From assembly GCA_030390025.1 (NCBI GenBank), contig JASTWF010000322.1, positions 434,001-498,000 on the forward strand: a stretch of 64,000 bases of DNA. Direction: 5' to 3'. Below, one piece after another: positions 1-64,000 of this stretch; position 1 is the stretch's first letter; the number at the start of each line of letters is the position of its first letter. The notes under the pieces are model-generated. The model worked only from the letters and a program-made list of their open reading frames with translations. It did not search any database and was not told the origin of the DNA. The translations under genes and the position numbers were made by a program. This DNA is from Squalus acanthias. Taxonomy: Eukaryota.

Positions 1-1049
1 ATCTGTATCGCTTGCGGAAATTAGGCCGCTATTTGCAAAACTGTGAAATCTATTACAAGCGCACTGCCTCCTGAGGCTGTGACCTGACTAATAAAAGATT
101 TGTTTTAATATATGTACACACACACACACAAGAATTGCACGAACTAGATGAGAAAACAAACACCACAACAATTTGTATTTATACAGCGCCTTTAACATAG
201 TAAAACGTCCCAGGGCGCTTCACAGGAGCGATTATCAAACACAATTCGACACCGAGCCACATAAGGAGATATTAGGACAGGCGACCAAAAGCTTGGTCAA
301 AGAGGTCGGTTTTAAGGAGCGTCTTAAAGGAGGAGAGAGAGGCGGAGAGGTTTAGGGAGGGAATTCCAGAGTTCGGGGCCCCAGGCAGCTGAAGGCACGG
401 CCGCCAATGGTGGAGCGATGGAAATCGGGGTCGTGCAAGAGGCCAGAATCTCGGAGGGTTGTAGGAGGTTACAGAGATAGGGAGTGGGCGAGGGCCATGG
501 AGGGATTTGAACAGGAGGAGGAGAATTGTAGGGGCTGGAGGAGGTTACAGAGATAGGGAGGGGGCGAGGGCCATGGAGGGATTTGAACAGGAGGATGAGA
601 ATTGTAGGGCTGGAGGAGGTTACAGAGATAGGGAGGGAGCGAGGGCCATGGAGGGATTTGAACAGAAGGATGAGAATTTTGAAATCGAGGTGTTGCCGGA
701 CCAGGAGCCAGTGTAGGTCAGCGAGCACAGGGGGTGATGGGCGAACGGGACTCGGTGCGAGTTAGGACACGGGGGCAGCAGGAGTTTGGGATGACCTCAA
801 GTTTACGTAGGGTGGAATGTGGGAGGGCAGCTAGGAGAGCGTTGGAATAGTCAAGTCTAGAGGTAACAAACGCAGGGATGAGGGTTTCAGCAGCGGATGA
901 GCTGAGACAGGGGCGGAGACGGGCGATGTTACGGAGGTGGAAGTAACATAGAAACATAGAATCTAGGAGCAGGAGTAGGCCATTCGGCCCGTCGAGCCTG
1001 CACCACCATTCAATACGATCATGGCTGATCATTCAAATCCAGTACCCTG

Positions 1050-1325
1050 TCCCTGCTTTAATCCCCACAGTACACATATCCCACCCGACCCCCGTAACCC
1101 CACGTATTTAATTCCCCCTAACATATCCCATCCTATCCCCATAACCCCACATATTTAATGCCCCCCTAACACTAAGGGTCAATTTATCATAGCCAAATCA
1201 ACCTAACCCGCACATTTTTGGACAGTGGGAGGAAACCGGAGCACCCGGAGGAAACCCACGCAGACACGGGGAGAATGTGCAAACTCCACACAGACAGTCA
1301 CCCGAGGTCAGATTCGAACCCGGAG
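1050..1325 (-). mobile_element. V-SINE (HE1-like) fragment
   Basis: Reverse complement contains GGTTCGAATC and GTGTGGAGTTTGCACATTCTCCCCGTGTCTGCGTGGGTTTCCTCCGG. Confidence 0.75.
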
Positions 1326-1949
1326 ACGGTCTTTGTGACGGAGCGGAGATGTGGTCGGAAGCACATTTCAGGGTCAAATATGACACCAAGGTTGCGAACA
1401 GTGTGGTTCAGCCTCAGACAGATGTTAGGGAGAGGGATGGAGTCGGTGGCTCGGGAACGGAGTTTGTGGCGGGGACCGAAAACAACAGCTTCGGTCTTCC
1501 CAATATTTAACTGGAGAACATTTCTGCTCATCCAGAACTGGATGTCGGACAAGCAGTCGGACAATTTAGAGATCGTGGAGGGGTCGAGAGAAGAGGTAGT
1601 GAGGAAGAGCTGGGTGTCGTCAGCGTACATGTGGAAACTGAGGCTGTGTTTTCGGATGAGGTCGCCGAGGGGCAACATGTCGATGAGAAATAGGAGGGGG
1701 CCAAGGATAGATCCTTGGGGGACACCAGAGGTAACGATGCGGGAGTGGGAAGAGAAGCCGTTGCAGGTGATTCTCTGGCTACGATTCGATCGATGAGAAT
1801 GGAACCAGGCGAGTGCAGTCCCACCCAGCTGGACGACAGTGGAGAGGCGTTGGAGGAGGATGGAGTGGTCAACCGTGTCAAAGACTGCAGACAAGTCAAG
1901 AAGGATGAGGAGGAATAGTTTACCTTTGTCACAGTCACAAAGGATGTCT

Positions 1950-3516
1950 TGTCTTCTTCTTAGGCAGTCCCTCGGAACCGAGGATGATTTGCTTCCACAT
2001 TAAAAATGAGTTCTCAGGTGACTGATGAGTCCAATGCGGGACCGACAGTCTCTGTCACAGGTGGGGCAGACGGTGGTTGAAGGGGTGGGTGGGGTGCTTG
2101 GGTTGACGTGCGCTCCTTGCGCTGTTTGCGCTTGGCTTCCGCTTGCTCCCGGCGAAGAGACTCGAGGTGTTCGGCCCCTTCCCAGATGCTTCTCCTCCAC
2201 TTTGCGCTACGGTCTTGGGCCAGGGATTCCCAGGTGTCGGTGGGGATGTTACTCTTTTTCAAGGAGGCTTTGAGGGTGTCCTTGAAGAGTTTCCTCTGCC
2301 CACCTGGGGCTCTCTTGCCGTGCCTTAGCTCCGAGTAGAGCGCTTGCTTTGGGAGTCTCGTATCGGGCATGCGGACGATGTGGCCCGTCCATCGGAGCTG
2401 ATCGAGCGTGGTCAAAGCTTCGATGCTGTGCGAGAACACTGACGTTGGTGCGCCTATCCTGCCAATGGATTTGCAGGATCTTGCGGAGGCAGCGTTGGTG
2501 GTACCTCTCCAGTGCTTTGAGGTGCCTGCTGTACATGGTCCATGTCTCTGAGGCAGACAGCAGGGCGGGTATCACGACTGCTCTGTAGACCATGAGCTTG
2601 GTGCTGGGTTTGAGGTCCTGGTCTTCAAACACTCTCTTCCTCAGGCGACCGAAGGCTGCACTGGCACACTGAAGGCGGTGTTGGACTTCGTCATCGATGT
2701 CTGCCCTTGTTGACAGTAGGCTCCCGAGGTATGGAAAGTGGTCCACGTTGTCCAAGGCCTTGTCAAGGATTTTGATAATCGGGGGGCAGTACTGTGTGGC
2801 GGGGGCAGGTTGGTAGAGGACCTTTGTCTTACGGATGGTTACATAGAAGCATAGAAGATAGGAGCAGGAGTAGGCCATTCGGCCCCTCGAGCCTGCTCCG
2901 CCATTCAATGAGATCATGGCTGATCATCCAAATTCAGTACCCTGTCCCTGCTTTCTCCCCATATCCCTTGATCCCTTTAGCCTTAAGAAATATATCCAAC
3001 TCCTTCTTGAATCTATTTAATGAATTGGCCTCTACTGCCTTCTGTGGTAGAGAATTCCACAGGTTCACCACTCTCTGGGTGAAGAAATTCCTCCTCATCT
3101 CAGTCCTAAATGGCTTACCCCTTATCCTTAGACTGTGACCCCTGGTTCTGGACTCCCCTGCCATCGGGAACATCCTTCCTGCATCTAGTCTGTCTAGTCC
3201 TGTTAGAATTTTATAAGTTTCAATGAGATCCCCTCTCATTCTTCTAAACTCCAGCGAGTATAAGCCCAATCGACCCAATCTCTCTTCATACGTCATTCCT
3301 GCCATCCCAGGTATCAGTCTGGTGAATCTTCACTGCACTCCCTCCATGGCAAGAACATCCTTCCTCAGATAAGGCGACCAAAACTGCACACAATTAGTGG
3401 AAGGCCCGTGCTCTCGTACGCTTCGGTGAAGGTGTTGACGATGGTTTGGAGTTCGACCTCCGAGCGAGCGCAGACGCAAGCATCGTCTGCATACTGTAAT
3501 TCGAGGACAGAGGACA
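1950..3516 (-). mobile_element. RTE-clade LINE 3' fragment, interrupted by a CR1 fragment (about 2838-3395)
   Basis: LQYADD, FPYLGS, HQRCLRKILQIHWQDR, QLRWTGHIVRM, CPTC...HLRTH. Confidence 0.85.
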
Positions 3517-3782
3517 TTTGGGACTTTGACGAGAGCCGTTTCGGTACTGCGGCAAGGGCGGAAACCTGATTGGAGGGATTCAAATTGCGGGAAAGATGGG
3601 CACGGATTTGGGAGGCGACAACACGTTCAAGGACTTTGGAGAGGAAAGGGAGGTTGGTGATGGGGTGTTAGTTTGCAAGGACGGAGGGGTCAAGGGTTGT
3701 TTTTTTGAGGAGAGGGGTGATGACGACAGATTTGAGGGAGAGGGGGACAGTACCTGAGGAGAGAGAACCGTTAACAATGTCA

Positions 3783-4776
3783 GTTATTCACAATATATAT
3801 TAATGATCTAGACGAGGGAACTAGATGTAATATCTCCAAGTTTGCAGACGACACAAAGCTGGGTGGGCGTGTGTGCTGCGAGGAGGATGCCGAGAAACTC
3901 CAGTATGATTTGGACAGGTTGGGTGATTGGGCAGAAGCGTGGCAGATGCAATATAATGTGGATAAATGCGAGGTTATCCACTTTGGTGGCAAAAACAGAA
4001 AGGCAGACTATTATCTGAACGGCAATAGATTGGGAGAAGGGGAAGTGCAATGAGACCTGGGTGTCCTTGTGCACCAGTCGCTGAAGGTAAGCATGCAAGT
4101 GCAGCAGGCGGTTAAGAAGGCAAATGGTATGTTGGCCTTCGTAGCGAGAGGGTTTGAGTACAGGAGCAAGGATGTCTTGCTGTAGTTGTACAGGGACTTG
4201 GTGAGACCACACCTTGAGTACTGTGTGCAGTTTTGGTCGCCTTATCTGAGGAAGGATGTTCTTGCCATGGAGGGTGTGCAGTGAAGATTCACCAGACTGA
4301 TACCTGGGATGGCAGGTATGATGTACGAGGAGAGATTGGGTCGATTGGGCTTGTATTCGCTGGAGTTTAGAAGAATGAGAGGAGATCTCATTGAAACTTA
4401 TAAAATTCTAACAGGACTAGACAGACTAGATGCAGGAAGGATGTTCCTGATGGTCGGGGAGTCCAGAACCAGGGGTCACAGTCTAAGGATAAGGGGTAAG
4501 CCATTTCGGACTGAGATGAGGAGGAATTTCTTCACCCAGAGAGTGGTGAACCTGTGGAATTCTCTACCACAGAAGGCAGTAGAGGCCAATTCATTAAATA
4601 GATTCAAGAAGGAGTTGGATATATTTCTTAAGGCTAAAGGGATCAAGGGATATGGGGAGAAAGCAGGGACAGGGTACTGAATTTGGATGATCAGCCATGA
4701 TCGCATTGAATGGCGGAGCAGGCTCGAGGGGCCGAATGGCCTACTCCTGCTCCTATCTTCTATGTTTCTATGTTTC
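3783..4776 (+). mobile_element. CR1 3' fragment
   Basis: FADDTKL...[11 protein letters not shown]...RNFFTQRVVNLWNSLP and TTCTATG tail. Confidence 0.9.
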
Positions 4777-6105
4777 TAACATGGGAGTCAGAAATGGAAG
4801 TTGGGTGGTCAGCAGTTTGATGGGAATAGGGCCGAGGGAGCAGGAGGTGGGTCTCATGGACAAGATGAGCGCGGAGAGATCATGAGGGGAGATCGGAGAG
4901 AAACTGTAGAAAGATATGAGTTCAGGGCTAGGACAGGGGGGACCTTTAGAGGAAGTTTGGCCCAGTGGGCTAGGGGAAGGAAGGGAAGTGGCAGAGGCAG
5001 CTGAACGATGGTCTCAATCTCAGAGACAAAGAAGTCCATGAGCTCCTCGCACTTGTTGTCGGAGGTGAGGGTGGAGGAGACGGGGAGAGGGGTTTAAGAA
5101 GACGGTTAGCAGTAGAGAATAGAAGCCAGGGTTTATCTTTGCATTCCAGAATGATTCTGGAACAGTGAGCAATTTTGGCAGACGAGAGCAGGACCCGATA
5201 ATGCTTTATGTGGTCCAGCCAGATCTGGCGGTGAATGGCTAAACCAGTTGTCCGCTATATCCGTTCGAGTCTGCGTCCCTTGGACTTAAGGGGGCAAAGA
5301 TGAGGGCCGTACCAGGGGGAGCGGCCAGGGTGAGAGAGGGTAATTGTTTTAGTCGGGACTGGGGCATTGAGGGTGTGGTTGAGCAGATGGGTAGCTGCAG
5401 AAACGTCATGGTGAATGGAGGGCCACAGGCTGGACAGTTGGGATTTCGTAAGTGCAGTTGTAAGGGAGTCGGGAGAGAGTTTTTTCCCAGAGGCGGACAC
5501 AGAAGGAAGTAGGGTTGTGGAGGGAGGTGGGTGGAAGGGGGATGCGGGTGGAGAGCGATACGAGGAAGTGGTCAGAGACGGCCTTATCTGCAATTGACAC
5601 GATGGGAGTAGCGAGGCCACGAGAGATGGCAAGGTCGAGGGGGTGGCCGTGAATATGGGTTGGGGAGTTCACAAGGAGGGAGAGACTCAGGGAGGATAGT
5701 GAACTCGGAGGAGAGAAGATAGTTGAATTGAGATGAAGGTTGAAATCACTGAGGATGAGAAGTCGTTCGGTGCAGAGGCTGAGGGAGGAGAGCAGTGAAG
5801 ATATCTCAGTAATAAAACTTTTATTGTACTTGTGTTGGCGGTAGAGAATGAGAATTTTCAATGAGAGGTGAGAGGGGTGGAATAAGGTGAAATGCTCAAA
5901 GGAGGAGAAAGTGTCGGAGGAGTAGGGGGACAGACCAAGGTGTGATTTGGTGATGAGAGCCACACCGCCAGCACAGCGCTCTGAGCGGGGCAAGTGGTGG
6001 AAGGTGTAGCCAGGCGGGGAGGCTTCACTTCAGGGTACGGTGTCATCACCCCTCAACCGAGTTTTCGTCAGGGCCACGATGTCGATGCGGTCATCCCCAA
6101 TAAGC

Positions 6106-6525
6106 ATCGCTCCCTCAGTACTGGGACCGGGGAGTGTGGGCCTGGATTATGGAGCTCGAGTCCTAGAGTATATACATCTACCTCCGACAGTGCAGCGCTC
6201 CCTCAGTACTGGGACCGGGGAGTGTGGGCCTGGATTATGGAGCTCGAGTCCTAGAGTATATACATCTACCTCCGACAGTGCAGCGCTTCCTCAGTACTGG
6301 CACCGGGGAGTGTGGGCCTGGATTATGGGGCTCGAATCCTAGAGTATATACATCTACCTCCGACAGTGCAGCGCTTCCTCAGTACTGGCACCGGGGAGTG
6401 TGGGCCTGGATTATGGGGCTCGAATCCTAGAGTATATACATCTACCTCCGACAGTGCAGCGCTCCCTCAGTACTGGCACCGGGGAGTGTGGGCCTGGATT
6501 ATGGAGCTCGAGTCCTAGAGTATAT
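6106..6525. repeat. 88-bp SINE-derived tandem array (a further array at 9785-10050 lies beyond the CR1 insertion)
   Basis: Unit TACATCTACCTCCGACAGTGCAGCGCTCCCTCAGTACTGGCACCGGGGAGTGTGGGCCTGGATTATGGGGCTCGAGTCCTAGAGTATA. Confidence 0.95.
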
Positions 6526-9500
6526 AAGAACATAAGAACATAAGAAATAGGAGCAGGAGTAGGCCAATCGGCCCTCCGAGCCTGCTCCGCCATTCAATAA
6601 GATCATGGCTGATCTGATCCTCACCTCAAATCTAAAGAACACAAGAAGTAGGAGCAGGACCCGGCCACTCAGCCCCTGGGCCCGCTACGCCACCCACAGG
6701 GCCTCGACCGATCCGAACTCAGCCTCATGTCCAATTTCCTGCCCGCTCCCCGTAACCCCTAATTCCCTTTACTTCTAGGAAACTGTCTATTTCTGTTTTA
6801 AATTTATTTAATGATGTAGCTTCCACAGCTTCCTGGGGCAGCAAATTCCACAGACCTACTACCCTCTGAGTGAAGAAGTTTCTCCTCATCTCAGTTTTGA
6901 AAGAGCAGCCCCTTATTCTAAGATTATGCCCCCTAGTTCTAGTTTCACCCATCCTTGGGAACATCCTTACCGCATCCACCCGATCAAGCCCCTTCACAAT
7001 CTTATATGTTTCAATAAGATCGCCTCTCATTCTTCTGAACTCCAATGAGTAGAGTCCCAATCTACTCAACCTCTCCTCATATGTCCACCCCCTCATCCCG
7101 GGGATTAACCGAGTGAACCTTCTTTGTACTGCCTCGAGAGCAAGTATGTCTTTTCTTAAGTATGGACACCAAAACTGTATGCAGTATTCCAGATGCGGTC
7201 TCACCAATACCTTATATAACTGCAGCAATACCTCCCTGTTTTTATAATCTATCCCCCTAGCAATAAAAGCCAACATTCCGTTGGCCTTCTTGATCACCTG
7301 CTGCACCTGCATACTAACTTTTTGATTTTCTTGCACTAGGACCCCCAGATCCCTTTGTACTGCAGTACTTTCCAGTTTCTCGCCATTAAGATAATAACTT
7401 GCTCTCTGATTTTTCCTGCCAAAGTGCATAACCTCACATTTTCCAATATTGTATTACATCTGCCAAATCTCTGCCCACTCACCCAGCTTGTCTATATCCC
7501 CTTGTAGGTTTTTTATGTCCTCCTCACTTTCTACTTTCCCTCCCATCTTTGTATCATCTGCAAACTTTGATATGTTACACTCGGTCCCCTCCTCCAAATC
7601 GTTAATATAGATTGTAAAGAGTTGGGGACCCAGCACCGACCCCTGCGGAACACCACTGGCTACTGGTTGCCAGTCCGAGAATGAACCATTTATCCCAACT
7701 CTCTGCTTCCTGTTAGATAACCAATCCTCCACCCATGCCAGAATATTACCCCCAATCCAGTGATTTTTTATCTTGAGCAATAATCTTTTATGTGGCACCT
7801 TGTCGAATGCCTTCTGGAAGTCTAAATACACTACGTCCATTGGTTCCCCTTTATCCACCCTGTACGTTATGTCCTCAAAGAACTCAAGCAAATTTGTCAG
7901 ACATGATTTCCCCTTCATAAAGCCATGCTGACTTTGTCCTATCAAATTATGTTTATCTAAATGTTCCGTTACTGTCTCCTTAATAATAGACTCCAAAATT
8001 TTACCCACCACTAACTGGTCTATAATTTCCAGCTTTCTGCCTACTACCCTTTTTAAATAAGGGTGTTACATTAGCAGTTTTCCAATCTGCCGGGACCTTT
8101 GCTGATTCCAGGGAATTTTGGAAAATTATTACCAAAGCATCCACAATCCCTATTGCCACTTCCCTCAAGACCCTAGGATGTAAGCCATCAGGTCCAGGGG
8201 ATTTATCCGCCTTGAGTCCCATTATTTTACTGAGTACCAATTCCTTAGTGATTTTAATCGTATTTAGCTCCTCCCCCCCAGAGCCCCCTGTTTGTCCAGT
8301 GTTGGGATATTCTTAGTGTCCTCTACCGTAAAGACTGAAACAAAATATTTGTTCAGCATTTTTGCCATCTCCATGTTTCCCACCATTAATTTCCCGGTCT
8401 CATCCTCTAAGGGACCTACGTTTGCCTTAGCCACCCTTTTTCTTTTTATATAACTATAGAAACTCTTGCTATCTGTTTTTATATTTTTTGCTAATTTATT
8501 TTCATAATCTATCTTCCCTTTCTTAATCAATCCTTTAGTTACTTTTTGCTGTCTTTTGAAGACTTCCCAATCTTCTATCCTCCCACTAAGTTTGGCTACC
8601 TTATATGTCCTTGTTTTTAGTTGGATACTATCCTTAATTTCTTTACTTAGCCACGGATGGCTGTCATTTCTTTTACACCCTTTTTTCCTCAGTGGAATAT
8701 ATTTATTTTGAAAGTTGTAAAATAACTCCTTAAATGAACACCACTGCTCATGTACCGTCTTACCCTTTAATCTATTTTCCCAGTCCACTTTAATCAATTC
8801 CGCTCTCATACCATCATAGTCTCCTTTATTCAAGCTCAGTACGCTTGTCTGAGAACCAACCTTCTCCCCCTCTAATTGGATATGGAATTCAACCATGTTA
8901 TGGTCACTCATTCCAAGGGGATCCTTAACTAGGACATTATTAATTAATCCTGACTCATTACACAGGACCAGGTCCAAGGTTGCTTGCCCCCTTGTAGGAT
9001 CAGTTACATACTGCTCAAGAAATCCATCCCTAATACACTCAATAAACTCTTCCTCAAGGCTGCCCTGCCCAATTTGATTTGTCCAGTTAATATGATAGTT
9101 AAAATCCCCCATAATTATAGCTGTTCCCTTATTACATCCGCCAACTATTTCCTGATTAATACTTCTTCCAGCAGAGTTGCAACTATTAGGAGGCCTATAT
9201 ACTACTCCCACTAGTGTTTTTTCCCTTTATTATTCCTTATCTCCACCCAAACTGTTTCATTATCCTGATCCTTTGACCCAATATAATTTCTCTGTAATAC
9301 AGTGATTCCTTCCTTTATTAACATAGCTACCCCACCTCCTCTTCCTTCCTGTCTGTCCTTCCTGATTGTTAAATACCCTGGCATATTTAATTCCCAGTCG
9401 TTGTCACCCTGCAGCCATGTTTCTGTAATGGCCACAAGATCATACCCATACGTAGTTATTTGTACCGTCAATTCGTCTATTTTGTTACGAATGCTGCGTA

Positions 9501-9775
9501 CATTCAGATAAAGAACTTTTAAATATGTTTTGTGACAATTTATTCCTGCTTTTACCCCCTTTACTACTTTACCTTTATCTTTATATATTCTGTCCCTTCC
9601 TGACACGCTTTGGTTTTTAATTACCCCACTGCTACTTTGCTCTATTGCCTTCTCCGCTGACATTTTTATTTTTTGCTCTCTTGAAACCTCCCCCCCACTA
9701 ATTAGTTTAAAGCCCTCTCTACAGTCCTAGTTATTCGATTCGCCAGGACTCTAGTCCCAGCACTGGCCAAATGAA
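6526..9775 (-). mobile_element. CR1-clade LINE, most of ORF2 (APE endonuclease plus RT) with frameshifts and a deletion
   Basis: [59 protein letters not shown]-type tail. Confidence 0.95.
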
Positions 9776-10139
9776 GTCCGTATATATATATATACATCTA
9801 CCTCCGACAGTGCAGCGCTCCCTCAGTACTGGCACCGGGGAGTGTGGGCCTGGATTATGGGGCTCGAGTCCCAGAGTATATACATCTACCTCCGACAGTG
9901 CAGCGCTCCCTCAGTACTGGCACCGGGGAGTGTGGGCCTGGATTATGGGGCTCCAGTCCTAGAGTATATACATCTACCTCCGACAGTGCAGCACTCCCTC
10001 AGTACTGGCACCGGGGAGTGTGGGCCTGGATTATGTGGCTCGAGTCCCTGGAGCGGGAATATGAGAGAGAGATATCAGGAATAGTTGAGAGAGAGAGAGA
10101 GCGAGAGGAGGTATGAGAGAGAAAGCAAGAGCAGTATGT

Positions 10140-10561
10140 GATAGAGGAAGAACGGTCGAGCGCAAGTGGAGATGAGATTGTTTAAATCGAGGGGGAGGAG
10201 ACTGTAGCAGGGAAGAGGATTTCGGAAGCGTGTTGGAGCAGAGACACCTAGAGTGTGTTCAGCAGCACAGCGAGAGAGGGCGTGGAGTAGCCTGCGTGCC
10301 AACTCTCCTCCCCTGTCCGGCCCAGTGATCTGGTTCGCGGCCTGCTGCCGTCAATCACTGGGACTTGCAAGGAGGGAGTGTTTGTTTTGCGGGGTTTGAA
10401 GAACAGAAAGTGAAAGGAGAGAGCGAGAGAGACACAGACAGAGGCTGAGGGAGGAGGGGGAGGAACGCAAGGGCTCGGGGGCAGTGGAGTGAGCGATGGT
10501 GAGAGAGAGCTCGTGAGGGGAAGAGAGAGAGAGAGGGAGCGAGACAGACTCTCGGAGGAAG
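10140..10561 (+). other. Possible non-coding 5' exon of the multi-LOTUS gene
   Basis: Unique CpG-containing segment ending in a strong AAG|GTATGT donor; exon A begins with an acceptor, so an upstream exon is required. Start coordinate is a guess. Confidence 0.3.
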
Positions 10562-10659
10562 GTATGTGTTGGTAAAGTTCCTTAACACGTAACAAGTACC
10601 AGTCACACCTCAAAGATTCCTTATGGTTTACAAATCAATCTCCACCCTCGTACTCCAGT

Positions 10660-11718
10660 GACTTGAGCTCCATAATCCAGGCCCACACTCCCCGGTGCCA
10701 GTACTGAGGGAGCGCTGCACTGTCAGAGGTAGATGTATATACTCTCGGACTCGAGCCCCATAATCCAGGCCCACACTCCCCGGTGCCAGTACTGAGGGAG
10801 AGCTGCACTGTCGGAGGTAGATGTATATACTCTCGGACTCGAGCTCCATAATCCAGGCCCACACTCCCCGGTGCCAGTACTGAGGGAGTGCTGCAATGTC
10901 GGAGGTAGATGTATATACTCTCGGACTCGAGCCCCATAATCCAGGCCCACACTCCCCGGTGCCAGTACTGAGGGAGTGCTGCACTGTCGGAGGTAGATGT
11001 ATATACTCTAGGACTCGAGCTCCATAATCCAGGCCCACACTCCCCGGTGCCAGTACTGAGGGAGAGCTGCACTGTCGGAGGTAGGTATATATACTCTAGG
11101 ACTCGAGCTCCATAATCCAGGCCCACACTCCCCGGTGTCAGTACTGAGGGAGCGCTGCACTGTCGGAGGTAGATGTATATACTCTAGGACTCGAGCTCCA
11201 TAATCCAGGCCCACACTCCCCGGTGCCGGTACTGAGGGAGCGCTGCACTGTCGGAGGTAGATGTATATACTCTAGGACTCGAGCCCCATAATCCAGGACC
11301 ACTCTCCCCGAGGTCAGTACTGAGGGAGCGCTGCACTGTCGGAGGTAGATGTATATACTCTAGGACTCGAGCTCCATAATCCAGGCCCACACTCCCCGGT
11401 GCCAGTACTGAGGGAGTGCTGCACTGTCGGAGGTAGATGTATATACTCTAGGACTCGAGCCCCATAATCCAGGCCCACACTCCCCGGTGCCAGTACTGAG
11501 GGAGTGCTGCACTGTCGGAGGTAGATGTATATACTCTAGGACTCGAGCTCCATAATCCAGGCCCACACTCCCCGGTGCCAGTACTGAGGGAGCGCTGCAC
11601 TGTCGGAGGTAAATGTATATACTCTAGGACTCGAGCCCCATAATCCAGGCCCACACTCCCCGGTGCCAGTACTGAGGGAGCGCTGCACTGTCGGAGGTAG
11701 ATGTATATACTCTAGTAC
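10660..11718. repeat. 88-bp array, opposite orientation to 6106-6525
   Basis: About 12 units. Confidence 0.95.
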
Positions 11719-12244
11719 TTGAGTCATTTTCACATTGCTGTTTGTGGGAGCTTGCTGTGCGCAAATTGGCTGCCCCGTTTCCTGCATTGCAACATTTCAA
11801 AAAGTACGGTGTGGGCTAATCTGGTGCTTTGCAACATCCTGAGATTGTGAAAGCGCACGATGGAAATGTAAATCTGTCTTCCCCCCACCCTCCCTCAGTC
11901 TGTCAGCCCTTTATACACAATCCCAAACGTCCCATCCTTAGACGCGTTAAAACAGGGCCCTTTCCCGTCAGAACCCCACTAGCGGGCCCTACGGAGATGT
12001 GAGAGAACAACAGACCCTCAAGGGTCGGGGAGGGAGATTGCCAGTGGTCTCTTCCTCAGAGAGATGTAGGCTTGGAGAAATGCCTGAAAGAAGGAGAGAG
12101 AGAGAGAGAGGCGGAGAGGTTGAGGGCGGGAATTCCAGAGCTCAGGGCCCCAGGCAGCTGAAGGCACGGCCGCCAATGGTGGAGCGATGGAAATCGGGGG
12201 ATGCTCAAGAGGCCAGAATTGGAGGAGCGCAGAGATCTCGGAGG

Positions 12245-13170
12245 GTTGTAGGGCTGGGGGAGGTTACAGAGATAGGGAGGGGGCGAGGGCCATGGAGGGA
12301 TTTGAACAGGAGGATGAGAATTGTAGGGCTGGAGGAGGTTACAGAGATAGGGAGGGGGCGAGGGCCATGGGGGGATTTGAACAGGAGGATGAGAATTGTA
12401 GGGGCTGGAGGAGGTTACAGAGATAGGGAGGGGGCGAGGGGCCATGGAGGGATTTGAACAGGAGGATGAGAATTGTAGGGGCGGGAGGAGGTTACAGAGA
12501 TAGGGAGGGGGCGAGGGCCATGGAGGGATTTGAACAGGAGGATGAGAATTGTAGGGGCGGGAGGAGGTTACAGAGATAGGGAGGGGGCGAGGGCCATGGA
12601 GGGATTTGAACAGGAGGATGAGAATTGTAGGGGCTGGAGGAGGTTACAGAGATAGGGAGGGGGCGAGGGGCCATGGAGGGATTTGAACAGGAGGATGAGT
12701 ATTGTAGGGCTGGAGGACGTTACAGAGATAGGGAGGGGGGCGAGGGCCATGGAGGGATTTGAACAGGAGGATGAGAATTGTAGGGGCTGGAGGAGGTTAC
12801 AGAGATAGGGAGGGGGCGAGGGCTATGGAGGGATTTGAACAGGAGGATGAGAATTGTAGGGGCTGGAGGAGGTTACAGAGATAGGGAGGGGGCGAGGGCC
12901 ATGGAGGGATTTGAACAGGAGGATGAGAATTGTAGGGGCTGGAGGAGGTTACAGAGATAGGGAGGGGGCGAGGGGCCATGGAGGGATTTGAACAGGAGGA
13001 TGAGAATTGTAGGGCTGGAGGAGGTTAAAGAGATAGGGAGGGGGTGAGGGCCATGGAAGGATTTGAACAGGAGGATGAGAATTGTCGGGCTGGAGGAGGT
13101 TACAGAGATAGGGAGGGGGCGAGGGCCATGGAGGGATTTGAACAGGAGGATGAGAATTGTAGGGCAGTAG
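12245..13170. repeat. 75-77 bp tandem array amplified inside an L2 3' region (also 465-680, 36285-37165, 52195-52425)
   Basis: Unit GGAGGAGGTTACAGAGATAGGGAGGGGGCGAGGGCCATGGAGGGATTTGAACAGGAGGATGAGAATTGTAGGGCT; a single copy occurs in the L2 at about 57260-57335. Confidence 0.93.
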
Positions 13171-13649
13171 GAGGTTTTGTGAGCCTGTGTGTTTTTTTAA
13201 TTCGTTTATGGGATGTGGGCGTCGCTGGCAAGGCCGGCATTTATTGCCCATCCCTAATTGCCCTTGAGAAGGTGGTGGTGAGCCGCCTTCTTGAACCGCT
13301 GCAGTGAGCGGCCTGTTACAACTGAGTGTCTCGCTGGGTCATTTCAGAGGGGCAGTTAAGAATCAACCACATTGCTGTGAGTCTGACAGTCACATATAGG
13401 CCAGACCGGGTAAGGGCGATAGATTTCCTTCCCTAAAGGACATTCGTGAACCAGATGGGTTTTTACGACAATCTGATAGTTTCATGGTCACCATGACTGA
13501 TACTAGCTTTTTATTCCAGATTTATTTAATTCACTGAATTTAAAATTCCCCAGCTGCCGTGGTGGAATTTGAACTCGGGTCTTTGGATCATTAGTCCAGG
13601 CCTCTGAATTACTAGTCCAGTGACTTAACCATTATGCTACCATTTGCAA

Positions 13650-15330
13650 GTGCGAGTGAGAGTGTGTGAGTGTGTGAGAGTGTGTGAGAGTGAGTGAGTG
13701 TGTGAGTGTGAGTGAGTGTGAGTGAGTGTGAGTGAGTGTGAGTGAGTGTGAGAGTGTGTGAGTTAGTGTGTGTGTGAGAGTGTGAGAGAGTGTGAGAGTG
13801 AGTGTGAGTGAGTGAGTGAGTGTGAGAGTGCGAGAGTGTGAGAGTGCGAGAGTGTGAGTGTGTGTGAGTGTGTGTGAGTGAGAGAGTGTGTGTGAGTGTG
13901 TGTGAGTGAGAGAGTGTGTGTGAGTGAGTGAGTGTGAGTGAGTGTGAGAGTGTGTGAGTTAGTGTGTGAGTTAGTGTGTGTGTGTGAGAGAGTGTGTGTG
14001 AGAGTGTGTGAGAGTGTGTGTGTGTGTGTGTGTGAGAGTGATTGTGTGTGAGTGTGTGAGTGTGAGAGTGTGTGAGTGTGAGGGTGTGAGAGAGAGAGTT
14101 AGTGTGTGCGTGTGAGTGTGAGTGCGTGTTTGTGTGAGAGTGTGTGAGTGAGAGTGAGCTTGAGTTAGTGTGAGTGTGTGCGTGAGTGAGAGTGTGTGTG
14201 AGTGAGAGTGTGTGTGAGTGTGAGTGCGTGTGTGAGTGAGAGTGTGTGAGTGAGAGTGTGTGTGTGTGTGTGTGTGAGTGTGTGAGCGTGCGTGTGCGCG
14301 TGAGAGTGTGTGAGCGTGAGAGTGTGTGTGAGCGTGAGAGTGTGTGTGAGTGTGAGTGTGAGTGTGAGTGTGAGTGAGAATGTGTGAGAGTGAGTATGTG
14401 TGTGTGTGAGTGTGTGTGTGAGTGTGTGAGTGTGAGAGTGTGTGTGAGTGTGAGTGTGTGTGTGTGAGTGAGTGTGAGTGTGTGTGAGTGTGAGTGTGTG
14501 TGAGTGTGTGTGTGAGTGTGTGTGTGTGTGTGAGTGTGAGTGTGAGTGAGTGTGAGTGAGTGTCTGTGTGAGAGTGTGTGTGAGAGTGTGTGTGAGAGTG
14601 TGTGTGTGCGTGTGTGTGAGTGTGAGAGTGTGAGTGTGTGAGAGTGTGTGTGTGTGAGTGTGTGTTTGAGTGTGAGTGTGTGTGTGTGTGTGACTGTGAG
14701 TGTGTGTGAGTGTGAGTGTGTGTGTGTGAGTGAGTGTGTGTGAGTGTGTGTGTGAGTGTGTGAGAGTGTGTGTGAGTGTGAGAGTGTGTGTGTGTGAGTG
14801 TGTGTGAGTGTGTGTGAGTGTGTGAGTGAGAGTGTGTGAGTGTGTGTGTGTGTGTGAGAGAGTGAGTGTGTGAGAGTGAGTGTGTGAGTGTGTGTGTGTG
14901 AGTGTGTGAGTGTGTGAGAGTGAGTGTGAGTGTGTGAGTGAGTGTGTGTGAGTGAGAGTGTGTGTGAGTGTGTGTGTGAGAGTGTGTGTGTGTGTGTGAG
15001 TGTGAGTGTGTGTGTGTGTGTGTGAGTGTGAGTGTGTGTGTGTGAGTGTGTGTGTGTGTGTGAGAGAGTGAGTGTGTGAGTGTGTGAGAGTGAGTGTGTG
15101 TGTGAGTGTGTGAGTGTGTGAGAGTGAGTGTGTGTGTGTGAGAGTGTGTGTGAGTGTGTGAGTGAGTGAGAGTGTGTGAGAGTGTGTGTGTGAGAGTGTG
15201 TGTGTGTGAGTGTGAGTGTGTGTGTGTGTGAGAGTGTGAGTGTGTGTGTGTGAGTGTGTGTGTGTGTGAGTGTGAGTGTGTCAGTGTGAGTGTGTCAGTG
15301 TGAGTGTGTGTGAGTGTGAGTGTGAGTGTG

Positions 15331-15366
<36 letters not shown>

Positions 15367-16335
15367 TGTGAGTGTGTGTGTGAGTGTGTGTGAGTGTGAG
15401 AGTGTGAGTGTGTGTGTTTGAGTGTGAGTGTGTGTGTCTGTGTGACTGTGAGTGTGTGTGAGTGTGTGTGTGTGTGAGTGAGTGTGAGAGTGTGTGTGTG
15501 AGAGTGTGTGAGAGTGTGTGTGAGTGTGAGAGCGTGTGTGTGTGAGTGTGTGTGAGTGTGTGTGTGTGTGTGAGAGTGTGTGTGTGTGTGAGTGTGTGTG
15601 AGTGTGAGAGTGTGAGTGTGTGTGTTTGAGTGTGAGTGTGTGTGTCTGTGTGACTGTGAGTGTGTGTGAGTGTGTGTGTGTGTGAGTGTGAGAGTGTGTG
15701 TGTGAGAGTGTGTGAGAGTGTGTGTGAGTGTGAGAGCGTGTGTGTGTGAGTGTGTGTGAGTGTGTGTGTGTGTGTGAGTGTGTGTGTGAGTGTGTGTGAG
15801 AGAGTGAGTGTGAGTGTGTGTGTGTGAGAGTGAGTGTGTGAGTGTGTGAGTGTGTGAGAGTGAGTGTGTGAGTGTGTGTGTGTGTGTGAGAGAGTGTGTG
15901 TGAGTGTGTGTGTGTGAGAGTGAGTGTGTGAGTGTGTGTGTGTGAGTGTGTGTGTGTGAGTGTGAGTGTGTGAGAGTGAGTGTGTGAGTGTGTGTGTGTG
16001 AGTGTGAGTGTGTGAGTGTGTGTGTGTGTGTGAGAGTGTGTGTGTGTGAGTGAGTGTGTGTGAGTGAGAGTGTGTGTGAGTGTGAGTGTGTGTGTGAGTG
16101 AGAGAGTGTGTGAGTGTGAGTGTGTGTGTGTGAGTGAGTGTGTGTGAGTGTGAGTGTGTGTGTGAGTGTGAGTGTGTGTGAGTGTGTGTGTGTGTGTGTG
16201 TTTGAGTGTGAGTGTGTCAGTGTGAGTGTGTGTGAGTGTGAGTGTGAGTGTGTGTGTGAGTGTGTGTGAGTGTGAGTGTGTGTGTGAGTGTGTGTGTGTG
16301 AGAGTGTGTGTGTGTGAGTGTGAGTGTGAGTGTGT

Positions 16336-16370
<35 letters not shown>

Positions 16371-16935
16371 TGTGTGTGTGTGAGTGTGTGTGTGAGTGTG
16401 AGTGTGTCAGTGTGACTTTGAGTGTGTGTGAGTGTGTGTGTGAGTGTGTGTGTGTGAGTGTGTGTGTGTGTGTGTGAGTGTGTGTGTGAGAGTGTGAGTG
16501 TGTCAGTGTGAGTGTGTGTGTGTGTGAGAGCGTGTGTGTGTGTGAGAGAGTGTGTGTGTGTGTGTGAGTGTGAGTGTGTGTGTGTGAGTGTGAGTGTGTC
16601 AGTGTGAGTGTGAGAGTGTGTGTGAGAGTGTGAGAGTGTGTGTGAGTGTGTGTGTGTGTGAGTGTGAGTGTGTGTGTGTGTGTGTGAGTGTGTGTGTGTG
16701 TTAGAGTGTGTGTGTGTGTGTGAGTGTGTGTGTGTGTGAGTGAGTGTGTGTGAGTGTGTGAGAGTGTGAGTGTGTGTGTGTGTGAGTGTGTGTGTGTGAG
16801 TGAGTGTGTGTGAGTGTGAGTGTGTGTGTGTGTGAGAGTGTGTGTGTGAGTGTGAGTGTGTGTGTGTGTGAGTGTGAGTGTGTGAGAGTGAGTGTGTGTG
16901 TGTGAGTGTGTGTGTGAGTGTGTGTGTGTGTGAGA
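13650..16935. repeat. About 3.3-kb compound (GT/GA)n microsatellite
   Basis: Directly visible. Confidence 0.98.
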
Positions 16936-16984
16936 GGTCTCTCACTAAATCTCTGCCCGTTTTCTCTCGCAACAGGTTCCCAAG

Positions 16985-18186
16985 ATGGAGATGTTGGAGG
17001 AATTGAAGATCGACATCCTGCTCGTGCTGTACGCCAACCCCGGGGGCATCAGGTTGGCCGAGTTCCCGACAGCATTCCAGAAGCTCCACGGCCGGGATTT
17101 AGACCTTTCCCGGTGCGGTTTCTCTTCCCTCCAGCACATGGCGGAGGCGATGTCCGAGATGGTGGAACGGCGGGGCGCCGGGAGCGAGGAGAGGCTGACG
17201 GCCAGAGGGGTTGCTGCCTTCGTGGACCCAGGAGTGCGGCAAGTCGCGCCTGCGGGCGTTCAGGCGCTTCAGAGCCGCGGTCCTGGGCCCAGCCAGGCTG
17301 CCCGGGCCGGAGCCGGGCCTAGCGGCCCACAGAAGCCTAAGCCTGCCCAGTCTGCCCCGCTCCCCGCCTCCCCGCAGGCCTCAGCTGTTAACTTGGGCCC
17401 CGGCCTGCTGCAGAACCCGCCCTGCATCCTCCCGCGAGTCTCAGGCCCGGAGAGGGACTCTCAATCGGGCCTACGCGACCAGGCCTCAGGCGGCCTACGT
17501 CCAATGGCCGCCCTCCCAGCCCCTGGGCAGCCCCGTGACCTTCCAGTGCCAGGCCCGGCTCCTGCAGTTTCCCAAATACATGCAGCCCCTCCTGTTCCTG
17601 GGCGATTCTTCACTCCTCGGCCCGCCACCCCGGCTCAAGACTCTGCAGCTCAGCCAGGCCGCTCCCCGAATCCAGGCCCAGGTTCCGAAGGCCCCGAATC
17701 CCCCGCCCCTTCTGACCTCTCCCGGGCATCACCGCGGCAACCGGGCCCCTCAGAGCCCGGCCGTGGGGCAGGAGGCCCGAAGGCCCGACCGGCCCTTAAG
17801 CCGGGGAGCCAGCCCGCTGCCCCAGGCCGGGCCTCGGGCCCCCGAAAAGGCAGCGGGGCTTCAGCCTCTGACGTACAGTCAAGTGGTGCGGGCCTCGGCG
17901 GAGTGGCCTCCGGCGGGAGTGCGGGGAGCAGGCCCGAGGCTCCCAGGACCAGGCCCAACTCGCGGATCTTCGCTTGACCGCAGGGAGTGGCCCTCGCCGG
18001 ACCAGACAAGGAGGCCGGGCCTGTTTCCGAGGCAACGGTCGATGAGCGAGCGGCCGGCCGACGATGGAGAGGGCCCCAAGCCGCCCGAGGCAACACAGGC
18101 CCCAAGCCTGGCTCCGGCCAAGATGGAGGGCAGCAGGGAGACGGGACTGGACGCACGGACGGGGGACGCTGCCTCGCGCCGCCAAG
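16985..18186 (+). CDS. Multi-LOTUS gene exon A: LOTUS/OST-HTH domain 1 plus Pro/Arg-rich region (needs a +1 frame change near 17199-17240)
   Basis: Acceptor TTTTCTCTCGCAACAG at 16975; strong Kozak CCCAAGATGG; LEELKIDILLVLYANPGGIRLAEFPTAFQKLHGRDLDLSRCGFSSLQHMAEAM fits the LOTUS pattern. Donor AAG|GTACGT at 18186 is phase 1 in the 17211 frame. Confidence 0.75.
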
Positions 18187-20220
18187 GTACGTAAACGATC
18201 GCACATCAGAGAAAGCGTGACCCTGAAAGGGGGAGGGGGCTTACACGCCCCTAGGCCCCCGTCTCCCGCAGCCCCAGGGCAGGGACTCCGTGTGGTGACC
18301 TTTTCGGGGGGTTGCGAGACCCTATCGCGGTTCCCGTCGGTAGGGAACATCCCCTTTCCTCATCATTCACAACCCCCGGGGGTAAAACATACGCGCAAAG
18401 GCGTCTGAGGCCGAGAGTGGGCCGGGCTGTGACGCACCAGACAGTCGAATAGCTGCCAGTAATTCAGGTCCCCCGCCCCAGTCAAGGTTGGGAGGGGTTT
18501 CTGAGGGTAGTGCCTGGGAGTGTTTGATGGGACAGTGTAGAAGGAGCTTTACTCTGTATCTAACCCGTGCTGTACCTGCCCTGGGAGTGTTTGATGGGAC
18601 AGTGTAGAGGGAGCTTTACTCTGTATCTAACCCCGTGCTGTACCTGCCCTGGGAGTGTTTGATGGGACAGTGTAGAGGGAGCTTTACTCTGTATCTAACC
18701 CGTGCTGTACCTGCCCTGGGAGTGTTTGATGGGACAGTGTAGAAGGAGCTTTACTCTGTATCTAACTCGTGCTGTACCTGCCCATGGAGTGTTTCATGGG
18801 ACAGTGTAGAGGGAGCTTTACTCTGTATCTAACCCGTGCTGTTCCTGCCCTGGGAGTGTTTGATGGGACAGTGTAGAGGGAGCTTTACTCTGTATCTAAC
18901 CCGTGCTGTACCTGCCCATGGAGTGTTTGATGGGACAGTGTAGAGGGAGCTTTACTCTGTATCTAACCCCGTGCTGTACCTGCCCTGGGAGTGTTTGATG
19001 GGACAGTGTAGAGGGAGGTTTACTCTGTATCTAACCCCGTGCTGTACCTGCCCTGGGAGTGTTTGATGGGACAGTGTAGAGGGAGGTTTACTCTGTATCT
19101 AACCCCGTGCTGTACCTGCCCTGGGAGTGTTTGATGGGACAGTGTAGAGGGAGCTTTACTCTGTATCTAACCCCGTGCTGCACCTGCCCTGGGAGTGTTT
19201 GATGGGACAGTGTAGAGGGAGCTTTACTCTGTATCTAACCCGTGCTGTACCTGCCCTGGGAGTGTTTGATGGGACAGTGTAGAGGGAGCTTTACTCTGTA
19301 TCTAACCCGTGCTGTACCTGCCCTGGGAGTGTTTGATGGGACAGTGTAGAGGGAGCTTTACTCTGTATCTAACCCCGTGCTGTACCTGCCCTGGGAGTGT
19401 TTGATGGGACAGTGTAGAGGGAGCTTTATTCTGTATCTAACCCGTGCTGTACCTGCCCTGGGAGTGTTTGATGGGACAGTGTAGAGGGAGGTTTACTCTG
19501 TATCTAACCCCGTGCTGTACCTGCCCTGGGAGTGTTTGATGGGACAGTGTAGAGGGAGCTTTACTCTGTATCTAACCCCGTGCTGTACCTGCCCTGGGAG
19601 TGTTTGATGGGACAGTGTAGAGGGAGCTTTACTCTGTATCTAACCCCGTGCTGTACCTGCCCTGGGAGTGTTTGATGGGACAGTGTAGAGGGAGCTTTAC
19701 TCTGTATCTAACCCGTGCTGTACCTGCCCTGGGAGTGTTTGATGGGACAGTGTAGAGGGAGCTTTACTCTGTATCTAACCCCGTGCTGTACCTGCCCTGG
19801 GAATGTTTGATGGGACAGTGTAGAGGGAGCTTTACTCTGTATCTAACCCCGTGCTGTACCTGCCCTGGGAGTGTTTGATGGGACAGTGTAGAGGGAGCTT
19901 TACTCTGTATCTAACCCGTGCTGTACCTGCCCTGGGAGTGTTTGATGGGACAGTGTAGAGGGAGCTTTACTCTGTATCTAACCCGTGCTGTACCTGCCCT
20001 GGGAGTGTTTGATGGGACAGTGTAGAGAGAGCTTTACTCTGTATCTAACCCGTGCTGTACCTGCCCTGGGAGTGTTTGATGGGACAGTGTAGAGGGAGCT
20101 TTACTCTGTATCTAACCCCGTGCTGTTCCTGCCCTGGGAGTGTTTGATGGGGACAGTGTAGAGGGAGCTTTACTCTGTATCTAACCCCGTGCTGTACCTG
20201 CCCTGGGAGTGTTTGATGGG

Positions 20221-21810
20221 TACCCGCATGGGTCCTAGCTATGCCTGCCTTTTCGTGGGATATGTGGAACACTCTTTGTTCCAGTCCTACTCGGGTCCCC
20301 TCCCTCACCTCTTTTTCCGGTACATTGATGACTGTATCGGTGCCGTCTCCTGCTCTCGCCCTGAACTAGAACATTTCATTCACTATGCTTCCAATTTCCA
20401 CCCTTCCCTCACCTTCACATGGTCCATCTCCGACTCTTCCCTTCCCTTCCTCGACTTCTCCATCTCCATCTCTGGGGATAGGTTATTGACTAACATTCAC
20501 TACAAGCCCACTGACTCCCACAGCTACCTGGACTACACTTCCTCCCACCCCGCCTCCTGTAAGGACTCTATTCCATTCTCCCAGTTTCTCCGTCTCCGCC
20601 GCATCTGCTCTGATGATGCCACCTTCCATACCAGTGCTTCCGACATGTCTTCCTTTTTCCTCAACCGAGGATTCCCCTCTACCGTGGTCGACACGGCCCT
20701 CGACCGTGTCCGTTCTATCTCCCGCACATCTGCCCTCACCCCTGCCCCTCCCTCCCGGAACCACGATAGAGTTCCCCTTGTCCTCATCTTTCACCCCACC
20801 AGCCTCCACATTCAACGGATCATCCTCCGCCATTTCCGCCACCTCCAGCGTGAACCCACCACCAAACACATCTTCCCCTCACCTCCCCTTTCAGCATTCC
20901 GCAGGGACCGCTCCCTCCGCGACACCCTAGTCCACTCCTCTACCACCCCCAGCACCCCTTCCCCTTCGCCCGGCACCTTCCCGTGCAAGCGCAGGAGATG
21001 CAACAGATGCCCTTATACCTCCCCCATTCCCACTGTCCAGGGCCCCAAACACTCCATCCAGGTGAAACAGCGATTCACTTGTACTTCCTGCAATTTAGTA
21101 TACTGTATTCGCTGCTCACGATGTGGTCTCCTCTACATTGCGGAGACCAAACGCAGATTGGGTGACCGCTTTGCGGAACACCTCCGTTCAGTCCGTAAGG
21201 GGGACCCCGAGCTCCCGGTGGCCTGTCACTTTAATTCACCGCTTCACTCCCACTCTGACCTCACCGTCCTCGGCCTATTACACTGTTCCTCGGAAGCGCA
21301 GCGTAAGCTCGAGGAACAGCACCTCATCTTTCGTTTAGGCACTTTACAGCCTTCTGGACTCAATATCGAGTTCAACAATTTTAGATCATAACCTCAGCCC
21401 CAATCACATTTATATTTTATTTTTTCCACCCTTTTATTTGCCCCCCCCCCCCACCTTTTTTTTCCTCCTAGAAGCTGGCAGCTGTCCTTCATTCTGCCAG
21501 TGGATTTCACACTTCTTTCAGCCTTAATCTGTCACATTAACACCACCTCTAGCCTTGCATATCTCTTAATGTCTCTTAATGTCTCTTCATCTCCCCCTTT
21601 GTTCTTTTATCCCCTCCCCCTTTTCCCAGCTTTACCCTGGCCTTAAATCTATTTGATTTCCGGCTCTTCCCAGTTCTGATGAAAGGTCATCGACCTGAAA
21701 CGTTAACTCTCTTTCTCTCTCCACGGATGCTGCCTGGCCTGCTGAGTTTTTCCAGCGTTTTCTGTTGTTATTTCGGATTTCCAGCATCCGCAGTATTTTG
21801 CTATCGTATT
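20221..21810 (+). mobile_element. 5'-truncated Penelope-like retroelement (RT C-terminal part, GIY-YIG endonuclease, 3' pLTR)
   Basis: MGTRMGPSYA and YIDD RT motifs; NLVYCIRC..C..LYIAET..RLGDRFAEH and GLN GIY-YIG motifs; inserted in the 60-bp satellite. Confidence 0.93.
21672..21708 (+). ncRNA. Minimal type I hammerhead ribozyme in a Penelope pLTR
   Basis: AGTT-CTGATGA-A-AGGTC(atc)GACCT-GAAA-CG-TT-AACT: stem I, conserved core, stem II, palindromic ACGT stem III. Confidence 0.8.
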
Positions 21811-24800
21811 AGTGTTTCATGGGACAGTGTAGAGGGAGCTTTACTCTGTAACTAAACCCATGCTGTTCCTGCCTTGGGAGTGTTTGATGGGACAGTGTAG
21901 GGGGAGCTTTACTCTGTATCTAACCCGTGCTGTACCTGCCCTGGGAGTGTTTGATGGGACAGTGTAGAGGGTGCTTTACTCTGTATTTAACCCGTGCTGT
22001 ACCTGCCCTGGGAGTGTTTGATGGGACAGTGTAGAGGGAGCTTTACTCTGTATCTAACCCCGTACTGTACCTGCCCTGGGAGTGTTTGATGGGACAGTGT
22101 AGAGGGAGCTTTACTCTGTATCTAACTCCGTGCTGTACCTGCCCTGGGAGTGTTTGATGGAGACAGTGTAGAGGGAGCTTTACTCTGTATCTAACCCGTG
22201 CTGTACCTGCCCTGGGAGTGTTTGATGGGACAGTGTAGAGGGAGCTTTACTCTGTATCCAACCCCGTGCTGTACCTGCCCTGGGAATGTTTGATGGGACA
22301 GTGTAGAGGAAGCTTTACTCTGTGTCTAACCCCGTGCTGTACCTGCCCTGGGAGTGTTTGATGGGACAGTGTAGAGGGAGCTTTACTCTGTATCTAACCC
22401 CGTGCTGTACCTGCCCTGGGAGTGTTTGACGGGACAGTGTAGAGGGAGCTTTACTCTGTATCTAACCCCGTGCTGTACCTGCCCTGGGAGTGTTTGATGG
22501 GACAGTGTAGAGGGAGCTTTAGTCTGTATCTAACCCCGTGCTGTACCTGCCCTGGGAGTGTTTGATGGGGACAGTGTAGAGGGTGCTTTACTCTGTATCT
22601 AACCCCGTGCTGTGCCTGCCCTGGGAGTGTTTGATGGGACAGTGTAGAGGGAGCTTTACTCTGTATCTAACCCGTGCTGTACCTGCCCTGGGAGTGTTTG
22701 ATGGGACAGTGTAGAGGGAGCTTTACTCTGTATCTAACCCCGTGCTGTACCTGCCCTGGGAGTGTCTGATGGGACAGTGTAGAGGGAGCTTTATTCTGTA
22801 TCTAACCTCGTGCTGTACCTGCCCTGGGAGTGTTTGATGGGACAGTGTCGAGGGAGCTTTGCTCTGTATCTAACCCGCACTGTACCTGCCCTGGGAGTGT
22901 TTGATGGGACAGTGTCGAGGGAGCTTTACTCTGTATCTAACCCGTGCTGTACCTGCCCTGGGAGTGTTTGATGGGACAGTGTAGAGGGAGCATTACTCTG
23001 TATCTAACCCCGTGCTGTACCTGCCCTGGGAGTGTTTGACGGGACAGTGTAGAGGGAGCTTTACTCTGTATCTAACCCGTGCTGTACCTGCCCTGGGAGT
23101 GTTTGATGGGACAGTGTAGAGGGAGCTTTACTCTGTATCTAACCCCGTGCTGTACCTGCCCTGGGAGTGTTTGATGGGACAGTGTAGAGGGAGCTTTACT
23201 CTGTATCTAACCCCGTGCTGTACCTGCCCTGGGAGTGTTTGATGGGGACAGTGTAGAGGCTGCTTTGCTCTGTATCTAACCCCGTGCTGTACCTGCCCTG
23301 GGAGTGTTTGATGGGACAGTGTAGAGGGAGCTTTACTCTGTAACGAACCCCGTGCTGTACCTGCCCTGGGAGTGTTTGATGGGACAGTGTAGAGGGAGCT
23401 TTACTCTGTACCGAACCTGTGCTGTACCTGCCCTGGGAGTGTTTGATGGGGACAGTGTAGAGGGAGCTTTACTCTGTATCTAACCCGTGCTGTACCTGCC
23501 CTGGGAGTGTTTGATGGGACAGTGTAGAGGGAGCTTTACTCTGTATCTAACCCCGTGCTGTACCTGCCCTGGGAGTGTTTGATGGGACAGTGTAGAGGGA
23601 GCTTTACTCTGTACCGAACCTATGCTGTACCTGCCTTGGGAGTGTTTGATGGGACAGTGTAGAGCGAGCTTTACTCTGTATCTAACCCCGTGCTGTACCT
23701 GCCCTGGGAGTGTTTGATGGGACAGTGTAGAGGGAGCTTTACTCTGTATCTAACCCCGTGCTGTACCTGCCCTGGGAGTGTTTGATGGGACAGTGTAGAG
23801 GGAGATTTATTCTGTATCTAACCCGTGCTGTACCTGCCCTGGGAGTGTTTGATGGGACAGTGTAGAGGGAGCTTTACTCTGTATCTAACCCGTGCTGTAC
23901 CTGCCCTGGGAGTGTTTGATGGGACAGTGTAGAGGGAGCTTTACTCTGTATCTAACCCCGTGCTGTACCTGCCCTGGGAGTGTTTGATGGGACAGTGTAG
24001 AGGGTGCTTTACTCTGTATCTAACCTGTGCTGTACCTGCCCTGGGAGTGTTTGATGGGACAGTGTAGAGGGAGCTTTACTCTGTAACGAACCCCGTGCTG
24101 TACCTGCCCTGGGAGTGTTTGATGGGACAGTGTAGAGGGAGCTTTACTCTGTACCGAACCTGTGCTGTACCTGCCCTGGGAGTGTTTGATGGGGACGGTG
24201 TAGAGGGAGCTTTACTCTGTATCTAACCCCGTGCTGTACCTGCCCTGGGAGTGTTTGATGGGGACGGTGTAGAGGGAGCTTTACTCTGTATCTAACCCGT
24301 GCTGTACCTGCCCTGGGAGTGTTTGATGGGACAGTGTAGAGGGAGCTTTACTCTGTATCTAACCCCGTGCTGTACCTGCCCTGGGAGTGTTTGATGGGAC
24401 AGTGTAGAGGGAGCTTTACTCTGTACCGAACCTGTGCTGTACCTGCCTTGGGAGTGTTTGATGGGACAGTGTAGAGCGAGCTTTAGTCTGTATATAACCC
24501 CGTGCTGTACCTGCCCTGGGAGTGTTTGATGGGACAGTGTAGAGGGAGCTTTAGTCTGTATCTAACCCCGTGCTGTACCTGCCCTGGGAGTGTTTGATGG
24601 GACAGTGTAGAGCGAGCTTTAGTCTGTATCTAACCCCGTGCTGTACCTGCCCTGGGAGTGTTTGATGGGACAGTGTAGAGGGAGCTTTACTCTGTATCTA
24701 ACCCCGTGCTGTACCTGCCCTGGGAGTGTTTGATGGGACAGTGTAGAGGGAGCTTTACTCTGTATCTAACCCGTGCTGTACCTGCCCTGGGAGTGTTTGA

Positions 24801-27496
24801 TGGGACAGTGTAGAGGGAGCTTTACTCTGTATCTGACCCCGTGCTGTACCTGCCCTGGTAGTGTTTGATGGGACAGTGTAGAGGGAGCTTTACTCTGTAT
24901 CTAACCCGTGCTGTACCTGCCCTGGGAGTGTTTGATGGGACAGTGTAGAGGGAGCTTTACTCTGTATCTAACCCCGTGCTGCACCTGCCCTGGGGGTGTT
25001 TGATGGGACAGTGTAGAGGGAGCTTTACTCTGTATCTAACCCCGTGCTGTACCTGCCCTGGGAGTGTTTGATGGGACAGTGTAGAGGGAGCTTTACTCTG
25101 TATCTAACCCCGTGCTGTACCTGCCCTGGGAGTGTTTGATGGGACAGTGTAGAGGGAGCTTTACTCTGTATCTAACCCCGTGCTGTACCTGCCCTGGGAG
25201 TGTTTGACGGGACAGTGTAGAGGAAGCTTTACTCTGTATCTAACCCGTGCTGTACCAGCCCTGGGAGTGTTTGACGGGACAGTGTAGAGGAAGCTTTACT
25301 CTGTATCTAACCCCGTGCTGTACCTGCCCTGGGAGTGTTTGATGGGGACAATGTAGAGGGAGCTTTACTCTGTATCTTACCCCGTGCTGTACCTGCCCTG
25401 GGAGTGTTTGATGGGGACAGTGTAGAGGGAGCTTTACTCTGTATCTAACCCGTGCTGTACCTGCCCTGGGAGTGTTTGATGGGGACAATGTAGAGGGAGC
25501 TTTACTCTGTATCTAACCCCGTGCTGTACCTGCCCTGGGAGTGTTTGATGGGGACAATGTAGAGGGAGCTTTACTCTGTACCTAACCTGTGCTGTACCTG
25601 CCCTGGGAGTGTTTGATGGGACAGTGTAGAGGGAGCTTTACTCTGTATCTAACCCCGTGCTGTACCTGCCCTGGGAGTGTTTGATGGGGACAATGTAGAG
25701 GGAGCTTTACTCTGTATCTAACCCGTGCTGTACCTGCCCTGGGAGTGTTTGATGGGGACAGTGTAGAGGGAGCTTTACTCTGTATCTAACCACGTGCTGT
25801 ACCTGTCCTGGGAGTGTTTGATGGGGACAATGTAGAGGGAGCTTTACTCTGTATCTAACCCGTGCTGTACCTGCCCTGGGAGTGTTTGATGGGACAGTGT
25901 AGAGGGAGCTTTATTCTGTATCTAACCCGTGCTGTACCTGCCCTGGGAGTGTTTGATGGGACAGTGTAGAGGGAGCTTTACTCTGTATCTAACCCGTGCT
26001 GTACTTGCCCTGGGAGTGTTTGATGGGACAGTGTAGAGCGAGCTTTACTCTGTATCTAACCCGTGCTGTACCTGCCCTGGGAGTGTTTGATGGGACAGTG
26101 TAGAGGGAGCTTTACTCTGCATCTAACCCGTGCTGTACCTGCCCTGGGAGTGTTTGATGGGACAGTGTAGAGGGAGCTTTACTCTGTATCTAACCCGTGC
26201 TGTACCTGCCCTGGGAGTGTTTGATGGGACAGTGTAGAGGGAGCTTTAATCTGTATCTAACCCGTGCTGTACCTGCCCTGGGAGTGTTTGATGGGACAGT
26301 GTAGAGGGAGCTTTACTCTGTATCTAACCCGTGCTGTACCTGCCCTGGGAGTGTTTGATGGGACAGTGTAGAGGGAGCTTTACTCTGTATCTGACCCCGT
26401 GCTGTACCTGCCCTGGTAGTGTTTGATGGGACAGTGTAGAGGGAGCTTTACTCTGTATCTAACCCGTGCTGTACCTGCCCTGGGAGTGTTTGATGGGACA
26501 GTGTAGAGGGAGCTTTACTCTGTATCTAACCCCGTGCTGCACCTGCCCTGGGGGTGTTTGATGGGACAGTGTAGAGGGAGCTTTACTCTGTATCTAACCC
26601 CGTGCTGTACCTGCCCTGGAAGTGTTTGATGGGACAGTGTAGAGGGAGCTTTACTCTGTATCTAACCCGTGCTGTACCTGCCCTGGGAGTGTTTGATGGG
26701 ACAGTGTAGAGGGAGCTTTACTCTGTATCTAACCCCGTGCTGTACCTGCCCTGGGAGTGTTTGCCGGGACAGTGTAGAGGAAGCTTTACTCTGTATCTAA
26801 CCCGTGCTGTACCTGCCCTGGGAGTGTTTGACGGGACAGTGTAGAGGAAGCTTTACTCTGTATCTAACCCCGTGCTGTACCTGCCCTGGGAGTGTTTGAT
26901 GGGACAGTGTAGAGGGAGCTTTACTCTGTATCTAACCCCGTGCTGTACCTGCCCTGGGATTGTTTGACGGGACAGTGTAGAGGAAGCTTTACTCTGTATC
27001 TAACCCGTGCTGTACCTGCCCTGGGAGTGTTTGATGGGACAGTGTAGAGGGAGCTTTACTCTGTATCTAACCCCGTGCTGTACCTGCCCTGGGAGTGTTT
27101 GATGGGGACAATGTAGAGGGAGCTTTACTCTGTATCTAACCTGTGCTGTACCTGCCCTGGGAGTGTTTGATGGGACAGTGTAGAGGGAGCTTTACTCTGT
27201 ATCTAACCCCGTGCTGTACCTGCCCTGGGAGTGTTTGATGGGGACAATGTAGAGGGAGCTTTACTCTGTATCTAACCCGTGCTGTACCTGCCCTGGGAGT
27301 GTTTGATGGGGACAGTGTAGAGGGAGCTTTACTCTGTATCTAACCCCGTGCTGTACCTGCCCTGGGAGTGTTTCATGGGACAGTGTAGAGGGAGCTTTAC
27401 TCTGTATCTAACCCCGTGCTGTACCTGCCCTGGGAGTGTTTGATGGGACAGTGTAGAGGGAGCTTTAATCTGTATCTAACCCGTTGCTCCTTTTAG

Positions 27497-27781
27497 AGAC
27501 AGGGGCCAAGGACGGAGGGGAATTCGCAGACTGGCTCCTGGAGGTACTGCAGACTAAGGGGTACCGGGATGGACTGCGGTCAGACAAGCTGGCCATCCTG
27601 TGCGTCAAGCAGCGGAGAGAGGCGCTGTCGGAATCTCTGGAGGCTGCCGGATATCCATCTCTGCGGGAATTCCTGGTCGACCTGCCCGAGGTGGAGACGG
27701 TGCCGATCCGAGGACAGCAGAAGAGCTTTGTCATCCGGCTGCGTCCCAGTGACGGGGAATCTGCGGGCGGAACACCAAATG
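27497..27781 (+). CDS. Multi-LOTUS gene exon B: LOTUS domain 2
   Basis: CCTTTTAG acceptor, G|GTGAAC donor, phase 1-1, 285 nt; FADWLLEVLQTKGYRDGLRSDKL...AAGYPSLREFLVDLPEVETV. Confidence 0.8.
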
Positions 27782-29148
27782 GTGAACAGCTAGGACTGGA
27801 GCTCGATAATCCAGGCCCACACTCCCCGGTGCCAGTACTGAGGGAGCGCTGCACTGTCGGAGGTAGATGTATATACTCTAGGACTCGAGCTCCATAATCC
27901 AGGCCCACACTCCCCGGTGCCAGTACTGAGGGAGCGCTGCACTGTCGGAGGTAGATGTATATACTCCAGGACTCGAGCCCCATAATCCAGGCCCACACTC
28001 CCCGGTGCCAGTACTGAGGGAGTGCTGCACTGTCGGAGGTAGATGTATATACTCTAGGACTCGAGCTCCATAATCCAGGCCCACACTCCCCGGTGCCAGT
28101 ACTGAGGGAGCGCTGTACTGTCGGAGGTAGATGTATATACTCCAGGACTCGAGCCCCATAATTCAGGCCCACACTCCCTGGTGCCAGTACTGAGGGAGCG
28201 CTGCACTGTCGGAGGTAGATGTATATACTCTAGGACTCGAGCTCGATAATCCAGGCCCACACTCCCCGGTGCCAGTACTGAGGGAGCGCTGCACTGTCGG
28301 AGGTAGATGTATATACGCTAGGACTCGAGCCCCATAATCCAGGCCCACAGTCCCCGGTGCCAGTACTGAGGGAGTGCTGCACTGTCGGAGGTAGATGTAT
28401 ATACTCTAGGACTCGAGCCCCATAATCCAGGCCCACACTCCCCGGTGCCAGTACTGAGGGAGTGCTGCACTGTCGGAGGTAGATGTATATGCTCTGGGAC
28501 TCGAGCCCCAAAATCCAGGACCACACTCCCCGGTGCCAGTACTGAGGGAGCGCTGCACTGTCGGAGGTAGATGTATATACTCCAGGACTCGAGCCCCATA
28601 ATCCAGGCCCACACTCCCTGGTGCCAGTACTGAGGGAGCGCTGCACTGTCGGAGGTCGATGACTATACCCTGGGACTCGAGCCCCATAATCCAGGCCCAC
28701 ACTCCCCGGTGCCAGTACTGAGGGAGTGCTGCACTGTCAGAGGTAGATGTACGTACTCTAGGACTCGAGCCCCATAATCCAGGCCCACACTCCCCGGTGC
28801 CAGTACTGAGCCCCGCTGCACTGTCGGAGGTGGATGTATATACTCTGGGACTTGAGCTGAGAAACAAGGGAGCCCTCGTTTAACGCGCCAGGTGAGGATT
28901 GGGCCAGGCGGCGATGCCTTCAGCAGTCGAATAGCCCGGCATGTGCGCTGTCGGGGGGAGAGGGTTTCGATTGGTGGCCACTTGTGTGCAGTATGGCGGA
29001 TGGCTGCCCGCCGAACGCAGTTACCCGCACCCCACCCCCAGCCTTGCAATCCGGTTGGGATCGTGCTGTGCCGCCCTTGCCCTCCGTCGGATAGCGCCCG
29101 GCGCTCCTCCTCTCCTCCGTACTGACCCCTTCTCTCAATGTGTTTCAG

Positions 29149-29283
29149 TGGCATCTCCCCTCGCAGGCCCGCCCGCTGTGAACAGCTCCTCCTCGGACAC
29201 CCACAGCTCGGTGAGGGAACCGCAGCCGTCTTCGATGACCGCAGCTGAACATCCGGCCCCAGTCACAGTGCAGAGTGCCGTCG
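29149..29283 (+). CDS. Multi-LOTUS gene exon C1: Ser/Pro-rich linker
   Basis: CTGAC branch motif and TGTTTCAG acceptor, G|GTGAGC donor, 135 nt, phase 1-1; VASPLAGPPAVNSSSSDTHSSVREPQPSSMTAAEHPAPVTVQSAV. Confidence 0.7.
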
Positions 29284-30518
29284 GTGAGCTCACTCCCCAT
29301 CCATTCACCACTGCCCCCTCAGTCTGTATATACTCTAGGACTTGAGCCCCATAATCCAGGCCCACACTCCCCGGTGCCAGTACTGAGGGAGCGCTGCACT
29401 GTCAGAGGTAGATGTATATACTCTAGGACTCGAGCCCCATAATCCAGGCCCACACTCCCCGGTGCCAGTACTGAGGGAGCGCTGCACCGTCGGAGGTAGA
29501 TGTATATACTCTAGGACTCGAGCCCCATAATCCAGGCCCACACTCCACGGTGCCAGTACTGAAGGAGTGCTGCACTGTCGGAGGTAGATGTATATACTCT
29601 AGGACTCGAGCTCCATAATCCAGGCCCACACTCCCCGGTGCCAGTACTGAGGGAACGCTGCACTGTTGGAAGTAGATGTATATACTCTAGGACTCGAGCC
29701 CCATAATCCAGGCCCACACTCCCCAGTGCCAGTACTGAGGGAGCGCTGCACTGTCGGAGGTAGTTGTATATACTCTAGGACTCGAGCCCCATAATCCAGG
29801 CCCACACTCCCCGGTGCCAGTACTGAGGGAGCGCTGCACTGTCGGAGGTAGATGTATATACTCTAGGACTCGAGCCCCATAATCTCGGCCCACACTCCCT
29901 GGTGCCAGTACTGAGGGAGCGCTGCACTGTCGGAGGTAGATGTATATACTCTAGGACTCGAGCCCCATAATTCAGGCCCACACACCCCGGTGCCAGTACT
30001 CAGGGAGCGCTGCACTGTCGGAGGTAGATATATATACTCTAGGACTCGAGCCCCATAATCCAGGCCCACACTCCCCGGTGCCAGTACTGAGGGAGCGCTG
30101 CACTGTCGGAGGTAGATGTATATACTCTAGGACTCGAGCCCCATAATCCAGGCCCACACTCCCCGGTGCCAGTACTGAGGGGGCGCTGCACTGTCGGAGG
30201 TAGATGGATATACTCTGGGACTTGAGCTGAGAAACAAGGGAGCCCTCGTTTAACGCGCCAGGTGAGGATTGGGCCAGGCGGCGATGCCTTCAGCAGTCGA
30301 ATAGCCCGGCATGTGCGCTGTCGGGGGGAGAGGGTTTCGATTGGTGGCCACTTGTGTGCAGTATGGCGGATGGCTGCCCGCCGAACGCAGTTACCCGCAC
30401 CCCACCCCCAGCCTTGCAATCCGGTTGGGATCGTGCTGTGCCGCCCTTGCTCTCCGTCGGATAGCGCCCGGCGCTCCTCCTCTTCTCCGTACTGACCCCT
30501 TCTCTCAATGTGTTTCAG

Positions 30519-30653
30519 TGGCATCTCCGCTCGCAGGCCCGCCCGCTGCGAACAGCTCCTCCTCGGACACCCACAGCTCGGCGAGGGAACCGCAGCCGTC
30601 TTCGAGGACCGCAGCTGAACATCCGGCCCCAGTCACAGTGCAGAGTGCTGTCG
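30519..30653 (+). CDS. Multi-LOTUS gene exon C2: tandem duplicate of C1
   Basis: Same splice signals, offset 1370 nt; VASPLAGPPAANSSSSDTHSSAREPQPSSRTAAEHPAPVTVQSAV. Confidence 0.65.
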
Positions 30654-31670
30654 GTGAGCTCACTCCCCATCCATTCACCACTGCCCCCTCAGTCTGTATA
30701 TACTCTAGGACTTGAGCCCCATAATCCAGGCCCACACTCCCCGGTGCCAGTACTGAGGGGGCGCTGCACTGTCGGAGGTAGATGTATATACTCTAGGACT
30801 CGAGCCCCATAATCCAGGCCCACACTCCCCAGTGCCAGTACTGAGGGAGCGCTGCACTGTCGGAGGTAGTTGTATATACTCTAGGACTCGAGCTCCATAA
30901 TCCAGGCCCACACTCCCCGGTGCCAGTACTGAGGGAGCGCTGCACTGTCGGAGGTAGATGTATATACTCTAGGACTCGAGCCCCATAATCCAGGCCCACA
31001 CTCCCCGGTGCCAGTACTGAGGGAGTGCTGCACTGTCGGAGGTAGATGTATATACTCTAGGACTCGAGCCCCATAATCCAGGCCCACACTCCCCGGTGCC
31101 AGTACTGAGGGAGTGCTGCACTGTCGGAGGTAGATGTATATACTCTAGGACTCGAGCCCCATAATCCAGGCCCACACTCCCCGGTGCCAGTACTGAGGGA
31201 GTGCTGCACTGTCGGAGGTAGATGTATATACTCTAGGACTCGAGCCCCATAATCCAGGCCCACACTCCCCGGTGCCAGTACTGAGGGAGTGCTGCACTGT
31301 CGGAGGTAGATGTATATACTCTAGGACTCAAGCCCATAATCCAGGCCCACACTCCCCGGTGCCAGTACTGAGGGAGCGCTGCTCTGTCGGAGATAGATGT
31401 ATATACTCTAGGACTCGAGCCCCATAATCCAGGCCCACACTCCCCGACACGATCGTGTCCCTGTCTGTCTCGTTCAGAGGGACCTGGCAGTCCTTGTACA
31501 GGAAACACAGAGAGTTATCATGCAGGTACAGCAAGCAATTAGGAAGGCAAATGGCCTTTATTGCAAGGGGTTTGGAGTAAGGAACTCCTGCTACAATTGT
31601 ACAGGGCCTTGGTGAGACCACACCTGGAGTACTGTGCACAGTTTTGGTCTCCTTATCTCATAGAGTCATA

Positions 31671-32563
31671 GGGGTAAAAATTCAGTTGGTTGCGCCTCCC
31701 GTTAGCGCCTTAAGAGGGCGCTAATGGGGCGCAAAGCCGCTAACGCCCGGGCGCAGCGATGTTTGCGACGCTCGGGAACTTAACTAGAGATTGTGCGGCG
31801 GCGCTAAACTTTACCGCTGCGACCACCTGCGCGCGCAGATTGTGACGTCATTCCATGGTGCAACGCCCTTGTGGCGCCCCGGAGCAGAAGTTGAGTGGCG
31901 CCCCCTGCCTTACCGCCTGGCGCATCCAACGACCAGAAGACTGGAACGCTATCAATCGCTGTGGGGCTGGGGGGGGCGCTATTTAAAGGGGGCCTCTTCC
32001 TGTCTTTTATTGTTGGTGGCATTTTTGAACTACGCATTCTGAGAGAGAGAGGGAGAGACTTCTGGAGAGATTCAACATTGTGTGAAGGAGTTTTGGGTAC
32101 TGAGCAGCACTTTGCAGCTTCATTTTGATTTGCCATTCCTTGTATCGATTTAGCAGAGACTGTGGGAGCTGCACTCTGAGCTCTTTGCCTGGTACTCTCC
32201 ATTGTTCTTTCCAGCACATTTGATGTGCAAGTCTCTCCAGGCCGAGATTCAAGGCTGCAATGAACAGGATGTGGATGGAAAGCAAGATTAACCATCCCCT
32301 TTAAGAACTGGCCCGTGCCATTGTGTGTGTGTTCCATTGCTGACTGACATTACATGAGCTTCGCCAGCGCTCTGAGTTAGCGCCTCACTCCTTGGCCTTT
32401 GCGCCTTAAGACAGGTGTGCAGCACCTGATTTAGCGCTCCACTCACCTCCCGGGGTGGTAAAAGTGAAGTTTCCAGTCAGTGCCGATAATTAGCGCCAGG
32501 CGCTAATATTTGCGTCCAGACGATATTTGCCCCCCAAATGGGGCGCGACCTAATTTTTCCCCC
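31671..32563. mobile_element. Non-autonomous DNA transposon / MITE-like element
   Basis: Imperfect TIRs (GGGGTAAAAATT...GCGCC and GGCGCGACCTAATTTTTCCCCC), flanked by ATA, interrupting a CR1 tail; no transposase seen. Confidence 0.55.
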
Positions 32564-33165
32564 ATAGAGTTATACAGCACGGAAGGAGGCCCTTCGGCCC
32601 ATCGTGTCCGCGCCGGCCATCAAGCCCTGTCTATTCTAATCCCATTTTCCAGCACTTTGTCCGTAGCCTTGTATGCTATGGCGTTTCAAGTGCTCATCTA
32701 AATGCTTCTTGAATGTTGTGAGGGTTCCTGCCTCGACCACCCTTTCAGGCAGTGAGTTCCAGATTCCAACCACCCTCTGGGTGAAAAAGTTTTTCCTCAA
32801 ATCCCCTCTAAACCTCCTGCCCCTTACCTTGAAACTATGCCCCCTGGTTATTGACTCCTCTACTAAGGGGAAAAGTTCTTTTCTATCTACCCTATCTACG
32901 CCCCTCATAATTTTGTACACCTCAATCAGGTCCCCCTCCTCAGCCTTCTCTGCTCTAAGGAAAACAACCCCAGCCTGTCCAGTCTCTCTTCATAGCTGAA
33001 GCGCTGCAGCCCAGGTAACATCCTGGTGAATCTCCTCTGCACCCTCTCCAATGCAATCACATCCTTCCTATAGTGTGGCGACCAGAACTGCACACAGTAT
33101 TCCAGCTGTGGCCTAACTAGCGTTTTGTACAGCTCCATCATAACCTCCCTGCTCTTATATTCTAT

Positions 33166-34107
33166 TGAGAGGTCGCACAACACCAGGTTATAGTCCAACA
33201 GTTTTATTTGAAATCACAAGCTTTCGGAGCTATCGATTTGCTCCTTCCTCAGGTGAAGTAAATTAGATACAGAATCCCCAAAGCATATATAGATAGAAAA
33301 CAAAGCATGTGTACTTTACAATTGCAGACCAATAAATTAAATCATCCTGACTATCTGCCAAGGTGTGATAAAGTTAATTAAGTCAGCCAGGAAGGTACCA
33401 CATCAAAGACATAGCAAGATACAACTGAGACAATGAGGTGTAGTCGCAGTAGTTCCCAGTCGGGGAACACTTCAGCAGTCAAGGACATTCAGCCTCGGAT
33501 CTGCGGGTAAGCGTTCTCCAAGGCAACCTTAGAAACACACGACAACGCAAAATCATCGAGCAGAAACTGATAGCCAAGTTCCGCACTCATGAAGACGGTC
33601 TCAATCGGGATCTTGGGTTTATGTCACGATACATGACGTGATCCGGACTCGAGTCGTCGTTAGCTTGTTCACAGATGTGATTCCCAGTAAAAAAGTAAAA
33701 ATTTTCCCAGTAAAAAAGTAAAAAAATGTTAAAGCTTTTCGTTTTACATACAGACGGCAGCTTTTGACACGTTAGAACCCCTGCGACTACACCTCATTGT
33801 CTCAGTTGTATCTTGCTATGTCTTTGATGTGGTACCTTCCTGGCTGACTTAATTAACTTTATCACACCTTGGCAGATAGTCAGGATGATTTAATTTATTG
33901 GTCTGCAATTGTAAAGTACACATGCTTTGTTTTCTATCTATATATGCTTTGGGGATTCTGTATCTAATTTACTTCACCTGAGGAAGGAGCAAATCGATAG
34001 CTCCGAAAGCTTGTGATTTCAAATAAAACTGTTGGACTATAACCTGGTGTTGTGCGACCTCTCAATTTTGTCCACCCCAGTCCAACACCGGCATCTCCGC
34101 ATCATGA
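33166..34107 (+). mobile_element. Truncated Penelope-like element with 286-bp inverted pLTR
   Basis: Arms 33164-33449 and 33781-34066; spacer encodes PVGEHFSSQGHSASDLRVSVLQ...RKIIEQKLIAKFRTHEDGLNRDLGF (GIY-YIG C-terminus); TSD CTTATATTCTAT at 33154-65 and 34108-19. Confidence 0.88.
33974..34016 (+). ncRNA. Minimal hammerhead ribozyme (mirror copy on the minus strand at 33214-33256)
   Basis: TCAC-CTGAGGA-A-GGAGC(aaatcgata)GCTCC-GAAA-GC-TT-GTGA. Confidence 0.75.
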
Positions 34108-35270
34108 CTTATATTCTATGCCTCGGCTAATGAAGGCAAGTATCACATATCCCACTTGCCTTGGAGGCGGTGCAACGAAGGTTCACTAGATTGATTCCTG
34201 GGATGAGAGGGCTGTCCTATGAGGAGAGATTGAGTAGATTGGGCCGATACTCCTGGAGTTTAGAAGAATGAGAGGTGATCTCATTGAAACGTATAAGATT
34301 CTGAGGGGGGATTGACAGGGTAGATGCTGAGAGGCTGTTTCCGCCTGGCTGGAGAGTCTAGAACCAGGGGTCACAGTCTCAGGATAGGGGTCGGCCATTT
34401 AGGACATAGAAACAGAGAAAAATAGGAGCAGGAGTCGGCCATTCGGCCCTTCGAGCCTGCTCCGCCATTCAATATGATCGTGGCTGCTCTTCTATCTCAA
34501 TACCATATTCCCGCTCTCTCCCCATACCCCTTGATGCCTTTTGTGTCTAGAAATCTATCGATCTCCTTCTTAAATATATTCAGTGACTTGGCCTCCACAG
34601 CCTTCTGTGGTAGAGAATTCCACAGGTTCACCACCCTCTGAGTGAAGAAATTTCTCCTCATCTCAGTCCTAAATGTCCTACCCCGTATCCTGAGACTGTG
34701 ACCCCTCGTTCTAGATCCCCCCCCCAGCCAGGGGAAACATCCTCCCTGCATCCAGTCTGTCTAGCCCTGTCAGAATTTTATACATTTCCACGAGATCCCC
34801 CTCTCATTCTTCTAAACTCTAGTGAATACAGGCCTAGTCGACCCAATCTCTCCTCATACGACAATCCTGCCATCCCAGGAATCAGGACTGAGATGAGGAG
34901 GAATTTCTTCACCCAGAGAGTAGTGAACCTGTGGAATTCTCTACCACAGAAGGCAGTTGAGGCCAAGTCATTAAATATATTCAAGAAGGAGTTAGATATA
35001 TTTTTTAAGGCTAAAGGGATCAAGGGATATGGAGAGAAGGCAGGGACACGATACTGAATTTGGATGATCAGCCATGATCTCATTGAATGGCCTACTCCTG
35101 CTCCTATTTCTTATGTTCTATTCACCATTATCATCCTCCTCTGTGGAATATCTCTCCGCCATTGACTGTCTTAGTTGACCAGTTAACCTCAAGCACTCCC
35201 ACCCCTTAATCAATTTGGGAACTCCAAGTGTAACTTGGGGGTGTCTTTGCCTCTTGTTCCCTTTGCATAG

Positions 35271-35492
35271 ACCTTTGTGCGACATTAATCGTAGACCTGC
35301 TCAAAGAGCAGACCCTGGGACTGAAGGTGAAGACCTTGCGGGATCGATTCACACGGGAGTACGGGCACGATCTGCTGGGGCTGGTCCAGGAAATGGGCTA
35401 CAGTAACCTCATCCACTTTCTCCAGGAAATCCCCGGAGTCCACCTCTCGGATCCTCAACGCCCCATAAACTGCAACGTTACACTGGAGTCAG
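35271..35492 (+). CDS. Multi-LOTUS gene exon D: LOTUS domain 3
   Basis: Polypyrimidine tract plus CATAG acceptor, CAG|GTAAGG donor, 222 nt, phase 1-1; LIVDLLKEQTLGLKVKTLRDRFTREYGHDLLGLVQEMGYSNLIHFLQEIPGV. Confidence 0.85.
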
Positions 35493-35559
35493 GTAAGGTC
35501 CTTGGTGACGGAGGTGCCGGCATCCGAGAGTGGGGCAGGCTTGTGTCAGAAGGCCCCTA

Positions 35560-36105
35560 CACTCCAGAGATTCGAGCTCCATAACCCAGGCCCACACTCC
35601 CCAGTGCCAGTACTGAGGGAGCGCTGCACTGTCGGAGGTAGATGTATATACTCTAGGACTCGAGCCCTATAATCCAGGCCCACACTCCCCGGTGCCAGTA
35701 CTGAGGGAGCGCTGCACTGTCGGAGGTAGATGTATATACTCTAGGACTCGAGCCCTATAATCCAGGCCCACACTCCCCGGTGCCAGTACTGAGGGAGCGC
35801 TGCACTGTCGGAGGTAGATGTATATACTCTAGGACTCGAGCCCTATAATCCAGGCCCACACTCCCCGGTGCCAGTACTGAGGGAGCACTGCACTGTCGGA
35901 GGTAGATGTATATACTCTAGGACTCGAGCCCCATAATCCAGGCCCACACTCCCCGGTGCCAGTACTGAGGGAGCGCTGCACTGTCGGAGGTAGATGTATA
36001 TACTCTAGGACTCGAGCCCCATAATCCAGGCCCACACTCCCCGGTGCCAGTACTGAGGGAGCGCTGCACTAGTGGAGGTAGATGTATATACTATAGAACT
36101 TGAGC
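35560..36105. repeat. 88-bp array
   Basis: About 6 units directly after exon D. Confidence 0.95.
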
Positions 36106-37321
36106 CAAAGAGGACAGTTTTAAGGAGCGTCTTCAAGGAGGAGAGAGAGGCGGAGAGGTTTAGGGAGGGAATTCCAGAGCTCAGGGCCCCAGGCAGCTGA
36201 AGGCACGGCCACCAATGGTGGAGCGATGGAAATTGGGGATGCGCAAGAGGCCAGAATTAGAGGAGCGCAGAGATCTCGGAGGGTTGTAGGGACTGGAGGA
36301 GGTTACAGAGATAGGGAGGGGGCAAGGGGCCATGGAGGGATTTGAACAGGAGGATGAGAATTGTAGGGCTGGAGGAGGTTACAGAGATAGGGAGGGGTGA
36401 GGGCCATGGAGGGATTTGAACAGGAGGATGAGAATTGTAGGGGCTGGAGGAGGTTAGAGAGATAGGGAGGGGGCGAGGGCCATGAGGGGATTTGAACAGG
36501 AGGATGAGAATTGTAGGGGCTGGAGGAGGTTACAGAGATAGGGAGGGGGCGAGGGGCCATGGAGGGATTTGAACAGGAGGATGAGAATTGTAGGGGCTGG
36601 AGGAGGTTACAGAGATAGGGAGGGGGCGAGGGCCATGGAGGGATTTGAACAGGAGGATGAGAATTGTAGGGCTGGAGGAGGTTACAGAGATAGGGAGGGG
36701 GTGAGGGCCATATAGGGATTTGAACAGGAGGATGAGAATTGTAGGGGCTGGAGGAGGTTACAGAGATAGGGAGTGGGGTGAGGGCCATGGAGGGATTTGA
36801 ACAGGAGAATGAGAATTTTAGGGGCTGGAGGAGGTTACAGAGATAGGGAGTGGGGTGAGGGCCATGGAGGGATTTGAACAGGAGAATGAGAATTTTAGGG
36901 GCTGGAGGAGGTTACAGAGATAGGGAGTGGGGTGAGGGCCATGGAGGGATTTGAACAGGAGGATGAGAATTGTAGGGGCTGGAGGAGGTTACAGAGACAG
37001 GGAGGGGGCGAGGACCATGGAGGGATTTGAACAGGAGGATAAGAATTGTAGGGGCTGGAGGAGGTTACAGTGATAGGGAGGGGGCGAGGGCCATGGAGGG
37101 ATTTGAACAGGAGGATAAGAATTGTAGGGGCTGGAGGAGGTTACAGTGATAGGGTGGGGGCGAGCACAGCGGGTGATGGGTGAACGGGACTCGGTGCGAG
37201 TTAGGACATGGAGGCAGCGAGAGTTTGGGACGGGCTGACGTTCTTGGAGGGTGGGAGACCGGCCTCGAGTGTCAATAATCGCGCCCGGAGTAATTTATCT
37301 CTCTGTCGTTTCGCCTTACAG

Positions 37322-37642
37322 CTCCGGAACCTGACCCGCCTGCTGCGGCCCCTGCCCCGGCCCCTGCCCTGGCGCCCCCGTGTCCCCAGGAGCCCGAGAC
37401 CCCCTGGCAGGTCCGGGAGAACGTCTGTCAGCTCGTGGAGCAACACGGGGAGGGGCTGGCGATCTCCCAGCTTCAGCGGGCCTACGTGGCTGTCTACCGC
37501 CGACCCCTGACCCCCCTGGGTTACAGCTCCGTGAAGGAACTGCTGCAGGACATGGCTGACCGCGTTTCCCTGGAAGGCCTCGGCGTCCAGACCCGGATCT
37601 TCCCCTGTTCGGCTACGCGGGGCACCATCCATCGGGACACGG
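37322..37642 (+). CDS. Multi-LOTUS gene exon E: Pro/Ala linker plus LOTUS domain 4
   Basis: CCTTACAG acceptor, G|GTAAGG donor, 321 nt, phase 1-1; VRENVCQLVEQHGEGLAISQLQRAYVAVYRRPLTPLGYSSVKELLQDMADRV. Confidence 0.85.
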
Positions 37643-37736
37643 GTAAGGATTTGGGACCTAGATTCATCGCCGATGCGTCTTCCTGTGCTTTTGTGGATTG
37701 CCAGCTTGGATCCGTCAGTATCTCTCGCAGGAGTCC

Positions 37737-38760
37737 CCACTCCAGAGACTCGAGCTCCATAATCCAGGCCCACACTCCCCGGTGCCAGTACTGAGGGAGC
37801 GCTGCACTGTCGGAGGTAGATGTATATACTCTAGGACTCGAGCCCCATAATCCAGGCCCACACTCCCCGGTGCCAGTACTGAGGGAGTGCTGCACTGTCG
37901 GAGGTAGATGTATATACTCTAGGACTCAAGCTCCATAATCCAGGCCCACACTCCCCGGTGCCAGTACTGAGGGAGCGCTGCACTGTCGGAGGTAGATGTA
38001 TATACTCTAGGACTCAAGCTCCATAATCCAGGTCCACACTCCCCGGTGCCAGTACTGAGGGAGCGCTGCACTGTCTGTGGTAGATGTATATACTCTAGGA
38101 CTCGAGCCCCATAATCCAGGCCCACACTCCCCGGTGCCAGTACTGAGGGAGTGCTGCACTGTCGGAGGTAGATGTATATACTCTAGGACTCGAGCCCCAT
38201 AATCCAGGCCCACACTCCCCGGTGCCAGTACTGAGGGAGCGCTGCACTGTCGGAGGTAGATGTATATACTCCAGGACTCGAGCCCCATAATCCAGGCCCA
38301 CACTCCCCGGTTCCAGTACTGAGGGAGCGCTGCACTGTCGGAGGTAGATGTATATACTCCAGGACTCGAGCCCCATAATCCAGGCCCACACTCCCCGGTG
38401 CCAGTACTGAGGGAGCGCTGCACTGTCGGAGGTAGATGTATATACTCTAGGACCCCAGCCCCATAATCGAGGCCGACACTCCCCGGTGCCAGTACTGAGG
38501 GAGTGCTGCACTGTCGGAGGTGCCGTCTTTCGGGATGAGACGTTAAACCGAGGCCCCGTCTGCCCTCTCAGGTGGACGTAAAAGATCCCACGGCTGCTAT
38601 TGGAAGAAGAGCAGGGGGGGAGTTCTCCCCGGTGGCCTGGGGCCGATATTTATCCCTCAACCAACATCACGAATAAAAAACCTGATTATCTGGTCATTCA
38701 TCACATGGCTGTTTGTGCGATCTTGCTGTGCGCAAATTGGCTGCCGCGTTGCCTGCATTA
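37737..38760. repeat. 88-bp array running into the Deu-SINE core and tail
   Basis: About 9 units, then GGATGAGACGTTAAACCGAGGCCCCGTC. Confidence 0.93.
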
Positions 38761-39180
38761 GGTCCCCCAAAGACTCCCTAAACCCAACGCCGTGCCAAAA
38801 ATAAATTAACTGGGTGCTCAGATTATCAACTGGTAATGGGATCTTGCTGTGCACCACCTGGCTGCTCCGTTTGCCTGCGCGGCCACCGCGACTGCGCTAG
38901 GAATGTCATTCCTTGTCTCAGAGGTGCCCTGGGATGTGTAGGTGGCATTGGGGCGGGAGGGGGGAGAACGCAAAACGAGCGGAGTCTCACCTTGCACCCA
39001 TTACACGCCCCACCCAATATTCGGTCCCGTCGTCTGAATATCAGGCCGGGCGTGTAACAGGCCAGAAGTCCGATATCGTCCATTTTAGTCAAATTTCACC
39101 GCCCCCCCTCCCCTCCCCCCCTCCATCGCGGTTCTTCCTGGATATCCGGTGATTCTCCTCCTCCTTTTTTCCGCTCGAAG

Positions 39181-40997
39181 GATTTTCCCTCGAGACCGCT
39201 GAGAGGGAGCACACTGCGGGATCCGGCGTGACGGAATCCAGAGTGACAGGATCTGGAGTGACGGGATCGGGAGTGACGGAGTCCAGAGTAACAGGATCGG
39301 GAGTAACTGGTTCGGGAGTGACGGGATACGGAGTGACACAATCGGGAGTGACGGGATCGGGAGTGACAGGATCTGGAGTGACGGAGTCCAGAGTGACGGG
39401 ATCGGGAGTAACTGGTTCGGGAGTGATGGGATACGGAGTGACACGATTGGGAGTGACAGGATCTGGAGTGACGGGATCGGGAGTGACACAATCGGGAGTG
39501 ATGGGATCGGGAGTGACGGGATACGGAGTGACACAATTGGGAGTGACGGGATTGGGAGTGACGGGATCTGGAGTGATGGGATCGCGAATGATGGGATCGG
39601 GAGTGACAGGATCGGGAGTGACAGGATACGGAGTGACGGGATCGGGAGTGACGGGATCGGGGATGAAGGGATCAGGAGTGACAGGATCAGGAGTGACGGA
39701 GCCCAGAGTGACAGGATATGGAGTGACGGGATCGGGAGTGACGGGATATGGAGTGACACGATTGGGAGTGACACGATCGGGAGTGACGGGATCAGGAGTG
39801 AAGGGATCGGGAGTGACGGGATACGGAGTGACGGGATTGGGAGTGACAGGATCAGGAGTGACAGTGTCCAGAGTGACAGGTTCTGGAGTGACGGGATTGG
39901 GAATGACAGGATCAGGAGTGACACGATTGGGAGTGACGGGATCGGGAGTGACAGAGTCCAGAGTGACGGGATCGGGAGTGACGGGATCGGGAGCGACACG
40001 ATCGGGAGGGACGGGATCGGGAGTTACACGATCGGGAGGGACGGGATCAGGAGTGACAGGATCAGTAGTGATGGGATCGGGAGTGACAGGATCGGGAGTT
40101 ACACGATCGGGAGTGACGGGTTTGGGAGTGACGAGATCGGGAGTGACAAGATCAGGAGTGACGGGATACGGAGTGACGGGATCGGGAGTGACGGGATCGG
40201 GAGTGACAGGATCGGGAGTGACGGGATACGGAGTGATGGGTTCGGGAGTGACGGGTTCGGGAGTGATGGGATACGGAGTGACGGGATCGGGAGTGACAGG
40301 ATCGGGAGTGACGGGATACGGAGTGACGGGATCGGGAGTGACAGGATCGGGAGTGACGGGATACGGAGTGACGGGTTCGGGAGTGACGGGATACGGAGTG
40401 ACGGGATCGGGAGTGACAGGATCGGGAGTGACGGGATACGGAGTGACGAGTTCGGGAGTGACGGGTTCGGGAGTGACGGGATACGGAGTGACGGGATCGG
40501 GAGTGACGGGATACGGAGTGACGGGATCGGGAGTGACGGGTTCGGGAGTGACGGGATACGGAGTGACAGGTGGGACCGCGGGCTCATTTCGGTTGACCCC
40601 CGCTGACCCCTGTCGACCTCCCTCCCGCGACCTCTGCCAGGACCTGCCGTTGCCCAATCCCCGGTTCGGGCCCGCCCCCCGTTCCCACGGAGGCCCAGAG
40701 CGCGGGGTCGCTGGGCCTCGCCCGGCCTACAACCCCTGGGCCCCAGCTTTCTCCCCGGCCTCGAGTTCCTGGGGCCCCGGGCTGCACGGAGCCTCGCCAA
40801 GGGATGCGACGAGCCCGAGCCTGAGGCCGGGGCCTTCCGGTCAAGGCCTCAACGGGCCTACCCCGGGGGGGGGCCTGTTCCTGAGCCCTGTGGCCTACCC
40901 CACTCCCCAGAGCCTGCACGTTGGCCTGCACAGCTCCCCTCCCGCCTACTATGCCCCCTACCTGGGGGAGGAGCAGAAAATGTGCGCCCTGCTGTAG
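39181..40997 (+). CDS. Multi-LOTUS gene terminal exon F: (VTG[S/Y]G)n repeat, Pro-rich tail and CaaX (CALL*)
   Basis: Long pyrimidine tract plus GAAG acceptor at 39180; phase 1 joins exon E in frame with the 589-aa ORF; TAG at 40995-40997. Confidence 0.75.
39219..40572 (+). repeat. 15-bp coding minisatellite (GGAGTGACGGGATCG/ATAC), about 90 units
   Basis: Directly visible; the reading frame stays open throughout. Confidence 0.95.
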
Positions 40998-41701
40998 CAG
41001 GCCGGGGCCTGCGGTCTTCTCGAGAGTGGCGCGGCCCTCCCCGGGGTCAGATAATGGGCGGGCGTAGGGAGGGCTTGCAGTGTTCCTACCCATTGCCCCC
41101 TCCTGCAGCCAATCAATAGCACCCTCTGGGATTCGGGAGCTGGGTTTGGAGGGTTGTCCCTTCCCTCGGAGCGAAGTCAATGGTCATTGGCGACTTTTGG
41201 CATTCAGGAGCCTGGGAATGGGGTTGCCCTGGTTGGGAAAGAGCGCCGTGATAAGTCTCTCGCCAGTCACGAGTTGGCCTTGAAGCAGAAGGCTGTAATC
41301 CCTCCCCCAGAGTGTGAATCCAAAAAAGGATTGGAACGGTGGGGCAGCCAGTGAGGGAATGATCCCAGCTCTACAGAACCCAAGGTGTACAGGGCCTTGG
41401 TGAGACCACACCTGGAGTACTGTGCACAGTTTTGGTCTCCTTATCTAAGGAAGGACATACTTGCCTTGGAGGCGGTGCAGCGAAGGTTCACTAGATTGAT
41501 TCCTGGGATGAGAGGGTTGTCCTATGATGAGATTGAGTAGAATGGGCCTATACTCTCTGGAGTTTAGAAGAATGAGAGGTGATCTCTCAGTAGAAGATTC
41601 TGAGGGGGATTGACAGGGTAGATGCTGAGAGGCTGTTTTCCCCTGGCTGGAGAGTCTAGAACCAGGGGGTCACAGTCTCAGGATAAGGGGTCGGCCATTT
41701 A

Positions 41702-42085
41702 GGACAAATGTGAGAAATCGCACAACACCAGGTTATAGTCCAACAGCTTTATTTGAAATCACAAGCTTTCGGAGCGGCTGCTCCTTCGTCAGGTGAAGTG
41801 AAGAGATGCATATAGGCACAGCGTATATAGTCAGAGAACACAGCCAGATGATTACAGTTAATCTTTCCAACTGCCCTTTATCACACCTCAGTTAGAAAGA
41901 TTAACTGCAGTCATCTGGCAGTGTTCTCTGACTATATATGCTGTGCCTATATGCATCTCTTCACTTCACCTGACGAAGGAGCAGCGCTCCGAAAGCTTGT
42001 GATTTCAAATAAAGCTGTTGGACTATAACCTGGTGTTGTGCGACTTCACACATTTGTCCACCCCAGTCCAACACCGGCATCTCCA
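41702..42085 (+). mobile_element. Non-coding palindromic Penelope pLTR derivative
   Basis: Arms about 41702-41873 and 41889-42059 with a ~15-nt loop; termini and tail shared with the 33166 element; flanked by CATTT(A/C)GGAC inside a CR1. Confidence 0.82.
41966..42002 (+). ncRNA. Minimal hammerhead ribozyme (mirror copy on the minus strand at 41759-41796)
   Basis: TCAC-CTGACGA-A-GGAGC(agc)GCTCC-GAAA-GC-TT-GTGA. Confidence 0.75.
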
Positions 42086-42741
42086 CATTTCGGACTGAGA
42101 TGAGGAGGAATTTCTTCACTCAGAGGGCGGTGAATCTTTGGAATTCTCTGCCCCAGAGGGCTGTGGAGGCTCAGTCGTTGAGTATATTCAAGGCTGAGAT
42201 CGATAGATTTTTGGACTCTAGGGGAATCGAGGGATATGGGGATCGGGCGGGAAAGTGGAGTTGAGGTCGAAGATCAGCCATGATCTTATTGAATGGCGGA
42301 GCAGGCTCGAGGGGCCGAGTCCTGCTCCTATTTTTTACGCGCGCGGGGGAAGTTGGGAATCCTTGGCTTTGACGGTTTGAGGGACCCACTTAGAGCCGGT
42401 GCAGAGGACTTACTGTAACTCAACTGAGGCAGGCTGAACAGGAGCAATGGGTTCAGGGCCCACAAATTGGAGGAAGGGAGGGAAATTCAGGAGGACACTG
42501 GGACCAAGAAGAGGAACGTCCGCCGGCGGAGATGTTCCTCCAAGACTAATTTATTTGTTCTCCCTTTCCTCAACGCGGGAAACTCCTGCCCTTCCCTCCT
42601 GCGGGCTTGCTCAAGGTCTCGATCTTAGCGGCGCCGCCCCAGTGACCTTCTCGTCTCTCCTGCCCTGTCGAAGGTCGGGTCGTGCGGTGGTCCTGGCACT
42701 GGGCGAGTGACACTGACAGGTCACGCTGTGCAATTGTATTT

Positions 42742-42747
42742 AATAAA
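42742..42747 (+). terminator. Candidate polyadenylation signal AATAAA for the multi-LOTUS gene
   Basis: First AATAAA I found in non-repeat sequence downstream of the stop. Confidence 0.3.
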
Positions 42748-42858
42748 AGTGGTAAATTTTGACAGCCTGGATCTCCGACAATGACTCCGACACACATGCG
42801 CGCGCGCGCGACACTAACAGTTCTGTATACAACAACTCGCGTTCAACAGAGGGACCTT

Positions 42859-43850
42859 GGAGTTACTGGACCTGGAGCCAAGATAGGTTAGTTTGCACGA
42901 GAATATAGAAACAGGAGGAGGCCCATTCAGCCATTCAACGAGATCATGGGCTGATCTGTGTCCAAAACTCCATCCATCCACCTTGGCTCCATATCCCCCA
43001 ATCACCCAACAAAAATCTATCAACCAGAGATTTGAAATAATTGACCTTAGCATCTAGTGCTTTTTGTGGGAGAGAGTTCAAGGAAATACACATTAAATGG
43101 TAGGACACTGAGTAGTGTAGAGGAACAAAGGGACCTTGGAGTGCATGTCCACAGATCCCTGAAGGTAGCAGGCCAGGTAGATGAGGTGGTTAAGAAGGCA
43201 TACGGAATGCTTGCCTTTATTAGCCGTGGCATAGAATACAAGAGCAAGGGGGGGTTTATGCTCCAACTGTACAAAACACTAGTTAGGCCTCAGCTAGAGT
43301 ACTGCGTGCAGTTCTGGTCACCACATTACAGGAAAGATGCGATTGCACGAGAGAGGGTACAGAGGAGATTTACAAGGATGTTGCCGGGAGTAGAGAATCT
43401 TAGCTATGAGGAAAGACTGGATAGGCTGGGTCTGTTTTCCTTGGAACAGAGGAGGCTGAGGGGAGACCTTATTGAGGTGTATAAAATTATGAGGGGTCTA
43501 GATAGAGTGGATAGAAAGGACCTATTTCCCTTAGCAGAGGGGCCAAAAACCAGGGGGCACAGATTTAAAGTAATCGGTGGAAGGTTTAGAGGGGATTTGA
43601 GGGGAAATTTCTTCACCCAGAGGGTTGTGGGGGTCTGGAACTCACTGCCTGAAAGGGTGATAGAGGCAGGAACCCTCATCACATTTAAAAAGTACTTGGA
43701 TGTGCACTTGGGATGCTGTAACCTGCAGGGCTACGGACCAAGAGCTGGGAAGTGGGATTAGGCTGGATAGCTCTTTGTTGGCCGGCGCGGACACGATGGG
43801 CCGAATGGGCTCCTTCCGTGCTGTAACTTTCTATGATTCTATGATTCATA
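42859..43850 (+). mobile_element. Composite CR1 fragment, near-duplicate of 52435-53401
   Basis: ORF 43057-43761; junction sequences shared with the second copy. Confidence 0.85.
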
Positions 43851-44077
43851 TAACAGCGCCTTTAACATAATTAATCGTCCCAAGGCGCATCACAGGAGCA
43901 GTTATCAAACACAAACATGACCCCCGAACCACTTCGGCAGATATTCGGACAGGTGACCAAAAGCTTGGTCAAATATATCGGTTTTAAAGAGCGTCTTAAA
44001 GGAGGAGAGAGAGGCGGAGAGGGAATTCAACAGGTTGCCCGGGTGTCCGAGCTCATTATTTATCCCTCAACCAACAT

Positions 44078-44990
44078 CTTTTAAAGAGGGAGTCTCTCTC
44101 CATCAGGGACCCCTTTTAAAGAGGGAGTCTCTCTCCATCAGGGATCACTTTTAAAGAGGGACTCTCTCACCATCAGGGACCCCTTTGAAAGAGGGAGTCT
44201 CTCTCCCTCAGGGACCCCTTTTAAAGAGGGAGTCTCTCCATCAGGGACCCCTTTTAAAGAGGGAGTCTCTCCATCAGGGACCCCTTTTAAAGAGGGAGTC
44301 TCTCCATCAGGGACCCCTTTTAAAGAGGGAGTCTCTCACCATCAGGGACCCCTTTGAAAGAGGGAGTCTCTCTCCCTCAGGGACCCCTTTTAAAGAGGGA
44401 GTCTCTCTCCCTCAGGGACCCCTTTTAAAGAGGGAGTCTCACCATCAGGGACCCCTTTTAAAGAGGGAGTCTCTCTCCATCAGGGACCCCTTTTAAAGAG
44501 GGAGTCTCTCTCCATCATGGACCCCTTTTAAAGAGGGAGTCTCTCTCCCTCAGGGACCCCTTTTAAAGAGGGAGTCTCTCTCCCTCAGGGACCCCTTTTA
44601 AAGAGGGAGTCTCTCCATCAGGGACTCCTTTTAAAGAGGGAGTCTCTCTCCATCAGGGACCCCTTTGAAAGAGGGAGTCTCTCTCCCTCAGGGACCCCTT
44701 TTAAAGAGGGAGTCTCTCTCCCTCAGGGACCCCTTTTAAAGAGGGAGTCTCACCATCAGGGACCCCTTTTAAAGAGGGAGTCTCTCTCCATCAGGGACCC
44801 CTTTTAAAGAGGGAGTCTCTCTCCATCAGGGATCACTTTTAAAGAGGGAGTCTCTCCATCAGGGATCACTTTTAAAGAGGGAGTCTCACCATCAGGGACT
44901 CCTTTTAAAGAGGGAGTCTCTCCATCAGGGATCACTTTTAAAGAGGGAGTCTCTCCATCAGGGATCACTTTTAAAGAGGGAGTCTCTGTC
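44078..44990. repeat. 30-34 bp minisatellite (TTTTAAAGAGGGAGTCTCTCTCCATCAGGGACCCC)
   Basis: More than 25 units. Confidence 0.95.
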
Positions 44991-45784
44991 AGCGGGGTAA
45001 GAGACACAGTCCCAGCACAGACTGGGCGAGACTGAGCTACCTGTGTGTGTGTGTGTGAGGCCGGGGTTATTTATAGCATCGACTCCCTTTAAAAACGGCA
45101 ATTAGTTTAACAGCTGAGGCCACTCCTGACACATTGAATCACCCTTCTGTTCGAGCGAGGAGGCCCACATCCGTTCACGCGTGGCGTCCACCTATAGCGG
45201 AGAAGGGCCGGGCGGCCATTTTGAGGCCTTCCCAAGGGAGCCGGGCCGGCCTCCATTTTAACACGGTTTTGTCATTTCTTAACCCACGGTTTCCCGGGAA
45301 CCCCCGGCAGGCCAAAGGGGATGAGAAGGGCTGGGCCTGTCCTGGAAGTGCCGGCTGGTGGGCTGGGGGGAGGAGCGGGAGTGTTTTCTCCAGGCCCGAT
45401 CAGGTAACGCTATAAACCGCCCTCCCCGACCTCTGAACCCCGCCCTCCCCGACCTCTGAACCCACCCTCCTCGACCTCTGAACCCCACCCTCCCCGACTA
45501 ACCTTACCCGGTGCTAGGCCGGGGCCTGTCCCGAAAGCTTCCCCCACCTCGTCAGTGAGGCTGGCTCCCGGGGCCGTTAACCGTTGTGTTGGCGGATTGG
45601 GTTTTATATTTGCCCCTCCCCCCCAGCAAGAACAAGCCACGACCTCTGCTCCGACCTTTCTGGAGGTGGAGAGGCAGCTTTGACCCTCTCCCTCCCCCCA
45701 GACCCTCTCTGAGTCACAATGGTGGCCTCGGCATTCTCGTTTGCGAATTTAAGACAGTCCCAGTGCGGTAACACTGCTCACTGC

Positions 45785-46070
45785 AACCCTAACTCCTAGC
45801 CCTGAACTCTAATCCTTAAGTCTGACCTCTAACACCTAACCGTAACCCCTAACCCTGAACACTAATCCTTAGGTGTGACCCCTAACACCAACCTAGACCT
45901 CTAACCCTTAACCTTAACCCCTAACCCTGAACCCTAATGCTTAGGTGTGACCCCTAACTCCAACCCAGAACTCTAACCCTTAAGCCCTAACGCTAAACCC
46001 TAATCCTTGAATGTGACCCCTAACCCCAACTTCCAACACCTAACCTTAACCCCTAACCCTTACCTCTAAG
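45785..46070. repeat. Degenerate telomere-like (CCCTAA)n tract
   Basis: Many CCCTAA, CCTTAA and CTCTAA hexamers. Confidence 0.7.
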
Positions 46071-46132
46071 GTTTAGTGAGGGTCATGGGGGGGGGTTAAA
46101 GGATTGGTTCTTAGCTTCACCTACAGCAACCC

Positions 46133-46620
46133 GTGTGGTTCAAATGGTGAACTCTCTCTCTCGTCTGAGTCAGAAGGTCGTGGATTCGAGCCCCCACTCC
46201 AGAGACTCGAGCCCCATAATCCAGGCCCACACTCCCCGGTGCCAGTACTGAGGGAGCGCTGCACTCTCGGAGGTAGATGTATATACTCTGGGACTCGAGC
46301 CCCATAATCCAGGCCCACTCTCCCCGGTGCCAGTACTGAGGGAGGTGCCGTTAAACAGAGGCCCCGTCTGCCCTCTCAGGTGGACATAAAAAATCCCACG
46401 GTCACTACTGGAAGAACAGCAGGGGGGGGGGAGTTCTCCCCGGTGTCCTGGGACCAATATTTATCCCTCAACCAACATCACTAAAAAACAGATTATCTGG
46501 TCATTATCACATTGCTGTTTGTGGGATCTTGCTGTGCGCAAATTGGCTGCCGCATTTCCCACATTACAACAGTGACTGCACTTCAAAATGTATTTCATTG
46601 GCTGTGAGTGTTTCAGGATG
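46133..46620 (+). mobile_element. tRNA-headed Deu-domain SINE (SacSINE1-like) containing about 1.5 copies of the 88-bp unit
   Basis: A/B boxes TGGTTCAAATGG and GGATTCGAGCCC, then the 88-bp unit, then the GAGGCCCCGTCTGCCCTCTCAGGTGGAC core and tail. The same core follows the arrays at 38520 and 63180. Confidence 0.7.
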
Positions 46621-46844
46621 TGCGGAGGCCGTGCTGGAAGTGGGAAGAGATCGACACTGAAGCTGGTGTTATTGTGTGGTAGCCGATTCTGGAATGCTGA
46701 TATCATCCCATGTGGTCATGGACGAGCTGTCGGATCACAGGATATGAAGCATGAGTCAGCACCAGCAGGATGTGGGAGGGGGAAGATTTATTTAAATGCG
46801 GCATTCTGCTAAAAACACAGACTACTGGGGCCGATGACAGAGTC

Positions 46845-48810
46845 CAAAGCAATTAGGGAGGCACATAGCATGTTGGCCTTCATTGCAAGAGGATTTGAGT
46901 ACAGGAGCAAGAATGTCTTACTCCAGTTGTACAGGGCCTTGTGAGACCACACCTGGAGTACTGTGCGCGCAGTTTTGATCTCCTTACCTAAGAAAGGATA
47001 TACTTGCCCTGGAGGGAGTGCAGCGAAGGTTCACCAGACTGATTCCTGGGCTGGCAGGACTGTCGTCTGAGGAGAGATTGGGTCGACTGGGCCTGTATTC
47101 ACTCGAGTTTAGAAGAATGAGAGGGGATCTCATTGAAACGTATAAAATTCTGACAGGGCTAGACAGACTGGATGCAGGGAGGATGTTTCCCTGGCTGGGG
47201 GGAGTCTAGAACGAGGGGTCACAGTCTCAGGATACGGGGTAGGACATTTAGGACTGAGATGAGGAGGAATTTCTTCACTCAGAGGGTGGTGAACCTGTGG
47301 AATTCTCTACCACAGAAGGCTGTGGAGGCCAAGTCACTGAATATATTTAAGGCGGCGATAGATAGATTTCTAGACACAAAAGGCATCAAGGGGTATGGGG
47401 AGAGAGCGGGAATATGGTATTGAGATAGAGGATCAGCCATGATCATATTGAATGGCGGAGCAGGCTCGAAGGGCCGAATGGCCGACTCCTGCTCCTATCT
47501 TTCTAAGAGTAAGGAAGTCTTGCTACAATTGTACAGGGCCTTGGTGAGACCACACCTGGAACACTGTGCACAGTTTTGGTCTCCTTATCTAAGGAAGGAT
47601 ATACTTGCCTTGGAGGCGGTGCAACGAAGGTTCACTAGATTGATTCCTGGGATGAGAGGGTTGTCCTATGAGAAGAGATTGGGCCTATACTCTGGCGTCA
47701 TAACGGCACAGAAGGAGGCCATTCGGCCCATTGAGTCTGTGCCGGCTCTCTGTAGAGCAATCCAGTCAGTCCCATTCCCCCGCTCTATCCCCGTAGCCCT
47801 GCAAGTTTATTTCCCTCAAGTGCCTATCCAGTCTCCCCTTGAAAACATTGTGTCTCCGCTTCCACCACTTCCGTCGGCAGCGAGTTCCAGGTCCTCACCA
47901 CTCGCTGCGTAAAAAAGTTTTTCCTCACATCCCCCCTATATCTCTTGCCCAAAACCTTAAATCTGTGTCCCCTAGTCCTTGTACCATCAACTAGTGGGAA
48001 CAGCCTTTCCCCGTCTAGCCTATCCAAACCCGCCATAATCTTGTACATCTTTATCCAATCACCCCTCAACCTCCTTTGCTCTAAATGAAAACAAATCCAG
48101 CTTCTCCAACCTACCTGTCCTTGTAGCTAAGATCCCCCATCCCCGGAACCATTCTGGTAAATCTCCTCTGCACCCTCTCAAGGGCCTTCACATCCTTCCT
48201 AAAGTGTGGTGACCAGAACTGGACGCAATACTCCAGTTGTGGCCTAACCAGCGCTTTATAAAGGTTCAGCATAACTTCTCTACTTTTGTGCTCAATCCCT
48301 CTATTTATGAAGCCCAAGATCCCATATGCTTTGTTAACCACTCTCAATGTGCCCTGCCACCTTCAGGAACCTATGCACATTAACTCCCAGGTCCCTCTGT
48401 CCCTGCACACACTGCTTAGAAAATTTGAGAGGTGATCTCATTGAAACGTATAAAGATTCTGAGGGGGATTGACAGGGTAGATGCTGAGAGGTTGTTTCCC
48501 CCTGGCTGGGGAGTCTCGAACCAGGGGTCACAGTCTCAGGATAAGGGGTCGGCCATTTAGGACTGAGATGAGGAGGAATTTCTTCACTCAGAGGGCGGTG
48601 AATCTTTGGAATTCTCTACCCCAGAGGGCTGTGGAGGCTGTCGTTGAGTATATTCAAGGCCGAGATCGATGGATTTCTGGACTCTCGGGGAATCAAGCGA
48701 TATGGAGATCGGGTGGGAAAGTGGAGTTGAGGTCGAAGATCAGCCGTGATCTCATTGAGCAGGCTCGAGGGGGCCGAATGGCCAATTCTGCTCCTAATTC
48801 TTATGGTCTT
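46845..48810. mobile_element. Nested CR1 3' fragments
   Basis: Multiple RRFTRLIPG and NFFTQR motifs on both strands. Confidence 0.85.
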
Positions 48811-49009
48811 ATGTCAATGAGCTATTCAACGAGAAAATTTGCATTTCTCCAGCACCTTTCACGACCTCCAGACAGCCCAAGGCACTTCAAAGCCACTGAA
48901 GTACTTTCCCTCCCCCCCAAAAGTGTAGGCACTGTTGTAATGTAGGAAACGCAGCAAGCTCCCACAAACAGCAAGGGGCTGAATGACCAGATCATCTGTA
49001 TAGTGACAA

Positions 49010-49390
49010 TTATGGGGCTCGAATCCTAGAGTATATACATCTACCTCCGACAGTGCAGCGCTCCCTCAGTACTGGCACCGGGGAGAGTGGGCCTGGATTA
49101 TGGGGCTCGAGTCCTAGAGTATATACATCTACCTCCGACAGTGCAGCGCTCCCTCAGTACTGGCACCGGGGAGAGTGGGCCTGGATTATGGGGCTCGAGT
49201 CCTAGAGTATATACATCTACCTCCGACAGTGCAGCGGAGTCCCTCAGTACTGGCACCGGGGAGTGTGGGACTGGATTATGGGGCTCGAGTCCTAGAGTAT
49301 ATACATCTACCTCCGACAGTGCAGCGCTCCCTCAGTACTGGCACCGGGGAGTGTGGGCCTGGATTATGGGGCTCGAGTCCTAGAGTATAT
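49010..49390. repeat. 88-bp array
   Basis: About 4 units. Confidence 0.93.
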
Positions 49391-50107
49391 ACACACACAG
49401 CTGTGGTGTCCATTTTGGTCATTTAAAGTTGAAACACAGGACACTCCCCCCCCCCCCCCCCCCCCAACCCATCTTATCTCTTCAAGCAGGCAAGAATTCT
49501 CAGGGTGGCCCTAACCTTCATTTCATGCATGTGAGGTGGACTCTAATTGTCAGGCATTTCACATTTGGGCCTACACAAAAAAGGCTTTAAATGCTGCTGG
49601 TTCTCTTGATTTAGTGTCTCACCTGAACTTAAATTTATTGTGACATCACAGACAAGACACATCCATGTTGTTGAGGGCAGAGGGAGCTGGCAGCCATTTT
49701 GACCCCTTCCTGGTTGCGGTGGCCATTTTGAGGAGGACACAGCCAGTAAGCAATCTTCCCGACCGGGAGCGGGCAAGGAGGCGGTCGCGGTTCACCGCCT
49801 CAAGACAGAACCCACCAGCTCCACATGCCCCAGTTCTTGCCCGCACCACTGTAGCAAGATTCCCTTAGCGCCCCAAATAAATCTATCGATCTCAGCCTTG
49901 AATAGACTCAACGACTGAGCCTCCACAACCCTCTGTGGCAGAGAATTCCAAAGATTCACCACCCTCTGAGTGAAGAAATTCCTCCTCATCTCAGTCCTAA
50001 ATGGCCAACCTCAAGAATGCAGTAAGGCTGGTCAAGCATGACCATGACTTATGTACCTGCAGCCCTAGATCCCTTCGCTCCTCTACCCCATTTAGACCCT
50101 AGCTACC

Positions 50108-50415
50108 AGAGGAGCAAGGGAGCCTCATCCTCCTGGGGGGCCTCCTCCTAGGAGCAAGGGGGGCCTCCTCTCCCCCCCCAAAGGAGCAAGGGCCTCCTCC
50201 TCCCCCCCAGGAGCAAGGCCTCCTCCTCCTCCCTCAGAAACAAGGGCCTACTCCTTGCCCTTAAGGAGCAAGGGGGGCCTCCTCCTCCCCCCAACACCCC
50301 CAGGAGCAAGGGGGCCTCCTCCTCCCCCCCAGGAGCAAGGGGGCCTCCTCCTCCCCCCCAGGAGCAAGGGGGCCTCCTCCTCCCCCCCAGGAGCAAGGGG
50401 GCCGCCTCCTCCTCT
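50108..50415. repeat. About 30-bp minisatellite (GGAGCAAGGGGGCCTCCTCCTCCCCCCCA)
   Basis: About 9 degenerate units just downstream of the tubulin gene. Confidence 0.8.
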
Positions 50416-50618
50416 AGTCACCCAAAGATCACAGGGGGCGGGACCTCTACCTACTCACCCCCAAGGAGCAAAATCTCCTCTTTCAAGAAACGAGACCCCC
50501 ACCCCCAAAGGATCAAGGTTGGGCCTCCTCGCCCCCACCACCTCACACTTGTCAATTGAAAGTCAGTCGGCCAGCCCGCAACAGAAGCCAGGAGCCCAGA
50601 GAGATGCTATCAAAAGTC

Positions 50619-50624
50619 TTTAAT
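50619..50624 (-). terminator. Candidate tubulin polyadenylation signal ATTAAA
   Basis: About 150 nt past the stop codon; an alternative AATAAA lies at 49634-49639 on the minus strand. Confidence 0.45.
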
Positions 50625-50771
50625 GAAGCCTTTTACAGCATTCATGATCGACGCACGCACACCGAGACAGGGATTCCATGCGATGGTAAGGGAAGGACAA
50701 AGATTGGGTTACAAGGAGAACAGGGTCGGCCGTGGGGTCTCTGGAAGGGGGTGGGTGGGTGGGGGAAAAAC

Positions 50772-51875
<1,104 letters not shown>

Positions 51876-54800
51876 CTAAACCTGCTCGATATATCAAAAT
51901 ATGTCACCTCTAACACAGTAAAACATCCCAGGGCGCTTCACAGGAGCGATTATCAAACAATTCGACACCGAGCCACATAAGGAGATATTAGGGACAGGTG
52001 ACCAAAAGCTGGGTCAAAGAGGTCGGTTTTAAGGAGCGTCTTAAAGGAGGAGAGAGAGGCAGAGAGGTTGAGGGCGGGAATTCCAGAGCTCAGGGCCCCA
52101 GGCAGCTGAAGGCACGGCCGCCAATGGTGGAGCGATGGAAATCGGGGGATGCTCAAGAGGCCAGAATTGGAGGAGCGCAGAGATCTCGGAGGGTTGTAGG
52201 GGCTGGAGGGGGTTACAGAAATAGGGAGGGGGCGAGGGGCCATGGAGGGATTTGAACAGGAGGATGAGAATTGTAGGGGCTGGAGGAGGTTTCAGAGATA
52301 GGGAGGGGGCGAGGGGCCATGGAGGGATTTGAACAGCAGGATGAGAATTGTAGGGGCTGGAGGAGGTTACAGAGATAGGGAGGGGGCGAGGGGCCATGGA
52401 GGGATTTGAACAGCAGGATGAGCATTTTTGAGAGGAGTTACTGGACCAGGAGCCAAGATAGGTTAGTTTGCACTAAACCATCAGAACAGGAGGAGGCCCA
52501 TTCAACAAGATCATGGGCTGATCTGTGTCCAAAACTCCATCCACCTTGGCTCCATATCCCTCACTCACCCAACAAAAAAAATCAACCAGAGATTTGAAAT
52601 AATTGACCTTAGCATCTAGTGCTTTTTGTGGGAGAGAGTTCAAGGGAATACACATTAAATGGTAGGACACCGAGTAGTGTAGAGGAACAAAGGGACCTTG
52701 GAGTGCATGTCCACAGATCCCTGAAGGTAGCAGGCCAGGTAGATGAGGTGGTTAAGAAGGCATACGGAATGCTTGCCTTTATTAGCCGTGGCATAGAATA
52801 CAAGAGCAAGGGGGGGTTTATGCTTCAACTGTATAAAACACTAGTTAGGCCTCAGCTAGAGTACTGCGTGCAGTTCTGGTCACCACATTACAGGAAAGAT
52901 GCGATTGCACGAGAGAGGGTACAGAGGAGATTTACAAGGATGTTGCCGGGAGGAGAGAATCTCAGCTATGAGGAAAGATTGGATAGGCTGGGTCTGTTTT
53001 CCTTGGAACAGAGGAGGCTGAGGGGAGACCTTATTGAGGTGTATAAAATTATGAGGGGCCTAGATAAAGTGGATAGAAAGGACCTATTTCCCTGAGCAGA
53101 GGGGTCAAAAACCAGGGGGCACAGATTTAAAGTAATTGGGGGAAGGTTTAGAGGGGATTTGAGGGGAAATTTCTTCACCCAGAGGGTTGTGGGGGTCTGG
53201 AACTCACTGCCTGAAAGGGTGGTAGAGGCAGGAACCCTAACCACATTTAAAAAGTACTTGGATGTGCACTTGGGATGCTCTAACCTGCAGGGCTACGGAC
53301 CAAGAGCTGGGAAGTGGGATTAGGCTGGATAGCTCTTTGTTGGCCGGCGCGGACACGATGGGCCGAAATGGCCTCCTTCCTGTGCTGTAACTTTCTATGA
53401 TTGCTACATTTAGCACCTTTGTGAAGTGTTGCCCTAACTTCTCTCCTGAATGGCCTGGCTCTGATTTAAGATGAAGTCCACTTGTCCTGGACTCCCCCAC
53501 CAGCAGAAGAATGTCTCTCCATCTACCCTATAGATTCCTTTCAAAAATCCTAAAACCCTCAATCAAATCACCATTCTATATTCCAGGGATTGCAAGCCTA
53601 GTCTATTGTAATCTCTCCTTGCAATCTAACCCTTGGAGCCCCACTAACATTCTGTCCCATTAACAATGTTGCACAGATAGTTACAAAAGGCTGCTTAGTA
53701 ATTTCCTGGCTACATATTAACTGCTCACATGAACATAGCAACAGTCTGATAAATCCTGAAGGAATGCAAGGGAGGTTGGTATCTAGCTGAAGCCCAGTAC
53801 CACCAACTAGCTAGTTTGTCCACTGCCCTGATCTACATCGGATATACAGCACAGAAACAGGCCATTCGGCCCAACCAGTCTATGCTAGCATTTATGCTCC
53901 ACTCGAGCCTCCTCCTGTTTTTCCTCATCTAAATCCATCAGCGTAACCCTCTACTCCCTTGTTCAGCTTCCCCTTAAATACATCGATACTATTCGCCTCA
54001 ACCACTCCCTGTGGGAGCGAGTTCCACATTCTCACCACTCTCTGGGTAAAGAAGTTTCTCCTGAATTCCCTATTGGATTTATTAGTGACTATCTTATATT
54101 GATGGCCCCTGGTTTTGCTCTTCCCCACAAGTGGAAACAGTCTCTATCGACTCTTAAAATTTATCATAATTTTAAAGACTTCTATTAGCTCACCCCGCAA
54201 CCTTCTTCCCCCACCGAGGGGAAAAAGAGCCCCAGCCTGTTCCTCCTTTCCCTGATATGTATACCCTCATTTCTGGTATCATCCTTGTAAATCTTCTCTG
54301 CACCCTCTCCAGTGCCTCTATATCCTTTTTATAATATGGTGACCAGAACTGTGCACAGTGCTCCAAGTGTGGTCTAACCAAGGGATACAGAGTCCAGAAC
54401 TGTGCACAGTGCTCCAAGTGTGGTCTAACCAAGGTATATGGAGACCAGAACTGTGCACAGTGCTCCAAGTGTGGTCTAACCCAGGTATATGGAGACCAGA
54501 ACTGTGCACAGTGCTCCAAGTGTGGTCTAACCAAGGTTCGATACAGGTTTAGCATAACTTCCCTACTTTTCAATTCTAGAAATAAACCCTAGTGCTTGGT
54601 TTGCTTTTTTTATGGCCTTGCTAACCTATGTCGCAACTTTGTGATCTGTGTATTTGTTGAGATCTTTGTTCCTCTACCCCACCTAGACTCACACCCTCCA
54701 AGTAATAAGTGACCTCCCTATTCTTCCTACCAAAATGTAATGATCTAGATAAGGGAACTAAATGTAATATCTCCCAGTTTGCAGATGACACAAAGCTGGG

Positions 54801-56344
54801 TGGGCGTGTGTGCTCCGAGGAGGATACTGAGAAACTCCAGGATGATTTGGACAGGTTGGGTGATTGGGCAGAAGTGTGGCAGATGCAATATAATGTGGAT
54901 AAATGCGAGGTTATCCACTTTGGTGTCAAAAACAGAAAGGCAGATTATTATCTGAACGGCAATAGATTGGGTGAAGGGGAAGTGCAACGAGACCTGGGTG
55001 TGCTTGTGCACCAGTCGCTGAAGGTAAGCATGCAGGTGCAACAGGCGGTTAAGAAGGCAAATGGTATGTTAGCCTTCATAGCGAGAGGATTAGAGTACAG
55101 GAACAGGGATGTCCTGCTGCAGTTGTACAGGGCCTTGGTGAGACCACACCTTGAGTACTGTGTGCAGTTTTGGTCGCCTTATCTGAGGAAGGGTGTTCTT
55201 GCCATGGAAGGAGTTCAGCGAAGATTCACAAGGCTGATACCTGGGATGGCAGGAATGACATGAGAAGAGATTGGGCTTATACTCGCTGGAGTATAGAAGA
55301 ATGAGAGGGGATCTCATTGAAACATAAAATTCTGACAGGTCTGGACAAACTAGATGCAGGAAGAATGTTCCCGATGGTCAGGGAGTCCAGAACCAGGGGT
55401 CATAATCTAAGGATAAGGGGTAAGCCATTTAGGACAGAAATGAGGAAGAATTTCTTCACCCAGAGAGTGGTGAACCTGTGGAATTCTCTACCACAGAAGG
55501 TAGTTGAGGCCAAGTCATTAAATATATTCAAGAAGGAGTTAGATATATTTCTTAAAGCTAAAGGTATCAAGGGATATGGGGAGAAGGCAGGGACAGGGTA
55601 CTGAGTTTGGATGATCAGCCATGATCATCGAATGGCAGAGCAGGCTTGAGGGGCCGAATGGCCTACTCCTGCTCCTATCTTCTATGTAATACCGCACATT
55701 TATCTGTGTTGAACTTCATTTGCCAATTATATGCCCATTCTGCAAGATTATTAATGTCCTCTTGTAATTTGTTGCAGTCCTCAGTATTGACTATCTCCCC
55801 CAAAATTTGGTGTCATCCGCAAATTTAGAAAGGGTTTTTGATTCCAAAGTCTAAATCGTTAATGTAAATTGTGAACGGCAGTGGTCCGAGCACTGATCCT
55901 TGTGGAACACCACTACCCACCTTCTGCCACTGTGAATAGTTACCCTTTACCCCTACTCTGAACCAGCTATGGAGGTTGCGTGTTCAATGAACAGAGTTAG
56001 TTTGCAGGCATCTCACTAAAGTTGCCAGACGGTCACTGCTGTTCCTTCAAAGCGCACTGCCAATGCTCCCTGTACACTGCATGGCCACAATCAGAAGCTC
56101 CCGGGCAGACAGCTCTTACCCTGGGGACGAGTTGTGCACGCACAGTATTTGGAATGACAGCACTAAAAATTAAGCCCTTATCCAGTCTGGTGCCCCTATA
56201 AACCCTTCATGCTTTTGACCACCATCATATCTCCTTAACCTTCTCCAAAAGTTCCTCATCCCTGGTCCCATTCTGGTCAATCTCCCCTTAAACCTTCTCC
56301 GCTCCAAGGAGAACAATCCCAGCTTCTCCACATCACATACACAC

Positions 56345-56485
56345 ACACCTTTCGTCAGAACTGGAAACAGCAGGAAATGAAATAGATTTAAGGCAAGGAT
56401 AAAGCTGGGAAAAGGGGGAGGGGATGAAAGAACAAAAGGAGAGATTAAGAGATGATCAAGGCAAGAGGTGGTGTTAATGTGACAG
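56345..56485 (-). mobile_element. Penelope pLTR remnant with truncated hammerhead
   Basis: Reverse complement resembles 21530-21690 and ends in CCAGTTCTGACGAAAGG. Confidence 0.5.
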
Positions 56486-58910
56486 GTTGAGGCTAAAAGT
56501 AGAGAGAGATGCACTGGCAGAATGAAGGACAGCTACCAGCTTCTAGGAGGGGAAAAAAAAAAAAAGGGGTCAAACTAATGTTTCTCCTCCAGCTCCCAAA
56601 ATATCTCTGGTTCAGAATAGGAAGGCGCATATATTGTCAGAAACAAACACGCCTTGGTGTTTACACCCATCTGGCTTCTGTACATTTAATTACAGGTTCT
56701 GAATATAGCCGAAGCCACTGTATCGTCACTGGGCTTATTTAAGACATTGGGTAAGCAGCTGTTAGAATCTCCTGTTGAGGTGGCCCCTCAGTCAACCATG
56801 ACACCTACTCCCTCTATGCCAGGCATGAATCAATCCAGTTTTACTGGGATTGGGCAGGGTGGGGTGAAGGAACAAGGTTCATCCATCCAAGGATGAAGCC
56901 CAGAATTTGCTCTTGATTGCACCCCTGTTCCGCACTAGTAGACTCCCATTGCCCCCCCCAATACCTTACATAGAACCTCAGCAAAACGTCCCAGGGCACT
57001 TCACAGGAGCGATTATCAAACAAATTTGACCCCGAGCCACATAAGGAGATATTAGGACAGGCGACCAAAAGCTTGGTCAAAGAGGTCAGTTTTAAGGAAC
57101 GTCTTAAAGGAGGAGAGAGGCGGAGAGGTTTGGGGAGAGAATTCCAGAGCTCAGGGCCCCAGACAGCTGAAGGCACGGCCGCCAATGGTGGAGCGATGGA
57201 AATCGGGGATGCTCAAGAGGCCAGAATTGGACAAACGCATAGATCTCAGAGGGTGGTAGGGCTGGAGGAGGTTACAGAGATAGGGAGGGGGCGAGGGGCC
57301 ATGGAGAGATTTGGACAGGAGGATGAGAATTTTAAAATGCAAAGCATAGCCAGACTAGGAGCCAGCAAAGGGTCACTCAGCAAAAATTCACTGGACAAAT
57401 GCCAAAAGCATAGACCGAAGGGCTCGTCATCCTGCCACTCAAAGCTATACCCCAGAGTGTTAACCCACTTGAAATCACCAGCCCTGTGCAGTGCCTGGAG
57501 CCTATTTTGTTTAAATTAGTATATGGGATGTGGTGTCACTGGCAAGGCCAGCATTTATCGCCCATCCCCAATTGCCCTCAAGAAGGTGGTGGAGAGTCAC
57601 CTTCTTGAACCGCTGCAGTCCGTGTGGTGAAGGTGCTCCCACAGTGCTGTTAGGGAGGGAGTTCCAGGATTTGGACCCAGCGACAATGAAGGAACGGCCC
57701 AAAATACTTCCAAGTCAGGATGGTGTGTGTGACTTGGAGGGGAACTTGGAGGTGGTGGTGTTCCCCTGCACCTGCTGCCCTTGTCCTTCTAGGTGGAAGA
57801 GGTCGCGGGTTTGGGAGGTGCTGCCGAAGAAGCCTTGGCGAGTTGCTGCAGTGCATCTTGTAGATGGTGCATACTGCAGCCACGGTGCGCCGGTGGTGGA
57901 GGGAGTGAATATTTAAGGTGGTGGATGGGGGGCCGATCAAGCGGGCTGCTTTGTCCTGGATGGTGTCTGAAGCCCAGACTGCACACCAGACAGGTCGAGC
58001 CCCTCCCAAACCCAGCAATGGGTGAAATGTGCAGCACTGGACACCTTCAAACACCCCTACTACCCCAGGGCTCTGCCCTGTCACAGGCACCATACCAAAA
58101 AGGAAGGACACATCGCCCTTCGAGGGGGGGCACAGTCACAATGGGCTGAATCTCCTCCTGCACTAGACCAGGATAGCAGGGTCAAATTAGGAGGACATGT
58201 TGGAGACTAGGCTTGTATCCTCTGGAGTGTAGAGGCTTAAGGGGTGATCTAATGGAGGGTGGTGTTGATTAAAGCATTCGATGGGGTAGATAGAGAGAGA
58301 AACTATTTCCTCTGGTTTTGGGGGGGGGGGGGGGGGGGGGTCCAGAACAAGGGACAGAACCTTAAAATTAGAGCCAGGCCGTTCAGGGGTGATGTCAGGA
58401 AGCACTTCTTCACAAAGGGTGGGGGAAATCGGGAACACTCTCCCCCAAAGATCCACTAGAGCTTTCAAGCGAGATCGCTAGATTTCTGTTGGACAAGCGT
58501 ATGGAGGAAGGAGAGAGTCGGGACAAAAACAGATTATCTGAACGGCAATAGATTGGGAGAAGGGGAAGTGCAACGAGACCTGGGTGTCCTTGTGTACCAG
58601 TCGCTGAAGGTAAGCATGCAGGTGCAGCAGGCGGTGAAGAAGGCAAATGGTATGTTGGCCTTCATAGCGAGAGGATTCGAGTACAGGAACAAGGATGTCT
58701 TGCTGCAGTTGTACAGGGCCTTGGTGAGACCACACCTTGAGTATTGTGTGCAGTTTGTCGCCTTATCTGAGGAAGGATGTTCTTGCCATGGAGGGAGTGC
58801 AGCGAAGATTCACCAGGCTGATACCTGGGATGGCAGGAATGACGTACGAGGAGAGATTGGGTCGATTGGGCTTGTATTCGCTAGAGTTTAGAAGAAGGAG
58901 AGGGGATTTA

Positions 58911-59210
58911 GGGCAACACAGTGGCATAGTGGTTAGCACTGTTACCTCACAGCGCCAGGGACCCGGGTGCGAATCCGGCCTCGGGTGACTGTCCGTGTGG
59001 AGTTTGCACATTCTCCCCGTGTCTGCGTGGGTTTCCTCCGGTTTCCTCCCACAGTCCAAAGATGTGCGGGTTAGGCTGATTTGGCTATGATAAATTGACC
59101 CTTAGCGTTAGGGGGTATTAAATACGTGGGGTTATGGGGATAGGGTGGGATATGTGTCGGTGCAGGCTCGATGGGCCGAAATGGCCTCTATCCGCACTGT
59201 GGGATTCTGT
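58911..59210 (+). mobile_element. tRNA-derived V-SINE (HE1-like) inserted in a CR1
   Basis: A-box GTGGCATAGTGG, B-box-like GGTGCGAATCC, V-domain core. Confidence 0.8.
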
Positions 59211-60751
59211 GATCTCATTGAAACTTATAAAATTCTGACAGGACTAGATGCAGGAAGGATGTTCCTGATGGTCAGGGAGTCCAGAACCAAGGGTCACAGT
59301 CTAAGGATAAGGGTAAGCCTTTTAGGACCGAGATAAGGAGGAATTTCTTCACCCAGAGAGTGGTGAACCTGTGGAATTCTCTACCACAGAAGGCAGTAGA
59401 AGCCAATTCATTAAATAGATTAAAGAAGGAGTTAGATATATTTCTTAAGGCTGAAGGGATCAAGGGATATGGGGAGAAAGCAGGGACAGGGTACTGAATT
59501 TGGATGATCAGCCATGATCGCATTGAATGGCGGAACAGGCTAGAGGGGCCGAATGGCCTACTCCTGCTCCTATCTATGTTTCTATGGGACACAGCTCTGC
59601 CACGATCCAACTGGTTGGCTAGGCTGGAGGTGGGAGAGACAGATGGCAGGAAGGAAGGATAAAAGCAAGCTTCAGTTAAAACAAAAATAATTCTGTAAAT
59701 AATCCACATGGATTGCTCGACTTCTCCCCCCACTCCACTCTAAGTCAGCCACTGCAGTCTGGAAGGGGGGGGGGAACGAGACGTGGGCGGGGCATCTGTA
59801 CTGCATTGGAGAGTTGACCTTCACTTCCCCTCCATGACCTCCGCCCCAAATTAGTCTACTAGAAAAGAGAATATCTACTGTGCATTCAAAGGTTTTTGCA
59901 AAGGAAAGAGGGTAGATCTTTCCCCCTCTCCTCGCCCACCCCCATCATGCAGGCATTTATCAGACCAGCATATTCACCGCACCCTCGAGATTTTTATTAT
60001 GCAGAGCGCGAGGCGTTAATACTGCAGCGAGATCTGGCCACACGTCGAATCTTCACTTGACGCAAGCAATTGGGAGAAGACCAGAAATAGGAGCAGAGTA
60101 CGGCCCCTCGAGTCTGTTCCGCCATTCAATGCGATCATGGCTGATCATCTATCGCATCTCCACTTGCCTGCCCGATCTCCATATCCCTCGATTCCCCTAG
60201 AGTCCAAAAATCTATCAACCTCAGCCTTGAACGGCTGAGCCTCCACAGCCCTCTGGAGCGGAGAATTCCAAAGATTCACCACCCTCTGAGTGAAAAATTC
60301 CTCCTCATCTCAGTCCTAAATGGCCGACCCCTTATCCTGAGACTGTGACCCCTGGTTCTAGACTCTCCAGCCAGGGGGAAACAGCCTCTCAGCATCTACC
60401 CCATCAGAATTTTGTATCTTTCAATGAGATCCTCTCATTCTTCTAAACTCCAGAGAATACAGGCCTAGTCCACTCAGTCTCTCCTCATAGGACAATCCCC
60501 CCCCATCCCAGGAAACAGTCAGATGAACCTTCGTTGCATTCCCTCTATGGCAAGTACATCCTTCCTTAGGTAAGGAGGCCAGAACCGTACACATACGCAT
60601 TTATTTAAAATTAAATGCAGGAAGGGGGGGGGTAATGACAATCTATATCGTGGGCGGATTTCAGCAGCTTGATAGGTTTGAAATAATTGAAATCGTACCA
60701 AGTCAGTGCCAAAACAGCAAAATGCAATTGGGTTCTTGGGAGACCTGGTCA

Positions 60752-60943
<192 letters not shown>

Positions 60944-61031
60944 TCAGACGGTTTTAGCGCGTGGAATTTTTCTCCTCCTCCCCCCAGTGGATGGGAGAGG
61001 GGTTATTTTTTCCCCCCCTGCAGTCCAGTAC

Positions 61032-61140
61032 CTGATGCCTCGTTGTAATAAACGTTGATTCGTTCTAGTTGCAGGTCGCTGTCACCCCGGTAGGTGCCGG
61101 TCGGGTCAATGCCATGTTCATCACTGATTACTTCCCAGAA
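61032..61140 (-). CDS. TUBB4B: Beta-tubulin exon 2 ([37 protein letters not shown])
   Basis: 109 nt, the canonical size; GCAG acceptor and GTACTG donor. Confidence 0.97.
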
Positions 61141-61149
61141 CTGCGACAC

Positions 61150-61156
61150 AAGGAGG

Positions 61157-61187
<31 letters not shown>

Positions 61188-61830
61188 GAGGGAGTGGGGG
61201 AAAGAGAGAGAGAGAGACAGAGAGGAGAGAGGGAGATGGGGAGAAAAAGAGGGAGAGACAGAAGCAGAAATAGACAGAAAGAGGGAGAAGGGAGAGAAAA
61301 AAAGAGTTGAGACAGGGAAAGAGAGAGAGAGTCAAAAGAAAGGAGGGGGTAGAGACAGAAAGAGAGAAGAGGGAGGGAGAGAGAGCGAAGAGGCAGGAGG
61401 GGGAGAGAGAGAAGGAAAGAGAGGGGGAAGAGACAGAGAAGGAGGGAAGAGGAGTCAGGAGAGGGGGAGAGAAGGGAGAAGGAAAGAGAAGGGAGAGGGG
61501 AGGAGAGACAGAAGGAAAGAGGGATTAAGGAGAGAAAGAGATGAAGGGAAAAGGGAAGAAAGAAAAAGGGAGGGAGACAGAAAGAAGGGAAGAAAGAAAA
61601 AGGGGAGAAGGAGGGAGATAGACAGGAACAGAACAGAAGAGGCAAGGGAGAGAGGAAGGAAAAAAGAGGGAAGGAAAGAGGGAAAAGGCAGTAGGAGGAA
61701 AGACAAAAAAGGAGAAAGGAGGAAAGACAGCAAGAAAAAAAAGGAGGGAAAGCAAGAGAAAGGAGGGAAGGAAGAAAGAAAGACAGAAAGAAATGAGAGA
61801 AGGAAGGAATGAGGGAGGGGAAAAAAACAG
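61150..61830. repeat. Purine-rich low-complexity tract in tubulin intron 1
   Basis: Almost purely G/A on the plus strand. Confidence 0.9.
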
Positions 61831-62211
61831 ATGCAGGTTAAGATTGCAGTGAATACCGAATCCCTCCCTCCCGCCGCAGCGGCGGAAACCCGGCGCCCGT
61901 TAACCCGCCTCTCCCGCCCCCAGCAATTTCCTGCCCTGGAAACTGACCAAAATTAAATCAGAAATTATAAAGAAAGCGCATATTTCAAGCACCAGCTGAA
62001 ATTTCCTCCCTCTCTCTCTGCAATACCCGCCCCACGGGGATGGGGAAAAACGGTGCATGGGGGAAAAAAACCCCAGCGCAGGACAACGCCCTGTTGGCGC
62101 TGCGCCGTTAACCGGCGGCGGCGGCGCGAATTTCGCCGGATTTAGCGCCCCAAAAGCGGACGGATGCAAAAAGGCAAGCGTGCATTTTCCCCCGCCGGCT
62201 GCATTGCTCAC

Positions 62212-62268
62212 TTTGGCCCCGATCTGGTTGCCGCACTGGCCGGCCTGAAGGTGCACGATCTCCCGCAT
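62212..62268 (-). CDS. TUBB4B: Beta-tubulin exon 1 (MREIVHLQAGQCGNQIGAK)
   Basis: ATG at 62268; canonical 57-nt first coding exon followed by a GTGAGC donor. Isotype symbol is a best guess from recalled similarity. Confidence 0.97.
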
Positions 62269-62338
62269 GGTTCTCTCTGTCTAGACTGCGATACGCCGGC
62301 AGCGTCTGCAATGAGGCTCACTCCGCCCGCACTGCGCC

Positions 62339-62545
62339 TATTTATACAAGGTGGGGGTGGGGCCCGATCCGGGCCACACTCCTCTCCCCCATTGGCCAGC
62401 CACCCCTGTCCATCAAGGGCTTCCCCTCCTGATTGGCCCACCACTCACGCCCACTGCGCACAATTTGCGCCGCTCCGCAGAGATGGGGAGGGGCGGGCGC
62501 CTCTGATTGGCCGCCTGCCCTGTTTCCCCCCCCTTTGTGACGTCA
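62339..62545 (-). promoter_or_regulatory. Beta-tubulin proximal promoter
   Basis: TATAAATA (62346-62339), three CCAAT boxes (62391-95, 62432-36, 62506-10), GC box near 62491-62500, palindromic CRE TGACGTCA (62538-45), CpG-rich context. Confidence 0.8.
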
Positions 62546-62654
62546 ATGCAGACTCGCCACCACTGCTTCTTAAAGGGGAAAGGTCCTTAAAGGGGCACCC
62601 ACAGCCAGCCAACACTCCAATTGCATTCACAGACATGGCCGGTAGCTTGCATTG

Positions 62655-63510
62655 GTAGATGTATATACTCTAGGACTCGAGCCCCATAATCCAGGCCCAC
62701 ACTCCCCGGTGCCAGTACTGAGGGAGCGCTGCACTGTCGGAGGTAGATGTATATACTCTAGGACTCGAGCCCCATAATCCAGGCCCACACTCCCCGGTGC
62801 CAGTACTGCGGGAGTGCTGCACTGTCGGAGGTAGATGTATATACTCCAGGACTCGGGCCCCATAATCCAGGCCCACACTCCCCGGTTCCAGTACTGAGGG
62901 AGTGCTGCACTGTCGGAGGTAGATGTATATACTCTAGGACTCGAGCTCCATAATCCAGGCCCACACTCCCCGGTGCCAGTACTGAGGGAGCGCTGCACTG
63001 TCGGAGGTCGATGTACATACTCTAGGACTCGAGCTCCATAATCCAGGCCCACACTCCCCGGTGCCAGTACTGAGGGAGCGCTGCACTGTCGGAGGTCGAT
63101 GTACATACTCTAGGACTCGAGCTCCATAATCCAGGCCCACACTCCCCGGTGCCAGTACTGAGGGAGCGCTGCACTGTCGGAGGTGGCGTCTTTCAGATGA
63201 GACGTTAAACCGAGGCCCCGTCTGCCCTCTCAGGTGGACGTAAAAGATCCCGTGGCCACTATTGGAAGAAGAGCAGGGGGGAGTTCTCCCCGGTGTCCTG
63301 GGGCCCAATATTTATCCCTCAACCAACATCACTAAAAACAGATTATCTGGTCATTATCACATTGCTGTTTGTGGGAGCTTGCTGTGCGCAAATTGGCTGC
63401 TGCGTTTCCCACATTACAACAGTGACTGCACTTCAAAAAAAGTACTTCATTGGTTGTAAACCGTTGGTACGTCCTGAGGTGGTGAAAGGCGCTATAGAAA
63501 TGCAACTCTT
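62655..63510. repeat. 88-bp array running into the Deu-SINE core and tail
   Basis: About 6 units, then the SINE 3' half. Confidence 0.93.
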
Positions 63511-63519
63511 TATCTTCTT

Positions 63520-64000
63520 CATTGTCTCTCTCTGTCTCTCTCTCTCTGTCTATCTCTCTGTCTCTCTCTCTCTCTGTCTGTCTCTCTCTCTCTCTGTCTC
63601 TCTCTCTGTCTCTCGCTCTGTCTCTCTCTCTCTCTGTCTCTCTCTCTCTCTCTGTCTCTCGCTCTGTCTCTCTCTCTCTCTGTCTCTCTCTCTCTGTCTG
63701 TCTCTCTCTCTCTCTGTCTCTCTCTCTGTCTATCTCTCTGTCTCTCTCTGTCTGTCTCTCTCTCTCTCTGTCTCTCTCTCTGTCTCTCGCTCTGTCTCTC
63801 TCTCGCTCTGTCTCTCTCTCTCTCTCTGTCTCTCTCTCTCTCTGTCTGTCTCTCTCTCTGTCTCTCTCTCTGTCTCTCTCTCTGTCTCTGTCTCTCTCGC
63901 TCTGTCTCTCTCTCTGTCTCTGTCTCTCTCGCTCTCTCTCGCTCTGTCTCTCTCTCTGTCTCGCTCTGTCTCTATCTCTCTCTCTGTCTCACTCTCTCTG
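63520..64000. repeat. (CT)n/(CTGT)n microsatellite
   Basis: Directly visible; runs to the window end. Confidence 0.95.

What the first reader, a model, noticed from the sequence alone, without database searches (positions are those of the whole stretch)
40965..40997. C-terminal CaaX motif (KMCALL*) predicts geranylgeranylation of a LOTUS protein
Seen: TGC GCC CTG CTG TAG at 40983-40997. Known: Cys-aliphatic-aliphatic-Leu at the C-terminus is the GGTase-I substrate signature. Inference: membrane anchoring. The preceding residues (GEEQKM) are not polybasic, so membrane affinity may be modest. I know of no prenylated LOTUS protein.
Basis: partly seen in the sequence, partly recalled or inferred. 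Interest (0 to 1): 0.75.

Follow-up and report, generated by a model that had tools for sequence, protein, structure and literature searches.

The report
Lipid-anchored LOTUS protein, sharks and lizards
A shark gene for an unstudied protein with several LOTUS RNA-binding domains ends in a lipid-attachment signal that is also kept in other sharks and in lizards, so it probably ties RNA or RNA granules to cell membranes, something not yet described for this domain family.

Summary
The motif is real, in frame and conserved. TGC GCC CTG CTG TAG (40983-40997) closes the last coding exon (acceptor 39181) of a shark gene with four LOTUS-type domains and no Tudor, NYN or RRM domain. The Heterodontus orthologue matches both ends of that exon and ends YLEDEQKICALL; the rival reading frame has no homology. 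Mustelus ends CGLL. A lizard family with the same domain order ends CVLL/CILL/CIIL/CVIL, although its tail does not otherwise align with the shark tail. In all, 15 of 24 species retrieved end in C-x-aliphatic-L (chance about 4e-4 per terminus). Five misses are partial or truncated models; four look like real losses (sawshark, three rays). There is no polybasic stretch or nearby second cysteine, so endomembrane rather than plasma-membrane targeting is likely. The first domain folds as a minimal LOTUS, without the Vasa-binding helix. Best reading: a geranylgeranylated, membrane-tethered RNA-binding scaffold. Paper searches found no prenylated LOTUS protein. Caveats: prenylation and function are untested, and this copy has a one-base frame break in its first coding exon (near 17460), either an assembly error or a broken allele.

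The parts
16985..18186 (+). Exon A, coding part: ATG, LOTUS-1 (16985-about 17203, minimal type), Pro/Gly-rich linker. One-base frame break at about 17453-17480: the start frame stops at 17975, and the +1 frame carries the homology on to the phase-1 donor at 18187
   Evidence: Pfam OST-HTH 39.6 bits, cut-off 23.8; AF2 pLDDT 79.5, Foldseek TDRD5 3s93 E 4.3e-4; frames and switch point
27497..27781 (+). Exon B, LOTUS-like domain 2, phase 1/1
   Evidence: splice sites; 30-68% identity across 11 chondrichthyan hits; no LOTUS Pfam hit; model too poor to judge the fold
29149..29283 (+). Exon C1, 45-codon linker cassette, tandem duplicate of C2
   Evidence: AG/GT, phase 1/1; the 488-nt blocks around C1 and C2 score 481 of 488 in a global alignment
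30519..30653 (+). Exon C2, 45-codon linker cassette
   Evidence: AG/GT, phase 1/1; Heterodontus isoforms differ by presence of like cassettes
35271..35492 (+). Exon D, LOTUS-like domain 3 (DUF7515-like)
   Evidence: OST-HTH 17.1 and DUF7515 17.9 bits, both below cut-off; 52% identity to Heterodontus
37322..37642 (+). Exon E, LOTUS-like domain 4 (last domain), donor at 37643 in phase 1
   Evidence: OST-HTH 19.3 bits, below cut-off; 55% identity to Heterodontus
39181..40997 (+). Exon F, coding part (last coding exon): about 605 aa low-complexity tail ending CALL*
   Evidence: strong polypyrimidine acceptor, phase 1; head and tail both match the Heterodontus last exon
39217..40567 (+). 15-nt minisatellite, 90 units, no indels, read in frame as GVTGS-type repeats (about 450 aa spacer)
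   Evidence: TRF; unit table, 0 stops in this frame. Nearly all its GT dinucleotides are phase 0, so splicing from one of them to 40641 would also keep the CaaX frame
40938..40994 (+). Conserved terminal peptide PPAYYAPYLGEEQKMCALL; aromatic and acidic, not polybasic
   Evidence: 14 of 19 residues identical to Heterodontus; charge count
40983..40997 (+). CaaL box (Cys-Ala-Leu-Leu) and TAG stop
42742..42747 (+). Candidate polyadenylation signal AATAAA (another lies at 42008 inside a repeat); not tested

Best explanation
The gene belongs to an unnamed LOTUS-only family of jawed vertebrates. Its layout is: N-terminal LOTUS, further LOTUS-like domains, a last LOTUS, a long disordered tail, then C-x-aliphatic-Leu. 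Shown: the motif, its frame, its position at the C-terminus, its conservation from sharks to lizards, and the LOTUS fold of domain 1. From established CaaX chemistry: GGTase-I adds geranylgeranyl to the Cys, RCE1 removes the last three residues and ICMT methylates the new end. Inferred: without a polybasic or nearby second-Cys signal the protein binds endomembranes (ER, Golgi, endosome or outer nuclear membrane) reversibly, helped by the Tyr/Leu residues before the Cys in sharks. The disordered tail acts as a leash, and the LOTUS domains at its far end hold G-rich or G-quadruplex RNA or RNP partners. Net effect: a lipid anchor that docks RNA or an RNA granule, most likely in germ cells, on a membrane.
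For: Heterodontus ends ...YLEDEQKICALL (7 of 7 records) and Mustelus ends ...AQQLACGLL. 13 of 17 lizard species end CVLL, CILL, CIIL or CVIL. Profiles built from shark and ray domains only map in the same order on the lizard proteins: domain A 37-53 bits at or near the N-terminus in 13 of 16 records, domain E 49-63 bits as the last domain in 12 of 16; sea-urchin MARF1 scores 13 bits at most. 11 of the 12 records with domain E end in the motif, and the 4 without E lack it. In 11 lizard tails (mean pair identity 0.36 over 518 well-filled columns) the Cys and the final Leu are 2 of 11 invariant columns. CALL is the CaaX box of G-gamma-3, and X = Leu G-gamma subunits are geranylgeranylated (PMC10590752, passages). 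CIIL, CVIL and CVLL were fully geranylgeranylated by human GGTase-I in a yeast reporter (PMC11152559, passages). Minimal LOTUS domains bind G4 RNA but not Vasa (PMC7498356, section 22).
Against: No biochemical or localisation data. The motif is absent in 9 of 24 species. Pristiophorus (2 of 2 isoforms) has Arg where the Cys should be, and Mobula birostris, M. hypostoma and Hypanus end about 55 aa after the last LOTUS, so the anchor is dispensable in some lineages or those models are wrong. This copy has a frame break in exon A. Shark and lizard tails do not align outside the motif (z below 3 in 21 of 22 comparisons), so common descent of the motif rests on domain order, with no synteny or tree. 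Only domain 1 passes the Pfam cut-off. CaaL reporters were also farnesylated by human FTase, and Ala at a1 halved modification of CAIM. There is no expression evidence for germ cells.
Confidence: 0.66

Rival explanations
1. The protein is prenylated, but it is a membrane-placed RNA sensor in defence against viruses or transposons, like the prenylated isoforms OAS1 p46 and ZAP-L (analogy recalled), and not a germ-granule anchor.
For: Fast-evolving linkers, lineage-specific expansion of domains (up to 10 D-type hits in one Pogona record, five A-type repeats in Tiliqua) and lineage-specific loss of the lipid signal are a pattern seen in defence genes (own knowledge). Domain 1 lacks the Vasa-binding helix.
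Against: No enzymatic or signalling domain in 11 of 11 proteins scanned. Germ-granule proteins evolve just as fast. The LOTUS proteins in the papers read are germline RNP factors.
Confidence: 0.14
2. The family is prenylated but this copy is a recent pseudogene or null allele: the exon A frame break stops translation at 17975, so CALL is never made, or is made only from a downstream start without LOTUS-1.
For: The start frame stops at codon 331; homology to Heterodontus switches frame near 17456 (score 599 with the switch, against 327 and 320 for either frame alone). The tail holds a 90-unit minisatellite expansion and a duplicated cassette exon.
Against: All other exons are open with AG/GT sites and matching phase. 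The last 19 residues are 14 of 19 identical to Heterodontus. A single base beside a short G run is a common assembly error (own knowledge). This rival is compatible with the family-level claim.
Confidence: 0.3
3. The motif is under selection, but the lipid is farnesyl or mixed, or it serves to bind a prenyl-pocket protein (PDE-delta or GDI-like carrier; recalled) and not a membrane.
For: CaaL reporters were fully prenylated by human FTase in yeast. There is no second membrane signal, and a single prenyl group binds membranes weakly (own knowledge).
Against: X is Leu in all 15 species with the motif and in the window. Such strict retention of Leu fits selection for GGTase-I.
Confidence: 0.15
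4. The motif is a chance ending, or lies in a frame that is not read (exon E spliced to 40641, protein ending AANQ).
For: 40641 has a good pyrimidine tract. Both variants seen in the overlap (40927, 40987) are synonymous in that frame and change residues in the CaaX frame (read from the sequence).
Against: That frame has no homology (279 of 500 shuffles reach its score) while the CaaX frame does (0 of 500). G+C by codon position in the CaaX frame is 0.70, 0.66, 0.81, as in the other exons. The two variants give the Heterodontus residue (Pro) and the Mustelus motif (CGLL). 4 of 4 contigs show no joint at 40641.
Confidence: 0.03

Closest known systems
TDRD5 / TDRD7 (Tejas / Tapas)
   Same: Several N-terminal LOTUS domains and disordered linkers. 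The top sequence-profile and fold matches are TDRD5 3s93 and TDRD7 2lh9/3rco.
   Different: No Tudor domain. Domain 1 lacks the C-terminal helix of extended LOTUS domains. It ends in a CaaL box, which I do not recall for TDRD5/7; their C-termini were not fetched.
C. elegans EGGD-1/2 (MIP-1/2)
   Same: LOTUS domains plus disordered regions only. The disordered regions anchor EGGD-1 at the nuclear periphery and the LOTUS domains place P granules (PMC8616582, passages).
   Different: Two extended, Vasa-recruiting LOTUS domains. No lipid anchor appears in the passages read (0 hits for farnesyl, palmitoyl or myristoyl in PMC8331183).
Drosophila Long Oskar
   Same: A LOTUS protein on endocytic membranes and the cortex that anchors germ granules (PMC12005264, passages).
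   Different: It is targeted by an N-terminal extension, carries an OSK domain and an extended LOTUS, and has no reported prenylation in the passages read.
MARF1 / Limkain-b1
   Same: Tandem minimal LOTUS domains (PMC6168497 and PMC7279887, search listings only).
   Different: No NYN or RRM domain here. Sea-urchin MARF1 scores 13 bits at most with the family profiles and lacks the motif.
G-protein gamma-3 and other GGTase-I CaaL substrates
   Same: Identical CALL box (PMC10590752).
   Different: No Phe pair or basic run before the Cys. The cargo is an RNA-binding scaffold, not a signalling subunit.
Uncharacterised orthologues: Heterodontus francisci XP_067878078-85, Mustelus asterias XP_078063649, lizard proteins such as Zootoca XP_034991754 and Eublepharis XP_054849142
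   Same: Same domain order and terminal CaaL.
   Different: Named only 'uncharacterized', 'hypothetical' or by low-complexity mislabels. Lizards have more middle domains; the window has the GVTGS array.

Membership tests
GGTase-I (CaaL) substrates | Cys four residues from the C-terminus | tested here: met
GGTase-I (CaaL) substrates | Aliphatic a2 and Leu at X | tested here: met
   Leu-Leu here; I/L then L in all 15 species with the motif
GGTase-I (CaaL) substrates | The motif is the true end of the translated protein (frame and last exon) | tested here: met
   Homology of both ends of exon F to Heterodontus; no joint or indel in 4 of 4 contigs. For this copy the exon A break is unresolved.
GGTase-I (CaaL) substrates | Cytosolic protein with an accessible, unstructured C-terminus | tested here: inconclusive
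   The protein starts directly with LOTUS-1 and the tail is low-complexity with no Pfam hit; no signal-peptide or disorder predictor was run
GGTase-I (CaaL) substrates | Covalent geranylgeranyl on the Cys | not testable with these tools
   needs labelling or mass spectrometry
Plasma-membrane-targeted CaaX proteins (two-signal type) | Polybasic run or palmitoylatable Cys just before the CaaX | tested here: not met
   net charge -2 to +2, at most 3 K/R and no Cys in the 15 preceding residues, in the window and 15 species
LOTUS / OST-HTH domain proteins (PF12872) | Winged-helix LOTUS domain, domain 1 | tested here: met
   39.6 bits over cut-off 23.8; Foldseek TDRD5/TDRD7 prob 1.00, TM 0.77-0.82 by target
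LOTUS / OST-HTH domain proteins (PF12872) | LOTUS fold for domains 2-4 | tested here: inconclusive
   D and E hit OST-HTH below cut-off and B has no LOTUS hit; B model pLDDT 53 with no fold match; they share the G-L...G-Y-S-L pattern in alignment
Extended LOTUS (Vasa-binding: Oskar, TDRD5/7 LOTUS-1, EGGD) | C-terminal helix alpha5 after the beta hairpin | tested here: not met
   Domain 1 model has no helix after strand 70-73 and that stretch is not conserved (7-sequence alignment). Domains 2-4 were not settled.
TDRD5 / TDRD7 | Tudor domain(s) | tested here: not met
   0 of 11 family proteins
MARF1 | NYN nuclease and RRM domains | tested here: not met
   0 of 11 family proteins
Oskar | C-terminal OSK (SGNH-like) domain | tested here: not met
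   no Pfam hit in exon F or in 11 family proteins
LOTUS / OST-HTH domain proteins (PF12872) | Binds G-rich/G4 RNA or an RNP partner | not testable with these tools
   needs binding assays; expectation from PMC7498356

The most novel reading that the evidence does not exclude
This is a fourth, overlooked LOTUS gene of jawed vertebrates beside TDRD5, TDRD7 and MARF1. It dates from before the split of sharks and bony vertebrates and works as a dedicated lipid anchor for RNA granules: a geranylgeranylated leash that docks germ plasm, nuage or localised mRNPs on endomembranes. It would be a vertebrate counterpart of Long Oskar and EGGD-1 by another chemistry, lengthened by repeats in some lineages and stripped of its anchor in others.
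Probability: 0.35. Interest if true: 0.85.

Novelty: new variant of a known kind. Interest (0 to 1): 0.68.

Why it matters
How membraneless RNA granules are tied to membranes is an open question, and the known LOTUS anchors (Long Oskar, EGGD-1) do it by poorly defined disordered segments. A LOTUS scaffold with a CaaL box offers a one-residue switch (Cys to Ser) and ready inhibitors to test membrane tethering directly. It also points to a conserved vertebrate gene family that databases hide under 'uncharacterized' or wrong low-complexity names, with natural anchor-less versions (sawshark, rays) for comparison.

Tried and rejected
(1) Exon E spliced to acceptor 40641, giving a non-CaaX frame, and the idea that the 9-G run at 40865 is an assembly slip joining two frames: rejected. 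That frame has no homology and there is no indel in 4 of 4 contigs. (2) Other terminal acceptors at 41000-42745: 9 candidates give 3-45 aa peptides; none was seen in an orthologue's C-terminus. (3) A PAM2-like motif (YNPWAPAFSP; consensus recalled): Heterodontus has a two-residue insertion there, so it is not claimed. (4) Homologue search with LOTUS-1 alone: 56 candidates, none significant; relatives were found later by profile, so this was low sensitivity. (5) No whole genome is held, so no synteny or paralogue count. (6) No RNA holder listed: 4 runs of one study, only guessed to be RNA; this is not evidence on expression. (7) Domain B model pLDDT 53 and no fold match among 11 weak rows: no verdict. 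(8) PDB sequence search with domain 1 alone: 0 hits. (9) ESM Atlas, two calls: all scores under 0.9; one cluster of DUF7515/OST-HTH proteins, mostly chordate, at 0.86 is a lead only. (10) Earlier scan notes: nothing by place, by sequence or by the five-word query; 8 of 36 'LOTUS domain' notes were shown and none concerns this family. (11) Rows dropped before the species count: P0006 and P0007 (weak hits without this architecture) and P0035 and P0036 (sea-urchin MARF1, used as outgroup). (12) No tree was built, because no TDRD5 or TDRD7 sequences were in hand. No complex prediction was run.

Full report
Observation. The stretch 40965-40997 reads GEEQKMCALL*, and 40983-40997 is TGC GCC CTG CTG TAG. 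Of 1311 stop-terminated six-frame segments of 30 aa or more in the window, it is the only one ending C-x-[ILVM]-L; from family composition the chance is about 4e-4 per terminus.

The gene. The window is repeat-rich vertebrate DNA, shark-like by its homologues; no whole genome is held. On the + strand lie exon A (ATG 16985-18186), B (27497-27781), a duplicated cassette C1/C2 (29149-29283, 30519-30653), D (35271-35492), E (37322-37642) and F (39181 to the stop at 40997). All have AG/GT ends and the internal exons are phase 1. Pfam gives OST-HTH/LOTUS above cut-off for A (39.6 bits), below cut-off for D and E, and no LOTUS hit for B. An AlphaFold model of domain 1 (pLDDT 79.5) matches the LOTUS domains of TDRD5, TDRD7, Tejas, MARF1 and Oskar and has no helix after the hairpin, so it is a minimal LOTUS. 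The model of B was too poor to judge.

Is the motif in frame? This was the real risk. The acceptor nearest the tail (40641), joined to exon E, gives another frame that ends AANQ. A stronger acceptor at 39181 gives the CaaX frame through a 90-unit, indel-free 15-nt array read as GVTGS repeats. Two frames of the array are open by construction, so openness is no evidence. Homology decides. The Heterodontus francisci orthologue matches the residues just after 39181 (score 52, 0 of 500 shuffles) and the CaaX-frame tail (246, 0 of 500), but not the other frame (60, 279 of 500). The last 19 residues are 14 of 19 identical. Contigs of 4 of 4 public runs span 40570-41370 without joint or indel; they come from one study, are only guessed to be RNA, and one may be the window's source. 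Two variants fall in the coding overlap: 40927 T>C (3 of 4 runs) and 40987 C>G (1 of 4). Both are synonymous in the rival frame, which counts a little for it. In the CaaX frame they give the Pro found in Heterodontus and the CGLL found in Mustelus.

Conservation. Searches and cluster look-ups gave family members from 7 cartilaginous fishes and 17 lizards. 15 of these 24 species end in C-x-[ILVM]-L: Heterodontus CALL (7 of 7 records), Mustelus CGLL, and 13 lizards with CVLL, CILL, CIIL or CVIL (Pogona in 7 of 11 records). Nine do not. Scyliorhinus torazame and Gekko kuhli are labelled partial. Tiliqua, Phrynocephalus and Heteronotia lack the last LOTUS domain and look truncated. Pristiophorus (2 of 2 isoforms) ends APYPGEGQGSRSLFS, in register with the window but with Arg for Cys. 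Mobula birostris, M. hypostoma and Hypanus end about 55 aa after the last LOTUS. These four look like real losses, but I could not check their genomes.

Are the lizard proteins the same family? Profiles built only from shark and ray domains were run on 16 lizard records of 15 species (P. lilfordi and P. raffonei left out) and 2 sea-urchin MARF1 proteins. Domain A hit at or near the N-terminus in 13 of 16 (37-53 bits), B weakly after it (12-18 bits), D several times in the middle, and E last in 12 of 16 (49-63 bits). MARF1 reached 13 bits at most. Eleven of the 12 records with E end in the motif. After E the lizards have 483-672 low-complexity residues with mean pair identity 0.36; Cys -4 and Leu -1 are 2 of 11 invariant columns. 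Without the motif, shark and lizard tails do not align (z below 3 in 21 of 22 comparisons). The motif is thus an island of conservation, but its common descent rests on domain order alone. No Tudor, NYN, RRM or OSK domain was found in 11 of 11 proteins scanned. The searches are word-limited, and two scored only the best 8000 candidates, so absence from bony fish, amphibians, birds and mammals is not shown.

Mechanism. CALL is the CaaX box of G-gamma-3, and Leu-ending G-gamma subunits are geranylgeranylated, then trimmed by RCE1 and methylated by ICMT (PMC10590752, passages). CIIL, CVIL and CVLL were fully modified by human GGTase-I in a yeast reporter; the same paper found CaaL reporters also prenylated by FTase and an effect of the a1 residue (PMC11152559, passages). 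The 15 residues before the Cys have net charge -2 to +2, at most three basic residues and no Cys in the window and 15 species. I therefore infer weak, reversible binding to endomembranes and not stable plasma-membrane binding; sharks add 4-5 hydrophobic residues there. [quoted passage not shown] The most likely working model is a lipid anchor, a long disordered leash and a cluster of RNA- or RNP-binding domains that dock transcripts or granules on a membrane. The germline setting is inferred from other LOTUS proteins only.

In this copy exon A's start frame stops at 17975, while the +1 frame carries the homology on to the phase-1 donor. The best switch point against Heterodontus is near 17456 (599, against 327 and 320 for single frames). 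This is an assembly slip or a broken allele. My one read-laying run had gone to the 3' end, so it is untested. It bears on this copy, not on the family.

Comparison and novelty. It works like EGGD-1/MIP-1, whose disordered regions anchor it at the nuclear periphery (PMC8616582, passages; PMC8331183, passages), and like Long Oskar on endocytic membranes (PMC12005264, passages). It is not a member of those families, nor of TDRD5/7 or MARF1. Searches of the held library: 'LOTUS domain' with 'prenylation' 0 papers, with 'prenyl' 0, with 'CaaX' 1 (a fly stock name), with 'geranylgeranyl' 1 (the passage shown is on germ-cell migration). A search for DUF7515, PF24359, LOTUS-only, multi-LOTUS or tandem LOTUS gave 4 papers, all through 'tandem LOTUS' and none on this family by their listings. 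The listed rows of the broad searches held no LOTUS or OST-HTH term; two searches listed known germline LOTUS papers. Subscription papers and supplements were not searched. The OAS1 p46, ZAP-L and prenyl-carrier analogies and the PAM2 consensus are recalled and come from no call.

Verdict. Probability that the family is prenylated at this Cys: about 0.85; that the whole working model holds: 0.66; that this particular copy is intact: about 0.7. New variant of a known kind; interest 0.68.

Noticed in passing
window 17453-17480: One-base frame break in the first coding exon of the LOTUS gene; assembly error or broken allele.
   Followed up: partly
window 28848-29335 and 30218-30705: Near-identical tandem duplication of a 488-nt block holding the linker cassette exon, flanked by 88-bp satellite arrays. 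Copy 1 has an extra GTGAG donor-like site at 29211 that would shift the frame.
   Followed up: partly
window 39217-40567: Coding 15-nt minisatellite (90 units, GVTGS consensus). Pristiophorus has a short five-residue repeat at the same place, and lizards have tails of similar total length, so spacer length may matter.
   Followed up: partly
window 40725-40757: PAM2-like YNPWAPAFSP in the tail (consensus recalled); interrupted by two residues in Heterodontus.
   Followed up: partly
window 50772-51833 (- strand), with upstream exon candidates near 60880-60910, 61030-61140 and 62260-62320: Beta-tubulin gene, tail-to-tail with the LOTUS gene; a possible synteny marker for finding orthologues.
   Followed up: no
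window 10300-10561 and 16977-16984: Candidate non-coding first exon ending in a GAAG/GTATGT donor, and an acceptor 8 nt before the ATG.
   Followed up: no
window 20220-21390 and 33450-33640: Reverse-transcriptase and GIY-YIG-like fragments typical of Penelope-like elements (by eye, recalled), inside introns of the LOTUS gene; many CR1-like LINE fragments elsewhere.
   Followed up: no
window 45785-46062: Degenerate TAACCC telomere-like repeats between the two genes.
   Followed up: no
P0030 and P0037 clusters (Pogona vitticeps): One cluster holds the N-terminal domains without the motif and the other the later domains with CVIL; they may be halves of one gene split in annotation.
   Followed up: no
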